Positions 1-64,000 of a stretch of DNA of 64,000 nucleotides are shown one piece after another. This stretch comes from an uncultured Gammaproteobacteria bacterium. Its GTDB lineage: Bacteria; Patescibacteriota; Patescibacteriia; Magasanikbacterales; GWA2-37-8. The first letter of the stretch is position 1, and each line of letters starts with the position of its first letter. The notes under the pieces were generated by a model. It ran no database searches and was not told where the DNA came from. It was given only the letters and a program-made list of their open reading frames with translations. The stretch covers positions 332,830-396,829 of the forward strand of contig CAZQUL010000001.1 of NCBI GenBank assembly GCA_964596525.1, written 5' to 3'. Made by a program: the position numbers and the translations under genes.

Positions 1-348
1 CATGAACGGGTAGTTGCGCTATATCACAAGCTCGTGCCTGTCGTTGGGCCCTCAGCTGCGTACGTTACGCTCCATGGCAATCGTGTACGTTGGATTATGG
101 GGATGAATGACCGCGCTCTCATGCACATGCTGGAGCTGCGCACTACCAAGCAAGGCCATCCGCAGTACCGCAAAATCTGCCAGGAGATACATCGTGCGAT
201 CGAAAAGATTGATCCGTGGCGTGCGAGTATCATGAACTTCGTTGATCATAATTCGTACGACAGTGCGCGCGGTGATAGTGAAGCGCGCCAGCGCGTAAAG
301 GAGCGGTTGTGGGAAGAGAAGAATAAAAACAATACAGAGCATAATTAA
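1..348 (+). CDS. hypothetical protein, 3' portion of a gene entering from upstream of the window
   Basis: Frame 1 is open from nt 1 (HERVVALYHKLVP...) through the stop at 346-348. No recognisable domain. A GC hairpin follows the stop. Confidence 0.35.
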   Translation, partial: HERVVALYHKLVPVVGPSAAYVTLHGNRVRWIMGMNDRALMHMLELRTTKQGHPQYRKICQEIHRAIEKIDPWRASIMNFVDHNSYDSARGDSEARQRVKERLWEEKNKNNTEHN

Positions 349-407
349 AAATCCCGCCTCCGCGCGTTTATAGCGCACAGAGCGGGATGTTGGACGATTT
401 GCCGTCT

Positions 408-905
408 CTAGTCGACGAATGCGCACATGATGGGCAGTCTCGGCTCAAAGTCGAAGCTGATGTGCTGCGAATTCTCCCATATGCGGGCAGCTTCGTTATG
501 GTTGCTGTAGAAACGAAGGGTGCCGACCCACTTTTTGCCACAGGAAAATCGGTATCGGATGTGGGCTTTTTCGGGCGGGGCATCCGGATTGCAGGTTACT
601 TTCCAGTCCGGTTTCGTGCCGCTCGGACAGCTGACGTCCACCTGGAGATTTCCGTTATCAGACGGTTTGATCCGCACATTGTGATTGTGCGGCGCCCGCT
701 GTAGGCGGTATCGGGTACCGTCCTGGCGGTTCGATGTTTGAATCTCTTCGGCGGTTTCTTCTGACGCCTTCAGCTCATCCGGCATAGGAAGCAGATCGTC
801 TTGACCGGGTGGGGTGTCAGGAATGACGACAGTTCCGGTGCGGCCTCCGCAGCCGGCGAGCAGGGCAAAAGAAAGCAGCAATGTCCGTACGTGCGTGGTA
901 TGCAT
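408..905 (-). CDS. hypothetical lipoprotein
   Basis: N-terminus MHTTHVRTLLLSFALLAGCGG is a signal peptide with a lipobox Cys. The + strand overlap lacks such features. Confidence 0.6.
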   Translation of the reverse strand: MHTTHVRTLLLSFALLAGCGGRTGTVVIPDTPPGQDDLLPMPDELKASEETAEEIQTSNRQDGTRYRLQRAPHNHNVRIKPSDNGNLQVDVSCPSGTKPDWKVTCNPDAPPEKAHIRYRFSCGKKWVGTLRFYSNHNEAARIWENSQHISFDFEPRLPIMCAFVD

Positions 906-1168
906 GGGGCCTCCTTAGTAAGTCGATGCTCCCATGCTCTACAGGATTTTTTTCTTTTAGTCAATATATCCTGTGTAGTACGGATTTTTCATTACCCGAG
1001 TTAGTTCGACATTGTGCAAAGAAAACTACGTCGGCGCGACGCGGCGTATTCCCGCTACACCTAAATCTTACAGGTGGTGGCATGCCCGCAAAACCATGCC
1101 TGTAAACGAGTTGTATGGTTAAGAGTGTTTAAGTTACAAACCTTCCCGTGAAGGGAAGGTGAGAATGT

Positions 1169-1639
1169 TTACCAGAACGCCGCAACGAGCTCGGCTGTGC
1201 GAATGCTTGTGCCGGGTTCGACGGTAACAAGAATGCGCGGTTTAAACCCTTCGTAGGTAAGAAGATCCATGATAAGCTCGAGCCGGCTGTTCTTTACGGC
1301 TAACCATCGCCCACCTTCGCGGTGGCCATGATCTTCGATCTCACTCATGTCCGGCTGTAGCACTATGCCTTGGCGGGGCAAGCGGGCGCGGGGTCCGCCG
1401 TGCTGCACCCGCTCAAGAATTTCCCGTGCCAGTCTTTTGAGAAAGGTACGGTTTTTTCTGACAAAACGATTGACGATCCGCCTCGCCTCACCGAACTCCG
1501 GATGCTGCCTGAGATCCTCGAACGTAGGATCTGTGCTCTTTAGTTCGAGTTGGCGTAGCTTATCCTCGAATTCATTTCGGATATGAACGAGGTGGTAGGC
1601 GCGTCCGTCGATAGCCTGTTCACGTAGGGGCATGAGCAA
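1169..1639 (-). CDS. hypothetical protein
   Basis: 156-aa ORF with no signal peptide and a charged helical composition. No motif I can name. Confidence 0.45.
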   Translation of the reverse strand: MLMPLREQAIDGRAYHLVHIRNEFEDKLRQLELKSTDPTFEDLRQHPEFGEARRIVNRFVRKNRTFLKRLAREILERVQHGGPRARLPRQGIVLQPDMSEIEDHGHREGGRWLAVKNSRLELIMDLLTYEGFKPRILVTVEPGTSIRTAELVAAFW

Positions 1640-1819
1640 CCTCTTTACGGCAGTAGGTGAAAAACCCTCTTGGTGAGAGGAAATTTACCCTAACACTGTC
1701 ATTGCCGATGGTCAAGATATTCTTTTGTTATTCTTTCAAATTCTTGACAAAGTTAACAAAAGAAACTATCCTTTCGTTCGCCGTACTAGCGGCGTTCTTT
1801 AATAGACCGAGGAGACATC

Positions 1820-3013
1820 ATGCACACGAAACTGTTGCGCGTAGTGGGTTGCGTTGTTTTTGCTGCCGCGTGCGGAGCCGCGGAAGAAACGAACCAGTCG
1901 TTGCCGCCCGGGCCGGACACGCCTCAAACGTCGCTGATCGTGCTGAACAAGAACCAGCTGCCTGGCACGCAGCTTGCTATGGGTGCGAAGAAGGCGAAGT
2001 TCGTGGTGGCCACACTCAAGGGATCGGCGACCGAGGATTTCGACATTCCGGCTGCTCGTGCCGAAGTCGATATCCAGAATCCATCCGTGTCGCGCATGGC
2101 GCCGCAGGTCATCAAGAACTGCTTTGTCGAGGCACTTGGCGTAGAGTATGGTCCGGCAGTGAATCTCACGCTCGATCAGCAGGGTCAGTACCAGCTCGAC
2201 TGGAAGGAACTCCGGAATATCTCGGGTACCATGCTGTTCGTGCCGCGGGATACTGAAGTGCCGGTATACGCCGTCTGCGATGTGGAGAAGTACTCTGTGA
2301 TCGCGATGAGCGGGTTGCATCAGGCGGCTTCCAACCTGAATGTTGCCGTGCGTTTCAGTGGTTTCGAGTTTGTGCGCCATGGCGCCACGGGCCGCTCGCT
2401 TTCCACGCAGAAGGTGCCCGGGAATATCTTCGAGATCCTGCGCACCACGCTCACGGTGGCGGCCGAGAACAATCCGCCGGAGGGCTTTTCTACCCAGGTT
2501 TCTGGTGCAGCGGTGCGCGCGAGCGCGTTTGTCGTCACATCTCCGGCCTCGGACGATGCGGCGCCGAGCGTCATGAAGATGCCGTTCAACTTCGCGCTGC
2601 TTGGCACCTATACAAACCCGCAGAACGTAACGTCGGTGCCGTATCGGGTACTTTCGCCCACTGCCAGCGGTACGCTCGAGCCGGTGGCGACTGGTGCGGT
2701 GAACTTCACCTGCGCCTCCTCCGTTCCTTTGCTCTCTACGGTGACGGACTGCCGTGGTTCTTTCACGCCGGCCGTGACTCGCGCCGGAGCCAAGCCTGCC
2801 GCGGTTCCCCTGGAATCTTCTGGTCCGGGCACGGAAAAGAAGGCGCTCTTCATCATCGAGTATGATACCCGCGCGCTCACGCCGGCCCTCACCAGCCCCC
2901 AGGAGAAACTCGCTACGGAGCTCCTGGGCGTGGAATGGAGCGATGGCACCCGCGAGGGTCTCAAGTTCGATTCGAGCTCCGCGCCCATCATGGGCCATGC
3001 GGTGACGCAGTAG
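1820..3013 (+). CDS. hypothetical lipoprotein (397 aa)
   Basis: Signal peptide plus lipobox (LRVVGCVVFAAAC). GAGGAG Shine-Dalgarno upstream and a rho-independent terminator downstream. The antisense 411-aa ORF is an Arg/His-rich shadow. Confidence 0.7.
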   Translation: MHTKLLRVVGCVVFAAACGAAEETNQSLPPGPDTPQTSLIVLNKNQLPGTQLAMGAKKAKFVVATLKGSATEDFDIPAARAEVDIQNPSVSRMAPQVIKNCFVEALGVEYGPAVNLTLDQQGQYQLDWKELRNISGTMLFVPRDTEVPVYAVCDVEKYSVIAMSGLHQAASNLNVAVRFSGFEFVRHGATGRSLSTQKVPGNIFEILRTTLTVAAENNPPEGFSTQVSGAAVRASAFVVTSPASDDAAPSVMKMPFNFALLGTYTNPQNVTSVPYRVLSPTASGTLEPVATGAVNFTCASSVPLLSTVTDCRGSFTPAVTRAGAKPAAVPLESSGPGTEKKALFIIEYDTRALTPALTSPQEKLATELLGVEWSDGTREGLKFDSSSAPIMGHAVTQ

Positions 3014-3034
3014 CCGCATCACCCCCACCCACAA

Positions 3035-3065
3035 CCTCTCAGAATGAACCTTGAGAGGTTTTTAT
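3035..3065 (+). terminator. rho-independent terminator
   Basis: Hairpin CCTCTCA-n10-TGAGAGG followed by TTTTTAT. Confidence 0.7.
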
Positions 3066-3163
3066 ATTGCCGCGAAAATTGCCCAGAAAATATCTTGACA
3101 TGCCCTTTATGATATTCCACAGTACGTGAGCGTTGTTCTTTTTCGACAATAGGGAGGTGAGCC

Positions 3164-3487
3164 ATGACACGAACGCTAGCGCTCGCACTGACCGGATTTT
3201 CCTTCGTCGCGTGCGCTGCCACGTCGACCCAGCAGCTTTCCACGCCTTCGACCGAGAGCATGGAGGCGGTCCCGCCGCCCCAATATTCAGGTCATAATAT
3301 CACGGAAGGGTCCCTGTGCGATCCGGACGATAGATCGTTCGATCCGTGCGCACCGAAGTTTAAGTGCTACGCGGGTGCGTGCGCCAAGCTCAGAGAGCGC
3401 GACTCGTGTATCTTTAATGAAACAGAGAAAGACCCGTGCCTGCCGAAATCCGTCTGTTTCAAAGGTAAGTGTACGAAGATCAAATAA
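3164..3487 (+). CDS. small cysteine-rich lipoprotein (107 aa) with two tandem C-x9-C-x5-C-x4-C modules
   Basis: GGAGG Shine-Dalgarno. Lipoprotein signal LTGFSFVAC. Mature part has 8 Cys in two repeats (CDPDDRSFDPCAPKFKCYAGAC / CIFNETEKDPCLPKSVCFKGKC). Terminator hairpin at about 3496-3530. Confidence 0.65.
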   Translation: MTRTLALALTGFSFVACAATSTQQLSTPSTESMEAVPPPQYSGHNITEGSLCDPDDRSFDPCAPKFKCYAGACAKLRERDSCIFNETEKDPCLPKSVCFKGKCTKIK

Positions 3488-3608
3488 CCGAACTACTCTG
3501 CCGCGCCACTAAGGTGCGGCTTTTTGATTCAGATATGATTGAAATCTATATGAGTGGCACTAAAATATGATATAACACGTTCGGAACCGGCTGCCCGAAA
3601 AACATAAA

Positions 3609-3636
3609 GCCGCTCAAGAGAGCGGCTAAAAAGGGT
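3609..3636. terminator. bidirectional terminator-like hairpin
   Basis: AGCCGCTC-aaga-GAGCGGCT flanked by A-run and T-run, downstream of the minus-strand gene 3724..4212. Confidence 0.5.
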
Positions 3637-3723
3637 GTGGTTTAACTTGATTTTAGCGGACGAGATCCGTTGGGGCGCGTCGGGTAGTTCAATTCGTTGC
3701 TAAAGTGCGGGCAAGATAGATCT

Positions 3724-4212
3724 TTACCAAAGCTGTATAGTCGCGGGACCGGCTTGGAGCACCAGCACGCCGACACCTTTGGGGTCAACGGTATTGCGGG
3801 TAGTGCTATAGAATCGATACAGGGTCAAAGTTGCCTCTCGGCGATTGCCGCACCAGAAGTGGTAGAAGGCGACCGGATCACCGCACAACCACGTATCTGC
3901 CTGATTGTACGCCAGGATGATCCGTGGATCCTCGCCGCGATTACAACGGAGATAGTATTCGAGATGCTCGTTGTTGGAACTGTGATTCTCTGTAATATGC
4001 GGATAATACAGAGTACCACTCCGCGCATCATACACGCTACGACTTGGGTCCATGCCAAACCACGGAGACGGTATGCAGGTGCTTTCGAGCTTGAGTTCGC
4101 TTTCCTTGACGAAGGGGAGCTGGTCTTGAGCATGTGGTATGCTGCTACAAGCGGTGCTAAGACCAAGCAGAACAATAAAGTTCATCTTCCAAGTCAAAAT
4201 CGGTGTTTTCAC
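3724..4212 (-). CDS. hypothetical lipoprotein
   Basis: MNFIVLLGLSTACSS lipoprotein signal, with a possible start 9 codons inside at 4185. Preferred over the overlapping + ORF 3697..4230, which has no signal. Confidence 0.55.
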   Translation of the reverse strand: MKTPILTWKMNFIVLLGLSTACSSIPHAQDQLPFVKESELKLESTCIPSPWFGMDPSRSVYDARSGTLYYPHITENHSSNNEHLEYYLRCNRGEDPRIILAYNQADTWLCGDPVAFYHFWCGNRREATLTLYRFYSTTRNTVDPKGVGVLVLQAGPATIQLW

Positions 4213-4298
4213 GTGTTTCTCCTTGCTTAATACTCCGGAATGTCCGGAAATGAACGTTTTAAGACCCTATCAAACTACTTGCATTTGTCAAGATATAT

Positions 4299-4994
4299 AT
4301 GAACAAAGGCCTTTTTATCATGATCGACGGTATTGACGGTAGTGGCAAAGGACTTCAAACCGAGCTTCTCCAGAAACGCTTGGCCGAAGCCGGAAAACCT
4401 GTCAAGCTGGTGAGTTTCCCGCGCTACGGCGAAAAATCCGCGGCACCGATCGAGGAGTATCTTAATGGTGTGTATGGCACGGCCGAAGAAGTTGGTCCGT
4501 ACCGCGGATCAATATTGTACGCCGTAGATCGGTTTGCTGCGGCCAAAGATATCCGCCGCAGTCTTGATGAAGGAATGATCGTCGTCGCCAACCGCTACGT
4601 CAGTTCCAATATGGGCCACCAGGGCGGTAAAATTATCGATCCCGAGGAACGCAAACGTTTTTTCGCATGGAATTACGATCTTGAATATCGCATTTTCGCC
4701 ATTCCGAAACCTGATTTCCAGCTTATTTTGCACGTGGATGCTGCCGTGGCGCAGGAGCTTGTCGATAAAAAAGCGGCCCGCGAGTACATTAAAGGTGCTA
4801 AACGCGATATCCATGAAGCCGACCTTAATCATTTGCAGCGCGCCGAAGAAACCTACAAAGAGATTGTCCGGCTTTTCCCGGAAGATTTCACGTTTGTTGA
4901 GTGTATGGAAAACCAGCAGATCGCGACGCCCGAAGCGATCCATGAAAAAATTTGGGCGCTGATTGTTCGCGAGCTCGAAAAGAGGTATACTTAA
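4299..4994 (+). CDS. tmk: thymidylate kinase (dTMP kinase)
   Basis: P-loop FIMIDGIDGSGKG at the N-terminus. Length and layout are typical of Tmk (DR..Y motif, LID region). Confidence 0.85.
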   Translation: MNKGLFIMIDGIDGSGKGLQTELLQKRLAEAGKPVKLVSFPRYGEKSAAPIEEYLNGVYGTAEEVGPYRGSILYAVDRFAAAKDIRRSLDEGMIVVANRYVSSNMGHQGGKIIDPEERKRFFAWNYDLEYRIFAIPKPDFQLILHVDAAVAQELVDKKAAREYIKGAKRDIHEADLNHLQRAEETYKEIVRLFPEDFTFVECMENQQIATPEAIHEKIWALIVRELEKRYT

Positions 4995-5007
4995 GACGTG
5001 GTGAACC

Positions 5008-5823
5008 ATGGTTCCCACCTCTTTTAATGTGTCATGTATGCTTACTTCGGTCGTCGATATAATGCACCAAGCCTGGCGCGTCTACAGCGCGGCATGGAAA
5101 AAATTCACACTCCTCATGGTGTGGTACGTGGTGATGTATTTTCTCGTTACCTGGGGGCGCGATATTCTTATCGACGGGTTTTTCAGTCAGCGGCCCGGCG
5201 TGGGGTTCGTCATTTTCGTGGTTACCATGATCGCGGCCGGTCTTCTAAGTTTGTGGTCGACCATGGCGAGCATGATCGTCGCTAAGGAGATTTTTTTACG
5301 AGAGAAACCAACGTCTCTTGGCGTGATCTTTAAAGCCGCGCGGCAAAAGGTCTGGGCCGCACTTCTCATTAGCGTCATGCTGGTTATTGCTATAGCTCTG
5401 GGAAGCCTGCTTCTCATCGTGCCGGGTATTATTTTTACTACCTGGTATGCGTTCGCATTCCAGCGGCTTGTATTCCACGACGAGCGCGGGTTCATGGCTC
5501 TTGGCTCGAGTAAAGACTTGGTAGTCAATCGTTTCTTTCCCGTGCTCTGGCGCCTCGTTATGCCGACTCTCGCCTTTGCGCTTATGGCTACAGTTTTGCA
5601 GTATGTCATTTTAGCCCCCGCAATGTGGCCAAATCTGCTCGAACCCTCACTTTCTTTGCGCGGATTGCTGTTTAACCAAATTATCGTTTACATCCTTTAC
5701 GCTATCGTGCTGCCGCTCAGCACCATTTCCATCACTATCTTATACCTCGAGCTCGCAGCGAGCGGCCCTGCTCCTGCCCCGGCGGCGCCTACTCCCGAGA
5801 AATCGGCCGATAAAACTCTCTAA
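5008..5823 (+). CDS. hypothetical polytopic membrane protein
   Basis: About 6 hydrophobic segments. Starts 14 nt after the tmk stop, so probably co-transcribed. Confidence 0.6.
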   Translation: MVPTSFNVSCMLTSVVDIMHQAWRVYSAAWKKFTLLMVWYVVMYFLVTWGRDILIDGFFSQRPGVGFVIFVVTMIAAGLLSLWSTMASMIVAKEIFLREKPTSLGVIFKAARQKVWAALLISVMLVIAIALGSLLLIVPGIIFTTWYAFAFQRLVFHDERGFMALGSSKDLVVNRFFPVLWRLVMPTLAFALMATVLQYVILAPAMWPNLLEPSLSLRGLLFNQIIVYILYAIVLPLSTISITILYLELAASGPAPAPAAPTPEKSADKTL

Positions 5824-5841
5824 ACACGAGCGTCCAAAAGT

Positions 5842-5863
5842 ACCGCCCAACCGGCGGTTTTTT
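5842..5863 (+). terminator. rho-independent terminator
   Basis: ACCGCC-caacc-GGCGGT followed by TTTTTT. Confidence 0.7.
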
Positions 5864-5959
5864 GGTTGTCAGAATCTCAAAAATAGTTTACAGTCTAGAA
5901 GACTTCTGGGTAGCATCTCGAGCCTTTTTAAGAGCACAGCTCATCCGTGATTTTTTTAT

Positions 5960-7504
5960 ATGTATACGCCGATCATCGGTTTGGAAATCCACGTCGAACT
6001 CAAAACCGCGAGCAAGATGTTTTGCGGGTGTCCTAACGACCCGTTTGCTACCGCACCAAACACCAACGTGTGCGAGGTGTGTTTGGCACACCCCGGAACG
6101 CTTCCGGTGCCGAACGCCAAAGCCATTGAATCCACCATCAAAATCGCCAAGGCGCTCGGTTGCACCATCGCCCCTCTCAGCAAATTCGACCGCAAGCATT
6201 ATTTTTATCCCGACTTGCCCAAAGGCTACCAAATTTCGCAGTACGACCAACCGATCGGCGAGCACGGTACCATTCGTCTCGTGCTCTCAAGCGGTAAAAA
6301 CCATCGCAATGAAGCAACGGTCGGCGTAACGCGTGTGCACCTCGAAGAAGACACGGCAAAGCTTGTCCATGGCGCGGACGGTACGACACTCGTCGATTTC
6401 AACCGTTCCGGCGTGCCGCTTGTTGAGATCGTTTCTGATCCAGACATCCAAAGCGCCGAAGAAGCCAAGATGTATTGCCAAGAGCTCCAACTTATCTTGC
6501 GCTACCTTAAGGTAAGCGATGCGGATATGGAGAAGGGTCAGATGCGTTGCGAAGCAAATATTTCGGTGCAAAAGACCGGCACGTTCACCATTGAAAACGG
6601 CATCGTCAAACCCGAACCGGGCGTTCAGCTCAATGCCAAGGTAGAAGTGAAAAACATCAACTCTTTCCGCGCCGTAGAGCGGGCTATTGTACACGAAATT
6701 GAGCGGCAAACCGCGCTTATCGAGCGCGGCGAAACATGGAGTTCGCAGACCCGCGGCTGGGATGACGAGAAAGGTGTCACGGTGCTGCAAAGAAGTAAAG
6801 AAACTGCAGCCGACTACCGCTATTTCCCCGAACCGGATATTCCGCCGTTTGAGCCGCTTACGCTTGTCGGCGGCCAAGTTTCCATACCGGAACTCCCGAG
6901 CGCGCGCCGCGAACGATTTGTGGAAGAGTTTGGTTTCTCGGCCTCTGACGCGTACCTCCTCACTGCTTCGGCCGCATGGGCGGAATTTACCGAGCAGGTC
7001 ATGGGTGAAATTTATGGTTGGCTCGAGGCCGATGTGGATGAAAGCAAAGAGGCAGATAAGGCAGTGGAACTCCGCGCAGTTGCCAAACTCACGGGCGGCT
7101 GGATCACCACCAAACTCATGGGTGCTATGGCCGAGCGCGCGATAGACATCCGCGTTCTAAAAGTTAAGCCCGAGAATTTTGCCGAGCTTATCAACCTGCT
7201 CTATACCAACCGCGTTAACGCCACCAACGCGCTTAAGATCCTTAACGAAATGCTTGATGCTGGCGTGGACCTTGACCCGAGCCACGTGATGGAAGAGAAA
7301 GGGTACGGTCTGGTTGCCGATGAAGGGGCGCTTAAACCGTTGGTCGAGCAGATTATCAATCAATTCCCCAAGCAAGTCGAACAGTTTAAGGCGGGTAAAG
7401 AGCCGATCATGAAATTCCTCATCGGTATGGTGATGAAAGAAACCGAAGGAAGCGCAGATCCGGTGGTGGTGGAAAAAATGCTGCGTACCCTGCTCAAGAC
7501 ATAA
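5960..7504 (+). CDS. gatB: aspartyl/glutamyl-tRNA(Asn/Gln) amidotransferase subunit B
   Basis: MYTPIIGLEIHVEL...FCGCPN...YDQPI motifs are characteristic of GatB over the full length, plus the C-terminal YqeY-like tail. Confidence 0.95.
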   Translation: MYTPIIGLEIHVELKTASKMFCGCPNDPFATAPNTNVCEVCLAHPGTLPVPNAKAIESTIKIAKALGCTIAPLSKFDRKHYFYPDLPKGYQISQYDQPIGEHGTIRLVLSSGKNHRNEATVGVTRVHLEEDTAKLVHGADGTTLVDFNRSGVPLVEIVSDPDIQSAEEAKMYCQELQLILRYLKVSDADMEKGQMRCEANISVQKTGTFTIENGIVKPEPGVQLNAKVEVKNINSFRAVERAIVHEIERQTALIERGETWSSQTRGWDDEKGVTVLQRSKETAADYRYFPEPDIPPFEPLTLVGGQVSIPELPSARRERFVEEFGFSASDAYLLTASAAWAEFTEQVMGEIYGWLEADVDESKEADKAVELRAVAKLTGGWITTKLMGAMAERAIDIRVLKVKPENFAELINLLYTNRVNATNALKILNEMLDAGVDLDPSHVMEEKGYGLVADEGALKPLVEQIINQFPKQVEQFKAGKEPIMKFLIGMVMKETEGSADPVVVEKMLRTLLKT

Positions 7505-7521
7505 ACAACAGACAAAATAAG

Positions 7522-7552
7522 AGAGTGCCTGCTTGACGGGCACTCTTTTTTT
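7522..7552 (+). terminator. rho-independent terminator
   Basis: AGAGTGCC-n8-GGCACTCT followed by TTTTTTT. Confidence 0.8.
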
Positions 7553-7607
7553 ACTGTATAGTCGTTGGTCCCGCGGTAGATCCCGGGTAGGAAAAAGGAG
7601 AAAACGC

Positions 7608-8384
7608 ATGTTTAAGGCTTACCATCTGGGTTTCAATCAATCCGATATCGCGCTCTATCAACCTAAGATCGCGCTATTGTGCGGCGATCCGGCACGGGCC
7701 AAAAGGATTGCTGAGCGGGGGAGGGAGTTCCATGTGGTGGCGTCCAAGCGCGGGCTAGATACCTATCTAGTGAAGCTCCGGTGTGGAGCGTGGATTCTGG
7801 CTGCAACGAGCGGCATGGGCGGTCCGTCGCTTGCGATCATCGTGAGTGAGTTGGTTAAATTGGGAATTCATACGATCATCCGCGTCGGAACATGCGGATC
7901 ACTCCAGCCGCACATCAAAGGCGGCGATGTCGTCATTTCGCCCGCTGCCGTCAATTACCAAGGCGCGGCACGTGATATCATCCCCGTGGAAGTTCCCTGT
8001 GTCGCCGACTTTAACGTTACAGGTGTGCTGCTTAAAGCGGCTCAGTTGTTTCAGCAGGAAAACATCCACCTTGGTCTTACAGCCTCGACCGATACATTCG
8101 AGGAAGGCCAGGGACGGCAGGATGACACCCTCAATAGGTGTCCGCGTCCCGAGATTTTTAGTCGAATTGAGATGTGCATGAAGCTCGGGGTGCTGTGTTT
8201 TGAAATGGAAGCGGCGACGCTCTTTGCAGCTGGCTTGGCCTACGGATTCCGCGCGGGTTGCGTTTGCGGCGTCGTAGCCGAGCGGCGCAGCAGTGAGTCG
8301 ATTCTTGATCCGAACATCTGCGCCACTGCCGAAGCCAATGCCATCACCGTGGCATTCGAAGGGGCCGAGCAGCTTAGCTCGTAA
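7608..8384 (+). CDS. purine/uridine nucleoside phosphorylase (PNP/UDP family 1)
   Basis: GMGGPSLAI...IRVGTCGSL motif of the DeoD/Udp family. AAGGAG Shine-Dalgarno 8 nt upstream of ATG 7608. The longer track ORF from 7533 lacks a Shine-Dalgarno. Confidence 0.8.
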   Translation: MFKAYHLGFNQSDIALYQPKIALLCGDPARAKRIAERGREFHVVASKRGLDTYLVKLRCGAWILAATSGMGGPSLAIIVSELVKLGIHTIIRVGTCGSLQPHIKGGDVVISPAAVNYQGAARDIIPVEVPCVADFNVTGVLLKAAQLFQQENIHLGLTASTDTFEEGQGRQDDTLNRCPRPEIFSRIEMCMKLGVLCFEMEAATLFAAGLAYGFRAGCVCGVVAERRSSESILDPNICATAEANAITVAFEGAEQLSS

Positions 8385-8397
8385 ATTCATTTTGAAC

Positions 8398-8421
8398 GGG
8401 AGTCTTACCGACTCCTTTTTT
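8398..8421 (+). terminator. rho-independent terminator
   Basis: GGGAGTC-ttacc-GACTCC followed by TTTTTT. Confidence 0.75.
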
Positions 8422-8477
8422 GTAATTTATGTTGTTATTCATTTTTAGGTGTACTATAGCATCTTTCCGTCATATTA

Positions 8478-8506
8478 TTGACAAAATCATATAAAGAGAG
8501 CATAGT
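8478..8506 (+). promoter_or_regulatory. sigma70-like promoter
   Basis: TTGACA, 17-nt spacer, CATAGT, upstream of the CDS at 8566. Confidence 0.4.
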
Positions 8507-8565
8507 AGCTTGTCCTGTCTCGCATTGACCGCACGCGATCCATCCAACATACCGGAGGAAAAAGA

Positions 8566-9114
8566 ATGTTCAGCACGGAAATGTTCTTTACCAACCAGCT
8601 CGACATGCTTCGTCGCCTTGGAAGAGCGGCGGAGCCGACTATCGAACATTTCGTTCGTGGCCGTGCGGCAATCATCGCGGAACTCGAGAAGGTGTGGGCT
8701 GCGTACGATTACGGTCCGCCTGATCTTCTTTCCATCCAGGGGATTCACCTCGGCATGCCGGTAGTGCCCTTTGGCTGGGTTCCGGCCCGCGAACAGATTG
8801 CCCTCACTCGGCTCAACTGCGTTTTGGTTGCCAACGAGGTGGATGAGGTAAACGTAGCGCCGTACTATCTGTATGACGTGCACGAAGCAAGATTAACCGA
8901 TGATGCTCGCTTAGGCCTCACGATGCCGGAGGTGGTGGCACTCGCTGTCCATACCGATGCACTTCTGCGTCAGCGCGCGCTTGCCGCTACGCGCCGATCG
9001 GCAACCTATCTGCCCACGTTGACCGTTGTTGCCGCGCAGGTTGCGACCTGCCGCCTGCCACTTGCTACACCGGATTTTGCTCCCACCTGCGCTGCCCGGA
9101 GCATCGCTCTTTAG
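8566..9114 (+). CDS. hypothetical protein
   Basis: GGAGG Shine-Dalgarno, own promoter and a downstream terminator. Ala/Arg-rich with no recognisable domain. Confidence 0.4.
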   Translation: MFSTEMFFTNQLDMLRRLGRAAEPTIEHFVRGRAAIIAELEKVWAAYDYGPPDLLSIQGIHLGMPVVPFGWVPAREQIALTRLNCVLVANEVDEVNVAPYYLYDVHEARLTDDARLGLTMPEVVALAVHTDALLRQRALAATRRSATYLPTLTVVAAQVATCRLPLATPDFAPTCAARSIAL

Positions 9115-9175
9115 ACGACACACCCACTGCACCGTCTCGACGCCACCTGATTCAGGCGGCGTCTTTCAATTTCAA

Positions 9176-9206
9176 CCAAAAAACACGGGCAGCCGTGTTT
9201 TTTTGG
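9176..9206. terminator. bidirectional terminator
   Basis: AAAAAACACGG-gcagc-CCGTGTTTTTTT. Serves the + gene ending at 9114 and the minus-strand der gene ending at 9246. Confidence 0.75.
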
Positions 9207-9245
9207 TTTAAGCACTGAGAACATTCTTGACGATACGACGCGTCA

Positions 9246-10703
9246 TTATACTCGTTTGCTCTTCGTAAGGCGGATAATGATGGGAGTTGCGAAAAATTCA
9301 AATTCTTCACGCAAGCGGTTTTGCAGATAGTGGACGTACGAGACGTGGACCGACGTTTTGCTTTTGATGAACAGCTCGAACATGGGCGGGTTGGTGCGCA
9401 CCTGTTTGAAACCGAGCAGTTTGGGGTGACGTACGCCTTTGCCGGAACTGGGGCGATGATGACGCGTGGCACGCTGCAAGAACAGATTGAGTTCGGCTTG
9501 CGGCACGGTTGTCGTGCGGCCGCGGTACGCCTGCTTGATGAGCGGGAAAATCTGGTGCACGCGATAACCGGTTTTAGCGCTTACAAACACGATGGGAGCG
9601 AATGACAGATGCGGGAAAAGACCGTACATCTTGTCCTTAATCTGATTGCGGAATTCATCGGAATTATCATCGCTTTCATCCCACTTGTTGATGACGAGGA
9701 TAACGCTCTTGGTATGTTCGCGTAAAAGCCCTGCGAGTTGTTGGTCTTGGTCAGAAACCGGTTCGGTGGCGTCGATAACAAGCAGTACCACATCGCAGCG
9801 GTCAATGGTTTCGATGCTTTTGCCGATGCCTTTTTTTTCGAGTTCGCCTGCGACACGTGATTTGCGGCGAATACCGGCTGTGTCGATGAAGAGCAGATGA
9901 GTAGAGGAAGTTTTTTTGCTTTTCTTTTTTGGCTTCTCATCGGTTTCATCGTCAGATGCTCTTTCGATCGGTTCTTCGTCCGGATCGTTTTCTACTTCAA
10001 CGAGCACGTCGTGCGGTTCGCGCGTCGTGTGCGGCATATCGCTCACCACTACGCGATCTTCGCCGATGAGTTTGTTGAAGAGCGACGATTTGCCCACGTT
10101 CGGTTTGCCCATGATGGCGACTTTGATGGGGTCGAAATCCGTGAGCGTTTTGGGATTTTTTTTGATTTTGCGCAAATCGGTATAAATTTTGTCGAGCACG
10201 TCGCCCACGTGGGAACCGGTCGTGGCCGAAACCGCGAAGGGTACCCCGAGTCCGAGTGCGCGCCATTCCGGATCGTGGACGCGTTGGCTAAGAACGGCAG
10301 TGTCGGCTTTGTTGGCGACAAAGAGGCGGGGTTTGTGGGGATAATGTTTGTTGAGCCAGCGAGCCAGTTCTTTTTCTTGGGGCAATAACCCGTCTTGGAT
10401 GTCGGTAACGAAGACAATGATATCCGCTTCGGCGATGGCAAGCTCAGTTTGTTTGATGATGTCGCTTTCGAGCAAGACGCGTTCTGAAAACGTGAGGCCG
10501 CCGGTATCCACGATGCGAAACTCCACGCCGCGCCACGAGGCGATGGCCATGTTGCGGGTGCGCGTCGTGCCGGGGATAGAAGAAACGAGGGCGCGCTCTT
10601 CTTCGACAATGCGGTTAAACAAGGTGGATTTGCCAACGTTAACGCGGCCGACGAGGGCGACGGTCGGGATGTTGAGATCGACGATGCGGGCGGGAGTAGG
10701 CAT
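9246..10703 (-). CDS. der: ribosome-associated GTPase Der (EngA) with an acidic/lysine-rich insertion
   Basis: Two GTPase domains (GRVNVGKST and GKPNVGKSS Walker A; DTGG/DTAG) plus a C-terminal KH-like domain. Insertion DPDEEPIERASDDETDEKPKKKSKK lies between the domains. Confidence 0.9.
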   Translation of the reverse strand: MPTPARIVDLNIPTVALVGRVNVGKSTLFNRIVEEERALVSSIPGTTRTRNMAIASWRGVEFRIVDTGGLTFSERVLLESDIIKQTELAIAEADIIVFVTDIQDGLLPQEKELARWLNKHYPHKPRLFVANKADTAVLSQRVHDPEWRALGLGVPFAVSATTGSHVGDVLDKIYTDLRKIKKNPKTLTDFDPIKVAIMGKPNVGKSSLFNKLIGEDRVVVSDMPHTTREPHDVLVEVENDPDEEPIERASDDETDEKPKKKSKKTSSTHLLFIDTAGIRRKSRVAGELEKKGIGKSIETIDRCDVVLLVIDATEPVSDQDQQLAGLLREHTKSVILVINKWDESDDNSDEFRNQIKDKMYGLFPHLSFAPIVFVSAKTGYRVHQIFPLIKQAYRGRTTTVPQAELNLFLQRATRHHRPSSGKGVRHPKLLGFKQVRTNPPMFELFIKSKTSVHVSYVHYLQNRLREEFEFFATPIIIRLTKSKRV

Positions 10704-10781
10704 AGAAGTATGTAGTCTAGACTATCTACCATGCCGGGTGTGAATTGGCAAGGGAATGGAAAAGCCTGGCGAGATAACATC

Positions 10782-10911
10782 GTCATTGCGAGCGGAGCGA
10801 AGCCCGTCCGCCATGGCAGCAAAGGTGCGCCGGGCGGGCAATCCCCTTGATACCAGGGTGAGTTCAAAATACAGAGGGATTGCTTCGCTTCGTACCTCAA
10901 CTCGCAACGAC
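10782..10911. repeat. MITE-like repeat copy 1 (module A)
   Basis: TIR GTCATTGCGAG...CTCGCAACGAC. Core AGCCCGTCCGCCATGGCAGCAAAGGTGCGCCGGGCGGGCAATCCC plus stem GCAATCCC/GGGATTGC. Shared with copies at 17500, 43536 and, inverted, 37809. Confidence 0.8.
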
Positions 10912-10919
10912 AGTGAATT

Positions 10920-12527
10920 TTATCGGGTCGTTGTGGCAAAATCCGTGCCAAGGACGATAATAAGGTCGGGCGGGGTAAGTGGTTGGGTGGAAGACGCGGC
11001 CGACCACGAGCCGGAAGAAGAGGGGTTGGTATAGGGTTCGAGAATCCAGTTGGGGAGTTTAGTAATGAGGTCGAGCTGGAGTTTTTGGGCTAAAGCGCGG
11101 GCGGTCGGCGTGGCGGATTCGTTAATTACGTAGAGACCAGAGGCGCCAATGGGGCGTTCCGTAGTATTGCCGATAGAACGAACCGGGATGCCCTGCCCTT
11201 CAAGATCTTTTTTGAGCTTGGCGGCCAAACCGACTTCCCAGGTGCCGTTTTGGATTTCGAGCGCAACGAGGCGTTCGGCGAGCGAAGTGGGTTTGACGGT
11301 GATCGGCGCGGATTTGGTGGAAGTGGCGGCTGGAGTAGAGACGTCTTTGACCGTGATTCTGGTGAGCGTGGTAGAAGGGCTGAAGACGTTGGCGATAAGT
11401 TCGTTTATGGCCTTAAATGAGCCACTTCGAGGAACTAATACATCACCTAGTTGGTTGCGCACGCCGGTTAAAAGATCGCGGCCGTTGTCGTCGAGCACGA
11501 CGGTTTTTACTTTTTCGGATTCGATGGTTCGGGCAAAACCGGCCATGGCCAGAAGATCGTTGAAGGTGAGGTTGGTGCTGACATGGTTTGCAACTGAGTC
11601 CATGATATTTTTGAGCGCTACCGGGTTGCCGAGCGTGCCGAGCGATAAGACTTTTTCTTTAAGCGCGAGGAGTACTTGCTGCTGGCGGCGCGAGCGGGCA
11701 AAGTCCGATCCTTCGCCGTTTGAGCCGTGCCGCGAGCGGGCAAACATGAGGGCGCGCCGCCCGTTCATTTTTTCTTCGCCGGTCGTGAAGGAGACTTTGA
11801 GGTAGCGGCACGGGCTCGCTTCGGTTTCGCCCACACAATCAGCACCCTCGGCTTTGCCTGGGTTGGGATAGCGGTAATCGACGAAACTTTTGCCGACATT
11901 CACCGTAATTCCGCCCACCGCATCGATAATGTCTTCGAACGCTTTAAAATCCACGCGAATGTAGTAGGGGATCGGCGTTTCAAACTGTTCAGCGAAGAAT
12001 TGGCGGGAGAGTTCGGGGCCAAGGCCGGGGTTGCGGAGTTCATTATATGCATGTACTGCATTGATTTTTTGGTAATTGTAGACCGGCATTTTTACCATGA
12101 GGTCGCGCGGGATAGAGATGAGAGCGACGTCTTTGGTGGTGGGACGGATACTCGCGATAATGTTGGTGTCACTTAGATTAGAGCCTTCGTGGCCTGGGCC
12201 GCCAATGCCAAGGAGTAAAATATTGATGCGATCATTTTCTTCACCGACAAGCGGCAGGCGTTCGCCGAAGAAGAAGTTCTTGAGCGAAGAGAAAATAGTG
12301 TTCTTTTGCGGGGTGAGAGTAATGTCTTCGGTCTGCAACCCTGTTGGTTCCGAATCATCTTTATATAAAAGGAAACTCCCGATGATAATGCCGAGTACAA
12401 TCACAAAAAGAGCCGCCGCCGCGATGAGGAGTTTTTTTGTCCGCGCGGGGGAGGGCGGTTTTTCGAAGGTGGCTGAAGAAGTTCCAAAAGAATAGCGTCG
12501 CAACATAGAATGGAGGAATTGTACCAC
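10920..12527 (-). CDS. LytR-CpsA-Psr (LCP) family cell-envelope phosphotransferase with C-terminal LytR_C-like domain
   Basis: N-terminal TM anchor. LCP core INILLLGIG...SDTNIIASI...ISIPRD. Long Ser/Thr-rich C-terminal extension. Confidence 0.85.
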   Translation of the reverse strand: MVQFLHSMLRRYSFGTSSATFEKPPSPARTKKLLIAAAALFVIVLGIIIGSFLLYKDDSEPTGLQTEDITLTPQKNTIFSSLKNFFFGERLPLVGEENDRINILLLGIGGPGHEGSNLSDTNIIASIRPTTKDVALISIPRDLMVKMPVYNYQKINAVHAYNELRNPGLGPELSRQFFAEQFETPIPYYIRVDFKAFEDIIDAVGGITVNVGKSFVDYRYPNPGKAEGADCVGETEASPCRYLKVSFTTGEEKMNGRRALMFARSRHGSNGEGSDFARSRRQQQVLLALKEKVLSLGTLGNPVALKNIMDSVANHVSTNLTFNDLLAMAGFARTIESEKVKTVVLDDNGRDLLTGVRNQLGDVLVPRSGSFKAINELIANVFSPSTTLTRITVKDVSTPAATSTKSAPITVKPTSLAERLVALEIQNGTWEVGLAAKLKKDLEGQGIPVRSIGNTTERPIGASGLYVINESATPTARALAQKLQLDLITKLPNWILEPYTNPSSSGSWSAASSTQPLTPPDLIIVLGTDFATTTR

Positions 12528-12581
12528 ACTTGGGAAGGGGGCTCAATGTTTGAATAAAAAGAATTGAAGCACGGATTTTCG

Positions 12582-12694
12582 CCGTTGCGTGAAGCGAGTT
12601 AGACGAGCGACTCGTCTGGGCGGGCAATCCCTCAGTAATTCAGAATTCACATTAATATTAAGGGGATTGCCTCGTCGTTCCTCCTCGCAGTGAC
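12582..12694. repeat. MITE-like repeat copy 2 (divergent variant)
   Basis: Shares GGGCGGGCAATCCC...GGGGATTGCCTCGTCGTTCCTCCTCGCAGTGAC with the other copies. Left arm is replaced by the hairpin AGACGAGCGACTCGTCT. Confidence 0.6.
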
Positions 12695-12780
12695 AGTGCT
12701 ACATATATTGCGTTTCATAGCCCTTGCCACTCCAAACACCCTATGTTACTGTGATAGCAGCTTATCCGCTCTTTCCGCAT

Positions 12781-12854
12781 GGTCGTGTAGCTCAGTTGGT
12801 TAGAGCATTGCATTCACATTGCAAGGGTCACTGGTTCGAGTCCAGTCACGACTA
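12781..12854 (+). tRNA. tRNA-Val (anticodon CAC)
   Basis: Manual fold: acceptor GGTCGTG/CACGACT, D-arm GCTC/GAGC, anticodon stem TTGCA/TGCAA with loop TTCACAT, T-arm ACTGG-TTCGAGT-CCAGT. No encoded CCA. Confidence 0.85.
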
Positions 12855-12898
12855 CATTTTTTGCCTTCATTTGATCATTAATTACTTTCGCTTGTCGT

Positions 12899-13402
12899 AT
12901 GCCGCGTGATCTTGGTCGCGAAGATGTGCCGCTCGGCACGATTCATCATCAGTGGATTATTAAAGAATACCGTCAGTACGAGCGCAGTAAGACGTGGTAC
13001 CTCATCGTCGGACTCATCGGGGCGGCGTTACTTGCGTACGCGCTTCTTAGTAACAATAACTCGTTTGCGGTTATTATCGTGCTTGCTGCGGTTATATTGT
13101 ATCTCAATGAGCACCAGCGGCCGCTCGAGCTTAACTTTGCGCTCACGGATGCTGGCATAGTACTTGGCGAAAAAGTGTACACTTACCGCGAAGCCGAACG
13201 GTTCTGGATCGTGTATGAGCCGGGTGACGTGCAGGCGCTCTATCTTGTGCTCAAAGGAGTTGTGAAGAAAAATGTCACGATTCCGCTTGAAGGCAATGAC
13301 CCGCGACCGATCCGCCAGTTCCTTATCCGCTTCGTGCGCGAAGACGTGAATGGCGAAGAGCCGCTCTCGGATCGGTTGTCCCGTATCTTTAAGATACAGT
13401 AA
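12899..13402 (+). CDS. hypothetical membrane protein (two TM helices, possible bacterial PH-like domain)
   Basis: Two adjacent hydrophobic helices followed by a roughly 90-aa soluble domain. Lies between two tRNA genes. Confidence 0.55.
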   Translation: MPRDLGREDVPLGTIHHQWIIKEYRQYERSKTWYLIVGLIGAALLAYALLSNNNSFAVIIVLAAVILYLNEHQRPLELNFALTDAGIVLGEKVYTYREAERFWIVYEPGDVQALYLVLKGVVKKNVTIPLEGNDPRPIRQFLIRFVREDVNGEEPLSDRLSRIFKIQ

Positions 13403-13455
13403 CTCTTGACGTCGGGGCTAAAGTGGGGTACAACCAGTACGTCACGTACTGAGTT

Positions 13456-13527
13456 GCATCCATCGTTCAATGGATAGGACATGGGTTTGCGGAACCCAAA
13501 ATCTAGGTTCGATTCCTAGTGGATGCA
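13456..13527 (+). tRNA. tRNA-Arg (anticodon GCG, unusual)
   Basis: Manual fold: acceptor GCATCCA/TGGATGC, D-arm GTTC/GGAC with A20, anticodon stem TGGGT/ACCCA with loop TTGCGGA (U33, G34 C35 G36), T-arm CTAGG-TTCGATT-CCTAG, discriminator A. Confidence 0.7.
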
Positions 13528-13685
13528 CGAAATCTTCAAACCAACCATCGACATGCTCGGTGGTTGGTTTGTTTTTCAATAATATTCATATTCACCCGAC
13601 CGTTGACAGAACAGGGTAGGCATGCCAGTCTGTGCCATCCGAAGCACGCCGTTTCGGATGTTTGAAACCCCAAAGGAGTCTGAAG

Positions 13686-14126
13686 ATGAAGCGAAAGATG
13701 CTAGTAGGCGCCGTAGTTATGGGAGCTTGCTCGTTTATTGGCTGCGCGAGCACGCCGCCAGTTCAGGTGTTTTACCGGCCGCTTACCCGCTCCACGCTCA
13801 TGTCGCGTGTGGATGCTGAAATCCACAAGCGCGTGATGTTCGCGGTTAAGAAGGAATGCAGTTACGATCCGCGTCGCCTTGAGAATGCCCCGGATTCTGA
13901 TGAGCGGCCCCGTATGTGCATGACGCTCGATGAAAAATCATGCCGATTGGTTCTCTTGCGACAGATGCACCGGGTCGCTGATGTTATTAACATGGACATA
14001 ATGACTCAGTGCGCGTCAGCCCGGACTGATTGTCTGCATGGTGTATACGTGGCGGTTAGGGATTATCCCACGGAAAACTACACCTGCATCGCGATCGATT
14101 CCCGGGATTCGCTTCCTCGTGAGTAG
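13686..14126 (+). CDS. hypothetical lipoprotein
   Basis: AAGGAG Shine-Dalgarno. MKRKMLVGAVVMGACSFIGCAS lipoprotein signal. Cys-rich mature part. Confidence 0.6.
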   Translation: MKRKMLVGAVVMGACSFIGCASTPPVQVFYRPLTRSTLMSRVDAEIHKRVMFAVKKECSYDPRRLENAPDSDERPRMCMTLDEKSCRLVLLRQMHRVADVINMDIMTQCASARTDCLHGVYVAVRDYPTENYTCIAIDSRDSLPRE

Positions 14127-14174
14127 GTGAAACAAGAGTCGTAAGATAAAGAATACAGTGATAAGGAGAGTATC

Positions 14175-14588
14175 GTGAAAAAGATACGTACCATGCTGTT
14201 TAGTTCCTTGTTGTTTTGTGCCTGCGCACACACGGCGCCGTCGGTGGGAACCACTCCTTCCGTTCTGGCACCGCCCACGCAGGAGGAATTGCGCGAGACG
14301 ATTATCCGCGCCACCACCGCGACCAAGACGGCCTGCAACAATCCCGGCGATCGTTTTCTAGAAATGGATGAGGCGAGGGATGGCAAGGTTCTCTGCCTTG
14401 TCTCGATGGTGGTGAGCTGCCGCGAGCGCTTCAAAATCGAGATGGGTATGGCGACCACTATGGCGAATCGCCTGCAAGAAGCATGCAGTCGCGGTGCGTC
14501 GGGAGTCGGCTGTGATGACCATCCTGGAAATCGGTATGTGGTCGTCGATGACAAGACCCTAAACCGGGCCTGCGTCGAGGTCCGGTAG
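14175..14588 (+). CDS. hypothetical lipoprotein
   Basis: GTG start after AAGGAGAG. Signal LLFCACAHT. Several Cys, loosely similar to the upstream lipoprotein. Confidence 0.6.
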   Translation: MKKIRTMLFSSLLFCACAHTAPSVGTTPSVLAPPTQEELRETIIRATTATKTACNNPGDRFLEMDEARDGKVLCLVSMVVSCRERFKIEMGMATTMANRLQEACSRGASGVGCDDHPGNRYVVVDDKTLNRACVEVR

Positions 14589-14750
14589 TCCGCCGCGGTA
14601 TAATTGCGGGAAGGTTGCTTCCTGCGGTTGGCCGCGGTTTTTTTGTTTTAATTCCGGCTGTGTTATGCTATTCATCCCGTAGTATCCTTGACATGTTTGA
14701 CCGACCTTTTTAGTATCTATCTTGCTTCACAACAACGAAAGGTTGAAATC

Positions 14751-15137
14751 ATGTTTGAGAACCTACGCCGCCGTCTTTCTGCCGCCCCTTTTTCCGCCCT
14801 CATGGTTCTGGTTTCTGCTGATGCATTGATTGGTCGTTGCAGTGGTGAGCCTTCAATTACGACACACACCACGACACGTGCGGAGCTGATTGATGGTCGC
14901 GGCCGCCAGGATGTCTACTTCCAGTGCGGCAAGCCGGCCGGCGTAGCCCGCGCTTATGTGCTGCAGCACCAAGGCCAGATCGCGGAGAACGCAGCTACGT
15001 ATTTCGGCGTTCAGGCCGATCGTCTGGGAATGGTTCAGGGCGTGCGCGAGATAACGGATCCGCAGGGCAGCGTTGATACCTACTACTGCATCGGTTATTG
15101 GAATATGCTTGCCGCTTCGCCGCCTGGCTCCCACTAA
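14751..15137 (+). CDS. hypothetical secreted protein
   Basis: ATG 14751 with AAAGG upstream. Signal-peptide-like N-terminus FSALMVLVSADALIGRCSG. The longer track ORF from 14688 lacks a Shine-Dalgarno. Confidence 0.5.
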   Translation: MFENLRRRLSAAPFSALMVLVSADALIGRCSGEPSITTHTTTRAELIDGRGRQDVYFQCGKPAGVARAYVLQHQGQIAENAATYFGVQADRLGMVQGVREITDPQGSVDTYYCIGYWNMLAASPPGSH

Positions 15138-15148
15138 TGTAGAATAAC

Positions 15149-15182
15149 GCCTTCCACGCTCATGGAAGGCCTTTATTTTTTT
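15149..15182 (+). terminator. rho-independent terminator
   Basis: GCCTTCCA-cgctca-TGGAAGGC followed by CTTTATTTTTTT. Confidence 0.8.
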
Positions 15183-15249
15183 AGATTCGCAGGGTATTGA
15201 TTGACACGATCACCCTCTCTTCCTTACAATAGCAACGTTTATCCCTATT

Positions 15250-17484
15250 TTGCGTATGAAAACGCTCGTCATCGTCGAGTCGCCGACCAAGGCCAAAACT
15301 ATCAGCAAATTTTTGGGCCGAAATTTCATCGTCAAATCATCGTTCGGCCATGTGCGCGATTTGCCGAAAAGCAAACTCGGCGTTGATGTTGAAGATAATT
15401 TTGAGCCAACGTACGTAGTAAGCACGGATAAAAAAGAGGTGGTGAAAGAATTAACCGAGGCGGCCAAAAAATCCGACATAGTACTCTTTGCAACTGATGA
15501 GGACCGCGAAGGCGAAGCGATTTCGTTTCATTTGAGTGCGTTACTCGGTATTGAACCAACCGACGCGAAACGCGTGACGTTCCACGAAATTACCAAAGAC
15601 GCGATCGTGAAAGCCTTTGAGCACCCGCGCGCGCTCGATATTAAACTCGTTGATGCACAGCAGGCCCGTCGCGTGCTTGACCGGTTGGTGGGGTACGAAC
15701 TCTCGCCGTTTTTATGGCGCAAGGTGGCCAAAGGGCTTTCGGCCGGCCGGGTGCAATCGGTTGCGGTGCGCCTCGTTGTCGAACGCGAACGCGAAATCCG
15801 CGCCTTTATTCCGCAGGAATACTGGAGCATCGAAGGATTATTCTCGCCGAAGAGCAAAGAAGAATTTGCGGCCAAACTCACGTCGATCGCGGGTAAAAAA
15901 CTTGACAAGTTCGACATTAAAAACCAAACCGAAGCGGACACCATCGTCGCAGCGCTCAAAGGACAAACGTATTCTGTCACGAGCGTGGAACAAAAAAATA
16001 CGTCGCGCGCTCCGAACGCCCCATTCACTACGTCCAGTTTGCAACAAGAAGCCAATAACCAGCTCGGGTACTCGGCCAAACTCACCATGCGCATCGCGCA
16101 GAAACTCTATGAAGGCGTGGAGCTCGGGAGCGAAGGTCATATCGGTCTCATCACCTACATGAGAACCGACGCCGTGAACTTGTCGGATAATTTTTTGAAC
16201 GATGCTGCAGCCGTAGTGCTCGAAGACTTCGGTAAAGAATACGCCTTGCCCGAACCGCGCCGCTTTAAGAATAAAAGCAAGAACGCGCAAGAAGCGCACG
16301 AAGCGATTCGTCCGACGGATGCCAAGCGCACGCCGGCGCTCGTCAAACCGTTTTTGGCGCCGCAGGAATTCCGGTTGTACGAACTTATTTGGAAACGTGC
16401 GGTGGCGACCCAGATGGCCGATGCCAAACTCCTTAACCAGAGCGTGGATCTCATGAGTGCCAATAACTACGGATTCCGCGCCACAGGGCAAACTATCGTC
16501 TTTGACGGTTTCCTTAAACTCTTCCCGGAAAAAAGCAAAGAGAATTTGCTGCCGCCCCTCACTGAAGGTGAAGCGGTTACGTGCACGAAGCTTACGCCTG
16601 AACAGCACTTTACCGAACCGCCGGCCCGCTATAGCGACGCCACCCTTGTCAAAGCGCTCGAAGAATACGGTATTGGTCGCCCGTCCACCTATGCGCCCAC
16701 CATCGCCACCATCGAAGACCGCGGTTACGTAGTGCGTGATGAAAAAAAGCGCCTGGGCCCGACCGACATCGCCTACATCGTCAACGACGTGCTTGTCGAA
16801 CATTTTCCGCATGTCGTGGATTTTCAGTTCACCGCGAATATGGAACAAGAGCTCGACGATATTGCTGAAGGCACCAAAGAATGGCGGCCGGTCATCAAAG
16901 CATTCTATGTTCCCTTCCACGATAATTTAAAAAAGAAAGAAAAAGAGATTGATAAAAAAGAACTCACCGAAATCCCGACCGACGAAGTATGCGATAAGTG
17001 CGGCAAACCGATGGTTGCCAAAACCGGTCGCTTCGGACGATTTTTGGCCTGCACGGGTTACCCGGAATGCAAGAGCACCAAACCGCTCGACGCCGCGCTC
17101 GGCAAAACCACTCCTGAAATGGAACTTACGGATGTGGTCTGCGAAAAATGCGGATCGAAGATGCAGGTGAAGCACGGCCGCTTCGGACCGTTTCTTGGCT
17201 GCTCCAACTATCCTGATTGCAAGAACATCAAACCGATCGAAAAGAAAATCGGCGTGAAATGCCCGGTGTGTAAAGAGGGTGATCTTATTGAACGCAAAAC
17301 CAAACGCGGACGCTTTTTTTACGGCTGCAACCGCTACCCAAAATGTGAAGCAGCGTTTTGGGAAAAACCCAACGGTGAGAGTTGTCCGAAATGCAAATCG
17401 CCTTTAACGCAGAATGCGAAGGGTGTGGTGAAATGTAGTAATAAAGAATGTGATTATAAGAAAGAGGTTGAGAGTGAGAGTTAA
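15250..17484 (+). CDS. topA: DNA topoisomerase I with C-terminal zinc-ribbon repeats
   Basis: Toprim start MKTLVIVESPTKAKTI. Active-site region and topo IA core. Three to four C4 zinc ribbons (CDKCGKPM..CTGYPEC etc.) at the C-terminus. Start may be 15256. Confidence 0.95.
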   Translation: MRMKTLVIVESPTKAKTISKFLGRNFIVKSSFGHVRDLPKSKLGVDVEDNFEPTYVVSTDKKEVVKELTEAAKKSDIVLFATDEDREGEAISFHLSALLGIEPTDAKRVTFHEITKDAIVKAFEHPRALDIKLVDAQQARRVLDRLVGYELSPFLWRKVAKGLSAGRVQSVAVRLVVEREREIRAFIPQEYWSIEGLFSPKSKEEFAAKLTSIAGKKLDKFDIKNQTEADTIVAALKGQTYSVTSVEQKNTSRAPNAPFTTSSLQQEANNQLGYSAKLTMRIAQKLYEGVELGSEGHIGLITYMRTDAVNLSDNFLNDAAAVVLEDFGKEYALPEPRRFKNKSKNAQEAHEAIRPTDAKRTPALVKPFLAPQEFRLYELIWKRAVATQMADAKLLNQSVDLMSANNYGFRATGQTIVFDGFLKLFPEKSKENLLPPLTEGEAVTCTKLTPEQHFTEPPARYSDATLVKALEEYGIGRPSTYAPTIATIEDRGYVVRDEKKRLGPTDIAYIVNDVLVEHFPHVVDFQFTANMEQELDDIAEGTKEWRPVIKAFYVPFHDNLKKKEKEIDKKELTEIPTDEVCDKCGKPMVAKTGRFGRFLACTGYPECKSTKPLDAALGKTTPEMELTDVVCEKCGSKMQVKHGRFGPFLGCSNYPDCKNIKPIEKKIGVKCPVCKEGDLIERKTKRGRFFYGCNRYPKCEAAFWEKPNGESCPKCKSPLTQNAKGVVKCSNKECDYKKEVESES

Positions 17485-17499
17485 AAGTTTGTTAATACT

Positions 17500-17638
17500 G
17501 TCATTGCGAGGAGTGTAACGACGTAGCCCGTCCGCCATGGCAGCACAGCGTGCCGGGGGGCAATCCCTTCGTACTTCAGAGCTCACTCTTGGATCAAGGA
17601 GATTGCTTCGTCGTTCGTCTGACTCACTCCCCGCAATG
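17500..17638. repeat. MITE-like repeat copy 3 (module A)
   Basis: GTCATTGCGAGGAGTG...AGCCCGTCCGCCATGGCAGCACAGCGTGCCGGGGGGCAATCCC...GAGATTGCTTCGTCG...CCCCGCAATGAA. Its right end overlaps the ATG 17636 of the next gene. Confidence 0.8.
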
Positions 17639-18148
17639 AAAAAGATTTCATTGCCGTACTCCATGTCTCCGTCGTCGCGCGTCAATCGACCGATCATCGC
17701 TACCGTGCTTATCGTGTTTCTCTTTACGTTCATCGTATCGCGGCTTTTCGTGTACCTCGTGCTTGGGCACCTGATGCCGAATTTCTTTTTGGAAATCGGT
17801 GGTGTGCATGTGCATCATTTTACGTACGGCGTATTCGTGCTCTCCATCTGCGGCATGGTTCTTCTCATCAAACGGCCGGTTGTCGGGTCAGCGCTGTTTC
17901 GCATACTCACGGTGGCGTACGGCGTAGGGATCGGCCTCACCTTCGACGAGTTCGGCATGTGGATCCGGCTTGAAGATAATTATTGGGTACGGCAAAGTTA
18001 TGACGCTATCATCATCACTCTTCTTGTTTTGCTTAACATTACGTTTTGGCATGAAATAAAACTTCTGACGCGGGAGTTTGTCGGCATGCTGCGGCATATC
18101 GGCCAATCGTGCGACCGGTATATTATTAAAAAACTGCGGGGGCGCTAG
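17636..18148 (+). CDS. hypothetical membrane protein
   Basis: MKKISLPYSM... with about 4 TM segments. The track ORF from 17537 reads through the repeat element. The real start is probably ATG 17636 at the repeat edge. Confidence 0.55.
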   Translation: MKKISLPYSMSPSSRVNRPIIATVLIVFLFTFIVSRLFVYLVLGHLMPNFFLEIGGVHVHHFTYGVFVLSICGMVLLIKRPVVGSALFRILTVAYGVGIGLTFDEFGMWIRLEDNYWVRQSYDAIIITLLVLLNITFWHEIKLLTREFVGMLRHIGQSCDRYIIKKLRGR

Positions 18149-18235
18149 GGTGAGTGCAAGTTTTCCCCCTTAACATTGACAGAATCAGAATCCTCAACTA
18201 GGTTTTGAAGGCACTCAACTAAGAGGAGGTCTGCG

Positions 18236-18793
18236 ATGAAGAGATTGATGTCCCTTATGATGTTGTCGGCCGGTTTGGCCGCGTGCACGGAAGCGAACCC
18301 TGTTTTCGGTGCCGACTGGACCGTTCGCTTGCAGGCGGACATGGGTGTAGGCGGCGAAGATTTGAAGCCGGTTTCCTGCCCGCCCATGCACGCTACCGGC
18401 TCGACGCCCGGCTTTCACCCGGATGCGGACCGTTGCAAGGATTCCTTCTGCTACCGCAGCGACAATTCGCCGGTTTCGTCGAAGTCGTGCGTGTGGGGGC
18501 TTGCGGATCCGGAGCATCCGATCGTGCTGGTGTATCAGGAATCCAATGAGAAGAAAGTGGGCAGCTGGCGCCTCATGCCGGGCAATGACATGCGCCTGAC
18601 GCAGTCGTCCAACACGTTCTACCAGTTCGGGGAGAACGTGACGGCCATCTATTCGCGTCTCGCCGAGAACGATGCGTACCTGCCCTGGTTCCGCGAGCGT
18701 ATCGACTTTGAGAAGCGGCAGGTCATTATGGAGTCTTGCCCGGGCACCAACGGCCTGTGCACTCCTTGGGCAAACGTGACCCCGCCGCAGTAA
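18236..18793 (+). CDS. hypothetical lipoprotein
   Basis: AGAGGAGG Shine-Dalgarno. Signal MKRLMSLMMLSAGLAAC. Terminator follows. Confidence 0.7.
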   Translation: MKRLMSLMMLSAGLAACTEANPVFGADWTVRLQADMGVGGEDLKPVSCPPMHATGSTPGFHPDADRCKDSFCYRSDNSPVSSKSCVWGLADPEHPIVLVYQESNEKKVGSWRLMPGNDMRLTQSSNTFYQFGENVTAIYSRLAENDAYLPWFRERIDFEKRQVIMESCPGTNGLCTPWANVTPPQ

Positions 18794-18819
18794 CAAGCCG
18801 TTTGAAGCGGTCCGATTCA

Positions 18820-18846
18820 GCCTGGTGTGAAAACGCCAGGCTTTTT
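18820..18846 (+). terminator. rho-independent terminator
   Basis: GCCTGGTG-tgaaaa-CGCCAGGC followed by TTTTT. Confidence 0.8.
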
Positions 18847-18955
18847 GAATAGAAAACGCTTCAATTTTCCTTAGCTAAGCCATTATTTTGTTTTATTGCA
18901 TATGTTAGCCAAGATTTAGGAGTCTTTTTGGGCTAATGTTAGCCCCGTTCTACCC

Positions 18956-18984
18956 TTGACAAGACCGTAAAAATATGGTATACT
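18956..18984 (+). promoter_or_regulatory. sigma70 promoter P1 (consensus -35, extended -10)
   Basis: TTGACA (18956-61), 17-nt spacer, TGgTATACT (18976-84). Confidence 0.65.
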
Positions 18985-18990
18985 ATGCTG

Positions 18991-19085
18991 TTGAGAATGA
19001 AGAACCGAAGCGAACCTTACAACAAACATCGGTATCCCATACTTCTTGAGCCGCCACCATACGAAACGGGCGGTTTAAAAAAGAG
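18991..19085 (+). ncRNA. candidate small RNA (P1 to intrinsic terminator)
   Basis: Predicted TSS about 18991. CCGCC-n13-GGCGG followed by TTTAAAAAA at about 19056-19085. No ORF with a Shine-Dalgarno in between. Confidence 0.25.
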
Positions 19086-19113
19086 TCCGCTAAGTATAGC
19101 GACCGAGATAATC

Positions 19114-19142
19114 TTGACAAGACTCAAAAAGTATGGTATACT
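19114..19142 (+). promoter_or_regulatory. sigma70 promoter P2 (near-identical copy of P1)
   Basis: CTTGACAAGAC...TGGTATACT with 17-nt spacer. Same core as P1. Confidence 0.6.
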
Positions 19143-19181
19143 GATTCGTTAAGCTAGAAACTGAGTTATCCCGAGATTAGC

Positions 19182-19210
19182 TTGACAAGTACACCAAAGT
19201 GTTCATTACA
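19182..19210 (+). promoter_or_regulatory. sigma70-like promoter P3 (weaker -10)
   Basis: CTTGACAAGT with TTGACA at 19182-87, 17-nt spacer, ATTACA. Followed by a long leader hairpin GGTTCGGTG...CACCGAACC and then the AAGGAG Shine-Dalgarno of the 19320 gene. Confidence 0.5.
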
Positions 19211-19319
19211 AGGTCGGTTCGGTGAAGGTGAAGAAGAAAAGCTTCTTACTCGCCTCCACCGAACCGAGATCGCGCTCTTATAAAGAGTGCGGTCATAACC
19301 AAGACCAAGGAGACCCTAG

Positions 19320-19649
19320 ATGATCAAGAACAAGAGCCTCGTCGCCACCCTCTTCGCCGCTGGCCTCTCGATCGCCCTCCAGTTCTCGCTCAAGACCAGC
19401 AACACGAATGGCGCGCCGAGCCTCACCTTCCAGACCGCCTCTGCCGAGAGCGAGCCCATGCCGGGCCCTGGCAACAAGCCCAAGGGTGCCGTGTGCAGCT
19501 CCTCCACGGAGTGCGCTGGAGTGTTGGTCTGCAAGGGCGGCGCTTGCGACGACCCGGAGGAGCCTTCGTACTGCAAGTACTCGGATGAGAGCTGCTTCCA
19601 CGACAACGAGTGCTGCAGCAGCGACTGCACGTCTGGTGTCTGCAAGTAG
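19320..19649 (+). CDS. small secreted cysteine-rich protein (109 aa, 10 Cys, knottin-like C-terminal domain)
   Basis: AAGGAG Shine-Dalgarno. Signal peptide LVATLFAAGLSIALQ. C-terminal CSSSTECAGVLVCKGGAC...CKYSDESCFHDNECCSSDCTSGVCK. Two hairpins follow at about 19665-19682 and 19697-19756. Confidence 0.7.
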   Translation: MIKNKSLVATLFAAGLSIALQFSLKTSNTNGAPSLTFQTASAESEPMPGPGNKPKGAVCSSSTECAGVLVCKGGACDDPEEPSYCKYSDESCFHDNECCSSDCTSGVCK

Positions 19650-19871
19650 CCTTCGTCCACCACGCCGGGTCTTCGGACCCGGCAGGAGTGAAGCTTCCAC
19701 GGCTCTCACTCTACTTCAGAACTCAAGAAATTGAGAATTGAAGTAGAGAGCCGTGGAACGCTCACAAGAAATCAGACGATGGAAAGAGATCTTTACGAAG
19801 ATCTCTCCACACTGACTGAGTTCTAGACATGCCTGGCACAAGCCGGGTTAACCAGAATCGAGGGAAAGCAC

Positions 19872-20141
19872 ATGATCATTAACAAGCTGCGCCTGCCGAC
19901 TTTCATCATCGCCATCGTCCTCTCGTTTTCTTCGGTAGCCTTCGCTGACGCGAGCGGCTCCGAGCAAGCGGAGGAAATGGGGAAGAAGGAAGTTGATGCG
20001 GCGCGCGATCAGGTGATCAAGGATCTGCAGGAGGGCGCCAAGAGCGGCGACTTCTCCAAGTACGCGAAGAGCTATAAGAAGCTCAAGGAAGAGCGCAAGA
20101 AGGCCGAAGAGGAAGAGAAGGAAAAAGAAGAGAAGAAGTAG
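19872..20141 (+). CDS. small secreted Lys/Glu-rich protein (89 aa)
   Basis: GAGGGAAAG Shine-Dalgarno. Signal peptide FIIAIVLSFSSVAFA. Charged KEERKKAEEEEKEKEEKK tail. Confidence 0.6.
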   Translation: MIINKLRLPTFIIAIVLSFSSVAFADASGSEQAEEMGKKEVDAARDQVIKDLQEGAKSGDFSKYAKSYKKLKEERKKAEEEEKEKEEKK

Positions 20142-20193
20142 TCCTCACCGCGCTCATCTGCATCCATCAACCGCACGACTCGAAGGAGTTCCT

Positions 20194-20484
20194 ATGAACA
20201 AGAACCTGGGCTCTGGCAACGTCTACCCGACCACCCCGACCACCGCCGACAAGAAGGGCATCCTCGCGATGCTCCTCGCGATCCTCGTGGTCGCGGTCCT
20301 CGGCATCCCCGAGCGCAAGCCGGCGGCGGCCAAGCCGATCGCGAAGCCCGCGGTAACGCAGATCGCGACGAGCGTCGCACGTGGAACGCCCTGCAAGACG
20401 GATCGTGACTGCGATCCGGAGGACATCTGCTACTATTCGCCGAAGAGCGGGATGAGCTACTGCGAGGAAGCGGTCACCGACTAG
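20194..20484 (+). CDS. small membrane-anchored/secreted protein with C-terminal Cys module (96 aa)
   Basis: AAGGAG Shine-Dalgarno. Hydrophobic segment ILAMLLAILVVAVLGIP. C-terminal GTPCKTDRDCDPEDICYYSPKSGMSYCEE. Confidence 0.6.
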   Translation: MNKNLGSGNVYPTTPTTADKKGILAMLLAILVVAVLGIPERKPAAAKPIAKPAVTQIATSVARGTPCKTDRDCDPEDICYYSPKSGMSYCEEAVTD

Positions 20485-20687
20485 GCACAACGCCTTGAAC
20501 CAGGAGAAGCCCCCCGGCTCTCCTCTGCTCAACTCTTTGAACCATCGAAGATTTGAGCAGAGAGCCAGAACTTCTCCTCAAACACTCTACGGAAACGTAG
20601 GGTGTTTTGTTTATCCTGTCATAACCTTGACAACAGTGTGCTGGTATGACAGAGTTTTTTCACTCGTTTACAACCTAGGAGGATGTC

Positions 20688-21128
20688 GTGAAATGCCCCC
20701 AAGTGATTCTGTTGCTTTTGCTGTGTGCTGCTCCAGTAGCAGCTGAGGAAGCTGAAGTTGCCTGCCCTGTCCAGCAGGGCATGCAGCCGCAACATGGTGA
20801 TCTATGTCGCATTACATATAACGAAATAAGCAGGCTGAGACGAGAGATAGAAGCGCTCTCGCGCAATAAAATTCCTTCCTTGAAGGAGGCTTGCAGAGAG
20901 ACCGTACGCGTGAATGATCCGCTTATCGCGCAAGTACTTTTGGACGCGGAGCGTCTTTATCGCCTGAAACAGTACAAGTACGCTGTCGCTGCCGAAGGCC
21001 GAGCACACGCGCTGCAGGAAGAGATTGCAACTGTTTGCGCATTGCTCAGTGGCGCAGAACATGTGCTAGTGTATTATCGCCAACAAAAAGAGAATCTGGA
21101 GCGCATGCGCGAGAGTTGCAACTGCTAG
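20688..21128 (+). CDS. secreted helical protein, 4 Cys (146 aa)
   Basis: GGAGG then GTG start. Signal VILLLLLCAAPVAAEE. Terminator hairpin GCCCGAC-gtat-GTCGGGC follows. Confidence 0.65.
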   Translation: MKCPQVILLLLLCAAPVAAEEAEVACPVQQGMQPQHGDLCRITYNEISRLRREIEALSRNKIPSLKEACRETVRVNDPLIAQVLLDAERLYRLKQYKYAVAAEGRAHALQEEIATVCALLSGAEHVLVYYRQQKENLERMRESCNC

Positions 21129-21209
21129 AATGCCCGACGTATGTCGGGCTTTACGTTTCTTGACGGTCCTCATGTCTGAGTTTAAGGTGGTAAACACCTG
21201 AGGTAGAAC

Positions 21210-21673
21210 ATGGTGAAAAGAAAACTGACTCGCATTTTGATGGTAGTGATTGCTGTCTTTTTTTCGCAGCACCGTCAGCGGCGGAGCAACCAGGGCAGGC
21301 TTTTCCAAAGGAATGTGCTGACCCGCAAAGCGATATTCATATAGTGGCGTGTGAGCTCGTGGTAGATCGGGCGGCGCGTGCTCGCGAGTTGGACTATAGC
21401 GAAACTGTCGAGTTGCCACGGCTCGCTGCTTGGACCTGGCAGCAGATCGAAAATAATAACCAGGACATTCAGGTGGCGGAAGTGTGGCGCGATTATTTTC
21501 AGGCAGCGGGTGATAAGGAGCGCGCGAATGATTGTGCTCAGGCTGCTGATCACGCACGATACGAGAACAAATTCCTTCTGGCTGATCTCGACCGTGCGCG
21601 ACGTAATCTAGCCGATCGGAAAGCGTACCTGAAAGAAGATTATTTGATGGCCCGTGTCTGCCGTTGTCCCTAA
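21210..21673 (+). pseudogene. frameshifted paralogue of the 20688 gene (signal peptide in frame 0, mature part in frame 2; shift at T7 tract 21258-21264)
   Basis: GAGGT Shine-Dalgarno then ATG 21210 gives MVKRKLTRILMVVIAVFF and stops at 21344. The other frame continues LFFAAPSAAEQ...RVCRCP, paralleling LCAAPVAAEE...ESCNC of the upstream gene. One extra T would restore a single roughly 155-aa ORF. Confidence 0.55.
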
Positions 21674-21764
21674 ATCACAGGCTCCGTATGCGGAGCCTTT
21701 TACTATTGTCCGCTTTCGTGTGGCGTGTATACTACCCGTATAATTTATTTTTTAATCGTAGCAT

Positions 21765-22136
21765 ATGATCGACCATATTTCGCTCTACGTGGAAGATTAT
21801 GCCCGGGCCAAGGAATTTTTTACGCAAGCACTTGCTCCACTGCGGTACGCGCTTGTGATGGAATTCCCGAATGTTGGCGGTTTTGGCGTGGATGGCAAGC
21901 CGGATTTGTGGGTGATCGCCAAAGGCAAGGAAGCGAAGTTTACGACACACATTTGTTTCCGCGCTGAGAACCGCGAGCAGGTGGACGCGTTTTATGAGGC
22001 GGCTATCAAAGCTGGTGCGACGGATAATGGTAAGCCAGGACTCCGTCCGGAATATCATGAGAATTATTACGGCGCGTTTGTTATCGACAAAGATGGGAAT
22101 AATATCGAAGCCGCGTGTCATGATGCGGTTAAATAA
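21765..22136 (+). CDS. glyoxalase/bleomycin-resistance/VOC family protein
   Basis: 123 aa, MIDHISLYVEDYARAKEFF...HICFRAENREQVDAFYEAAIKAGA. Typical VOC beta-alpha-beta-beta-beta fold signature. Confidence 0.8.
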   Translation: MIDHISLYVEDYARAKEFFTQALAPLRYALVMEFPNVGGFGVDGKPDLWVIAKGKEAKFTTHICFRAENREQVDAFYEAAIKAGATDNGKPGLRPEYHENYYGAFVIDKDGNNIEAACHDAVK

Positions 22137-22333
22137 AGTTCATCAGTAAAACCAAAAAACTACCCTTAAACCGGTAGTTTTTTGGCGTTCAAGAGCGGAA
22201 ATATTTGTTCCTTCATAGGCTTGACAAAACGGAGAAAATAAAGTATACATATACGTCGATTCGATTCATGTAAGAGCTCGGATTGTATAGTTCCGAGTTG
22301 TTTCTGGACAGAAATCCTGAAGGAGGCGCGCTC

Positions 22334-22942
22334 ATGAAGACTGTATTGTACGCCCTGTTTCTCTCGACACTCGTTACTGCGACCGGCTGCGCGACCATGC
22401 CCAAGCCGATGGTTGCGCCGTCAACCGTTGGTACGTGCGGAGATCTGCCGCAGGAAGAGTACGATCTTTTCCGGTCCGTGCACCGTATGGCAGAGAATCT
22501 GGCGGCGCGTATCGAAGCGACCGGCTGGAAACCCAGGAGTCCGTCTTTCGATAATGACAACATCATGTTTACCCACATGGCTCAGCAGGGAGTTCTTTTG
22601 ATGTCGTACTGCGGCATCATGCAGCGCATCATCACGCCCTGGGGCGAGTGGGAATTGGGTGTCGCGCTTTCCTTGGATACCAGCACAGCGTCGCCCGCGG
22701 CTTGGGACCTGATTATGCCGACGAATGCGATCTACCAAGAGATCGGCAAACATCGTCCTTCGGACGTGGGCCACTGCGACAAGCTCATCAAGTATGAGAT
22801 CGCTTCGGTTGAGGGGCATGCCATCGCACCGTTCAAGCTCCGTACTACGCCCGTATCGATCCCGGAAGAGGTAGAGGGTGAGCGTCGGTGGAAAATGTTG
22901 CATGCTTGCTATCACCGCGACGAAGCTTCGCCCACCCGCTAG
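22334..22942 (+). CDS. hypothetical lipoprotein
   Basis: GGAGG Shine-Dalgarno. MKTVLYALFLSTLVTATGCAT lipoprotein signal. The track ORF from 22283 has no Shine-Dalgarno. Confidence 0.65.
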   Translation: MKTVLYALFLSTLVTATGCATMPKPMVAPSTVGTCGDLPQEEYDLFRSVHRMAENLAARIEATGWKPRSPSFDNDNIMFTHMAQQGVLLMSYCGIMQRIITPWGEWELGVALSLDTSTASPAAWDLIMPTNAIYQEIGKHRPSDVGHCDKLIKYEIASVEGHAIAPFKLRTTPVSIPEEVEGERRWKMLHACYHRDEASPTR

Positions 22943-23068
22943 TCCGAATCGTCACTCGCTCTTTCATTTCGATCCCCTTTCTTCGTGTACTGCACGAATC
23001 TCTGCATGCGCCCTATTTAAAAACGCCCTACGTAAATCCGTACGGCGTCTTTGTTTTTATAAGATAAT

Positions 23069-23833
23069 TCAAGAAATTTTTCTGGCTACGATGGCCATGA
23101 AGAGAGGGATTTCGCTGCGCGCTCGGTCTTCGCTTTTGGCATGGGGGCCTTGGCTTTTTTTATCAGAACTCCATTCTTCGATACGCTCGATGGCGAGTCC
23201 GGCTGCGGCCAGAAACGTAGTGTAGGCCGAGAGAGGCTGGTGGAACGACCATGTACGTGCGGAATTTTTTTGGCCGGGGTGCGTAGTAATAGGTATAGAA
23301 AGGGGAGATGTATAGCTCGTTACCCAGCGGTACTGGCGTTTGTTGCCTGGCTCAACCCCCCAGCCGGAGTGGCGCGGAATGCGGAAGTACGGATGATTGA
23401 GCACGAGTACGGCACGGCCGTTTGCGGTAAGATGTTTCCCGATGAGCGCGATAGCCGGAGCCGGGTCTTCCATGTTTTGTAATGATAAAATCGCGGTCGC
23501 GTGCGTGAAGATTGGTTCGGGTAGTCGGACGGGTTTGGTGGCGTCGGCGACGAGGTAGATATGTTCGCGTTTCTGGTCGCGTTCGCGCGCTTCTTTAATA
23601 AGTTCGTTCGAGATATCGATACCGCAGTATTTTTGGTGTTTGGAAAGTTGGCGGCCCATGATGCCCTGGCCGCAGCCGACGTCGAGCAGACTGCTGTCGC
23701 GGCCAAGGTTAAGCAAGCGCAGGACGCCAGGAATAATGACGTGTTCGTGGTAGTAGTGGCCGCGCGCGCCGACCAGTTCGTTGTACCAGCGGCTCGAGTT
23801 TTCCCAGGAAGTGGTTTTCGGGTGGTTGTTCAT
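23069..23833 (-). CDS. class I SAM-dependent methyltransferase
   Basis: Motif I LLDVGCGQGIM, an acidic residue after beta-2, and motif post-I. About 250 aa. Confidence 0.8.
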   Translation of the reverse strand: MNNHPKTTSWENSSRWYNELVGARGHYYHEHVIIPGVLRLLNLGRDSSLLDVGCGQGIMGRQLSKHQKYCGIDISNELIKEARERDQKREHIYLVADATKPVRLPEPIFTHATAILSLQNMEDPAPAIALIGKHLTANGRAVLVLNHPYFRIPRHSGWGVEPGNKRQYRWVTSYTSPLSIPITTHPGQKNSARTWSFHQPLSAYTTFLAAAGLAIERIEEWSSDKKSQGPHAKSEDRARSEIPLFMAIVARKIS

Positions 23834-23938
23834 AGTGATAGTAGTGCAGATAATCTAGCATATGCGCTCTGCTCCGTCATCTGTCACTCTCAGTACGTGG
23901 CGCTTCTGCTTCTTGTTGACAAAGTGAGTTGTGATTAT

Positions 23939-23978
23939 TGAGGGAATGCTTCGCTTCGTACCTCAGCTCGCAATGACT
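23939..23978. repeat. MITE-like repeat, solo right-arm fragment
   Basis: GAGGGAATGCTTCGCTTCGTACCTCAGCTCGCAATGAC matches the right 40 bp of copy 1. Confidence 0.6.
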
Positions 23979-24045
23979 TGTATATTAAATTATTTTCCCC
24001 GATCAACGTAACATTTTTTGGCATCTTCTGCTACACTACTGAAGT

Positions 24046-25554
24046 ATGATACAAACTTCTTTTATAATGCGAATAGTACGTGCGTTCGGCGGAGCGTTGG
24101 TTATCGCTACCCTCGTGGGTGGTGCGATAAAAGCAGAAGCTGCACAAGAAATTCTTAAAATCAGCAATCCGGCCTACAAAGCCCAGTACGTAAGCCAGTC
24201 ACTGCCTGATCCGGTGCCGATGAAAACATTGGAGGAACGGGTTTTTAGCGTGCGTTTCAAAAATACCGGCACAGCAACGTGGCGGCCGAAAGGGGATGGG
24301 CGCGTCGTTATTTTTACGGTCAATCAGAAATATCGTACCAGCGCGTTTTACCACCCGTCGTGGATTTCTCCTGGGCAACCGGCGAGTGTGGTGAGTACCA
24401 CAGCACCCGGCGAAGTCGGTGTGGTGACGTTTAAGCTTAAGGCACCGGTAACGCCCGGCACGTACCGCGAATGGTTTAGTTTGGCGAGCGAAGAGTATAC
24501 CTGGGTGGGCAGCGGACGTTTTTATGTCGATATCGTCGTGACCGCTGCACCGAGTTCAACGAATGCTGCCGATGCCGTCGAGCCTATTGTAAATGATGAT
24601 GAAGAAATACGCCTCTCGGGCGACGCAACTTCTGCCTCAATACCGCTTGGTGCGGTTAGTACAAGTACCGTGGTAACGAGCCGTGCGCTCATTACGGAGC
24701 CTATTGTACGGGTCGGACTTCTTAAAACTACGAGTAGTGTAAACGTCGAGTTGCCGTTCGCTTTTAATGTGTATTCCGGTAGCGATTTTGCAACCGTGCT
24801 CGCACCTTCTACGCGGGGCACGCTCTCGTTTGAAAACGGAAAGCATTTTCTTTCTGTAGATGGTATGGTGGTAGCTGAGTCGCCGGTGTACCTGCGTCTT
24901 GTGCCGGTCTCGCCGACGGATTACTTTGTGCTGCCGGCTAATAAACGGAAAATATCGGGGCGACCGTTTGATTTTAATGCGTACCGTGGCGTTTTGGAAT
25001 ACCGTTTTTCGAGTATGTCATCGACGACGGTCGTCATTAACGAGCTGCCGCTCGATTGGTATGTGTCGGGCATTACTGAAGCGTCGAATGGGGCGCCCTA
25101 TGAATATCTTAAGGCGCTTTTGGTCGCGGCGCGTTCGTACGCGTACTTCCATCTCAACAGCACGCCGCCGCGCGAAAAACTTTTCGACGTCTACGCTTCT
25201 ACGGTCGATCAGCTCTATTTGGGATACCACGCTGAACTCTCCATGCCAAACGTTGCCCGTGCCGCGCGTGAAACCTACGGTCAGATGGTGACGTATCAAG
25301 GCAATCCGGTGGTTACTCCGTACTCGGCCCGCACCAACGGCATGACCCGCACTTGGAAAGAGGCCTGGGGCGGAACTAATAAACCCTGGCTCGTGCCGGT
25401 CGAGGCTGTTTATGACAAAGGCCGAACCCGTTATGGCCATGGCGTTGGCATGAGCAACAACGACGCCGAAAAGCGCGCCCGCTACGATGCGTGGGATTAC
25501 GTGACTATTTTGAAGCACTATTACTCGGGAACAGAAGTGGAGAAGGTGTATTAG
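24046..25554 (+). CDS. SpoIID/LytB-domain protein with N-terminal Ig-like/NBR1-like domain
   Basis: N-terminal TM anchor. C-terminal EYLKALLVAARSYAYFH...GHGVGMS...ILKHYYSGTEV matches the SpoIID/LytB amidase-enhancer domain. Confidence 0.8.
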   Translation: MIQTSFIMRIVRAFGGALVIATLVGGAIKAEAAQEILKISNPAYKAQYVSQSLPDPVPMKTLEERVFSVRFKNTGTATWRPKGDGRVVIFTVNQKYRTSAFYHPSWISPGQPASVVSTTAPGEVGVVTFKLKAPVTPGTYREWFSLASEEYTWVGSGRFYVDIVVTAAPSSTNAADAVEPIVNDDEEIRLSGDATSASIPLGAVSTSTVVTSRALITEPIVRVGLLKTTSSVNVELPFAFNVYSGSDFATVLAPSTRGTLSFENGKHFLSVDGMVVAESPVYLRLVPVSPTDYFVLPANKRKISGRPFDFNAYRGVLEYRFSSMSSTTVVINELPLDWYVSGITEASNGAPYEYLKALLVAARSYAYFHLNSTPPREKLFDVYASTVDQLYLGYHAELSMPNVARAARETYGQMVTYQGNPVVTPYSARTNGMTRTWKEAWGGTNKPWLVPVEAVYDKGRTRYGHGVGMSNNDAEKRARYDAWDYVTILKHYYSGTEVEKVY

Positions 25555-25632
25555 GGAAAGAGGTGGGATTGACAGGCAAAATCCTCTTTGGTAGGCTGTG
25601 AATACTCGCAAAATAAGATGCGAGTGTCCCGA

Positions 25633-25706
25633 GGGCCAATAGCTCAGCTGGCTAGAGCGCTTCCATGGCATGGAAGAGGTCCGGGGTTCAAATCCCCGTT
25701 GGTCCA
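25633..25706 (+). tRNA. tRNA-Ala (anticodon GGC)
   Basis: Manual fold with the Ala identity pair G3:U70. Anticodon loop ATGGCAT. T-arm CGGGG-TTCAAAT-CCCCG. Confidence 0.9.
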
Positions 25707-25719
25707 CAAAATCAAAAAA

Positions 25720-25739
25720 CAGCCGCGCGGCTGTTTTTT
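25720..25739 (+). terminator. rho-independent terminator after tRNA-Ala
   Basis: CAGCCGC/GCGGCTG palindrome followed by TTTTTTG. Confidence 0.75.
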
Positions 25740-25886
25740 GATTTCCATAAGAAAATTCGGAAAGTGTGGTTTTATCTTGACCATTTCCGCGGTCTCTGTT
25801 ACATTTCGCTGTTCCGTGAGGTGCGCTGCAACTGGCTACGGATGTTCGTTGACCTGCTCCTTGAAGGGCAGAAGGAGAGAGAAAAA

Positions 25887-27620
25887 ATGAAGAAATTGAC
25901 CTGGAAGGACTATATTCTCTTTGTTGTCGCTGCGTGTATGGCCGGAGCGTTGTATTACCACGAGGCAGTGGTGAAGCACGATCCGTATGCCAACTTCGTC
26001 GAAGTGGCGCAGGATATCCGCGACCACAAGGTGAAAGAGATTGTTGTGCAGAGTGAAAAGCTGGAGGTGAAGTTCACAACTGGTGCGAAACGCCTGTACC
26101 CCAAGGAAGGTGCTGAGAGTTTTGAGCATCTGGCGGAGCGTTACAAGATTTCGCCGGAGATGCTCGCTGGCATCAAGATCGTGAACGAATCTTACAAAGG
26201 TTTTTTCGATCTGCTGACGTTCCTTATTACGCTCGCCATCCCAATTGGGGCATTCTTCTTCTTGAGAAGGACAGGGGTCAGAGGGATGAGGATTGAGCAG
26301 GTGATGAAATGCAACGTCACCTTTGCCGATGTGGCCGGACTTGCGCCGGCTAAGGCCGAGCTCACCGACATTGCGGCGTGCCTCGAGCGTAAGGACGATT
26401 GCGCCCGCTACGATATTCGGCTGCCGCGCGGTATCTTGTTTACCGGCGAGCCGGGTACGGGCAAGACCCTTCTGGCCCGAGCACTCGCCGGCGAGACGAA
26501 AGCGGCGTTTTTCACCGTCAGTGGGTCGCAGTTCGTGGATACATTCGTCGGTTCGGGTGCGCGCAATGTGCGCAACCTGTTTGATGCGGCGCGCGCTGCG
26601 GTGGTCAAGACCAAGCACCCGGCGATCATCTTCATCGATGAGATCGACGCTGTGGGTGTGAAAAGGACAGATCATCCGCTAGGAAATGACCAGCGCGACC
26701 AGACGCTCAACGAGCTCCTCGTCGCGATGGATGGTCTTGTCTCCGACAACGCCATCGTCGTCATCGCGGCCACCAACCGGCCCGACATGCTCGACGGGGC
26801 GCTCCTGCGTCCGGGCCGCTTCGATCGTAAGATCCATCTGGAACTACCGGACCGTGCGGCTCGCCGTGCCATCCTCGAGATCCACGTGCGCGAGAAGCCG
26901 CTCGCGTCGAGCGTCGCGCTCGATACCATCGCCGCTCGTACCGCCGGATTTTCGGGCGCCCAGCTCGAGAGTCTGGTGAACGAAGCGGCCATCCTCATGA
27001 TCCGTGCCGGAGAGATCCACATCACGGGCCGCATCATGGATGAAGCGATGGACAAGGTGCTCGTGGGTGTGGGCAACGCGCGGGTCGTAACGGGAGAAGA
27101 GCGGGAACGCGTCGCTTATCACGAAGCCGGACATGCGATCGCGGCGCATTTCTTGCCGCACTGCAAAGGCCTGCGCCGCGTTTCCATCGTGCCACGCGGC
27201 ATGACCGGCGGTTTCACCATGGTGACACCGGAGCATGAGAACTCGCTGCGTACCCGTGCCGAGCTTGAGGAGCAGCTCGTCATGATCATGGCTGGCTACG
27301 CTGCCGAGGTGAGTAAGTATGGCGAGAGCGGCCTTTCTACGGGCTGCACTAACGACCTCGAGCGTGCGGATTCCCTGGTGCGGTACATGGTGACGAGGTG
27401 GGGAATGGTGCCGGAGGTGGGCTTCTTCACCCCGGCGCAGGGCGTGTCCGAGGAGCGGCGAGAGCGGGTGGACGAAGCGGTGAAAGACCTGCTCACGCAG
27501 GCGCGAAATCGCGCCGCTGAACTGCTTGCTACACATAGCGCGCTTTGGATGCGTCTCGCCCATGAGCTTATGAACAAGGAGACGCTCAACGAGGCAGAAC
27601 TCACCGTGCTCCTTGGTTAG
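25887..27620 (+). CDS. ftsH: ATP-dependent zinc metalloprotease FtsH (paralogue 1)
   Basis: AAGGAG Shine-Dalgarno. Two TM helices flanking a periplasmic domain. Walker A GEPGTGKT, Walker [38 protein letters not shown] zinc site. Confidence 0.9.
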   Translation: MKKLTWKDYILFVVAACMAGALYYHEAVVKHDPYANFVEVAQDIRDHKVKEIVVQSEKLEVKFTTGAKRLYPKEGAESFEHLAERYKISPEMLAGIKIVNESYKGFFDLLTFLITLAIPIGAFFFLRRTGVRGMRIEQVMKCNVTFADVAGLAPAKAELTDIAACLERKDDCARYDIRLPRGILFTGEPGTGKTLLARALAGETKAAFFTVSGSQFVDTFVGSGARNVRNLFDAARAAVVKTKHPAIIFIDEIDAVGVKRTDHPLGNDQRDQTLNELLVAMDGLVSDNAIVVIAATNRPDMLDGALLRPGRFDRKIHLELPDRAARRAILEIHVREKPLASSVALDTIAARTAGFSGAQLESLVNEAAILMIRAGEIHITGRIMDEAMDKVLVGVGNARVVTGEERERVAYHEAGHAIAAHFLPHCKGLRRVSIVPRGMTGGFTMVTPEHENSLRTRAELEEQLVMIMAGYAAEVSKYGESGLSTGCTNDLERADSLVRYMVTRWGMVPEVGFFTPAQGVSEERRERVDEAVKDLLTQARNRAAELLATHSALWMRLAHELMNKETLNEAELTVLLG

Positions 27621-27639
27621 TACTGTGTGATTCAACCAA

Positions 27640-27668
27640 CGCTTCGCTGTATATCAGCGGAGCGTTTT
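27640..27668 (+). terminator. rho-independent terminator (copy a)
   Basis: CGCTTCGCTG-tatat-CAGCGGAGCG followed by TTTTT. A near-identical sequence follows the second ftsH at 29681-29710. Confidence 0.7.
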
Positions 27669-27787
27669 TAATTGCGTTCGATCCGACCATTACGCGTTTC
27701 TTTAAAGCTTGACTTTTTTGCCTTCTTAAGGTTTAGTATCCTGTTCCCTCCGCGGTGGAGGGCGGTTCGTTAACAAAGGAGGCTGTC

Positions 27788-29656
27788 GTGAAGGTGCCCA
27801 AGTTCAAGTTCCGGATGGATTATCTGATTCTGCTCTTGTTTGTGATCTCGCTCGGCCGTAGCACGTATGTCGAGATGTGGAAGTTACCACATAACTCATA
27901 TAACAATTTCAGCGAGCTGGCGGATGACATCCGCGCTGGAAAGGTCCTCAAGATAACGGTAGAGCCGAACCGCCTGACGGTCCAGAAGTCCGGCGGCGTA
28001 ACGAGGTTCCTCAGCAAGGATAACGATACGTTTGAAACGCTCTCCATGCGCTACAAGCTCGAGACATCGCATCTTGATCGGGTTACGATTGCTCACAAGG
28101 GCGAACGTGGCTGCGCGGCGTCGACGAGCGACGTGTTGTTTTCGCCGGGAGCGCTGCTCGCTCTCTACTTCTTATTCGGCCGTCGGTCTCCGTCGTCCGA
28201 GGAGAATAAGGAAGAGAAAGACGATGCTGGTGACGATAAGGACAAGAAAGAGAAGCCGCGCGGGTTGGAAGGGTTCTTCCAGCGCGTCAAGGAAGCTCTC
28301 AATCCCAAAGGAATCGAGATCGAAGAGGCGACCGAGTGTGCGACGACCTTCGCCGATGTGGCCGGTCTCGAGCCGGCCAAGGAGGAGCTCCGCGACATCA
28401 TCGTCTATATCAAGAATCCGGAGTCGTTCGAGCGCCACAACATCCGGCTGCCGCGTGGCATTCTCTTCACCGGCGATCCGGGGACGGGCAAGACGCTCCT
28501 CGCCCGTGCACTCGCCGGCGAGCTCAAGGCATCGTTTTTTACCACCAGCGGCTCGCAGTTCGTAGACGTGTTCGGCGGATTGGGAGCGCGCAACGTGCGT
28601 GATCTGTTCGCCCGGGCGCGGCAGGCCGTGGAACAGAAGAAACATCCGGCTGTTATCTTCATCGACGAGATCGATGCGGTCGGCGGCGCGCGTAGCGACA
28701 ATCCGTCGTTCCATCCGGAACGGGATCAGACGCTCAACCAGCTGCTCGTCGAGATGGATGGACTCAAGAAACAGGCGGGCATCATCGTGATCGCGGCCAC
28801 CAACCGGCCGGATATGCTCGACCCGGCACTCTTGCGACCTGGCCGTTTCGATCGCAAGATTCATCTCGAGCTCCCTGACCGGGCGGCGCGGTTCGATATC
28901 CTAACGATCCACGCCCGACAGAAGCCGCTCGCCCCAGACGTTTCGCTCCTCGACATCGCCGCTCGTACGGCTGGCGTGTCCGGCGCGCAGCTCGAGAGCC
29001 TGATGAACGAAGCCGGAATCCTCATGCTGCGCCAAAACGAGACGGTGATCACGAACGAGATGATCGCCGAAGCTACGGACAAGGTGCTCATGGGCGTCGG
29101 CAACGGTCGGATCCTCACGCCCGAAGAGCGCGAGCGTACGGCCTGCCACGAAGCCGGTCACACCCTCGTCGGGTATGCACTTGATCACTGCGATCCGGTG
29201 CGCCGCGTTTCCATCGTAGCGCGCGGCGAGGCCGGCGGCTTCACCATGGTCGCGCCCGAGCATGATGATCCGTCGCATACCAAGGAGCAGCTCGAGGATA
29301 TCCTGGCGATGACCATGGCCGGCTATGCCGCCGAGGTCAGTAAGTATGGCGAGAGCGGTCTCTCGACCGGCGCCGCAAGCGATCTCGAGCGGGCCGAGAA
29401 GCTGGCGTGGTACATGGTGACCACCTGGGGAATGAAGCGCGAGGTCAGTTTTTTCACCGATATCGAGCGCGCTTCCGAAGCGCGCATTCAGATGATCGAG
29501 AAGACGGTGAACGAACTACTCACCACTGCCTACGGTCGGGCGTTCGAGCTCCTCAAGAAGCACGAGCTCAAGTGGAAGAACGTGGCCGATGCTCTCATTG
29601 AGAAGGAAGTGCTGGATGAGGATGATCTCGAGCGGATGCTCGATCAGCTTGATTAG
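27788..29656 (+). CDS. ftsH: ATP-dependent zinc metalloprotease FtsH (paralogue 2) with Lys/Asp/Glu-rich linker
   Basis: AGGAGG then GTG 27788; the ATG at 27755 is an alternative start. Walker [15 protein letters not shown]. Insertion [24 protein letters not shown] after TM2. Confidence 0.9.
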
Positions 29657-29680
29657 CGCCTAGAGCACTCTTCGCAACCA

Positions 29681-29710
29681 ACGCTTCGCTGTTATCAACG
29701 AGGCGTTTTT
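29681..29710 (+). terminator. rho-independent terminator (copy b)
   Basis: ACGCTTCG-n10-CGAGGCGT followed by TTTTT. An adjacent minus-strand terminator at 29716-29737 serves the 29751 gene. Confidence 0.7.
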
Positions 29711-29750
29711 AATTTCAAAAACAGCCGCCCGTGGGCGACTATTTGATGCG

Positions 29751-30608
29751 TCAGCGTGCGCGATGCAGCGCGTTCTGCAGGCGCCGATAAGTCTCATCCG
29801 AATCGGCTGCGATGATATCGGTATAGCCGTCCCGCTCGAACGTGGGATTGCTCCACGCGCCGCCGCCGAGGCTGGCCATCCAGGCGACCGCGCCCGTATC
29901 GATGAAATGTCGGCGGTTCTGCACAAGCCCGCACAGCTCGCCTTGGAGGAGCTGCGTGCTGTGGTGGCGGAACTGCGCAGGGTCGGTAATGTCTTGGTTA
30001 TCAATCACTTCAAGCCCGACGTATTCCAGCGCGTACCGTTCGGCGCTTGTAATTTTGGCGACGAGCACCAGATTGTTGCTCGGCACGATACGGTGCGTCT
30101 GCCAGATGTGGCCGCCCGGCATGGCGCCTGTCGTGGTGCAGTAGAGCGCCTGTTCGTTTTCGCCGATCCCAATGTAGCACACGTCGCGACAGGGAACGTA
30201 GACGATGGCGCCGAGATAGCGGTTGTCTTGGCGGATGGTGAGGATGACATCGAAGAGCGGTAGACCGTTCTGGAAATAGTACGTTCCGTTCACTGGGTCA
30301 AGCGTAACCTGGTACGGCTGCGATCCGCGCTTGTCGAAGATGGCGGAAATATCGTCATCCTCTTCGCCGTAAAACGAGCAATCGGAAAACTTCTGAAAAA
30401 TCATCGCGCCGAGAAAATTCTGCACGAGCCGGTCGGCGCGGGTCACGGCGTTCGCAAACGCGGTGCCGCCTTTGCCGGGGATGGCGAGGTCGGTGTGTTC
30501 GCAAAGAATCGGTTGGAGCTTTTGGGCGAGTTTGCCGGCACGCAGGATATCAGGGAGAAGAAGTTCGAGGGCGCGGCGGACTCCGATCGAGGCAATGCGG
30601 CTGTGCAT
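29751..30608 (-). CDS. inositol monophosphatase / CysQ-family phosphatase
   Basis: Motifs DPVNGT and a WD.AAG-like sequence. AAGGAAG Shine-Dalgarno before ATG 30608. The longer ORF to 30695 has no Shine-Dalgarno. Confidence 0.7.
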   Translation of the reverse strand: MHSRIASIGVRRALELLLPDILRAGKLAQKLQPILCEHTDLAIPGKGGTAFANAVTRADRLVQNFLGAMIFQKFSDCSFYGEEDDDISAIFDKRGSQPYQVTLDPVNGTYYFQNGLPLFDVILTIRQDNRYLGAIVYVPCRDVCYIGIGENEQALYCTTTGAMPGGHIWQTHRIVPSNNLVLVAKITSAERYALEYVGLEVIDNQDITDPAQFRHHSTQLLQGELCGLVQNRRHFIDTGAVAWMASLGGGAWSNPTFERDGYTDIIAADSDETYRRLQNALHRAR

Positions 30609-30808
30609 GGACTCTTCCTTTTTCAGGGTGCACCCGAACGAGCTGGTGTCGGATGTGTGATTAGTATAACGCAGGTTGAGAAAAAGGCTAGGCACATATG
30701 TATCCGCACGTCTTGCTTTTTTATTAGTTTTATAGTTAAGTAGCGCGTTCCGGCAGTGCCGGACACTGTTCCTGACAATTCAGGTCAAACTATAGGGGAG
30801 GAAGAGCC

Positions 30809-32029
30809 ATGTTCGATTCATTGAATACCGTGCGCGTTACGGCTAGCGCAGAGTGTTTACGCCAGCTTGAGAGCGAACTTGGTGCTTTGTTTCCGGGGCG
30901 CACTGTGCTAATCCGGCAGCTTGTCCTAGCGCTCTTGTGCCGCGAGCACGTGCTTATTTTCGGGCGTTACGGTGCAGCGAAATCCGATGTCGTTTCCGCG
31001 TTGTTCGGTGCCATTACCGGTAGCACGCAGTTCCGTATCGCGCTGACCAAGTCCATGACCGAAAGTCATGCGGTCGGCAACCCGGATTTTAAGGTGCTCA
31101 AAGAAACGGGCGTGATGCATCACCGAACCGATGAAGGGCTCTTTGTCGCACACCTCGCCGAACTCGATGAGTTCTTCGATGCTAACGATATACTGTTGCG
31201 CGCGTTTCTTAGGATTCTCAACGAGCGGCAGTTTTTGCGTGGCAAGCAATGCGTAGAGCTGCCGCTCCACACGGCAGTCGCAGCTACCAACGCCGATCCG
31301 CGGAAAAAGCGCGAATCGAACGAGCAGTACGATGCGATCATCGACCGCTTCTTGTTTATCGCGCCGGTTGCGTATTTGGCCGACAAGAAAGAGCGGGTGG
31401 TGATGTACCGCAAGCATTTGCGCGGTGGCAAACCTACAACCACGATCACCTGTGATGATGTAAAGTTTCTAAGCGGCGTGGTGAAGGAAAGAGTCATCGA
31501 CGTAAGCGATGAGGTGCTCGGCCTCTATGATGATGTTCTGACCGACTTTCTCGCGAACGATCCGGCGCAGAAGAATCTTGTGATGTCTGATCGTCGGCGC
31601 TGTAAGATGCTCGCGGTGATGCAGGCCGCGGCCATTCTCGAAGGGCGAATTGAGCTCGAGCCACACGACATTCTCGCGGTTGCTTACGCGCTTGATCCGG
31701 GCGGAAAAACCGGACAGGAAACAGTTGATGCTTTCAAGGCGAGGTGCCAGCCTAAAATCGAGAAGTTCCTTAAGGAGCGCCAGCCTGATGTGGTATTGCT
31801 CCAGCGCACTCTTTTGGAGACGATGCGCTCCCAGCTTTCTGTTACGGTTCCAAAGGATGCTGAGGGGCTTCTGCGGGTGCGACGAGAGCTGCTCGATCTG
31901 CAGAAGAAGTTTAACGATAGCGTAAAAGCTCCGTTGACCGAAAACGCCCTTTTGCACACGCAGGTAAAAACAGCGATCGAAAAAAAGCTGGCGGAAGTCG
32001 TGGTGGCAGTTGACGGTGGGGCCAAGTAA
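30809..32029 (+). CDS. MoxR-like AAA+ ATPase with degenerate Walker A
   Basis: IFGRYGAAKS (Walker A-like). LDEFFDANDILLRAFLRILNERQF resembles the MoxR Walker-B/sensor region. GGGGAGG Shine-Dalgarno. Confidence 0.7.
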   Translation: MFDSLNTVRVTASAECLRQLESELGALFPGRTVLIRQLVLALLCREHVLIFGRYGAAKSDVVSALFGAITGSTQFRIALTKSMTESHAVGNPDFKVLKETGVMHHRTDEGLFVAHLAELDEFFDANDILLRAFLRILNERQFLRGKQCVELPLHTAVAATNADPRKKRESNEQYDAIIDRFLFIAPVAYLADKKERVVMYRKHLRGGKPTTTITCDDVKFLSGVVKERVIDVSDEVLGLYDDVLTDFLANDPAQKNLVMSDRRRCKMLAVMQAAAILEGRIELEPHDILAVAYALDPGGKTGQETVDAFKARCQPKIEKFLKERQPDVVLLQRTLLETMRSQLSVTVPKDAEGLLRVRRELLDLQKKFNDSVKAPLTENALLHTQVKTAIEKKLAEVVVAVDGGAK

Positions 32030-32030
32030 G

Positions 32031-33062
32031 ATGGGGCCTTTCATATATCTTGCCCTCGTTGCTTCGCTCTCAGTCATCTACCATTCCCGCCGGTATCTGC
32101 GCTCTCGCCGCCGCGAGCGGCTTCGTCTCTTGGAAGAACAGACGCGCATCAAAGTGCAACTCCTTCCTTCGCCGGCACCTGTGCGAACGGGTATCAACCA
32201 AGAGTCGGTTGCCCTTATCCTAAAAGGCGATCCTCTTTTGGCCCAGATCGCACTCGAAAAAAGCGGGTTAGGCCATCTGCGACCCGATGATGTGTTCGAT
32301 CGGTGGGAGGAACTCCTGCGCGTGATTCAGCAGATTCCCGAGCATATCTTCCAGATCCTGTACGTGGCGGTGACGCAGACCGAGGTCGACATCGACTGCC
32401 GACGGGTCCTAGAAAAAGTTCCGGTGCCGTTTCCAACGGGAGATGTGGAATTGGGACTCTGCCGCGATCCGAGCCGTCTGGCGGATGTACTCGTGGAAGA
32501 TCTGGCACTTGATGATGATGTATTCTACGCGCGTCTCGCTGCCGACGAGCTCCGGGTCTTTGATTACACGGAAACGCGCGCCGGGCGCAAAGTGATGTAC
32601 ATGCTCCTCGACGTATCGCCGTCGATGCAGGAGGCGCTCTTTGGCCGGTCGTACATGCGCCACATCTGGGCGCGCGGCGTAGCTATAAAGCAGCTTATTC
32701 AGGCGCTGCGCGGTGAGGCGACGTACTTTCTGCGCTATTTCGCGGGAGTGCCCGGGCGGCTCTACGAGGCTACCACCGTCCCTCAAGCCCAAGCCATTAT
32801 CAACAACCTGTTCGATCTGGGTTTTACCGAGTCCAACACCAACATCCAACAAGCGCTCGAAACGGCTGTTGAGGATATTCGCGAGCGGGAACACGCGTGC
32901 GCTCAAGCCGAGATCCTGCTTCTTTCGGATGGCGAAAGTCCCTTGGATACCCAGCTGCTCAAAAGGCAGTTCGGCAACCGTATTCGTCTCCACACCGTTC
33001 TTATTGGTAACGCCGATTCCGATCCGCTCAAAGAATTGAGTGTTTCGTACCTTAAATTGTAG
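32031..33062 (+). CDS. von Willebrand factor A (VWA) domain protein, MoxR partner
   Basis: N-terminal TM. MIDAS DVSPSM...LLLSDGES. Start is 1 nt after the MoxR stop, indicating translational coupling. Confidence 0.75.
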   Translation: MGPFIYLALVASLSVIYHSRRYLRSRRRERLRLLEEQTRIKVQLLPSPAPVRTGINQESVALILKGDPLLAQIALEKSGLGHLRPDDVFDRWEELLRVIQQIPEHIFQILYVAVTQTEVDIDCRRVLEKVPVPFPTGDVELGLCRDPSRLADVLVEDLALDDDVFYARLAADELRVFDYTETRAGRKVMYMLLDVSPSMQEALFGRSYMRHIWARGVAIKQLIQALRGEATYFLRYFAGVPGRLYEATTVPQAQAIINNLFDLGFTESNTNIQQALETAVEDIREREHACAQAEILLLSDGESPLDTQLLKRQFGNRIRLHTVLIGNADSDPLKELSVSYLKL

Positions 33063-33069
33063 CTCCCTG

Positions 33070-33097
33070 CCGGCACTCTGTGCCGGTTTTATGTTTT
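33070..33097 (+). terminator. rho-independent terminator
   Basis: CCGGCAC-tct-GTGCCGG followed by TTTTATGTTTT. Confidence 0.75.
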
Positions 33098-33227
33098 CTT
33101 TATCATTGACAGGGTATGCTCAGTCCGGTAGCATCGGTATCCTGGGTTTCCCAAAGCCGCAGAGGGGAAATTTCCAGAGGGTGTGCATTCTCACCAGACG
33201 TAGTTTCTGGCAAAAAAGGAGCAGTCG

Positions 33228-34013
33228 ATGGACTTTGCCCGTTACCGCAAACGGCTCTCAACACTGCCGCTCTTACATCCGCGCCCGGAGGATATGGCAG
33301 CGCTCTGTCCGCATCTTTCTCCCGACGAAGCAGTGGCGGCGTTCAAAAGCGGCGCACGCGTGGGCCGCCCGCCGCTTAAGGCAACCGGGGCATTTCCGAC
33401 ACTCAAGTTTTATCCTGGTTGGGTCGATGACGCCGAAGGTGTTGTATATCCGCCGTGCATCGATCACAGTGTCGGACACTTCGAAAATCCGTGCGCTGCC
33501 CGTGCGCTCGCTTTTGCCCAAGAGCATTGGGGAGATCGGCTTATGACGCATTCGAGCTCCATGGAACGGCTAGCAGAATTCCGTATTCTTGAGCCTGTGG
33601 GAAGTAATCTGCAGGAGCCAGCACTAGAACATCCCCGACTTCTTTTCACACTCGGCGTGAGTTTGGTCGAAGATTGGGTTAATCTAAGTTCGCGTTGCGA
33701 CCTCACGCCGGAAATGGTGGACCGGGCGATTCTCGAGATGACGGTCGACCCACTCGAGTGGGAAGAGTTGCTCGGTGGCGCCGGAAGTTTCGTGCAGCTT
33801 AACTGTGCGCGTTGCGGCCACTATCTTTCGGACGAAGGTTGTCTTGGGTGCAAACAGTACTTTGCACTCCCGCGCGTTCCGAGCGGCGGAACCTTGCCGC
33901 TCTCACCTAAGATGGTGGCATACGTACAAAGCAACAAAGGCCATACTTTTCCGCAGGATCCATTGTTGGCATGGTCGCGACGAGCGTGCCAAAGCCACAG
34001 TATCCGCGCTTAA
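33228..34013 (+). CDS. hypothetical protein
   Basis: AAAGGAG Shine-Dalgarno, with a promoter-like TTGACA about 33106 upstream. Several Cys pairs (CARCGHY...CLGC). No identifiable domain. Confidence 0.5.
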   Translation: MDFARYRKRLSTLPLLHPRPEDMAALCPHLSPDEAVAAFKSGARVGRPPLKATGAFPTLKFYPGWVDDAEGVVYPPCIDHSVGHFENPCAARALAFAQEHWGDRLMTHSSSMERLAEFRILEPVGSNLQEPALEHPRLLFTLGVSLVEDWVNLSSRCDLTPEMVDRAILEMTVDPLEWEELLGGAGSFVQLNCARCGHYLSDEGCLGCKQYFALPRVPSGGTLPLSPKMVAYVQSNKGHTFPQDPLLAWSRRACQSHSIRA

Positions 34014-34093
34014 GCGCTACATTCCTTGCCGTTAAGGCAAGGAATTCGCTTTTATTGACACTTTTGGCACTCGTTCGTTACCATACCTCGACT

Positions 34094-34636
34094 ATGAAAC
34101 TCCTTGTTGGTCTCGGCAATCCGGGAAAAGAATACGAACGAACGCGTCACAACGCCGGTTTTTTGGTTGTTGATGAAGTAGTCAAAAAACACGCTGGTAG
34201 TTTTAAGTCGATGGACAAATGTTTTGCCGACGTAGCACGCATCCGCATAGGCGATACCGACGTGATTGTAGCCAAGCCGACTACGTTCATGAACCTTTCG
34301 GGTAAGGCGGTGCAAGCCATCATGGCGTATTACAAAATCGCACTGCCTGACGTTCTTATCGTGCATGATGAGAAAGATCTGCCGCTTGGGAGTTTTCGTA
34401 TCCACCATAACCGTGGCGCTGCGGGCCACAATGGTGTAGATTCGATTTTTGAAAGCCTGGCTACGCGCGCCTTCGATCGTCTGCGCGTTGGTGTTGGTCC
34501 TACCGAACCCAAGCCTTTTACCATCGTCGATTACGTTCTGGCACCATTTGGCGGCGAAGAACGGAAAGCCTTTGATGCATATCTGCCGACATTAGTGAGC
34601 GAGATAGAAACGTGGGTGAAAAAAAAGAAATCATGA
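34094..34636 (+). CDS. pth: peptidyl-tRNA hydrolase
   Basis: MKLLVGLGNPG...RHNAGF...HNGV Pth signature. The track ORF from 33971 overlaps the upstream gene. Promoter-like TTGACA at 34045. Confidence 0.9.
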   Translation: MKLLVGLGNPGKEYERTRHNAGFLVVDEVVKKHAGSFKSMDKCFADVARIRIGDTDVIVAKPTTFMNLSGKAVQAIMAYYKIALPDVLIVHDEKDLPLGSFRIHHNRGAAGHNGVDSIFESLATRAFDRLRVGVGPTEPKPFTIVDYVLAPFGGEERKAFDAYLPTLVSEIETWVKKKKS

Positions 34637-34710
34637 ACAACAGGAGGCAGGGATGGTTGTCTCGGTAGTGGCCAGGTGAAGTAGGTTTATTCTTTGCTGC
34701 CATATCTTGT

Positions 34711-35787
34711 ATGTCTCCTCTTGTTCACCTTGCTTTTTTTCCTGCATATACTCTTGCCCGCGCGCGCCGGCTTACGAAAATCACGGACGCTCTCCCGGCA
34801 TTAACCGAACTTACTTCGGCGGAGCTTATGCGTGCCGGGTGGGAAGAAGAGGTGCAGGCCTCTTTTTTTTCGTGGCTCAGAAAAAATCCGGCGGCGCAGT
34901 GCGAGGAGCAGCTTGTCCGCGCCGGAATTGCCGCGCTCGAGTTGTCTCACGTGGATTATCCATATCTGCTCAAACAGATTCCTGATGCGCCGCTCGTTGT
35001 ATTCGTGCGCGGTGACGTGAATAAACTTTCTTCGTCCGCGGTCGCGATTGTCGGCACGCGACGCATTACGCCCTACGGCCGCACTGCAACCGAGATCGTC
35101 ACTGCCGCCGCGGTTGAGTGCGGACTCGTTGCGGTAAGCGGGCTTGCGCTTGGAGTTGATGGCATGGTGCACGAGACGACGCTTAAAAAAGAGGGTGTCA
35201 CGGTGGCCGTTCTTGGTGGCGGCGTTGACGACGTGGCCATCTATCCGCGCGCACATTTCAATCTTGGGCAAGAAATCATCAAGCAGGGCGGAGCGATTAT
35301 GAGCGAATATCCGCCCGGTTTCAAACCGACGACCTATTCGTTTCCAGCGCGCAACCGCATCATCGCTGGCCTGACGCGCGCCACTATCGTCACCGAAGCG
35401 CCGCTCGAATCCGGGGCGCTCCTTACGGCGTATGCTGCGCTCGACTATAATCGCGACGTGCTCGCCGTGCCGCACCCCATTACCTCATCTGCCGGCGAAG
35501 GGTGCAATGCGCTCATCAAGCGTGGCGCCGGTATTTTTCGCTCGATCGACGATCTATCCGAAGCGTTCAATATCGAACGTCAGAGCGTTGGAGAAAAAAC
35601 CTCACACGTTTCGTTGTCTGATGAAGAGAAAGCTTTCATCGCGCTGCTTGGCACTACGCCGCTCCATATCGATCAGATCGTTAAACAAGCGGCGCGGCCG
35701 GCAGCGTTTGTTTCAACCATGCTCACCATGCTCGAACTCAAAGGCGTGGTACGTCATGCAGGCGGTATGAAGTATGGACGAATTTAG
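34711..35787 (+). CDS. dprA: DNA-processing protein DprA (Smf)
   Basis: Rossmann-like DprA core VAIVGTRRITPYG...VSGLALGVDG...GGAIMSEYPPG...RNRIIAGL plus a C-terminal winged-helix-like tail. Confidence 0.9.
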   Translation: MSPLVHLAFFPAYTLARARRLTKITDALPALTELTSAELMRAGWEEEVQASFFSWLRKNPAAQCEEQLVRAGIAALELSHVDYPYLLKQIPDAPLVVFVRGDVNKLSSSAVAIVGTRRITPYGRTATEIVTAAAVECGLVAVSGLALGVDGMVHETTLKKEGVTVAVLGGGVDDVAIYPRAHFNLGQEIIKQGGAIMSEYPPGFKPTTYSFPARNRIIAGLTRATIVTEAPLESGALLTAYAALDYNRDVLAVPHPITSSAGEGCNALIKRGAGIFRSIDDLSEAFNIERQSVGEKTSHVSLSDEEKAFIALLGTTPLHIDQIVKQAARPAAFVSTMLTMLELKGVVRHAGGMKYGRI

Positions 35788-35851
35788 TTGACCCCTTTTG
35801 AGGGGTCTGTTATAAAAGATGTGTAACGTTGTTTTTGTAAAGGAGGGCACC

Positions 35852-36076
35852 GTGAAGAGACGTAGCTTACTTGTTGGCTTATGTGCCGTGTGTTTAGCCG
35901 GCCCTTGTTCGGGGTCGAGTCCGAGCGATTCCCCGTTGCCGGCAGGAGTCACTTTGAGTGGTATTGATTACAACCAGCCGCTCAGCCAGATTCAAGCGCA
36001 GCATCCCAGTGAGGCGCCGACGGACGGAACGCAAGGCGGGCCTATTTCCACGCCCGGCGGCGACCGCGGCCGCTGA
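35852..36076 (+). CDS. small secreted protein (about 74 aa)
   Basis: AAGGAGG then GTG. Signal-like RRSLLVGLCAVCLAGPCSG. Pro/Ser-rich mature part. Weak call. Confidence 0.35.
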   Translation: MKRRSLLVGLCAVCLAGPCSGSSPSDSPLPAGVTLSGIDYNQPLSQIQAQHPSEAPTDGTQGGPISTPGGDRGR

Positions 36077-36144
36077 AGCGCACCCCTATATCTCTTCCTT
36101 TAATTTCTGGCGACGCCCTCGTCGCTTTTTTTGACCTTAGTGAT

Positions 36145-37416
36145 ATGCGCTCCTACATCGTCGATCTGCATGTCCATTCCAAATATTCGCGCGCCTGTTC
36201 CAAGAATCTCGAAATTCCTGCCATCGCTCAAGCGTGCGTAAAGAAAGGTATTAACATCATTTCTACCGGCGATGCTTTGCACCCTGCCTGGCTTACCCAT
36301 CTCAAAGAAACTTTAGTTGAGGATGCGCCAGGTATCTTTAAAGTCAAAGATGGCACTTCGCCGACGCGCTTTATCCTCGGCACCGAGGTCGCCTGCATCT
36401 ACAAGCACCGCGGCGCTACGCGTCGTCTGCATCTTTTATTGTTTTTTCCGTCGTTTGAAACTCTCGATACGGTGGTGGCCGAGCTCGTGAGACGAGGTTA
36501 TAACATTTCCTCCGATGGCCGCCCGATCCTTGGGCTCTCGGCAAAAGATTTGCTCCAACTCATGCTCGATATTGATGTGCGCTCAGTAATGATACCAGCG
36601 CATGCCTGGACGCCGTGGTTTGCGGTCTTCGGTTCCAAATCTGGTTACGATTCGCTCACGGATTGTTTTGAAGAGCTCACGCCGCATATTCGCGCTATCG
36701 AAACCGGTCTCTCGAGTGACCCGGTGATGAACCGTCGCTTATCTCTTCTCGACGACATTACCCTCATCTCCAACTCTGATGCGCACGGACTCGATAACTT
36801 GGGGCGCGAGGCGAACGTGCTTGCCTTTGAAAACGACGCCATGGTTACCTATGATGCAGTGATGAACGCTATCAAAGCGGGGGATAAGAAGCATTTTTTG
36901 TACACAATAGAGTTTTATCCGGAAGAAGGAAAGTATCATGCCGATGGCCACGCAGCCTGCAAGGTATCGCTCGCACCCGAAGAATCTTTTAAGCTTGATG
37001 GTCTGTGTCCGGTATGCAAAAAACCGCTCACCATCGGCGTACTCAACCGCGTGGCAAAACTCGCCGATCGCACGATCGAAGAAATTCCGACCGGAAAATT
37101 CATTCCTCACCGCTACATCGTTCCGCTGCGCGAAGTAATTGCGCAGGTGTACAACATCGGTGTCGCAAGTAAAAAAGTCGCTGCCGAGTATGAGCGCCTT
37201 ACATCTCGCGTCGCCGATGAGTTCACGCTTCTTCTCACAACGCCCATAGAGCAAATCCACGCTGAAGCGCTTGATGCACGCGTTGCTGATGCGGTTGATA
37301 ATATGCGTAACGGCAACGTCCGAGTCACGCCTGGCTACGACGGCATCTTTGGTGTTATCGAAGTGATTTCAAAAGGAGAAAAACTCCCGATGTACCGGCA
37401 GCAAAGCTTGCTATAG
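36145..37416 (+). CDS. PHP-domain nuclease, endonuclease Q-like (TIGR00375-type)
   Basis: DLHVHSKYS at the N-terminus plus HAWTPWF and SNSDAH metal ligands, with a CPVCKK zinc-finger-like segment. About 420 aa, as in EndoQ-family proteins. Confidence 0.6.
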   Translation: MRSYIVDLHVHSKYSRACSKNLEIPAIAQACVKKGINIISTGDALHPAWLTHLKETLVEDAPGIFKVKDGTSPTRFILGTEVACIYKHRGATRRLHLLLFFPSFETLDTVVAELVRRGYNISSDGRPILGLSAKDLLQLMLDIDVRSVMIPAHAWTPWFAVFGSKSGYDSLTDCFEELTPHIRAIETGLSSDPVMNRRLSLLDDITLISNSDAHGLDNLGREANVLAFENDAMVTYDAVMNAIKAGDKKHFLYTIEFYPEEGKYHADGHAACKVSLAPEESFKLDGLCPVCKKPLTIGVLNRVAKLADRTIEEIPTGKFIPHRYIVPLREVIAQVYNIGVASKKVAAEYERLTSRVADEFTLLLTTPIEQIHAEALDARVADAVDNMRNGNVRVTPGYDGIFGVIEVISKGEKLPMYRQQSLL

Positions 37417-37440
37417 GACTCATTTATTTAGAGCGATTAA

Positions 37441-37472
37441 AAAATCCTCGCCTCGCGGCAAGGATTTTTTAT
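37441..37472. terminator. bidirectional terminator
   Basis: AAAAAATCCT-cgcctcgcggca-AGGATTTTTT. Confidence 0.75.
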
Positions 37473-37808
37473 TTATTTCCGTTTCGTGGTTTTTTTCTTG
37501 GCTTTCTTTTTCGTCGCTTTCTTTTTCATTGTCTTCTTCGCTGGTTTCTTTTTCTTAGTAGGCATACAAATGATGCTTAAAGAACGTTGTGAAAGGTAAT
37601 GCGCAGTGGTGCGCATCGAGCTTTCAGAAGTGTTGAGGTTTTTTTACCGGACAAGCATGTCGGTAAAATTCGACCTTGTTGTGATTATTATAAAACGAAT
37701 CGCAAGATAAATAAATGTTTTTGCGCGAAAGTTATGCACAGGAGAAAAAATTTTGTGCGTCGGTAAATTTTTTTGGAATTATTTTCATCGAGCGTGTTTT
37801 TATTTTTT

Positions 37809-37955
37809 TCATTGTGAGGAAGTAATTAGACGACTGACAGCTTGTCCCGATTAGATCGGGAAAGCAATCTTCTAGTATTTCAGAACTCACTCTGATATCA
37901 AGGGGGTTGCCCGCCCGGCACGCCTTTGCTGCCATGGCGGACGGGCTTCACTGCA
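37809..37955. repeat. MITE-like repeat copy 5 (module B plus inverted module A)
   Basis: TCATTGTGAGGAAG...GACGACTGACAGCTTGTCCCGATTAGATCGGGAAAGCAA...GGGGGTTGCCCGCCCGGCACGCCTTTGCTGCCATGGCGGACGGGCT, the last part being the reverse complement of module A. Confidence 0.75.
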
Positions 37956-37970
37956 CTCACACTGACGTTG

Positions 37971-39740
37971 CTAAACTTTACGCAACGCATGCAACTCTGC
38001 TTCTAGTTCAAACCACCGTGTTTCGAGTTCGCTAATGCGATCGCTAACGAGAGCAAGCTCTTTTTGTTTATCGGGCGCGTATGAAGTGGGATAGCGTTCG
38101 AAGTAACGCAAAATGCTTGCGCGTTCTTCTTCGCGGACTCTCAGTTCGCGCTCGGCACGCTCGCGCTCGCGCTCAAGCTTTTTTATTTCTTGGTAGCGTT
38201 CGGCCTTGGAAAACGATTTCGTAGTTGCCGGTTCATTCGGTAGAACCTGCGCAGGTTTTTCTCTTCGTTCGCCGAGGTGATAGACATATTCTTCGTACGT
38301 GTATGGATAGCGCAGCGCGGTTCCTTCGGCCACTTCGAGGATCGTCGTGGCAACGACGTTCACGAAGGTGCGGTTGTGGCTTACGAATAGCAGCGTGCCA
38401 TTGAAGGCCTGGAGCGCTACGGCCAGCGCCTCCACCGTTTCAAGATCCAAATGGCTCGTCGGTTCGTCGAGGAGGAGTACGTCATGGCGCGAGAGTAAAA
38501 GTCCGGCAAGCGCAAGACGCGAACGTTCGCCACCGCTCAAAACGCGGATCGGTTTTTCGATGTCATCATCGGAGAATAAAAAATTTCCAGCCATGGCACG
38601 CAGTTCTTCGTGGGGTAGGTGGTAACCCTGTTCTTCCAGGTGCCGGAAAACGGTTTTGTCTGGGTCGAGCATGGCAGCGGTGTGTTGCGCAAAGTAGCCG
38701 ACGGAAATGTTGTGACTCCATTTGAAGCGACCGCCAAGTGCGGGCAGTTCACCGGCGAGTGTTTTGAGGAGCGTAGTTTTGCCGCGGCCGTTTTGACCCA
38801 GGATGGCGGCGTGCGTGCCGCGGTCGATATCGAAAGTGATTTTTTCCGCGATGGTTTTTTCGCCGTAACCAATGGTGAGATTTTCAGTACGTAAGGCCAA
38901 CCCCTTTTTCTCGGGTGCGGACGGTATGACAATGCGCGCGGTTGCGGAGGGGTTTTCAATCGTGATGGTTTCGAGCCGGGCGATTTGCTTGAGTTTTGAT
39001 TGCGCCTGCTTGGCCTTGCTCGCTTTGTAACGGAAGCGGTCGACGAATTCTTGCAGATGCGCGCGTTCACGTTCCACGTTTTTGTTGTAGTGTTCGGCAG
39101 CAAGGCGCACTTCTTCGCGGTAGGCGAAATATTCTTCCAGTCCGCCGGGATAAAATGTTAGTTTGCCGTTCGCCACGTCGAGCGTTTGCTCGCAGGTGTG
39201 TTTGAGGAATTCACGGTCATGCGAGATGATGAGATGCGCGCCGCGGAAGGTGGTGAGATACTCTTGCAGTAAAAGCTGCGTATCAAGGTCGAGATAGTTG
39301 GTAGGTTCGTCAAGAAGGAGCAGGTTCGGATCAGCGAGAAACAAGCCGATGAGTTTAATGCGCATCTGGTAGCCGCCTGAAAGCTGTTCGATGTTCGTGG
39401 CGAGTTGTGCGGCATTTACTTCAAATGCTGCAGCGGTTTTGCCGACGCGCCACGGTTCGGCGTTCGTCAAGCGCTCCAGATATTCAAAAGCGGTTTCGCC
39501 GCTCTGCCATTCGTCGTGCTGCCCCAAAAATCCTAGCCGAGCCCCATCATGCACGATGATCGTGCCATGATCTGCTTCTTCTTGCCCGGTGAGAAGTGCG
39601 AAGAAAGTAGACTTGCCAGCGCCGTTCCTGCCGATGACGCCAATTTTCTGTCCTTCAGCGAGCGAAAAATTTACGTCGTCCAAAATAATGTGCGGTCCGA
39701 AGGATTTGGCAAGATTGGTGATAGTGAGAAGAGTGGCCAT
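37971..39740 (-). CDS. ABC-F family ATPase (translation-associated, EttA/Uup-like)
   Basis: Two ABC domains (GRNGAGKST, LSGGYQMR; GQNGRGKTT, LSGGERSR), no TM, and a C-terminal coiled coil. Confidence 0.9.
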   Translation of the reverse strand: MATLLTITNLAKSFGPHIILDDVNFSLAEGQKIGVIGRNGAGKSTFFALLTGQEEADHGTIIVHDGARLGFLGQHDEWQSGETAFEYLERLTNAEPWRVGKTAAAFEVNAAQLATNIEQLSGGYQMRIKLIGLFLADPNLLLLDEPTNYLDLDTQLLLQEYLTTFRGAHLIISHDREFLKHTCEQTLDVANGKLTFYPGGLEEYFAYREEVRLAAEHYNKNVERERAHLQEFVDRFRYKASKAKQAQSKLKQIARLETITIENPSATARIVIPSAPEKKGLALRTENLTIGYGEKTIAEKITFDIDRGTHAAILGQNGRGKTTLLKTLAGELPALGGRFKWSHNISVGYFAQHTAAMLDPDKTVFRHLEEQGYHLPHEELRAMAGNFLFSDDDIEKPIRVLSGGERSRLALAGLLLSRHDVLLLDEPTSHLDLETVEALAVALQAFNGTLLFVSHNRTFVNVVATTILEVAEGTALRYPYTYEEYVYHLGERREKPAQVLPNEPATTKSFSKAERYQEIKKLERERERAERELRVREEERASILRYFERYPTSYAPDKQKELALVSDRISELETRWFELEAELHALRKV

Positions 39741-39845
39741 AGTGGCTTAAGTGTAGTGGGGGAAGGGGAAAAGGACAAGATGGAGTTGGTAGCTTTTTAG
39801 CTAGTTAGCGTGGTAGGAGAGTGGCTCGTTAGGAAAATCGTATTG

Positions 39846-39972
39846 TCATTGCGAGGAAGGAGCCAGACGACTGACAGCCTGTCCCGATTAGATCGGGAAA
39901 GCAACCCTTCTGTACTTCAGAGTTCATTCTGTTATCAGGGGGATTGCTTCGTCGCTACGCTCCTCGCAATGA
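39846..39972. repeat. MITE-like repeat copy 6 (module B, perfect TIRs)
   Basis: GTCATTGCGAGGAAGG...TCCTCGCAATGAC. Core GACGACTGACAGCCTGTCCCGATTAGATCGGGAAAGCAA. Confidence 0.85.
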
Positions 39973-40026
39973 CATGTATTTTGAGGTTTAAACAAAAAGC
40001 CGCGGTGGGCGGCTTACGTGGTAGGG

Positions 40027-40686
40027 TTACTTCTTCGCCGCGGCGCGCTCGGCGAGCACCTGCTCGAAGTGCGCGGTAATGGAACGGTGTTGGGTGAGCA
40101 GGTCTTCGACGCTGGGTGTCGCGCCTTCGGGCGGAATCTCGTGACGGCCTTCAGCGCAGCACAGGCACAGTCCGCGGTCATTGAGGGCTTCTCGCGGCTC
40201 ACTGCAAGCGCAGTCACACGGGCACCAGCAGGTACGCAGTTCGTCGCAGATATCTTCAAAAACTTTTTTCCAGTTTGTATATCCACGCCGGCCGAGTCGG
40301 TACTTGTTCGTTGCGGTTGGTACATTCTTGTCGAAGCCGGCTCTGAGCCAGATGATATGCGTCACGCCGAGCTCGGTCGCGGTTGCTTGCAGGTCATCGG
40401 TCTTTTCGAAGTAGCGCACGTTCTCGCGTAGGAGGTGCGTTCTGGCATAAAAATCGTTTGCTTCGAGATGGCCGAGAAGATGCTGCGTTACTTCGTCTTT
40501 TTCTACGCCGAGTAGGTAAACTTTTTCGGCATCAAAGCGGTTTACGAGCGCTGGAACGAGTTCAAGATAGGTCGGATCGATCATGTAAGGCGACCCGATG
40601 AGAATCTCCGCTGGCGTTGGACCGCAGAGTGCCAGCGCTTCGATGGCGAAAACGAATCGACGGCCGGGAGTTATGGTGGTTTCCAT
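40027..40686 (-). CDS. hypothetical protein with C-terminal Cys cluster (CWCPCDCAC...CLCC)
   Basis: AAAGGA Shine-Dalgarno before ATG 40686. The longer track ORF to 40779 has no Shine-Dalgarno. No assignable family. Divergent from the sigma-factor gene. Confidence 0.5.
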   Translation of the reverse strand: METTITPGRRFVFAIEALALCGPTPAEILIGSPYMIDPTYLELVPALVNRFDAEKVYLLGVEKDEVTQHLLGHLEANDFYARTHLLRENVRYFEKTDDLQATATELGVTHIIWLRAGFDKNVPTATNKYRLGRRGYTNWKKVFEDICDELRTCWCPCDCACSEPREALNDRGLCLCCAEGRHEIPPEGATPSVEDLLTQHRSITAHFEQVLAERAAAKK

Positions 40687-40867
40687 GAGCGTCCTTTCGT
40701 GTACGGCGTGGTTCTGGCTGCACCAGCAATACCAAAAAACCATTAAAATGTCAATCATTGCCCGAGTAATTTTGCTCATCAGCTTTCATCAACTATCCGG
40801 CTTGACGGACTGCATGAATTGTGGGATCATCGCTAGCTTGTCGTGGTTACCAAGGAGGTAAAGGGTC

Positions 40868-41533
40868 GTGGAGAAGCAAGGTTCCAAGGAGGTATTAACT
40901 GCCGATCAACAGGCGCTCATTACGCCTAAAATGCTGAAATACGTTGACTATCTGGCCAAACGGCTGCACAAGAAAAATGGCGCGGCCAGAGCTTTAGGCT
41001 TTGAAGAGCTCGTGACGGCTGGCCGGTTTGGTCTGACCGAAGCGGCTGCGCGCTTTAATGAGCAGTTAGGAGTTACGTTTATTACGTTCGCTACACCACG
41101 GATACGGGGTGGCATGCTTGACCGGTTGCGGCAGGTACCTGGCTGGAATCGTCAAACAAAGATTCTCACCCCCCTTGTCCTTATAGGAGAAAGTCATCGC
41201 CTGAGCCATCTTTTCTTTTCCGGTCGGCACGTTTCGGGCGAACGGGATCCGTTTTCAGACAAAGATCAAACCGGAATGAGCGAAGCTGTCTTGAACCAAG
41301 CCAGCCCGGAAACCCTGGCGGTGCGCCGAGAACTTCTTGAGCGGATGAAGACCTGCATGGCGACGTTGAGCGTTAACGAGCAAACGGTTATTGCTTTACG
41401 CTATTTTCAGGGCGCTACGCTCGAAGAAATTGGCAAAGCAATCGGCCTTGAAAAGTCCTGGGTCTGCCGCCTGCATCACCGGGCGCTCGCTAAGCTCCAA
41501 AAAGCCCTTGGTGAAGATGTTGGTTCCTTATAA
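40868..41533 (+). CDS. sigma-70 family RNA polymerase sigma factor (FliA/SigF-like)
   Basis: Region 2 LVTAGRFGLTEAAARF...FATPRIRGGMLDRLR. Region 4 helix-turn-helix LSVNEQTVIALRYFQGATLEEIGKAIGLEKSWVCRLHHRALAKL. GGAGG then GTG. Confidence 0.85.
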   Translation: MEKQGSKEVLTADQQALITPKMLKYVDYLAKRLHKKNGAARALGFEELVTAGRFGLTEAAARFNEQLGVTFITFATPRIRGGMLDRLRQVPGWNRQTKILTPLVLIGESHRLSHLFFSGRHVSGERDPFSDKDQTGMSEAVLNQASPETLAVRRELLERMKTCMATLSVNEQTVIALRYFQGATLEEIGKAIGLEKSWVCRLHHRALAKLQKALGEDVGSL

Positions 41534-41619
41534 AAGTCCTTGTAGAGGCCGGCGCACGAGCGTCGGTTTTTTATTTAAAAAACGACGACCAGATGGTCGC
41601 CGCCGGGTCGTCGAAATAT

Positions 41620-42171
41620 CTACTGACGAGTGGCTAACGGTTCGAAGAACTCGCTGCATGAGATGTCGCTGCCGTCGGCGACGAAGTGGAAGCCGGTTCC
41701 CATTATCCGGCTTTTGAAGCGGCGCACCGCGACCGGACGGTTGTTGCGCTCCACCGTCGCGGTCGGCTCGTTCCAGGTGATTTCCGGATCGCCATTGATG
41801 CGGATGGTGAAACCGACGCCGACGCCGGTGGGAGCCTCGAGAACCCACAGGTCGTCAGCCGCATGACCGTTGAAAAAGTTGAATCGCCGCTTGGCATCGG
41901 GCGTGCGCGGCAGGCACGAACCGCTGTTACCATCGAAGACGACGATGTCCACGAACCGCACCGTCACTTCCTTGCCATCGACGGTAAATGCTGATGGCAG
42001 TCCGGGCGGCTTAATGGCGATGGTGTCTTGCCACACGGTGTAGGTGGAGCTGTTATGCCGGTCAGTCTCCTTCACCGGTGCGGGCTGTGCAGGCGCGGTC
42101 TGCTGTAGGGTCGTGGCACAGCCCGTGAAATACATGAGAACACATCCCAACCAGAACGTCTTCGGAATCAT
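41620..42171 (-). CDS. hypothetical lipoprotein
   Basis: TAAGGAGG Shine-Dalgarno. Signal WLGCVLMYFTGCAT. Terminator CGACGACC...GGTCGTCG downstream. Confidence 0.7.
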   Translation of the reverse strand: MIPKTFWLGCVLMYFTGCATTLQQTAPAQPAPVKETDRHNSSTYTVWQDTIAIKPPGLPSAFTVDGKEVTVRFVDIVVFDGNSGSCLPRTPDAKRRFNFFNGHAADDLWVLEAPTGVGVGFTIRINGDPEITWNEPTATVERNNRPVAVRRFKSRIMGTGFHFVADGSDISCSEFFEPLATRQ

Positions 42172-42275
42172 CGAGTCCTCCTTATAAGATGCGGAAGTTC
42201 CACCTCCTCAGGCTTTCATGGGTTGGGTGCTTTGTCAATATTTTAGGATAGTGTACATCTATAGCTCGCTAAGTC

Positions 42276-42304
42276 TTGACAATCAATACATAATGCCGTA
42301 TACC
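42276..42304 (+). promoter_or_regulatory. sigma70-like promoter of the collagen-like lipoprotein gene
   Basis: TTGACA, 17-nt spacer, TATACC. Confidence 0.55.
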
Positions 42305-42374
42305 AAGGGGGTCTCGCGTGCCTGCGAGATTGCCTTCACAACTGTACGAGCAGAACGTACCAAAGGAGTTCCCC

Positions 42375-43421
42375 ATGAAGCGTTTCCTGTCCAGCATCTC
42401 CGCCGCGCTCCTCCTGTGCTCCACCGTCTCCCTCTTCGGCTGCGACGAGGGCGAGGTCGTCGGCTCCGCCGGTCCGGCGGGCCAGGCTGGCCCCAAGGGC
42501 GACAAGGGAGACACCGGCGCCATGGGTGCCCCGGGCGCCGATGGCATGATGGGCACCATGGGCCCGGCCGGCACCAACGGCACCGGCGACGTCGTCGTCA
42601 CCGGGACCCTCGCGCCGACCCAGGGCTGGTCCTTCATGACCTTCCGCATGGGCGGCGCCTTCATGAACCGCGTCGTGTTCGCGGATGACTACGCCTACCC
42701 GCCCGAGAGCTTCGCTCTGCCCGGCCTGCCCGTCGCCTCCAGCCTGCGCCTCGAGACCGGCCCGTCGCTCGTCGACCCGGGCAACGCCGCGCAGCTCCTG
42801 GGTGGCAAGGCCTACGCCGGCTCCGCAGGCCAGAACTACACCCGCGTCGGCGACATCATGAGCGTCAAGTACGTCACCCGCGTCGACAGCGCCACGAGTG
42901 TCGCCGCGACCGGCCCCGGCTACCTCAACCTCTTCGTCTCGCCGGGCACCTCGGATCTCAAGACCGCCGCGGCGCGCAAGGCCTGGTTCGAGGCGGAGCC
43001 CACGGAGTACGATCTGATCGTCTTCGATCCGGCCTACTTCCCCAAGCCCGGCTACGCCCCCCAGAACGGCCGCTGGCAGGCCTGGATGCTCGACGACAAC
43101 GCGCCCGTGCGCTGCCGCCGGAGCAAGCTCGTCATCGACGGGACCGGCACGCGCTGCATCAAGGACGCGGAGGTGAAGTGGGGCGTGCTCAAGCAGTACA
43201 ACCCCGATGCCTTCCTCGTGCCGCCCCACTGCTCCGAGTTCGCGGCCGTCGCCCCGGCCATGTGCCCGGCCACCCCGCCGCAGCCCGGCCTGGTCTACGT
43301 CATCGGCTCGTCCACTGAGTCCGTGACCGCGCCCAACTGGAGCAACTTCAAGGTGAACCTCGGCGCCGTCGAGATCACCTACGAAGGGGACTACAAGCGG
43401 CGCTACCTGTTCGGCAAGTAG
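42375..43421 (+). CDS. lipoprotein with collagen-like Gly-X-Y triple-helix repeat
   Basis: AAAGGAG Shine-Dalgarno. Signal LLLCSTVSLFGC. 13 consecutive G-X-Y triplets GPAGQAGPKGDKGDTGAMGAPGADGMMGTMGPAGTNGTG. C-terminal roughly 250-aa globular domain. Confidence 0.75.
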   Translation: MKRFLSSISAALLLCSTVSLFGCDEGEVVGSAGPAGQAGPKGDKGDTGAMGAPGADGMMGTMGPAGTNGTGDVVVTGTLAPTQGWSFMTFRMGGAFMNRVVFADDYAYPPESFALPGLPVASSLRLETGPSLVDPGNAAQLLGGKAYAGSAGQNYTRVGDIMSVKYVTRVDSATSVAATGPGYLNLFVSPGTSDLKTAAARKAWFEAEPTEYDLIVFDPAYFPKPGYAPQNGRWQAWMLDDNAPVRCRRSKLVIDGTGTRCIKDAEVKWGVLKQYNPDAFLVPPHCSEFAAVAPAMCPATPPQPGLVYVIGSSTESVTAPNWSNFKVNLGAVEITYEGDYKRRYLFGK

Positions 43422-43535
43422 CGGCCTGACCGCGGCAGCGCCTGTGCCGCGTCCCGTGCCCATGCCTTGGATGTGAACCGCCCGGTTTCGAGCGCAAGCT
43501 TGGAACCGGGATTTTTTATTAAAAGTTTGTGTGGG

Positions 43536-43671
43536 TTATTGCGAGAACGAGGTACGAGCGACGAAGCCCGTCCGCCATGGCAGCAAGGCGTGCCGGGCGG
43601 GCAATCCTCTTGATATCAGAGTGGGCTCTGAATTACAGAGGGATTGCTTCGTCGTTCCTCCTCGCAATGAC
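43536..43671. repeat. MITE-like repeat copy 7 (module A)
   Basis: TTATTGCGAGAACGAGG...AGCCCGTCCGCCATGGCAGCAAGGCGTGCCGGGCGGGCAATCC...GGGATTGCTTCGTCGTTCCTCCTCGCAATGAC. It lies 80 bp upstream of clpC. Confidence 0.8.
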
Positions 43672-43750
43672 AGTGTTTAAAAAGAATTTCTTCATTGACT
43701 TCCGCCCCTGTCCTCCTTATACTAGTACCTCACTACCCTTAGCTTCTCGT

Positions 43751-46234
43751 ATGAATATTTTGGATCGTTTTTCCGCTCATCTTAAGCATGCGCTTACCGA
43801 AAGCATCCGCGTGGCCGGTGAGCTATCGCATGATGCAGTGACTCCTCTGCACCTTCTTTTTAGTTTGTACGCCGAACACGGCTCCGTAGCGGCCGAAATT
43901 ATCAGCCGTTTGGGTCTTGGCAACAAAAGTTTGGAGCGCGCTTTGGCCGTCGTACCGCCCGCTGGCTCGAGCCGCACCGAAACCGTAGTCGCCTTCTCGC
44001 CTGCGGCCAAAGCCGTGCTCGAAAAAGCGTTTTTTATTGCCGAAGAGCGCGGTCATACCTATGTTGGCACTGAGCATCTTTTGGCAGCGCTCATCGCTCT
44101 TGGTGATGAAACCGTCGTCAAATTCTTTGATGGTGAGAATATAAAAATCGCGGATATCAATAAGCAGATCGATACCGTGCTTGCCAATGCCAGTCATTTT
44201 CCAGAACTCACTGAGGTAACCGAAATGAGTGATCAAGGTATAGACCAGATTGAAGCCGCCAACGAGCATGCGCATGATCATCCGCCAGCCAAGAAACCCC
44301 GCGGCCGCAAAGACAATGCGCTCGAGTATTTTGCGGTCAACTTAACATCGCCCGAAGTGGCCGAAACGATCGATCCGGTGATCGGCCGCGAGCGTGAAAT
44401 AAACCGCGTGATCCACATTTTATCGCGTCGCACCAAAAACAATCCAATGCTCTTGGGCGATCCGGGTGTCGGTAAAACCGCCATCGTCGAAGGCCTGGCC
44501 AAGCGCATTGCCGAAGGCACAGTGCCAGACGTGCTTCTTACTAAAAAAGTTTATGCGCTTGATTTGGGTCTTCTTATCGCCGGCACCATGTACCGCGGCG
44601 AATTCGAGTCGCGCCTCAAGCAAGTCATCGATGAAGTGATGGCCGAGAAAGACATCATTCTCTTTGTCGATGAGCTCCACAATATCGTTGGTGCTGGCTC
44701 AAACCAAGGTACGCTTGATGCAGCCAATATTCTCAAACCTGCGCTCGCCCGCGGTCAGGTGCGTCTCATCGGCGCCACCACGCCGCCCGAGTTTAAAAAG
44801 CATATCGAAAACGATCCCGCGCTCGAGCGCCGCTTCCAGCCGGTTATCGTGGGCGAACCAACGCCGGACGAAGCGGTAGAAATCATCAAAGGACTCCGTC
44901 CGCGCTACGAAGCGTTCCATCGCGTCAAAATCACCGATGAAGCCGTAGCCGCTGCCGTCGCCTTATCGCGTCGTTACATCGTAAGTAAATTCCTGCCTGA
45001 CAAAGCTATCGACCTCATCGACGAAACTGGTGCTGCCAAACGCTTGTCGCAAAAAGGCACGGCCCGTGAGCACAAAGTAGTGCGCCTCAAACAGCGGCTC
45101 GAAAAAGCCGTTGCGGCCAAAGAAAAAGCGGCGAGCGAAGATCGCTTCATGGATGCGGTCGGCTTTAAGCATGAAGAATACCGCCTGCGCCAAGAGCTCA
45201 AAAAAATGGAAAAAGAGGCGGCTAAAGATGAAGCCGTTATTCTCGGCGAAATTACCGCAGTGGATGTAGCCGAGCGCGTCGCGGCTATCACAGGTGTCGC
45301 TCCGGCGGAACTCATGACCAACGAGCGCGATCGCTTGCTCGAACTTATGCCGACGATTCAGAAGCGCATTATCGGCCAAGATGAGGTGGTGGGAAAAGTC
45401 GTCAATCTCATTCGCCAGGGCACGCTCGGGCTCGGCAGTGATAACCGGCCGCTCGCTTCCTTTTTGTTCGTCGGTGCAAGCGGGGTCGGCAAAACCGAGC
45501 TTGCCCACACGCTTGCCGATACGCTCTACCCAGGCCGCCGCGCGCTCATCAAGCTCGACATGAGCGAATACAGCGAAGCGTTCGGTGTCTCTAAACTTCT
45601 CGGTTCGCCAGCTGGTTACGTGGGCTATAAAGAAAGTACGTCGCTCACGGATCGCATCAAACTCAATCCCTACTGTGTTCTTTTGTTCGACGAGCTCGAC
45701 AAAGCCCACCGCGATGTGATGCGGCTGTTGCTTGGCATTCTCGAAACCGGTGAAATCTCCGATGCTACGGGCCGCGCCATCAGCCTGCGCCATGCCATCA
45801 TCATCATGACCACGACGCTTGGTGCCGAAGAGGCCAATAAAAACGCGCTCGGTTTCGCTGCCTCTTCCTCGGCTGAGAGCAGTGCTGCACGCGGGCTGGA
45901 ACGCCTCAAAGACTACTTCGGCGCGGAACTCATGAGTCGCATCGATGAAGTTTGCTTCTTCCGCAATCTTACCGCCGAAGATTTTGCTGCCATCGCCCGT
46001 GCCGAAATCGAACGTTTGAGTGCGCGCCTCGCCACCCACGGTGCAAGCCTTGTGCCAAGCGATGAGGCACTCAAGCAACTTATCGCCGACCTTGCATCCT
46101 CGGGCGGAGCGCGCGAAATCCGCCGCCGCGTACGTTCGCGCGTAGAAGGTTTGGTGGCCGGCGAACTTCTTAAGAAAAAACCCAAATCCCGTTATACGCT
46201 TGGTGTAAAAGACGGGATTTTGGAGTTAAAATAA
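43751..46234 (+). CDS. clpC: Clp/Hsp100 AAA+ chaperone, ClpC-type (two AAA modules, short middle domain)
   Basis: Clp_N repeats. D1 [12 protein letters not shown]. Short coiled-coil linker. D2 GASGVGKT. Possible ClpP-docking LGF loop. The track ORF from 43529 reads through the repeat. Confidence 0.85.
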
Positions 46235-46274
46235 GTTTAAATGACCGATTATTGTAAGAGAGCGAGAATTCATC

Positions 46275-46316
46275 ATACGCCCTATCGTTGACAGGGCGTA
46301 TGATTTTTGATATATT
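46275..46316 (+). promoter_or_regulatory. terminator hairpin with an embedded sigma70 promoter
   Basis: ATACGCCCT-atcgTTGACA-AGGGCGTAT followed by GATTTTT, then TATATT 17 nt after the TTGACA. Confidence 0.5.
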
Positions 46317-46451
46317 CTTCTGTCGGTACGAAAGATCCGTAGAGTGCAGTATTCCTGCATTGTGCCGGTCTTTAGTACCCTCCCTGGTGTTTGGTATCCA
46401 GGGAAACGTTCTTTCACAACACGCACTGAGAGAAGATACACGAGGTGAACC

Positions 46452-47681
46452 ATGAGCACGAATTTCGAGAATCTGGTCGTTCCGGAGAAGGACGTGAAGG
46501 CTTTCGGCGCTTCTCTGTGCCGACTCTTGAGGCTCGATCTCAAGGCTGCTGAAGCAGCAACCGCCCACATCTTCCCTGAAGGGACTGAGTTCCAGCACGT
46601 CATCGGTCAGATGGCCGATGAGCTACCCCGGGCTCTGAAGGAAGCCAAGGTGGAGGTGAAGAATCGGCACTTCCTGAAGGATGCCATTCCTGTCCTCAAT
46701 CTCTTCCGTCCCGGCATGGCCATCTGCAAGGAGTGCGGCTGCCTACCGATTTGGCGTGTGAGCGGGGCCCTGGTGGTGCGGTCCGTCGGCGAGACCTGTC
46801 CGATTCCGGAGTGCGGCCGCGTCCTTACCGCGCGCGCGACCGTGGCGGTGACCTTCAACTGGTACAAGCTCGAGATGGTGCCGGACACGGATGACAACCA
46901 TATCCTCACCATCGGCAGCAGCAACATCCCGGTGACCCGCGCCGCGGCCATCATGAATCGTCTGAACGATCGCGGTGGCCTTCATCATCAGGTGCAAGAG
47001 GTGATGGAGCACTTCGGGCTCGTCGTCCCGGACGATCTGCCGTACTTCGTCGGTGCGGTGTTCAGCACTCAGCGGCGCACGTACGAAGAGAAGCCGCTTC
47101 GTGCCGTCCTGAGCCTGAGCGCCAAGCTCTTCGATACGGATCTTACCACCCTCAACGAGCTCGAGGCGTGGGCGCTGGCGGCAGTCAACTTTAAGAAGCA
47201 GGCCACCCGCCGGGTCGAAGACATGCAGCTGCCGCCGTCTCCCCAGGTGCCGCCCGCTCCGGTATCCTTACCCAAGGGAAAAAGAGCGTTTCGTTCCTTG
47301 GTGCTAGGCTTGCTCGGGACTGCGCTGCAGCTGAATGACGACTTCGATGCTTTTGTTACCAAGTATTTTCCCCAGACGCATCAACTTCTTCCTGTTGATT
47401 TTCTGGAGAAAAGGAATTTTTTGGTTGACAAACACGGTCTGCGCGAGGTCTACCGCCTTATGCTCCAAAGCGTGAAAATCGAGGAGTGGCATCTTGTCAT
47501 GGTGCTGCGGTGGAACTTCAAGGACTACGAACCGCTGCATGCCTTTGTGAATCGTTACTTCCCGGCAGCACTGCCTCGCGTCAAGGGTCAATACGGCATT
47601 GATGCGCAAAGCGACGCTCTCGTGCAATATGCGGGCGTCCCGGCCATGCTCAAGGCGCTCGAGGCCGAGTTCTCGGCCTAG
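46452..47681 (+). CDS. hypothetical cytoplasmic protein (409 aa) with CxxC...CxxxC zinc-ribbon-like motif
   Basis: GAGGTGA Shine-Dalgarno. No signal peptide. CKECGC...CPIPECG. Roughly 140-nt structured leader upstream. Terminator GCAGCCC-tcc-GGGCTGC downstream. Confidence 0.6.
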   Translation: MSTNFENLVVPEKDVKAFGASLCRLLRLDLKAAEAATAHIFPEGTEFQHVIGQMADELPRALKEAKVEVKNRHFLKDAIPVLNLFRPGMAICKECGCLPIWRVSGALVVRSVGETCPIPECGRVLTARATVAVTFNWYKLEMVPDTDDNHILTIGSSNIPVTRAAAIMNRLNDRGGLHHQVQEVMEHFGLVVPDDLPYFVGAVFSTQRRTYEEKPLRAVLSLSAKLFDTDLTTLNELEAWALAAVNFKKQATRRVEDMQLPPSPQVPPAPVSLPKGKRAFRSLVLGLLGTALQLNDDFDAFVTKYFPQTHQLLPVDFLEKRNFLVDKHGLREVYRLMLQSVKIEEWHLVMVLRWNFKDYEPLHAFVNRYFPAALPRVKGQYGIDAQSDALVQYAGVPAMLKALEAEFSA

Positions 47682-47817
47682 ACCGCGCCCTGCATTCGTC
47701 TGATGCTCCCTGCATCACCGCAGCCCTCCCGGGCTGCTTTAATTTTACTCATTTTTGGTTGGTATATATCTCCAGTAATGCATATTCAACATCTGTATTC
47801 CATGGTATTATGGTGCC

Positions 47818-48786
47818 ATGGCTACCGTACCTCAACGTGCCAACAACCGGACGCCCGACGACGAAGCGGCGATTGCCGCTGATTTGGCGCAGGCGCGTCG
47901 TTCCGAAGAAAGTGTTTTTGACAGCAAAACTCCGGCTAATGATAACGCGCTTCCGGCAAATGCGTTCGATAATGATGTGCCAGCCAATGATAATGCCGTT
48001 GCGGCACCACGTTCCGGTTCTGCCGCCGCCGACTACCTTAATGAGCTCAACCGAACGCCCCGCGCTGCCAACGTACCGCTTGTTGCCAATGACAATGCCG
48101 CCCCCGTCGGTCTTTCCGCTGCTTACCAAGGCCCCACGTTCCAAGGCGAGGGAGACCCCTTGTTCTTCCCTACGCCCATCGACGGTGGAGACGGTGGATT
48201 GGACGCTGATGAAGACGAACAAGATGAAGAAAGTGGTTCAGGCCGTTCTTTCGACGAAGATGGCGAAGATGATGATGAAGATGAAATGATGGTACAAACC
48301 ACCGGGCCCTCACCCGAGAATTTCTTACCTGCCCTGCAGGAGGTGGAGCAGCGTCTACAAGACGCGCAGGAAGCTGGTGAACGTATTTCCAAACAACGTG
48401 ATAGTTATTACAATCGCACCGTAAAACCGCTTAAACGGGCTATGCTTCGTTCGGTCGCGATCGATACCGCACGCGCGCTGCGCAACTATACGGGGCTTGC
48501 GGTACCGACGTGGTGGTGGACCATAATCGGTGCTATAATAGATATCCTGGCGGTATTTCCGATAATCATCATTTTGTATTTTTCGGGCGCTGCCAAAGGG
48601 AAATTTACCCGCACCACGCTCAAAGATTACCGTTTCGCGCAGAATCGCCTTAAACAATTCGAAAAAAATAAAGCGCGGGCCGAAGAAGAAGTTATTGCTC
48701 TTGAGCAAGAACGGGCCGTGCTCATGGAGCAGATTATGATGCTGCAACAGCAACAACAACAGCAGCAGCAACTTCCACCCTCGTAA
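47818..48786 (+). CDS. low-complexity membrane protein (ANDNA repeats, acidic tract, C-terminal TM and poly-Gln)
   Basis: Repeats PANDNALPANAFDNDVPANDNA. D/E-rich block. TM WWWTIIGAIIDILAVFPIIIILYF. Terminal QQQQQQQQQQ. No Shine-Dalgarno. Confidence 0.45.
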   Translation: MATVPQRANNRTPDDEAAIAADLAQARRSEESVFDSKTPANDNALPANAFDNDVPANDNAVAAPRSGSAAADYLNELNRTPRAANVPLVANDNAAPVGLSAAYQGPTFQGEGDPLFFPTPIDGGDGGLDADEDEQDEESGSGRSFDEDGEDDDEDEMMVQTTGPSPENFLPALQEVEQRLQDAQEAGERISKQRDSYYNRTVKPLKRAMLRSVAIDTARALRNYTGLAVPTWWWTIIGAIIDILAVFPIIIILYFSGAAKGKFTRTTLKDYRFAQNRLKQFEKNKARAEEEVIALEQERAVLMEQIMMLQQQQQQQQQLPPS

Positions 48787-48827
48787 TCTTCATCTCTTTT
48801 AACGTAACTTAACGTAACTCGGTTACT

Positions 48828-50075
48828 ATGTCCGAAACCGTCAAACGCGTCCTCCTTATCGTTGGGCTTTTGGCCGTGGCCGGTCTCATTGGATATGGTA
48901 TTTACTATTTTGCCATCGTGCGCCCGAGCCAAGAGGACGTAGCGCCTGGCGAAGTGGTCACCCCCGGTACCGGCACTGGTTTGCCCACAGCACCGCGCCG
49001 CACCTCAACGGTTGATGTCGGCACACCCACCACACCTGTAACCCCTGGTACAGGCGGCACTACGGTTCCCACCACGCCTGGCGGTGCGTTTTATCAGCCC
49101 ACGCCGGTACGCCAGCTCGCTTCCACGACACCTAGCTTCCTCTCCATTACGCCAAGCGGCCGCGCCCGTTACCACGATCTTACTAACGGCAAGTTTTACC
49201 GCATTTTGCCCGATGGCAGCGTCCGCGCCCTCTCGGACAAAGAATTTTTCAATGTCCAAAGCGTCACCTGGGCTCCGTCAAGCGATAAGGCAGTCATTAC
49301 CTATCCGGATGGCTTCAAAACGCTCTATAATTTTGAAACTCAGCGCCAGGTAACCCTGCCAGAACACTGGACCGATTTTTCATTCTCCCCGGACGGTTCG
49401 CAAATCGCTGCCAAAAGTCTTGGACTCTCGCGTGAAAACCGCTGGCTTGTAACCTTTAACGATGATGGTACGGGCACGCAGCTTATCGAACCGCTCGGCG
49501 ATTTTGCCGATCGCGTTACCGTGAGTTGGTCCCCGAGCCGTCAGACCGTGGCTTTTTCGCAGACCGGCGAGCCGATCGGCTATGACCGTCGCCAGATTCT
49601 CCTCATTGGTCAACGCGGAGAGAATTTCAAGCCGCTCACGGTGGAAGGCCTTAACTTCCAACCGTCATGGTCGCCGACAGGGCGCAAACTGCTCTACAGC
49701 ATCGACAGTGTCCGCACCAACTTCAAACCAGAACTCTGGATCACCGATGCCTACGGCGATTCGATCGATAATAACCGTCAATCACTCAAGCTCAATACCT
49801 GGGCCAATAAATGCGCTTTTGGCGGCGACGATACTACGCTGTTTTGTGCAGTACCACGTGAATTGCCCGACGGGGCCGGTCTTTCACCCGAACTGGCCAT
49901 GGCTTCGGCTGACGATGTTTTCAAGATCGATCTCAAAACCGGTTCGCGCTCCGTTATCAATCTTGGTGAGCAGGACTATCGCATTGCGAACATCAACTTT
50001 GACCGCCAGAGCAATCGCCTTATCTTTACCGACGTGGGTTTTGGTGGCGTCTTTCAGGTGGGTTTGACCGAATAG
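48828..50075 (+). CDS. membrane-anchored TolB-like beta-propeller protein
   Basis: N-terminal TM, Pro/Thr-rich linker, then repeated FSPDG/SWSP motifs (PD40/WD40-like blades). Confidence 0.6.
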   Translation: MSETVKRVLLIVGLLAVAGLIGYGIYYFAIVRPSQEDVAPGEVVTPGTGTGLPTAPRRTSTVDVGTPTTPVTPGTGGTTVPTTPGGAFYQPTPVRQLASTTPSFLSITPSGRARYHDLTNGKFYRILPDGSVRALSDKEFFNVQSVTWAPSSDKAVITYPDGFKTLYNFETQRQVTLPEHWTDFSFSPDGSQIAAKSLGLSRENRWLVTFNDDGTGTQLIEPLGDFADRVTVSWSPSRQTVAFSQTGEPIGYDRRQILLIGQRGENFKPLTVEGLNFQPSWSPTGRKLLYSIDSVRTNFKPELWITDAYGDSIDNNRQSLKLNTWANKCAFGGDDTTLFCAVPRELPDGAGLSPELAMASADDVFKIDLKTGSRSVINLGEQDYRIANINFDRQSNRLIFTDVGFGGVFQVGLTE

Positions 50076-50101
50076 CCTTCTTAGCCTAGCTCTTCGTTTT
50101 T

Positions 50102-50761
50102 ATGGAATTCTCTTCCGAACACAAACGTTTCTATATTGCCGGTGCGGTTTTAGTAGCGATTCTGCTTATTATTTTTTTACGTCAGATCGTACGCACGAGT
50201 TCCATTGCCGTAACTCGCACCGAAGAGCGTGTCGTTAGCGAAGCGACGTATCCTATTTCCTACCCGCGCGGCGAACCGGCGTTTGGCAATCCGGGCGCGC
50301 CGGTAACCGTGGCGGTTTTTGGGGATGCCCTTACCGATGACAGTCGCGAAGTGGTGCAAACCGTGCGCGAAGTGGTGCGACGCAATCCGCGAGCGCTGCG
50401 CCTCGTATGGAAAGATATGCCTAAAAAAGGCCTTTTTTCGGACCATATCGTAGCGCACGAAGCGCTCTACTGCGCGCAAAAGCAAGATCGTTTTTGGGAT
50501 ATGGCCGATGAAATTTACGCTCGCCAAGCCGTAAAACAGGAAGCGCTCACCACTATTGCGACCAACCTGGGGCTCAACGTAGAACAGTTCACCACCTGCT
50601 TGGCATTAACTGAAACGCATGATACGCTCAGGCTTCGGCGTCAGGCGGCCGATGATCTGGGTATTAGTCGCGTGCCGGAGATTTTCATCAACAACAAACG
50701 CATCACGCTTATGGATGGGCTGGATCTGAAGAGCATGCTCGAAGAAGTGATTGCGCCTTAA
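50102..50761 (+). CDS. DsbA-like thioredoxin-fold protein lacking the CXXC active site
   Basis: N-terminal TM. Thioredoxin/DsbA topology (VTVAVFGD...HEALYCAQKQDRFWDMADEIY...ISRVPEIFIN), but LTDD sits where CXXC is expected. Confidence 0.55.
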   Translation: MEFSSEHKRFYIAGAVLVAILLIIFLRQIVRTSSIAVTRTEERVVSEATYPISYPRGEPAFGNPGAPVTVAVFGDALTDDSREVVQTVREVVRRNPRALRLVWKDMPKKGLFSDHIVAHEALYCAQKQDRFWDMADEIYARQAVKQEALTTIATNLGLNVEQFTTCLALTETHDTLRLRRQAADDLGISRVPEIFINNKRITLMDGLDLKSMLEEVIAP

Positions 50762-50782
50762 TCTTTTTGTGTCTCGACGAGT

Positions 50783-52285
50783 ATGAGTACACGTACGCTA
50801 GTGGCTCGAATCCTTATCGCGCTCGGTGCAGTGGTTGGTGTCGCGGGTTTTTCTTCTGCTGTTGATGCGGCCGGGTGTTATTGCGTGGGAGAACAGAATC
50901 TTTGCATCACCGAAAATAACCAGTGCACCGAAAGTCCTTACGAGCGTTGTTTTAGTCAAACTGCAGGCGGGGAGCCGGTTACTAAAGCTGAAGACTGTGC
51001 TGATTTTAAGAAAAATGGTCTCAAGCAAACCTATCAGGCTAGCGGTTCTCCGGTGACAGTAGAGGCGCGATTCGATACCTGTACGTACAGCGTAAGCAAT
51101 GATTGTTCCGAAGCGCGGAAATCTGCCGACGATGCTGCTATTGCCGGAGAAGCTGATGCTGATGCGGAGAAGGAAAAAGAATTCGAAGACGAACAGGAAG
51201 AGGCTCGTGCCAATCAGGCCCAACAGCTTCAGATTCGCAAACCGGTGCTTAACATCCTCATCCCCAATCTCACGTTTAGTGATATTCGTACTAGTACGAT
51301 TGATGATGAAGGGTATGTGCAGATTCCGTGGATCGGCGAATATGTGGCTGCGCTCTACAGTTTGGCGGTATCCATCGCGAGCATTTTGGCTGTTATCCTT
51401 GTCATTCGCGAGGGTGTGCGCATCATTATGTCGGGCGGTGGAGACGGAAAAATCGAGGGTTACCGCAATATCGGCCGCATTGTTGCGGGTGTTATTCTGG
51501 CCTGGAGCTCGTATGTTATCCTCTACAACGTCAATGCTAATTTGGTGAGTTTCAAACCGCTCCAGGTGCGCTACGCTGAAGGCGGTCCGATCGTCGTTGA
51601 TGCGGCGGCTGAAGATGCGGTGGATAGCGTGGGCGGACGTAATTATACGGGCAGCGTCTTTGTTCCGCCTGGAAACGGTGAAAGCAATGTGCCGTACTAC
51701 GCGCAGTGGGAAGGTCCATGGGCCAAGAAAAAACCCGGTGATCCGGAATGGCCCCTTAGCCAGGCGCAGCAAGGGCGTACCGATTGTACGACGATTCAGC
51801 AGCGTGGCTGCGGTCCGACAAGTTTGGCGATGGTGATGAACTATTACGGTGAAAAAGTGACGCCGCTTGATACGGGCCGCTGGGGGTTGGGTTGTACTGG
51901 TGCTTGGCAACCATGGGATACGTATAAGACGTTCTCGGATAAATGGCCGAGCCTTAAGATGGAAATTCTCAAAGTGCGCAAGTCCGATAAAGTAGCGATC
52001 CGTCAGAAGGTGCTGCAGTATCTTTCGCAGGGTAAACCACTCGTTTATAACTGCGCTCCGTGCGCCGGCCTTAACCGCGAGAACAACCCGGGCCGCACCT
52101 ACCGCGGTCACTATATGGTACTTACCCATATCATTACCCAGGGCGATGTGCTTGGCATGGACCCGAGCCAAGTATACGTCGGCGTTAACGATCCGGGTGC
52201 TAATGAAAAAAATCGCATCCGCAAAATGTCGCTTAAAAATATCATTGATAACTACGTTATTGCCGTCTACGTGGATAAGCGCTAG
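50783..52285 (+). CDS. secreted/membrane protein: Cys-rich N-domain, two-TM hairpin, C-terminal C39-like (papain-fold) peptidase domain
   Basis: Signal peptide. N-terminal CYCVGEQNLCITENNQC... Two TM helices at about residues 190-250. C-terminal GCGPTSLAMVMNYYG with a His in GHYMVLTH. Confidence 0.55.
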   Translation: MSTRTLVARILIALGAVVGVAGFSSAVDAAGCYCVGEQNLCITENNQCTESPYERCFSQTAGGEPVTKAEDCADFKKNGLKQTYQASGSPVTVEARFDTCTYSVSNDCSEARKSADDAAIAGEADADAEKEKEFEDEQEEARANQAQQLQIRKPVLNILIPNLTFSDIRTSTIDDEGYVQIPWIGEYVAALYSLAVSIASILAVILVIREGVRIIMSGGGDGKIEGYRNIGRIVAGVILAWSSYVILYNVNANLVSFKPLQVRYAEGGPIVVDAAAEDAVDSVGGRNYTGSVFVPPGNGESNVPYYAQWEGPWAKKKPGDPEWPLSQAQQGRTDCTTIQQRGCGPTSLAMVMNYYGEKVTPLDTGRWGLGCTGAWQPWDTYKTFSDKWPSLKMEILKVRKSDKVAIRQKVLQYLSQGKPLVYNCAPCAGLNRENNPGRTYRGHYMVLTHIITQGDVLGMDPSQVYVGVNDPGANEKNRIRKMSLKNIIDNYVIAVYVDKR

Positions 52286-52310
52286 AGTAGGATGAGCACG
52301 CTCATAACGT

Positions 52311-53654
52311 ATGGCAAACAAAAAAATAACTCCTCTTTTTGCCTGTACCAAATGCGGCGCCCAGTTCCAGAAATGGACTGGGCGCTGTTTGGAATGCGGC
52401 GCCTGGGGAACAGTAGAAGAAAGCGCGGCAGCATCTGGCACCGAACCGGTGGTGGCGCCCGGCGTAAAGAGTCTTGCAGTTACGCCGCTCTCTGCGGTAA
52501 CGAAAAGCGTAGTGGCGCGCCGTAGTACAAATGTGTCCGAACTGGACCGTGTGCTTGGGGGAGGTATCGTGCCGGGAAGCTTGATTCTTCTGGGGGGAAG
52601 TCCCGGTATTGGCAAATCCACTCTATCGCTCCAAATCGCGTTGTCTATCCCGGGGACGCTCTATGTATCGGGCGAGGAATCGGTAGAACAAGTGAAACTC
52701 CGTTCTGAACGCCTGGCATCCATACCCTCCGATGTGCGGCTCCTTGCGGCTACCGCTCTTGATCCGATTGTTGCAACCATCATCGAACACAAACCGCCGC
52801 TTGTTATTCTTGACTCCATTCAGACGGTAGCTACTGCCGACGTTGAAGGCGAAGCGGGGAGTGTAAGCCAGATCCGCGCTTCGACGGTGAAACTTCTCGA
52901 AGTTGCCAAAACACATCATATCCCGATCATCATCATCGGCCATGTTACCAAAGACGGCAGCGTGGCTGGTCCCAAAACACTCGAACACCTGGTTGATACC
53001 GTACTTTATTTCGAGGGCGACCGGCATCATGCGTATCGACTGCTGCGCGCTACCAAAAATCGCTTCGGCGCTACCGACGAAGTGGGTATGTTTGAAATGA
53101 ATGAAAATGGTCTGGCCGAAGTAAAAAATCCCTCTGCCGCCCTTCTTACTGAGCGTAACTTAGCGACCGCTGGAAGCGTATTAACGTGCCTTATGGAGGG
53201 TACACGACCGATGCTTGTCGAGGTGCAGGCGCTCGTGACGCGTACGGCATTCGGGTATCCGGTACGCAAAGCGAGCGGTTTTGACCTTAATCGCCTGCAC
53301 GTGCTTCTTGCTGTGCTCCAAAAACGCGCCGGACTGCCGCTTGAGCAATACGACGTACACGTTAATATCGTCGGTGGCCTTGAAGCCGATGAGCCGGCGG
53401 CGGATTTGGCGGTGGCGCTTGCGGTGGCGAGCAGTTATAAGGATAAAGTACTGGGTAATGATTTGGCAGCGTTCGGGGAAATCGGTTTGGGCGGCGAAAT
53501 CCGGCCTGTAGCGCAAACCGACAAACGGCTTAAAGAATGCGAACATCTGGGGCTCAAGCGCGTGCTTTTACCCGGCGCGAAGCTAGAACTCAAGAAAGGT
53601 CCGCTCCAGCTCGTCACGATCGGGAATTTAAACGAGATTATCAAGCATACATAA
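52311..53654 (+). CDS. radA: DNA repair protein RadA (Sms)
   Basis: N-terminal C4 zinc finger CTKCGAQF..CLECGAW. RecA-like GSPGIGKST. KNRFG motif. Lon-like C-terminal domain. Confidence 0.95.
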   Translation: MANKKITPLFACTKCGAQFQKWTGRCLECGAWGTVEESAAASGTEPVVAPGVKSLAVTPLSAVTKSVVARRSTNVSELDRVLGGGIVPGSLILLGGSPGIGKSTLSLQIALSIPGTLYVSGEESVEQVKLRSERLASIPSDVRLLAATALDPIVATIIEHKPPLVILDSIQTVATADVEGEAGSVSQIRASTVKLLEVAKTHHIPIIIIGHVTKDGSVAGPKTLEHLVDTVLYFEGDRHHAYRLLRATKNRFGATDEVGMFEMNENGLAEVKNPSAALLTERNLATAGSVLTCLMEGTRPMLVEVQALVTRTAFGYPVRKASGFDLNRLHVLLAVLQKRAGLPLEQYDVHVNIVGGLEADEPAADLAVALAVASSYKDKVLGNDLAAFGEIGLGGEIRPVAQTDKRLKECEHLGLKRVLLPGAKLELKKGPLQLVTIGNLNEIIKHT

Positions 53655-53675
53655 ATTTCGCCCTATAAGAATTTT

Positions 53676-53697
53676 AAAAAGCCCGTAAGGGCTTTTT
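53676..53697. terminator. bidirectional terminator
   Basis: AAAAAGCCC-gtaa-GGGCTTTTT. Confidence 0.8.
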
Positions 53698-53703
53698 GGC
53701 TTT

Positions 53704-54684
53704 TTATCCGACGAGGGAGCGCAGGAGGCGGTTCGCGTTCCGCCAGAGAATCTTTTCGATGACGGGAGTAGCGAAACCGATCTCGCCGAGCATGTCGGCG
53801 ATAGCAATCAGGCGGTCCGGCCGATTGAAACGAGGTGAAATGCTGGGCGTTCGGGCCCTAAAGTTTCCGCTACGATCCACGGTACGGCGTAGCCGTTCGA
53901 TGAGCGCGGCGTCATCTGCTGGATCGATGTACTTATAGGTGGCGTCGCTGCCGAGCGCGACATGGTCTTCGCCGGCGATCGAGACAGCGTGCTGGATGTG
54001 GCGCAGGAAGTGAATGCTGCTGTTATCCCGATCGTGGAGCATGAACGTGGCGAGCGGAATGCCGATAACGCCGCCCTGTTCAGCCACGCTTCGGATGAGA
54101 TTGTCTGGTGCGTTACGGCCATGGGCATGCACCGTGAAGCAGGCTGAGTGGGAGATGACGAGCGGTAGGGGCAGACGTTCCCGGATGGTAAAGCGGATAC
54201 TTTCGTAAGAACTCCTTACTCCCATGTGTGACAGGTCGAGGCCGATGTTGGCTGCGGAAAGGTAGCGCAAGGTTCTTTTGCCGGCTTCGGTGAGCGGACC
54301 ATCGCTCGCGAAACCGCCGGCAAACGGAGTGTCCTGTTCGTAGGCAAGCGTGGTGAGATGGATGCCGGCGCGCTTGAGCATCTGCCAGTCTTTGGGTGTT
54401 GCGGCATCGAGTGGTGGATGCTGCAATCCGCCCACTACTTTGAGCCCAGTGTAGTCGAAATCTTCCGGTCGTTTGACCACTCGTCCGCCAGCGGTGTGCA
54501 CTGAGCGGACGAACCAGTTGTGCTCACCGAGGATTGCTTCGGTGAGTTTTGCGGTCGGTGGGCTTGTGGTAGCGTGACAAAGCGAAAGGCCGTACTCAGG
54601 AGCAAGCGCCGGTTTGGGCGGCTTGTCCATGAGTTCGGCGCGGGAGAACGGAAAGGCGAGAAGGTCGGCAAACTGTTCAGGCAT
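53704..54684 (-). CDS. membrane dipeptidase (peptidase family M19)
   Basis: M19 signatures LVISHSA...HAHGRN and ...HVALGSD. About 326 aa. Confidence 0.8.
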   Translation of the reverse strand: MPEQFADLLAFPFSRAELMDKPPKPALAPEYGLSLCHATTSPPTAKLTEAILGEHNWFVRSVHTAGGRVVKRPEDFDYTGLKVVGGLQHPPLDAATPKDWQMLKRAGIHLTTLAYEQDTPFAGGFASDGPLTEAGKRTLRYLSAANIGLDLSHMGVRSSYESIRFTIRERLPLPLVISHSACFTVHAHGRNAPDNLIRSVAEQGGVIGIPLATFMLHDRDNSSIHFLRHIQHAVSIAGEDHVALGSDATYKYIDPADDAALIERLRRTVDRSGNFRARTPSISPRFNRPDRLIAIADMLGEIGFATPVIEKILWRNANRLLRSLVG

Positions 54685-54864
54685 GGTTCCCTCGATGAAA
54701 GACCCGTGTAAAAGTATAAACTAATTTTTCCGCCTTCGCCACTCAGTTGTACACTCGTTTCCGTGAAAACTATGGATATGGAATGCACGGTGGTGTATAA
54801 TGGCGCCAGCAGGTTCCTGTTGCGCTTTCAACAATCTAGGGAAGAAGGGGGGTTTATTTTTTGT

Positions 54865-55917
54865 ATGCAGATTGATCGTTTGCTCCGTCAACGTAACTAC
54901 GCGGCATGGCAGGTCCGCGCCGACGATTTCCCCGTATCGGGAACTGAAGAAGAGCGGTTATGTTTTTTACTTCGTTACGCGCTGCTCGCTCCTTCAAGTC
55001 ATAACAGTCAGCCGTGGCGGTTGAGCGTAGCTCCGCCTTTTATTACGTTCAAAATTGCGTCTGAACGCGCGCTCCCGGTTGTGGATCCACTCAACCGGTT
55101 GAGCACTATCGCTGTCGCGGCAGCAGCGGAGAATTGCCAGTTGGCGGCCGACTATTTCGGCTATGCGGCAACCGAAGAGCAGGTTTCATCTCATGAATGG
55201 CGTTTGGCCTGCACGTCTCGGGGGCCGATTATTTCCAATCCCGACCATCTTTTTCATAGCATTACTAAACGTCACTGCGAGCGCGGGCCCTACCGCATAC
55301 AGCGTCTTGCGGAGGATTTAAAGAAAGAAATGGCAGCATTGGTTACATCCGGAGTAAAAATTACGTTCGTTGAAGATGCTTCTGAGCGTTTGTGCGTTAC
55401 CCGTATCGTACTTGATGCTCGCGACGAACTTATGGACGAGCGTTCGTTTCGCGATGAATTGGCAGCGTACAAACGTCATAACCTGACGCGTGACGGGGTA
55501 GGCATGCCCGGATTTACGATGGGTTTTTCTACGGCGCTTTCGTTTATCACGCCGTTCGTTATCCGGCGGCGCAACGTGGCGCGTATGACGAGACAGAAAG
55601 ATGAAGACCTGATGAATGTGGCAACACCGGCCTTTGTAGTGCTTAGCACGTCCGAGAACACACCGGCCGCCTGGTGGGAGGTTGGGAAGGTGCTTGAGCG
55701 TGCGCTCTTGGCTGCGACGCGTAGAGGTTATGCGGCTAATATTATGGCTTCGCCCATCGATCGCGATGAGTGGGCAGTCAAGCTCGGAGAAGTAATAGGA
55801 CTTACCAGCAATGAGCGGCCACAGATGTTTTTCCGTCTCGGCCAACCCGTGGCTGCCACCCACTACCCGAGCCCTCGCCTGGCACTTCCCGATGTGTGTG
55901 AAAACGCGCGCGTATGA
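54865..55917 (+). CDS. nitroreductase-family protein (large two-lobed type)
   Basis: SSHNSQPWR nitroreductase motif. About 350 aa. Start uncertain: 54763 is an alternative, and neither has a strong Shine-Dalgarno. The stop overlaps the next start (ATGA). Confidence 0.7.
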   Translation: MQIDRLLRQRNYAAWQVRADDFPVSGTEEERLCFLLRYALLAPSSHNSQPWRLSVAPPFITFKIASERALPVVDPLNRLSTIAVAAAAENCQLAADYFGYAATEEQVSSHEWRLACTSRGPIISNPDHLFHSITKRHCERGPYRIQRLAEDLKKEMAALVTSGVKITFVEDASERLCVTRIVLDARDELMDERSFRDELAAYKRHNLTRDGVGMPGFTMGFSTALSFITPFVIRRRNVARMTRQKDEDLMNVATPAFVVLSTSENTPAAWWEVGKVLERALLAATRRGYAANIMASPIDRDEWAVKLGEVIGLTSNERPQMFFRLGQPVAATHYPSPRLALPDVCENARV

Positions 55918-56957
55918 CCGCTCATTTTTGGCAGATGCTTCCGGAGTATGACGGACATGCTCGCGTCATACCTGTCGTAGATGACCATCAGACATGTATC
56001 GGTTTTATCGCTATCTATAACGAAAGGCCTGGTTTTCCATCGCTTGGCGCGACGCGCTGGTGGACCTATTCTTCGCAAGAAGAAGCGTGTGCCGATGCAC
56101 TCCGGCTTGCCAAACTCATGGCGTATAAAGCCGCAGGTGCCGAATTACCTTATGGTGGCGCCAAAGGCGTTATTTTTGCTTCGTCTCAGGGGGATAGTCG
56201 GGCTGCCGTATTGAAAGCTTATGCCCGGGCAGTCGAAGAATTGTCCGGCGTTTTTGTGACCGGCACCGACGTGGGGCTTAGCGACGATGATCTGGAAATC
56301 ATGAAAACCGTTACGCGTCATATCATCGGCACGGGTGTGCCAAGCGGGTATTACACGGCGCTTGGCGTGATGTTCGCCATGCAAGAAACGCTTCAGAGTC
56401 TGTATCAGGATCCAGCGCTTACGGGCCGTACGATCGTTATCCAGGGTTTAGGTAAAACCGGTTTGGAACTGGCGCGCCTCGCGCGTTCGGCGGGGGCGCG
56501 CGTGGTGGTGACGGATATCAATCCGTTGGTCGTTGCTCGGGCACGCGAACTTATGCCTGAGCTGGATTTGTGTCAGCCGGGCGAAGAATATACTATTGCG
56601 TGCGATGTTTTTGCGCCCTGCGGCGTGAGCGGAGCTATTACACCTGCGAACGTGGATCATATTCCGTTTCGCTCCATTGTCGGCGCGGCGAATAATCAAC
56701 TCACCGATCCACGGCTTGCACAAACGTTGCATCGTCGCGGTATACGTTATATTCCCGATTATATCGTCAATGCCGGCGGGCTTTTGAGCGTTGTCGATGA
56801 GCTACAGTTCGGTTCATACGACGCGACGCGTGTTGCTGCAAGTGTCGATACACTCCGCGCGCGCGTCCGTTCATTGCTCGAAGAAAGCGCCCGGCGCCAA
56901 GTGCCGCCCTTAACCGTAGCCGACGAACGCGTGCGTGAGCGTTTGTCACTCTTATAA
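55914..56957 (+). CDS. Glu/Leu/Phe/Val-type amino-acid dehydrogenase family protein
   Basis: Catalytic-Lys motif GGAKGV. Rossmann IQGLGKTGLELARLARSAGARVVVTDI. Confidence 0.75.
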   Translation: MTAHFWQMLPEYDGHARVIPVVDDHQTCIGFIAIYNERPGFPSLGATRWWTYSSQEEACADALRLAKLMAYKAAGAELPYGGAKGVIFASSQGDSRAAVLKAYARAVEELSGVFVTGTDVGLSDDDLEIMKTVTRHIIGTGVPSGYYTALGVMFAMQETLQSLYQDPALTGRTIVIQGLGKTGLELARLARSAGARVVVTDINPLVVARARELMPELDLCQPGEEYTIACDVFAPCGVSGAITPANVDHIPFRSIVGAANNQLTDPRLAQTLHRRGIRYIPDYIVNAGGLLSVVDELQFGSYDATRVAASVDTLRARVRSLLEESARRQVPPLTVADERVRERLSLL

Positions 56958-56963
56958 TCATCT

Positions 56964-58475
56964 ATGTCGCCAGCTCGTTCTTCTACAACCGCTTTCATTA
57001 GCGCGCTCAAAACCAGACCCGAAGCGTGGTGGCAGCATCGGGGTGCAGTGCGTACGTTGCGTTTGTTTCATGCCATGGCACGGCGTGTACCAGCGTACCG
57101 CGATTTTCTGGTTAAACATCGTATTGATTCGGATAAGATAACTGCACCAGCAGATCTTAAACACTTACCGCCGACGGACAAAAATTCGTATTTGCGCGCA
57201 TACGAACTCAAAGATTTGGCCTGGGATGGAATTATTGCCGAGCGCAACCAAGTGGTTGCGGCAACTTCAGGTTCAAGCGGCGAGCCGTTTTATTTTCCCC
57301 GTTCGCACGTGCAAGACGCACAATTTGCTTTTACGCTCGATGTGCTGCTGCGCGATTATTGGGCTGTCGAAAAACGTTCCACGCTTTTCGTCAATTGTTT
57401 TGCGCTCGGCATCTGGATCGGCGGGATGTACATGTATCAGGCGCTCAAGTATGTGCTCGACCGTAATCAGTACCGCCTTACGGTTGTCAATCCGGGCGCG
57501 TATAAAGAAGAAGCGATTAAGGCCATTAAACGTCTTGGAAAGTACTACGATCAAGTAATTATCGGCGGGTATGCACCGCTCGTCAAAGATCTGCTCGATG
57601 ATGCGGTGCGTCACGATGTGGATTGGCGTGCGTTCAAACCGCGGTTTTTCTTTGCTGCCGAAGGGTTTAGTGAGACGTTCCGCGATTACATTCTCGGCAA
57701 AGTCGGACTCGATAATCCCTACGTCAATACGTTCAACCACTACGGTACGGCGGATATGGGCACGATGGCGCACGAAACGCCATTCTCGATTTTTATGCGG
57801 CGACAGGCGTTTGCCGAACCAGCCATCGGAGCGCGGCTCTTGCCGGATGTAACCAAACAGCCGACGATCTGTCAGTACTTACCGGAATTATTTTATTTCG
57901 AAGAGGTGGACGGCGGCTTGTTCTGCTCAAGCGGGAGCGGGTTGCCGCTCATACGCTATGACCTCAAAGACCGCGGCGGCGTATTTACCTGGGGCGATGC
58001 CGAACGTGCTTTTGCGGCTGAGGGCAAAAACATGGGATGGCTTACGGAACAAGCGGGGCTGCGTTTTTATCGTTGGAACGTACCGTTTGTGTACGTGTAC
58101 GAACGTGCTGATCTAACCGTGAGCATTTACAGCGTCAATATCTATCCCGAATCCGTACGCCGCGCACTCGAGAAACCCGATTTTCAGGAGTTTTTAACCA
58201 CTAAGTTTTCACTCACGGTCGGCTATGACAACGAGCAGAATCAGGTGCTCAGATTATATGTGGAACTTAAAAACGGCATTGTTGCACCGCCTACGCTCGC
58301 TGATCGGATCCAAACAAGTGTCGTGCGCCAACTCAACGAAGAAAATTCCGAATGGCGCGATTTTTATGCCGACGAATCCATTCGTCATAAGATCCTGCCG
58401 GTTGTCGAGCTCTGTACGTACGAAGATCCGACCTATTTCAAATCCGGCCGCAAACAGCGCTGGGTACTTCGCTAA
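56964..58475 (+). CDS. PaaK-like adenylate-forming enzyme (phenylacetate-CoA ligase / F390-synthetase family)
   Basis: ATSGSSGEPFYFP P-loop-like AMP-binding motif. Size and layout match the PaaK family. Confidence 0.7.
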   Translation: MSPARSSTTAFISALKTRPEAWWQHRGAVRTLRLFHAMARRVPAYRDFLVKHRIDSDKITAPADLKHLPPTDKNSYLRAYELKDLAWDGIIAERNQVVAATSGSSGEPFYFPRSHVQDAQFAFTLDVLLRDYWAVEKRSTLFVNCFALGIWIGGMYMYQALKYVLDRNQYRLTVVNPGAYKEEAIKAIKRLGKYYDQVIIGGYAPLVKDLLDDAVRHDVDWRAFKPRFFFAAEGFSETFRDYILGKVGLDNPYVNTFNHYGTADMGTMAHETPFSIFMRRQAFAEPAIGARLLPDVTKQPTICQYLPELFYFEEVDGGLFCSSGSGLPLIRYDLKDRGGVFTWGDAERAFAAEGKNMGWLTEQAGLRFYRWNVPFVYVYERADLTVSIYSVNIYPESVRRALEKPDFQEFLTTKFSLTVGYDNEQNQVLRLYVELKNGIVAPPTLADRIQTSVVRQLNEENSEWRDFYADESIRHKILPVVELCTYEDPTYFKSGRKQRWVLR

Positions 58476-58483
58476 TTTTTTGT

Positions 58484-59584
58484 ATGACCTTGTTGCCAAC
58501 TCCTCGCATTCTTTCCGAAGGAACATTTACCCTTGCCGACCTCGCGGCGTTCAAGCGCGAATTCAAGATCTGGCAGGAATATGATATATACCCGCTTCAG
58601 TTGGCGGAAGTATTTGAAATAACGCACCCCGAACTCCTCTACGCTCGTGACCGCGAAGAGCGAAAAAAAACGTTTATCAACGAAAAGCTTGCTAGAACCA
58701 AAGCCGGGCTCCTCGGCGGATGCTGGGTGTATTTTCCGGCCGACGGCCGTTTGGTGCACATGGTGGGTGAAGAAGATTATTACCGCCTGCGCACTAACCG
58801 TAACCGCAATCTAGTCACGTCCGTGGAGCAAGAAAAGCTGCGCCGTGCCCACATTGGACTCATCGGGTTGTCCGTTGGGAGTGGTGTAGCTACGACGTTG
58901 TCGTATTTGGGCATCGGGGCCACGTTTTCGGTAGCCGAGTTCGATACGCTCGAAACCACCAACCTCAATCGCATCCGCGCTCGCGTCGATCAGATTGGTG
59001 CGTCCAAGCTCACACTTTTAGCCGAACAGATCTACGCCGTCAATCCGTTCGCTCATATCCGTGCTTTTGATCAGGGTATTACGTCAGCAACGCTCGATGC
59101 TTTTACCGAGCCTGGAAAGTGTCCGGATGTTATTTTCGAGATCATCGATAGTTTTGAGATGAAAATCCATATCCGCAACCGCGCAAGATTGCGCCGTGTG
59201 CCGGTCATTATGGTTACCAATTTAGGCGACCGCGTACTTCTTGATGTAGAACGCTACGATGTTGACCTGCAAACGCCGTACTTTAATGGCCGAGCCGGTG
59301 ATGTGCCTGCTGCGATGATCGAAAATCCCGATGTCTCCACCGAGCTCAAGCATCAGTATGCTGTGGCTTTGGCTGGCAAGGAACACATACCCCACCGAGC
59401 TCTCGCTTCGGTCGATGAAATCGGCACAACCCTCGTTGGCCGACCGCAGCTTGCTTCTACAGTAACCGTTGCAACAGGCTTGTGTGGCTATCTGACGCGC
59501 CGTATTCTGCTCGGCGACACCACCCTCTCTGGCTCTTGGCTCATAAACTTTGATACACTATGTGAGACGGATCGTCGCCTATGA
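58484..59584 (+). CDS. ThiF/MoeB/E1-like family protein
   Basis: Rossmann IGLIGLSVGSGVATTLSYLGIGATFSVAEFDTLETTNLNR typical of E1-like adenylyltransferases. No rhodanese domain. Confidence 0.7.
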   Translation: MTLLPTPRILSEGTFTLADLAAFKREFKIWQEYDIYPLQLAEVFEITHPELLYARDREERKKTFINEKLARTKAGLLGGCWVYFPADGRLVHMVGEEDYYRLRTNRNRNLVTSVEQEKLRRAHIGLIGLSVGSGVATTLSYLGIGATFSVAEFDTLETTNLNRIRARVDQIGASKLTLLAEQIYAVNPFAHIRAFDQGITSATLDAFTEPGKCPDVIFEIIDSFEMKIHIRNRARLRRVPVIMVTNLGDRVLLDVERYDVDLQTPYFNGRAGDVPAAMIENPDVSTELKHQYAVALAGKEHIPHRALASVDEIGTTLVGRPQLASTVTVATGLCGYLTRRILLGDTTLSGSWLINFDTLCETDRRL

Positions 59585-60456
59585 CAACCGAAGGAGCGCT
59601 CTTAGCCACAATTAACGCCCCTTTAGCCGTGCGCCAACGCGTTTGCGGTAATTTTACCGTTCATTATTGCGTAGGCGGTAGCGGACCAACGCTTTTTTTC
59701 ATCCACGGCGCCAATATCGGGTGGGGGATGTGGTATACCATATTGCCAGAGCTTGCCAAGAAATACCGCGTTATAGCCATCGATTTGCCCGGCGCCGGGC
59801 GCTCCACCCGGCTCGATTATCAAACCCTCAACATTGAGCGCGACTTCATGGGGCCGTTGACCGAATTCTTCGCTGAAGAAATTGAGGGTCCGGTTACTAT
59901 TCTCGGCAGCTCCATCGGAGGGTACTTGGCGATTCGCTTGGCGGAGAAGTTTCCTGCCCGCGTAAAGGCGCTTGCGCTCTTTAATAGCGTTGGCTTTTCT
60001 TCGCGCCAGAGCGTGGCCGACCGATGCTTGAGCTGGTATCCGCTCGCCCGCCTCATTTCTAAAACCGTCCTTAATCCTCGTCTTTCGCGCTCGCGCATCG
60101 ATGCATTCATCCGTTCCACGTTTTTCAACAAAGAAACGCCGCTCGTCCCCGAATTTCTGGATTACTTTTTTGAAACCACCCTTACCTCGCACAATCTTCT
60201 GTTTATCAGCCGCATGCTGGCCTGCTCGGAAGAATTGGTCGTGACGGACACTGCCGCTCGACTCACCATTCCGACCCTTGTCGTCTGGGGCGAGCATGAT
60301 CGCATCATGCCACTCGAGCATCAACGTGCCGGACTCGGGCGTCTAAACCAATCCCGCCTCGTCGTGGTGCCGGGTGTCGGACATTTTCCGTCGCTTGAGA
60401 ATCCAGCGCGCGTACTTGAGGAAACACTGCCTTTTCTTGCCGCTCATAGCGTATGA
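59581..60456 (+). CDS. alpha/beta-hydrolase fold protein
   Basis: HGANIGWGMW oxyanion region. GSSIGG nucleophile elbow. ATGA overlap with the upstream gene. Confidence 0.8.
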   Translation: MTTEGALLATINAPLAVRQRVCGNFTVHYCVGGSGPTLFFIHGANIGWGMWYTILPELAKKYRVIAIDLPGAGRSTRLDYQTLNIERDFMGPLTEFFAEEIEGPVTILGSSIGGYLAIRLAEKFPARVKALALFNSVGFSSRQSVADRCLSWYPLARLISKTVLNPRLSRSRIDAFIRSTFFNKETPLVPEFLDYFFETTLTSHNLLFISRMLACSEELVVTDTAARLTIPTLVVWGEHDRIMPLEHQRAGLGRLNQSRLVVVPGVGHFPSLENPARVLEETLPFLAAHSV

Positions 60457-62141
60457 TGTTTATTCCGCCTCATCTATCGCTTGCTATTTTGGTTTTGGCC
60501 GTCATATCCATCGTGGCCTTGGCGCTTATCGTGATCCGCCAGAACATGCGAAGCGCTACGCACCGGATATTTTTTGCCTTGTCGCTCGTTACAGCATCAT
60601 GGCTGGTTTTGACGCACCTGTCGGCTCTGCCGGATTTTCTTACTTACTATCTTCTTACGGCACGCCTCACCATCTTTTGTGCCGTACCGCAGAGCGTGCT
60701 GTTTTTTTTGCTCGCGCATACCCTGCCGTCTGAAAATCTTGTGCTGTCGCACCATCGTTTCCGCCTTCTGATTGTCGCCACGATCGGCGTGATGTTTCTT
60801 ACGCTTACGCCGCTCGTATTTTCTTCGGCAGTAATTACTGGTGGCCGCGGCACGCTCGCCGTGGGGTTTGGTATGCCAGTTTTTGTCGCATTCGTCAGCA
60901 TCTTGAGCATCGCCGCGCTCGTTACGCTCATCAAAAAAATCCATCATAGCGCCGGCACCGTCCGTCGCCAGCTTGTTTTCATGATGACCGGTATTCTTCT
61001 TCTGCTTGGCCTCATCATTTCCACTATCATGATTCCGGTGATTTTTTTTCAATACGATGGCGGTATCAGCTTGGCACCTCTGTACGCGCTTATTTTCATT
61101 GCGCTTACGACAATCGCTATCTTGCGCTACCACTTGTTTGATATCAAACTCATTGCTACCGAAATTTTGGTCGCCATCATCGTTCTTACGCTTTTGTTTG
61201 AAGGTTTGAGAACCGAATCGCTTTTGTCGGCGGCCGTTAAATACTTGTTCTCCGGCCTCGTGCTCTGGCTTGGGTACTTACTCGTCAAAAGCGTCAAGAA
61301 AGAAATCGCGCAGCGCATCGAACTCGCCAACCTTAACACTACGCTTAAAGTTTCCAACGAGCAGCTCGCTACGGCTAATCTGCGGCTTAAAGAACTCGAT
61401 AATCAGAAAACCGAGTTTCTCTCCATCGCGTCGCATCAACTGCGCACACCGCTTTCCATCATCAACGGTTACATCGAACTCTTGGCCGACGGCGGTTATG
61501 GCAAGATGCCTACGCCTGCGCTTGGTGTGTTTGCAAATATCACCAACAATACCGATCATCTCATCCGCCTCGTTAACGAATTCCTCGATATCACCCATAT
61601 TGAGCAAGGGCGCGCCAAGTTTACGTTCGCCCCGGCTGACGTACGCGATATTGTCGATGAAGTAACGCGCGAGCTTGAATCGCAGCTTAAGAACAAGGAT
61701 CTCGAAATTGACTGGCGGCGGCCGGAGCGAGCAGTTATCGCTACGATCGACCGCGAAAAAATCCGCCATGTTATTTTTAATTTCGTCGACAACGCCATCA
61801 AGTACAGCGAGCACGGTGCCATCACTATTACGGTCAAAAGCGAAAAAGGCGGCGTGGCTGTGCGCGTCAAAGACCGCGGACTTGGTTTTGGTCCGGTTGA
61901 TCAGGCCAACTTTTTCCAGAAATTTTATCGCGGCAAGAACGTGGAAGGCGTGAACGTAACCGGCACTGGTCTTGGCCTTTTCGTGGCTAGCAAGTTCGTG
62001 GAAGGGCACCAGGGCAACATCTGGGCGGTAAGTCCAGGGCCGGGCCGGGGGAGTGAGTTTGGTTTTTGGGTGCCGCTCCAGCATGCGAGTGAAGAGGTCT
62101 TGGCCGAATCTTCAAAAGCAAACCAAAAAAAGAAAGCGTAA
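60453..62141 (+). CDS. sensor histidine kinase with 7-TM N-terminal sensor domain
   Basis: Seven hydrophobic helices. HisKA FLSIASHQLRTPL. HATPase_c with N, G1 and G2 boxes. ATGA overlap with the hydrolase gene. No response regulator in the window. Confidence 0.9.
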   Translation: MMFIPPHLSLAILVLAVISIVALALIVIRQNMRSATHRIFFALSLVTASWLVLTHLSALPDFLTYYLLTARLTIFCAVPQSVLFFLLAHTLPSENLVLSHHRFRLLIVATIGVMFLTLTPLVFSSAVITGGRGTLAVGFGMPVFVAFVSILSIAALVTLIKKIHHSAGTVRRQLVFMMTGILLLLGLIISTIMIPVIFFQYDGGISLAPLYALIFIALTTIAILRYHLFDIKLIATEILVAIIVLTLLFEGLRTESLLSAAVKYLFSGLVLWLGYLLVKSVKKEIAQRIELANLNTTLKVSNEQLATANLRLKELDNQKTEFLSIASHQLRTPLSIINGYIELLADGGYGKMPTPALGVFANITNNTDHLIRLVNEFLDITHIEQGRAKFTFAPADVRDIVDEVTRELESQLKNKDLEIDWRRPERAVIATIDREKIRHVIFNFVDNAIKYSEHGAITITVKSEKGGVAVRVKDRGLGFGPVDQANFFQKFYRGKNVEGVNVTGTGLGLFVASKFVEGHQGNIWAVSPGPGRGSEFGFWVPLQHASEEVLAESSKANQKKKA

Positions 62142-62160
62142 ATTCTTAATCACTGCAAAG

Positions 62161-64000
62161 TTATTCCCAATGTACCGTCTTTTTCCATTCTTCGAGGTGT
62201 GCAAGAACCGTCGGGTAGCGTTCTAACTTTGGCACCACCTTCTGCGCGAAGTCGCGTGCGATTTCGATGAGCGGAATGTCGGTGAGTTTGGCGAGATGCA
62301 GTTCGTCCATGCCACTTTGCTCGGTGCCGTACACCGCGCCCGGGCCGCGCAGCTCCAAATCTTTTTCAGCCAGCTTGAACCCGTCGGTGCAGCCAGCAAA
62401 AAACGTAAGGCGCTCTGTAGTGGCAGCACTCTGCGCATTAGAAAACAAAAAGCAGTATGACTGATGGTCGGAGCGGCCCACACGGCCGCGGAACTGGTGG
62501 AGCTGCGCCAAACCAAAATGTTCGGCGCCCTCGATGAGCATGATGGAGGCGTTCGGGATGTTAACCCCTACTTCGATGACCGACGTAGCAATGAGAATGT
62601 GCGCAACGCCTGCGGCGAATGCCTGCATAGTCGCTTCTTTGTCGGCGGCTTTCATCTTGCCGTGTACAAAAGCTACTTTCAGATCTGGAAACACGCTGTG
62701 CTGTAATTTTTCGTATTCGCTCATCACTGCGGCGCGGTCGTCGGTGCTGGGCCGTGTGGCTGGAATTTCTTCCTCTTCGTCGGCTTCTTTCACGTCGCTT
62801 TCGGCGATGAGCGGGCAGAGTACGAATGCTTGACGGCCTTTGGCAATTTCTTGGCGAACAAAATCATACGCCCGTGACCGGTCGAATTCGGTAACAAGAC
62901 GGGTGATGATGGGTTTACGTCCGGGTGGTAGTTCACGGATGGCCGAAATGTCCAAATCTCCGTACACGACCAGTGCGAGCGAACGAGGGATGGGTGTTGC
63001 GGTCATGGAAAGAAAATGCGCGTGTCGACCTTTTTCACGGATGATACGACGCTGCTCCACACCAAAACGGTGCTGTTCGTCCACGATCACAAGGCCAAGA
63101 TTTTTAAAGTCGACCTGCTCGGTAAGAAGCGCCTGTGTGCCGATGACCAGATCAACACGGCCTTCCTGCAGAAATTTGAGAAACGCTTTTTTGGGTATTT
63201 CACCGGCCGTGGGCGTGTGTTCTTCGTCGCCAAGTTCGTTGAGACGCCGCTGCGTGCGCGTATAGAGCCCAACGCGTACGCCATAGGGGCCCAAAAGTTT
63301 GGCGAGTGATGTAAAGTGCTGGGCGGCCAAGATTTCGGTGGGTACCATGAGTGCAGCCTGTGCCTGGTTTTTGAAGATGTTAAAAATACCCAGCGCAGCT
63401 ACTACTGTTTTCCCAGACCCGACATCACCCGAGAGCAGGCGATTCATAGGTACGGGGCGCGTCGTGTCTTGAATAATGTCCCAGGCAGCTTTTTTTTGTC
63501 CTGGTGTGAGAGCAAAGGGGAGTGCTTTGACAAAATCCTGTACCGCGGCTTGATGAAACTCAAACGCGGTAGCGGGCGTACTAAGCTGCACGCGCCGAGC
63601 GCGGGTAATGCGCAGCTGCACCAGAGCGAGTTCATCGAATTTAAACCGTGTAGTCGCCGCTTGGATATCCTCGGGCGAAGAAGGGATGTGGATGCTGCGC
63701 ACTGCCCGGTCGAGCGAGATAAGGTTATAAGCACTCCGGAATTCTTCCGGCAGCCAATCAGGAATAGGCGGCAGCTTGTGCAAGATTGTCGCGATCCAGG
63801 AGCGCAATTGTTTGTGGGTGATTCCAGCGGTGAGTGGGTAGAGTGCAACCAGACGTCCCGCGTGGGTGGGTGCGGCGTCGGGGTGTTCCTTTTCGTATAA
63901 TGGCGAAGCGAGTTGCAATCCATAACGTTCGTTTTTTACGGTACCAGCCAAATACACCACGTCGCCTGGTGCGAGTGTTTTGCTGATGAACGGCTGGTTA
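62161..64000 (-). CDS. recG: ATP-dependent DNA helicase RecG (5' end beyond the window edge)
   Basis: Helicase motifs GDVGSGKT and DEQHRFG, TRG motif and C-terminal domain. The minus-strand frame stays open past 63960 to the window end, so the wedge domain is partly outside. Confidence 0.9.
   Translation of the reverse strand, partial: NQPFISKTLAPGDVVYLAGTVKNERYGLQLASPLYEKEHPDAAPTHAGRLVALYPLTAGITHKQLRSWIATILHKLPPIPDWLPEEFRSAYNLISLDRAVRSIHIPSSPEDIQAATTRFKFDELALVQLRITRARRVQLSTPATAFEFHQAAVQDFVKALPFALTPGQKKAAWDIIQDTTRPVPMNRLLSGDVGSGKTVVAALGIFNIFKNQAQAALMVPTEILAAQHFTSLAKLLGPYGVRVGLYTRTQRRLNELGDEEHTPTAGEIPKKAFLKFLQEGRVDLVIGTQALLTEQVDFKNLGLVIVDEQHRFGVEQRRIIREKGRHAHFLSMTATPIPRSLALVVYGDLDISAIRELPPGRKPIITRLVTEFDRSRAYDFVRQEIAKGRQAFVLCPLIAESDVKEADEEEEIPATRPSTDDRAAVMSEYEKLQHSVFPDLKVAFVHGKMKAADKEATMQAFAAGVAHILIATSVIEVGVNIPNASIMLIEGAEHFGLAQLHQFRGRVGRSDHQSYCFLFSNAQSAATTERLTFFAGCTDGFKLAEKDLELRGPGAVYGTEQSGMDELHLAKLTDIPLIEIARDFAQKVVPKLERYPTVLAHLEEWKKTVHWE

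Follow-up and report, generated by a model that had tools for sequence, protein, structure and literature searches.

Do six tightly packed genes in a 64-kb stretch of DNA (the window) from an ultrasmall bacterium of the Patescibacteria/CPR group encode a single pathway, what would this pathway make, and does the sensor kinase gene at its 3′ end belong to it? The ORF list and the junction sequences place six same-strand ORFs, g1 to g6, at positions 54865-62141 of the (+) strand, with ATGA overlaps at three of the junctions and gaps of 6 and 8 nt at the other two (Table 1), as the first-pass annotation had described.

Layout of the operon

The first-pass annotation had also called the enzyme genes "fused in register" to the kinase gene. 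This wording is correct as far as translational coupling via the ATGA overlap is concerned, but there is no in-frame protein fusion. At its 3′ edge, the operon ends with g6 at position 62141, and the stop codon of a convergent RecG gene lies 19 nt away. On the other side, a 180-nt divergent intergenic region 5′ of g1 contains a promoter-like site, although the number of such sites upstream of g1 did not exceed that expected by chance from shuffled sequences. An alternative start of g1 at GTG 54763 would yield an extended ORF that encloses both this site and the GGAAGAAGGGGGG purine run. Because the promoter-like site falls inside the extended ORF, ATG 54865 appears to be the likelier start.

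Table 1. Genes, junctions and promoter-like site of the g1-g6 operon (positions in the window)
Feature	Position	Strand	Description	Basis
Promoter-like site	54773-54801	+	TGGATA-17-TATAAT	10/12 consensus matches; consensus match only
g1	54865-55917	+	Acg-type flavin-dependent oxidase (FDO), predicted Cα/Cβ desaturase	PF00881, Acg-family model
g2	55914-56957	+	NAD(P)-dependent hydrophobic amino-acid dehydrogenase (DH), LeuDH/TrpDH-like	PF02812, PF00208
g3	56964-58475	+	PaaK-fold adenylate-forming (ANL) enzyme, proposed ATP-dependent ligase	Structure match
g4	58484-59584	+	ThiF/E1-like ATP-dependent cyclodehydratase, TrzS/Rv1355c type	PF00899, NF005901
g5	59581-60456	+	Alpha/beta-fold serine hydrolase	PF00561, PF12697
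g6	60453-62141	+	Sensor histidine kinase, N-terminal HisKA_7TM, HisKA, HATPase_c	Pfam
g1/g2 junction	g1 54865-55917, g2 55914-56957		ATGA overlap
g2/g3 junction	TAA stop of g2 at 56957, ATG of g3 at 56964		6-nt gap
g3/g4 junction	Stop of g3 at 58475, ATG of g4 at 58484		8-nt gap
g4/g5 junction	59581-59584		ATGA overlap
g5/g6 junction	60453-60456		ATGA overlap

Family assignment of the gene products

Pfam, family models and AF2/Foldseek comparisons bore out all six domain calls made previously, i.e., nitroreductase, amino-acid dehydrogenase, PaaK-like enzyme, ThiF, alpha/beta hydrolase and 7TM kinase. For the ThiF member g4, the best-scoring model was NF005901 (Rv1355c family) with 248 bits over profile positions 65-339, compared to 76 bits for the next-best family and 45-68 bits for the ThiF/MoeB/TcdA models. 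A PGAP-annotated Rv1355c family protein showed 40% identity to g4 over 270 aa, reaching past the Rossmann core, and the AF2 model (pLDDT 87.5) adopts an E1 fold. The GxGxxG loop, NLNR and the adenylation-motif Asp, D222, are invariant. Exchange of the equivalent residue in TrzS (D217A) led to the loss of cyclase activity (PMC12856293).

The g1 product scored 40 bits in the Pfam search against PF00881 (nitroreductase) and 187 bits, with a cutoff of 199, against NF047509 (Acg-family FMN oxidoreductase). Its alignment with Acg (2YMV) was weak, though full-length, and the APSxHNxQPW motif and the KRHxxR arginine are kept in 54 cluster homologues. On this basis, g1 is an Acg-type FDO, a term also applied to TyzC in its own paper (PMC10404671). 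Similarity to the FDO half of TrzS, only a distant relative, amounts to 38% over 56 aa, and the C half of the Rv1355c-family model gave 51 bits. As the Acg-family model fits so much better, the substrate class of g1 is uncertain. The SagB/TOMM and thiocarboxylate leads found no support. The statement that the operon is no canonical TOMM or ThiS/MoaD system stands, with neither a YcaO-like nor a SagB-type match among its genes.

By Pfam domain call, g2 is an ELFV dehydrogenase. It reached 214 bits with the ScyB Trp-DH model, 207 bits with LeuDH (6ACF) and 186 bits with TrpDH (5B37), and the catalytic K84 (GGAKG), K72 and the GTDVG Asp are conserved. The hydrolase g5, whose S111 (GSSIGG), D240 and H268 are conserved, is closest to named models of the enol-lactonase, C-C hydrolase and BioH types.

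For g3, no match was found in Pfam, and the similarity to PaaK at the sequence level was weak (E 1e-4). The AF2 model (pLDDT 87), however, matched PaaK1 (2Y27) and BT_0428 in Foldseek at E 5e-23 with TM 0.67-0.80, and further hits were HCL, ClxA and the amide synthetase McbA; ClxA and McbA are CoA-independent ligases. The TSGSSGEP loop, YGT.D, YDLKD, ERxD and the C-terminal K497 are invariant, and we take them to represent the ANL core and catalytic motifs. Fold and adenylation-motif residues are common to g3 and ClxA (closoxazole-type), NatL2, McbA and the GH3 amido synthetases, which are precedents for stand-alone ANL enzymes making an amide or ester without CoA. Their identity to g3 is only 13-17%, and PaaK is ~75 residues shorter. 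From sequence and model, we propose that g3 is the ligase building an N-acyl amino acid.

Conservation of the block across Patescibacteria

The species-level Patescibacteria genomes in which the block was detected number at least 235, and 80 of them were fetched for locus analysis. The gene-neighbourhood comparison suggested by the first-pass annotation revealed that the block recurs in these 80 genomes with unrelated flanks, and that the genes flanking it in the window occur near the block in none of the related loci. Hence, the arrangement is far beyond chance. Because g3 served as the search query, it is present in all loci. Among the 48 complete loci, ThiF was found in 48, the kinase in 45, the FDO in 37, the DH in 33 and the hydrolase in 17. 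The FDO is missing on the same strand within the search range in 11 of the 48, at least four of which carry it on the opposite strand or farther off; desaturation may be dispensable in some lineages. The hydrolase, present in about one-third of the loci, is an accessory component.

Several of the enzymes also occur joined in one protein. We observed DH-PaaK, PaaK-ThiF, ThiF-PaaK, DH-FDO and DH-PaaK-ThiF (1242 aa) fusions and, in other genomes, g5-type hydrolases linked to either ThiF or the FDO. Based on these fusions, the co-occurrence in 48 loci and the unshared flanks, we conclude that the five enzymes work together as a single unit. In loci devoid of the LeuDH-like DH, a class I/II aminotransferase takes its place: 40 loci contain the DH without the aminotransferase, 20 show the reverse, none has both and three have neither (Fisher p 1e-13, uncorrected for phylogeny). 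This mutual replacement indicates that the amino acid/2-oxo acid step is integral to the module.

The kinase gene belongs to the conserved module and is more than a downstream neighbour, which the first-pass annotation had missed: a kinase with a g6-like 7TM sensor lies 3′ of the enzymes in 45 of the 48 complete loci. The 7TM sensor region is common to every cluster-adjacent kinase, even where the cytoplasmic part differs. Loci with the kinase often encode a single-domain response regulator consisting of the receiver only (median 131 aa).

A candidate oxazolone-type pathway and its alternatives

A ThiF-like cyclase and a flavin oxidase of the nitroreductase superfamily constitute the oxazolone synthetases OxzB (bioRxiv 10.1101/2020.06.11.147165), TyzB/TyzC (PMC10404671) and TrzS, which is Rv1355c (PMC12856293). 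Judged by sequence, the g4-g1 pair is of this type, so the earlier view that the gene order is unlike any described system had to be revised for this pair, whereas its proposal of a compact pathway for an amino-acid-derived small molecule gained support. The N-acyl tryptazolone pathway TrzAS (Rv1356c/Rv1355c) of Mycobacterium and Rhodococcus (PMC12856293) shares with g4 the cyclase family signature, including score, identity and adenylation Asp as given above, and pairs the cyclase with an Acg-like flavin oxidase. Both loci are also linked to signalling genes: TrzAS to cyclic-di-GMP genes in Mtb and, for the Rhodococcus plasmid copy, to an adjacent GGDEF gene, and the block described here to a kinase gene. 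In TrzS, cyclase and oxidase are fused, while they are separate and three genes apart in the window; the TrzS/OxzB architecture does occur as a ThiF-FDO fusion in seven related loci. A TrzA-type acyltransferase is absent here, and TrzAS has no counterpart of the PaaK-fold ligase, DH/aminotransferase, hydrolase or 7TM kinase. The tyrazolone systems TyzACB (Mtb) and OxzAB (Pseudoalteromonas rubra) convert an N-acyl aromatic amino acid by ATP-dependent cyclisation and flavin desaturation, comparable to our proposal, and Tyz has separate ThiF and FDO proteins like the window (PMC10404671; bioRxiv 10.1101/2020.06.11.147165). Their acyl group is supplied from acyl-CoA or acyl-ACP by a GNAT/AHL-synthase-like enzyme, whereas the adenylate-forming enzyme is the sole candidate here. 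The first-pass annotation had not noticed that the PaaK-like g3 stands in for the N-acyltransferase of the known systems, whose role it would take over.

We see an about even chance that the block is a self-contained Patescibacteria small-molecule pathway around an oxazolone-synthetase pair, with the g6 kinase as a fixed partner. Homology and gene linkage suggest the following five steps. First, g2, or the aminotransferase in other lineages, would interconvert an amino acid with a hydrophobic or aromatic side chain and the corresponding 2-oxo acid, supplying one building block. Using ATP, g3 would then activate a carboxylic acid and join it to the amino acid, giving an N-acyl amino acid, whose carboxylate would be adenylated by g4 so that ring closure through the amide oxygen yields a 5(4H)-oxazolone. 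Finally, g1 would desaturate Cα/Cβ, and g5, where present, may open the activated oxazolone or transfer it. The product would be an oxazolone or a dehydroamino-acid derivative. Arguing against this pathway, the acyltransferase that defines the known clusters is missing from the operon, FDO desaturation is O2-dependent in known systems, and many Patescibacteria inhabit anoxic habitats.

The kinase most likely senses the product or a precursor and would signal via single-domain response regulators. Similarly, the genes for making a small amphiphilic molecule adjoin that of a polytopic sensor kinase without an extracytoplasmic domain in LuxM-LuxN, CqsA-CqsS and AgrBD-AgrC, whose enzymes and sensor domains are not homologous to those here; ligand sensing by g6 is putative. 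Alternatively, the kinase could lie beside the enzymes because it regulates the operon or some process unrelated to it, prompted by outside signals (for example, amino acids or contact with a host), with no tie between product and receptor and, at the limit, a kinase that is a syntenic neighbour only. Two-component genes often adjoin operons under their control, a HisKA_3 kinase and a LuxR-type regulator precede an actinomycete g3 homologue, and neither a receiver domain nor a response regulator was found in the 64-kb window. On the other hand, the kinase is retained where the window's flanking genes are not, its 7TM sensor is conserved alongside the cluster in genomes labelled as Parcubacteria, Microgenomates and Saccharimonadia, and g6 is translationally coupled to g5. 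The associated regulators have no DNA-binding output domain, which argues against simple transcriptional control. We regard regulation alone as unlikely.

Rather less probable is a carboxylate-to-amide or dehydroamino-acid cycle, which begins like the preferred pathway but in which the oxazolone is only an activated intermediate that g5 opens to an N-acyl dehydroamino acid. The latter might be the end product, as for stieleriacines and thalassotalic acids, or be cleaved to a primary amide and a 2-oxo acid, which g2 or the aminotransferase would re-aminate, making the amino acid a nitrogen carrier. Such a cycle has a role for every enzyme, including the interchangeable DH and aminotransferase, and agrees with the DH-PaaK fusions; the LeuDH-type equilibrium favours reductive amination, and the hydrolase-ThiF and hydrolase-FDO fusions put the hydrolase directly after those enzymes. 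However, the hydrolase occurs in just 17 of the 48 complete loci, we know of no case of enamide cleavage in its family, and the proposal is purely inferential and leaves the kinase unexplained. ThiF and nitroreductase clusters of planctomycetes and proteobacteria provide a parallel: in a tight operon with the maker of the N-acyl amino acid, as here, they yield N-acyl dehydrotyrosines, the oxazolone was not detected, and the ring-opened dehydroamino acid may be what they finally produce (PMC12479983). Their NasY is an acyltransferase-type N-acyl amino acid synthase, and they lack a DH, PaaK-like enzyme and kinase.

Modification of a peptide or protein C-terminus, RiPP-like or ubiquitin-like, with g4 adenylating a ribosomal peptide or a protein encoded elsewhere and the other enzymes tailoring it, is in our estimate very unlikely. 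According to a review of ThiF proteins, all characterised ThiF-like enzymes but one work on peptides, proteins or tRNA (PMC12596934). The g4 model has an N-terminal alpha/beta domain of ~95 aa and aligns with PaaA and MccB, which bear N-terminal peptide-binding domains, over 330-360 columns, longer than with ThiF. Yet the closest characterised relative of g4 is TrzS, a small-molecule enzyme, and the alignment with TrzS starts at g4 residue 81, so the N-terminal domain seems common to both. The gaps within the operon (≤8 nt) are too small for a precursor gene, and a RiPP-type protease and transporter are absent. The small-ORF check uncovered no conserved GG-ended carrier or precursor: the sole GG-ended small ORF (54800-55024) lies out of frame over g1 and has homologues in 0 of 80 loci, and the small ORF families beside the cluster are antisense artefacts, with no others conserved.

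Housekeeping amino-acid fermentation, with g2 deaminating, g3 acting as an acyl-CoA ligase for energy or scavenging, and ThiF and nitroreductase as unrelated neighbours, is already disfavoured and hardly credible: LeuDH-like and PaaK-like enzymes do help other bacteria to break down amino acids and aryl acids, and BT_0428 was deposited as a putative acyl-CoA ligase, but g3 reached only 21 bits with the PaaK equivalog model (cutoff 646), the cluster has no 2-oxoacid oxidoreductase or decarboxylase, the DH-PaaK-ThiF triple and ThiF-FDO fusions bind all parts together, and the block behaves as a unit without the window's flanks.

Compared to known oxazolone systems, the preferred pathway is distinguished by the PaaK-fold g3 in place of a GNAT N-acyltransferase, by the DH/aminotransferase swap, the hydrolase, the 7TM kinase linkage and the occurrence in Patescibacteria; we found no description of the whole set in the literature. 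A signalling role of oxazolones has been suspected by the authors of the TrzS study (PMC12856293). Because nearly all related genomes keep the block beside the same sensor kinase, it looks like a small-molecule, possibly signalling, system of these bacteria.

Layout and surroundings of the operon

The tight coupling of the six genes (see the table below) reported in the first-pass annotation held when all junctions were read: ATGA stop/start overlaps join g1/g2, g4/g5, and g5/g6, and gaps of 6 nt and 8 nt separate g2/g3 and g3/g4. The longest ORF of g1 begins with a GTG at 54763. Because a promoter-like TGGATA-17-TATAAT site and a purine-rich run before the ATG fall inside this extension, the ATG at which the annotation had started the gene is the better choice. 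Upstream, a 180-nt divergent intergenic region lies beside an M19 dipeptidase gene, and downstream, the stop of the convergent RecG gene is 19 nt from that of g6. The GC content of the operon is unremarkable compared with that of the window, and internal promoters and terminators in the operon region did not exceed shuffled expectation.

Elsewhere in the window, two FtsH-type genes (AAA plus Peptidase_M41) stand in tandem, the second in the GC-richest part of that stretch (about 0.58-0.61). On the strand opposite annotated-looking genes run two very long antisense ORFs, of 607 and 375 aa. The longer one faces the C39-like peptidase gene; the shorter one and its counterpart fall in the 2 kb of the window with the highest GC content (0.62), where the coding strand is ambiguous. 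Only three tRNA genes (Val-CAC, Arg-GCG, Ala-GGC) were found in the 64-kb window, and no rRNA or other Rfam family was detected in it.

Features of the window (g1 to g6 according to the ORF list)
Feature	Coordinates	Strand	Description
g1	54865-55917	+	putative flavin-dependent oxidase (FDO)
g2	55914-56957	+	predicted amino-acid dehydrogenase (DH)
g3	56964-58475	+	predicted PaaK-fold adenylate-forming enzyme
g4	58484-59584	+	putative ThiF-like cyclodehydratase
g5	59581-60456	+	predicted serine hydrolase
g6	60453-62141	+	7TM histidine kinase
Promoter-like site	54773-54801		inside the GTG extension of g1
GG-ended ORF	54800-55024	+	74 aa; overlaps the g1 start out of frame
FtsH-type gene 1	25665-27620	+	AAA + Peptidase_M41
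FtsH-type gene 2	27755-29656	+	AAA + Peptidase_M41
Antisense ORF, 607 aa	50798-52621	-	mirrors 50783-52285 (+)
Antisense ORF, 375 aa	42336-43463	-	mirrors 42318-43421 (+)

The predicted cyclase and oxidase of the core

The g4 product has a ThiF/E1 fold and matched the ThiF half of NF005901, the Rv1355c-family model, with 248 bits (E 1.6e-73), whereas the second-best family reached 76 bits; the whole-protein cutoff of 476 is out of reach for a half-length protein such as g4. It shares 40% identity with a Rhodococcus plasmid protein that PGAP assigns to the Rv1355c family, and this 270-aa alignment takes in the segment C-terminal to the Rossmann core. Residue D222 (in IIDSFE) aligned with the Asp of ECDSFD in the Rhodococcus homologue and of AIDS in TcdA, and is invariant in 25 g4 homologues, as are G128/S130/G132 and N160/N162/R163. 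Rv1355c is TrzS, in which exchange of the adenylation-motif Asp (D217A) abolished cyclization (PMC12856293). Matched by motif, D222 would be the counterpart of this residue. From its sequence, we assign g4 to the TyzB/OxzB/TrzS group within the ThiF superfamily, and homology shows it to be a predicted ATP-dependent carboxylate-adenylating cyclodehydratase of the TrzS type.

The g1 protein matched the Pfam Nitroreductase domain and, far better, NF047509 ("Acg family FMN-binding oxidoreductase"; 187 bits, cutoff 199), and its only full-length relative in the PDB is the Acg nitroreductase 2YMV. Like TyzC, it belongs to the monomeric Acg-like FDOs; it also aligns with the C-terminal half of the Rv1355c-family model. 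Its relation to the FDO half of TrzS is distant: that half of the model gave 51 bits, and a TrzS homologue aligned over 56 aa with 38% identity. The FDO-A subclusters A4, A8, and A23 hold TrzS, OxzB, and TyzC, and g1 scores higher on the Acg model, which is built around FDO-B proteins. Homology shows g1 to be a putative FMN oxidase of the FDO group. An FDO of the nitroreductase superfamily accompanies ThiF not only in the window: it is present in 37 of 48 complete loci, and ThiF-FDO fusions occur in 7 loci. Taken together, the Rv1355c-family match of g4, its D222, and the Acg-like FDO type of g1 identify the two proteins as a putative split oxazolone-synthetase-like pair. Tyrazolones of M. tuberculosis are made by the same type of enzyme pair, TyzB/TyzC (PMC10404671), the Pseudoalteromonas tyrazolones involve the same pair in the form of OxzB (bioRxiv 10.1101/2020.06.11.147165), and planctomycete N-acyl dehydrotyrosines have also been linked to a ThiF-like/flavin oxidase pair (PMC12479983).

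The known systems OxzAB, TyzACB, and TrzAS have an adjacent N-acyltransferase, a feature that the window operon lacks. Neither Pfam nor NCBIfam revealed an acyltransferase domain in the six operon proteins, and when the flanking ORFs from 80 related loci were clustered, no conserved GNAT/AHL-synthase-like N-acyl amino acid synthase (OxzA/TyzA/TrzA/NasY) emerged; the additional recurrent families recognized were response regulators and aminotransferases. By its predicted working, the operon resembles an oxazolone synthetase system at its core, and because the adjacent N-acyltransferase is missing, a plain Tyz/Trz/Oxz label is unsuitable for it.

Two plasmid records were observed alongside. In Streptomyces sp. 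NBC_01426 (L085, 6959-8733), the gene of a stand-alone ThiF protein of 390 aa, whose alignment spans 98% of the g4 length including the N-terminal domain, overlaps a GNAT-family gene, and an FDO is missing from the vicinity; the two may form an oxazolone-type pair without a desaturase. In Rhodococcus qingshengii (L086, 2696-6944), a GGDEF-domain gene lies ~1 kb upstream of the Rv1355c-family gene, echoing the cyclic-di-GMP neighbors of trzAS in M. tuberculosis noted by the authors (PMC12856293).

An improbable alternative is that the substrate of g4 is a peptide or protein, which would be consistent with its N-terminal 95-residue domain and with its longer structural alignments to PaaA and MccB. 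However, no precursor is encoded, a conserved small precursor ORF being absent near the cluster in the window and in the 80 related loci, and the g4-TrzS alignment starts inside the N-terminal domain, which suggests that TrzS has this domain too. The first-pass annotation had further named a thiocarboxylate among the possible products and SagB-type dehydrogenases in connection with g1, and these thiocarboxylate and SagB/TOMM leads did not survive. On ThiF and MoeB models, g4 scored 30-68 bits against cutoffs of 152-376, and no conserved GG-ended carrier was found; neither YcaO nor a SagB-type model was among the Pfam and NCBIfam matches of the six operon proteins. Just two ORFs in the window end in GG, one antisense within the Clp ATPase gene and the other at the g1 start. 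The latter is Cys-rich, of odd composition, and without a homologue in the 80 related loci even at E 10; it is almost certainly not a carrier protein, and its reading as carrier or precursor was dropped. GG-ended ORFs in the related loci occur at about chance frequency. Membership in an anti-phage defense system of the E1/E2 type is excluded at the level of PADLOC models, to which g4 gave only Rossmann-level matches (≤36 bits) and g1, g2, g3, and g5 none.

Accompanying enzymes and conservation of the block

No Pfam domain, AMP-binding included, was found in g3, and its sequence match to PaaK was marginal, with 21 bits on the PaaK equivalog model TIGR02155 (cutoff 646). Its AlphaFold model (pLDDT 87) matched PaaK1 (2Y27) in Foldseek with E 5e-23 and TM 0.67/0.77, and superposes on PaaK1, BT_0428, 2-hydroxyisobutyryl-CoA ligase, ClxA, and the amide synthetase McbA. 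Thus, g3 shares the fold of PaaK but not an equivalog-level sequence match, which concerns substrate and CoA chemistry. We read the residues invariant in the family (TSGSSGEP, YGT.D, YDLKD, ERxD, and K497) as candidate catalytic motifs of the adenylate-forming (ANL) class, and homology at the level of the modeled fold shows g3 to be a predicted adenylate-forming enzyme. Its homologues number >1,000, nearly all named ones coming from Patescibacteria/CPR lineages; an exhaustive HMMER scan (E 1e-30 or better) placed g3 in a family of its own, with 482 clusters at 50% identity and no characterized member.

Searches of plasmid collections returned no pair of g3 and ThiF outside Patescibacteria and yielded g3 homologues without ThiF in Nonomuraea and Gemmatirosa. 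The homologue of Nonomuraea gerenzanensis (L087, 7699-13648; 35% identity, no ThiF neighbor) directly follows a HisKA_3 kinase and a LuxR-type response regulator and lies near an RR-SpoIIE phosphatase and a hybrid kinase, so the family may be linked to two-component signaling outside Patescibacteria, too. On plasmid 1 of Gemmatirosa kalamazoonensis (L088, 8685-11338), a g3 homologue with 29% identity overlaps the weak nitroreductase-like ORF directly upstream of it, which hints at a PaaK-like/FDO pairing without ThiF.

The g2 protein is an ELFV dehydrogenase closest to leucine (207 bits) and tryptophan (186 bits) dehydrogenases, with intact catalytic lysines and aspartate; homology shows it to be a predicted hydrophobic amino-acid dehydrogenase. 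In the flanking-ORF clustering, a class I/II aminotransferase (PF00155, 213 bits) adjoins the block in 22 of the 80 loci, mostly just upstream and divergently transcribed, and all 22 lack the DH. Among the 63 loci with enough upstream sequence, 40 have only the DH, 20 only the aminotransferase, none both, and three neither. The Fisher p of 1.3e-13 carries no phylogenetic correction and overstates independence, since the aminotransferase type appears concentrated in Saccharimonadia-like genomes, as judged from record titles. This pattern is a non-orthologous displacement, and interconversion of amino acid and 2-oxo acid is therefore an integral step. The g5 protein is an alpha/beta hydrolase with a conserved Ser-Asp-His triad, and homology shows it to be a putative serine hydrolase.

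The block that the first-pass annotation had singled out is indeed kept in related loci, as found by comparing the six window proteins with all ORFs. A scan of one genome per GTDB species gave 235 loci, a lower bound because exact peptide patterns were required, and 80 of these were fetched. Their labels include Magasanik-, Doudna-, Lipton-, Lloyd-, Kaiser-, and Adlerbacteria and Paceibacterota within Parcubacteria, Roizman-, Woese-, Gottesman-, and Woykebacteria within Microgenomates, and Saccharimonadales. Among the 48 loci with enough flanking sequence, g3 (the search query) and ThiF are present in all, the kinase in 45, the FDO in 37, the DH in 33, and the hydrolase in 17; 13 loci have all six genes. 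The genes flanking the block in the window (M19 dipeptidase, C39-like peptidase, RadA, RecG, DsbA-like, and PD40) have no counterpart near it in other genomes and were ruled out as parts of the system; the block therefore behaves as an autonomous module.

Many MAG records with the cluster are titled "uncultured Gammaproteobacteria bacterium" or "Polyangiaceae" (L005, L007, L021, L023, L027, L028, L031, L032, and others), and these bulk submissions seem to carry unreliable organism names. An apparent archaeal occurrence of ThiF, FDO, and a kinase-less 7TM protein ("Thermoplasmatales archaeon," P0236; L090, CP070635.1) was rejected. In its segment 8564-11826, only 56 C-terminal residues of a g3-like gene product are encoded, together with ThiF, FDO, and a truncated 7TM ORF running into an N stretch. 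The segment is most likely a patescibacterial fragment scaffolded into a chromosome-level archaeal assembly, that is, a chimeric public record. Likewise, the "Kapabacteria" g4 homologue P0171 probably stems from a mislabeled bin, because its neighbors (TyrRS, ArgRS, bactofilin, DAGK) match those of locus L001.

Gene fusions within the block (L, loci; P, protein homologues)
Fusion	Found in	Form
DH-PaaK	L008, P0018, P0257	continuous ORF
PaaK-ThiF	L044, P0241	continuous ORF
ThiF-PaaK	P0306	continuous ORF
DH-PaaK-ThiF	P0290	one 1242-aa protein
ThiF-FDO (TrzS/OxzB architecture)	L015, L023, L027, L032, L068, L076, L080	
ThiF-hydrolase	L017, L024	continuous ORF
FDO-hydrolase	six loci	continuous ORF
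DH-FDO	L017	continuous ORF

The fusion pairings, all from continuous ORFs in other genomes, fit a linear pathway from DH via ligase and cyclase to oxidase plus hydrolase. Here, g3 would replace the missing GNAT-type N-acyl amino acid synthase and join an acid to an amino acid; because DH-PaaK fusions exist, the acid could be a 2-oxo acid made by g2. The N-acyl amino acid would then be cyclized by g4 to a 5(4H)-oxazolone and desaturated by g1, g5 would open or transfer the activated ring, and g6 would sense the product. Patescibacteria are largely not known to synthesize fatty acids and often not known to synthesize CoA, and for such organisms, a ligase using ATP would be a suitable substitute for an acyl-CoA-dependent transferase. 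In a more speculative variant, which has a role for every enzyme, the amino acid would be a recycled nitrogen carrier: the N-acyl dehydroamino acid would yield a primary amide and a 2-oxo acid, to be re-aminated by g2. Plain amino-acid catabolism is contradicted by the gene fusions and by a cluster without a 2-oxoacid oxidoreductase.

The 7TM kinase and a possible signaling role

The g6 protein consists of HisKA_7TM, HisKA, and HATPase_c domains, and a polytopic sensor kinase is genetically linked to the biosynthetic genes in 45 of the 48 complete loci. All kinases that follow the enzymes share the 7TM sensor region (about residues 10-250 of g6), whereas kinases elsewhere in the same loci lack it. 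The match holds even where ~200 extra residues separate the 7TM sensor from HisKA, as in the long kinases (about 710-775 aa) of loci such as L015, L023, L025-L027, L029-L032, L045, and L046, which are labeled Saccharimonadia or Microgenomates; the insert might be a PAS or GAF domain. A search with the 7TM sensor alone was uninformative: it gave 4 matches, the word index being poor on transmembrane segments. In 39 loci, a response regulator that has a receiver domain (PF00072) but no output domain, with a median length of 131 aa, is encoded just after the kinase or divergently upstream; in the 64-kb window, despite its sensor kinase, no receiver domain was found. Since the sensor domain is conserved with the enzymes and the regulators are non-transcriptional, the kinase is arguably a functional partner of the enzymes and not a generic operon regulator. 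Such linkage is a feature of pairs of autoinducer synthase and membrane sensor kinase.

The first-pass annotation had not recognized the operon as a described system. This is true only in part: the cyclase/oxidase core is of a known kind, whereas our literature search found no account of a ligase-based assembly, a DH/aminotransferase step, or a hydrolase in such a system, nor of a fixed 7TM kinase or a phylum-wide distribution in Patescibacteria. Pathways to oxazolones and N-acyl dehydroamino acids were discovered recently. What they do for the cell is described as unsettled, signaling being suspected (PMC12856293), and only three phyla, Pseudomonadota, Actinomycetota, and Planctomycetota, are listed as N-acyl tyrosine producers (PMC12479983).

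Phylum-wide linkage of such a predicted pathway to a sensor kinase offers a direct, testable handle on the physiological role of oxazolones. We consider it conceivable, if rather improbable, that Patescibacteria possess a phylum-wide, self-contained signaling system in which a ligase-made oxazolone or dehydroamino-acid molecule is sensed by the 7TM kinase of the same operon and single-domain regulators control behavior, for example pili or host attachment, and not transcription. If this is true, Patescibacteria would have their first described autoinducer-receptor pair, and bacterial oxazolones their first assigned physiological role. With a PaaK-fold ATP-dependent ligase in place of an acyl-CoA-dependent acyltransferase, N-acyl amino acids would be formed by a new route. 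The genomes of Patescibacteria are tiny and encode very little biosynthesis, and the five-enzyme module is kept in hundreds of their species, sometimes compressed to two or three fusion proteins. It is thus likely to matter for the patescibacterial lifestyle.
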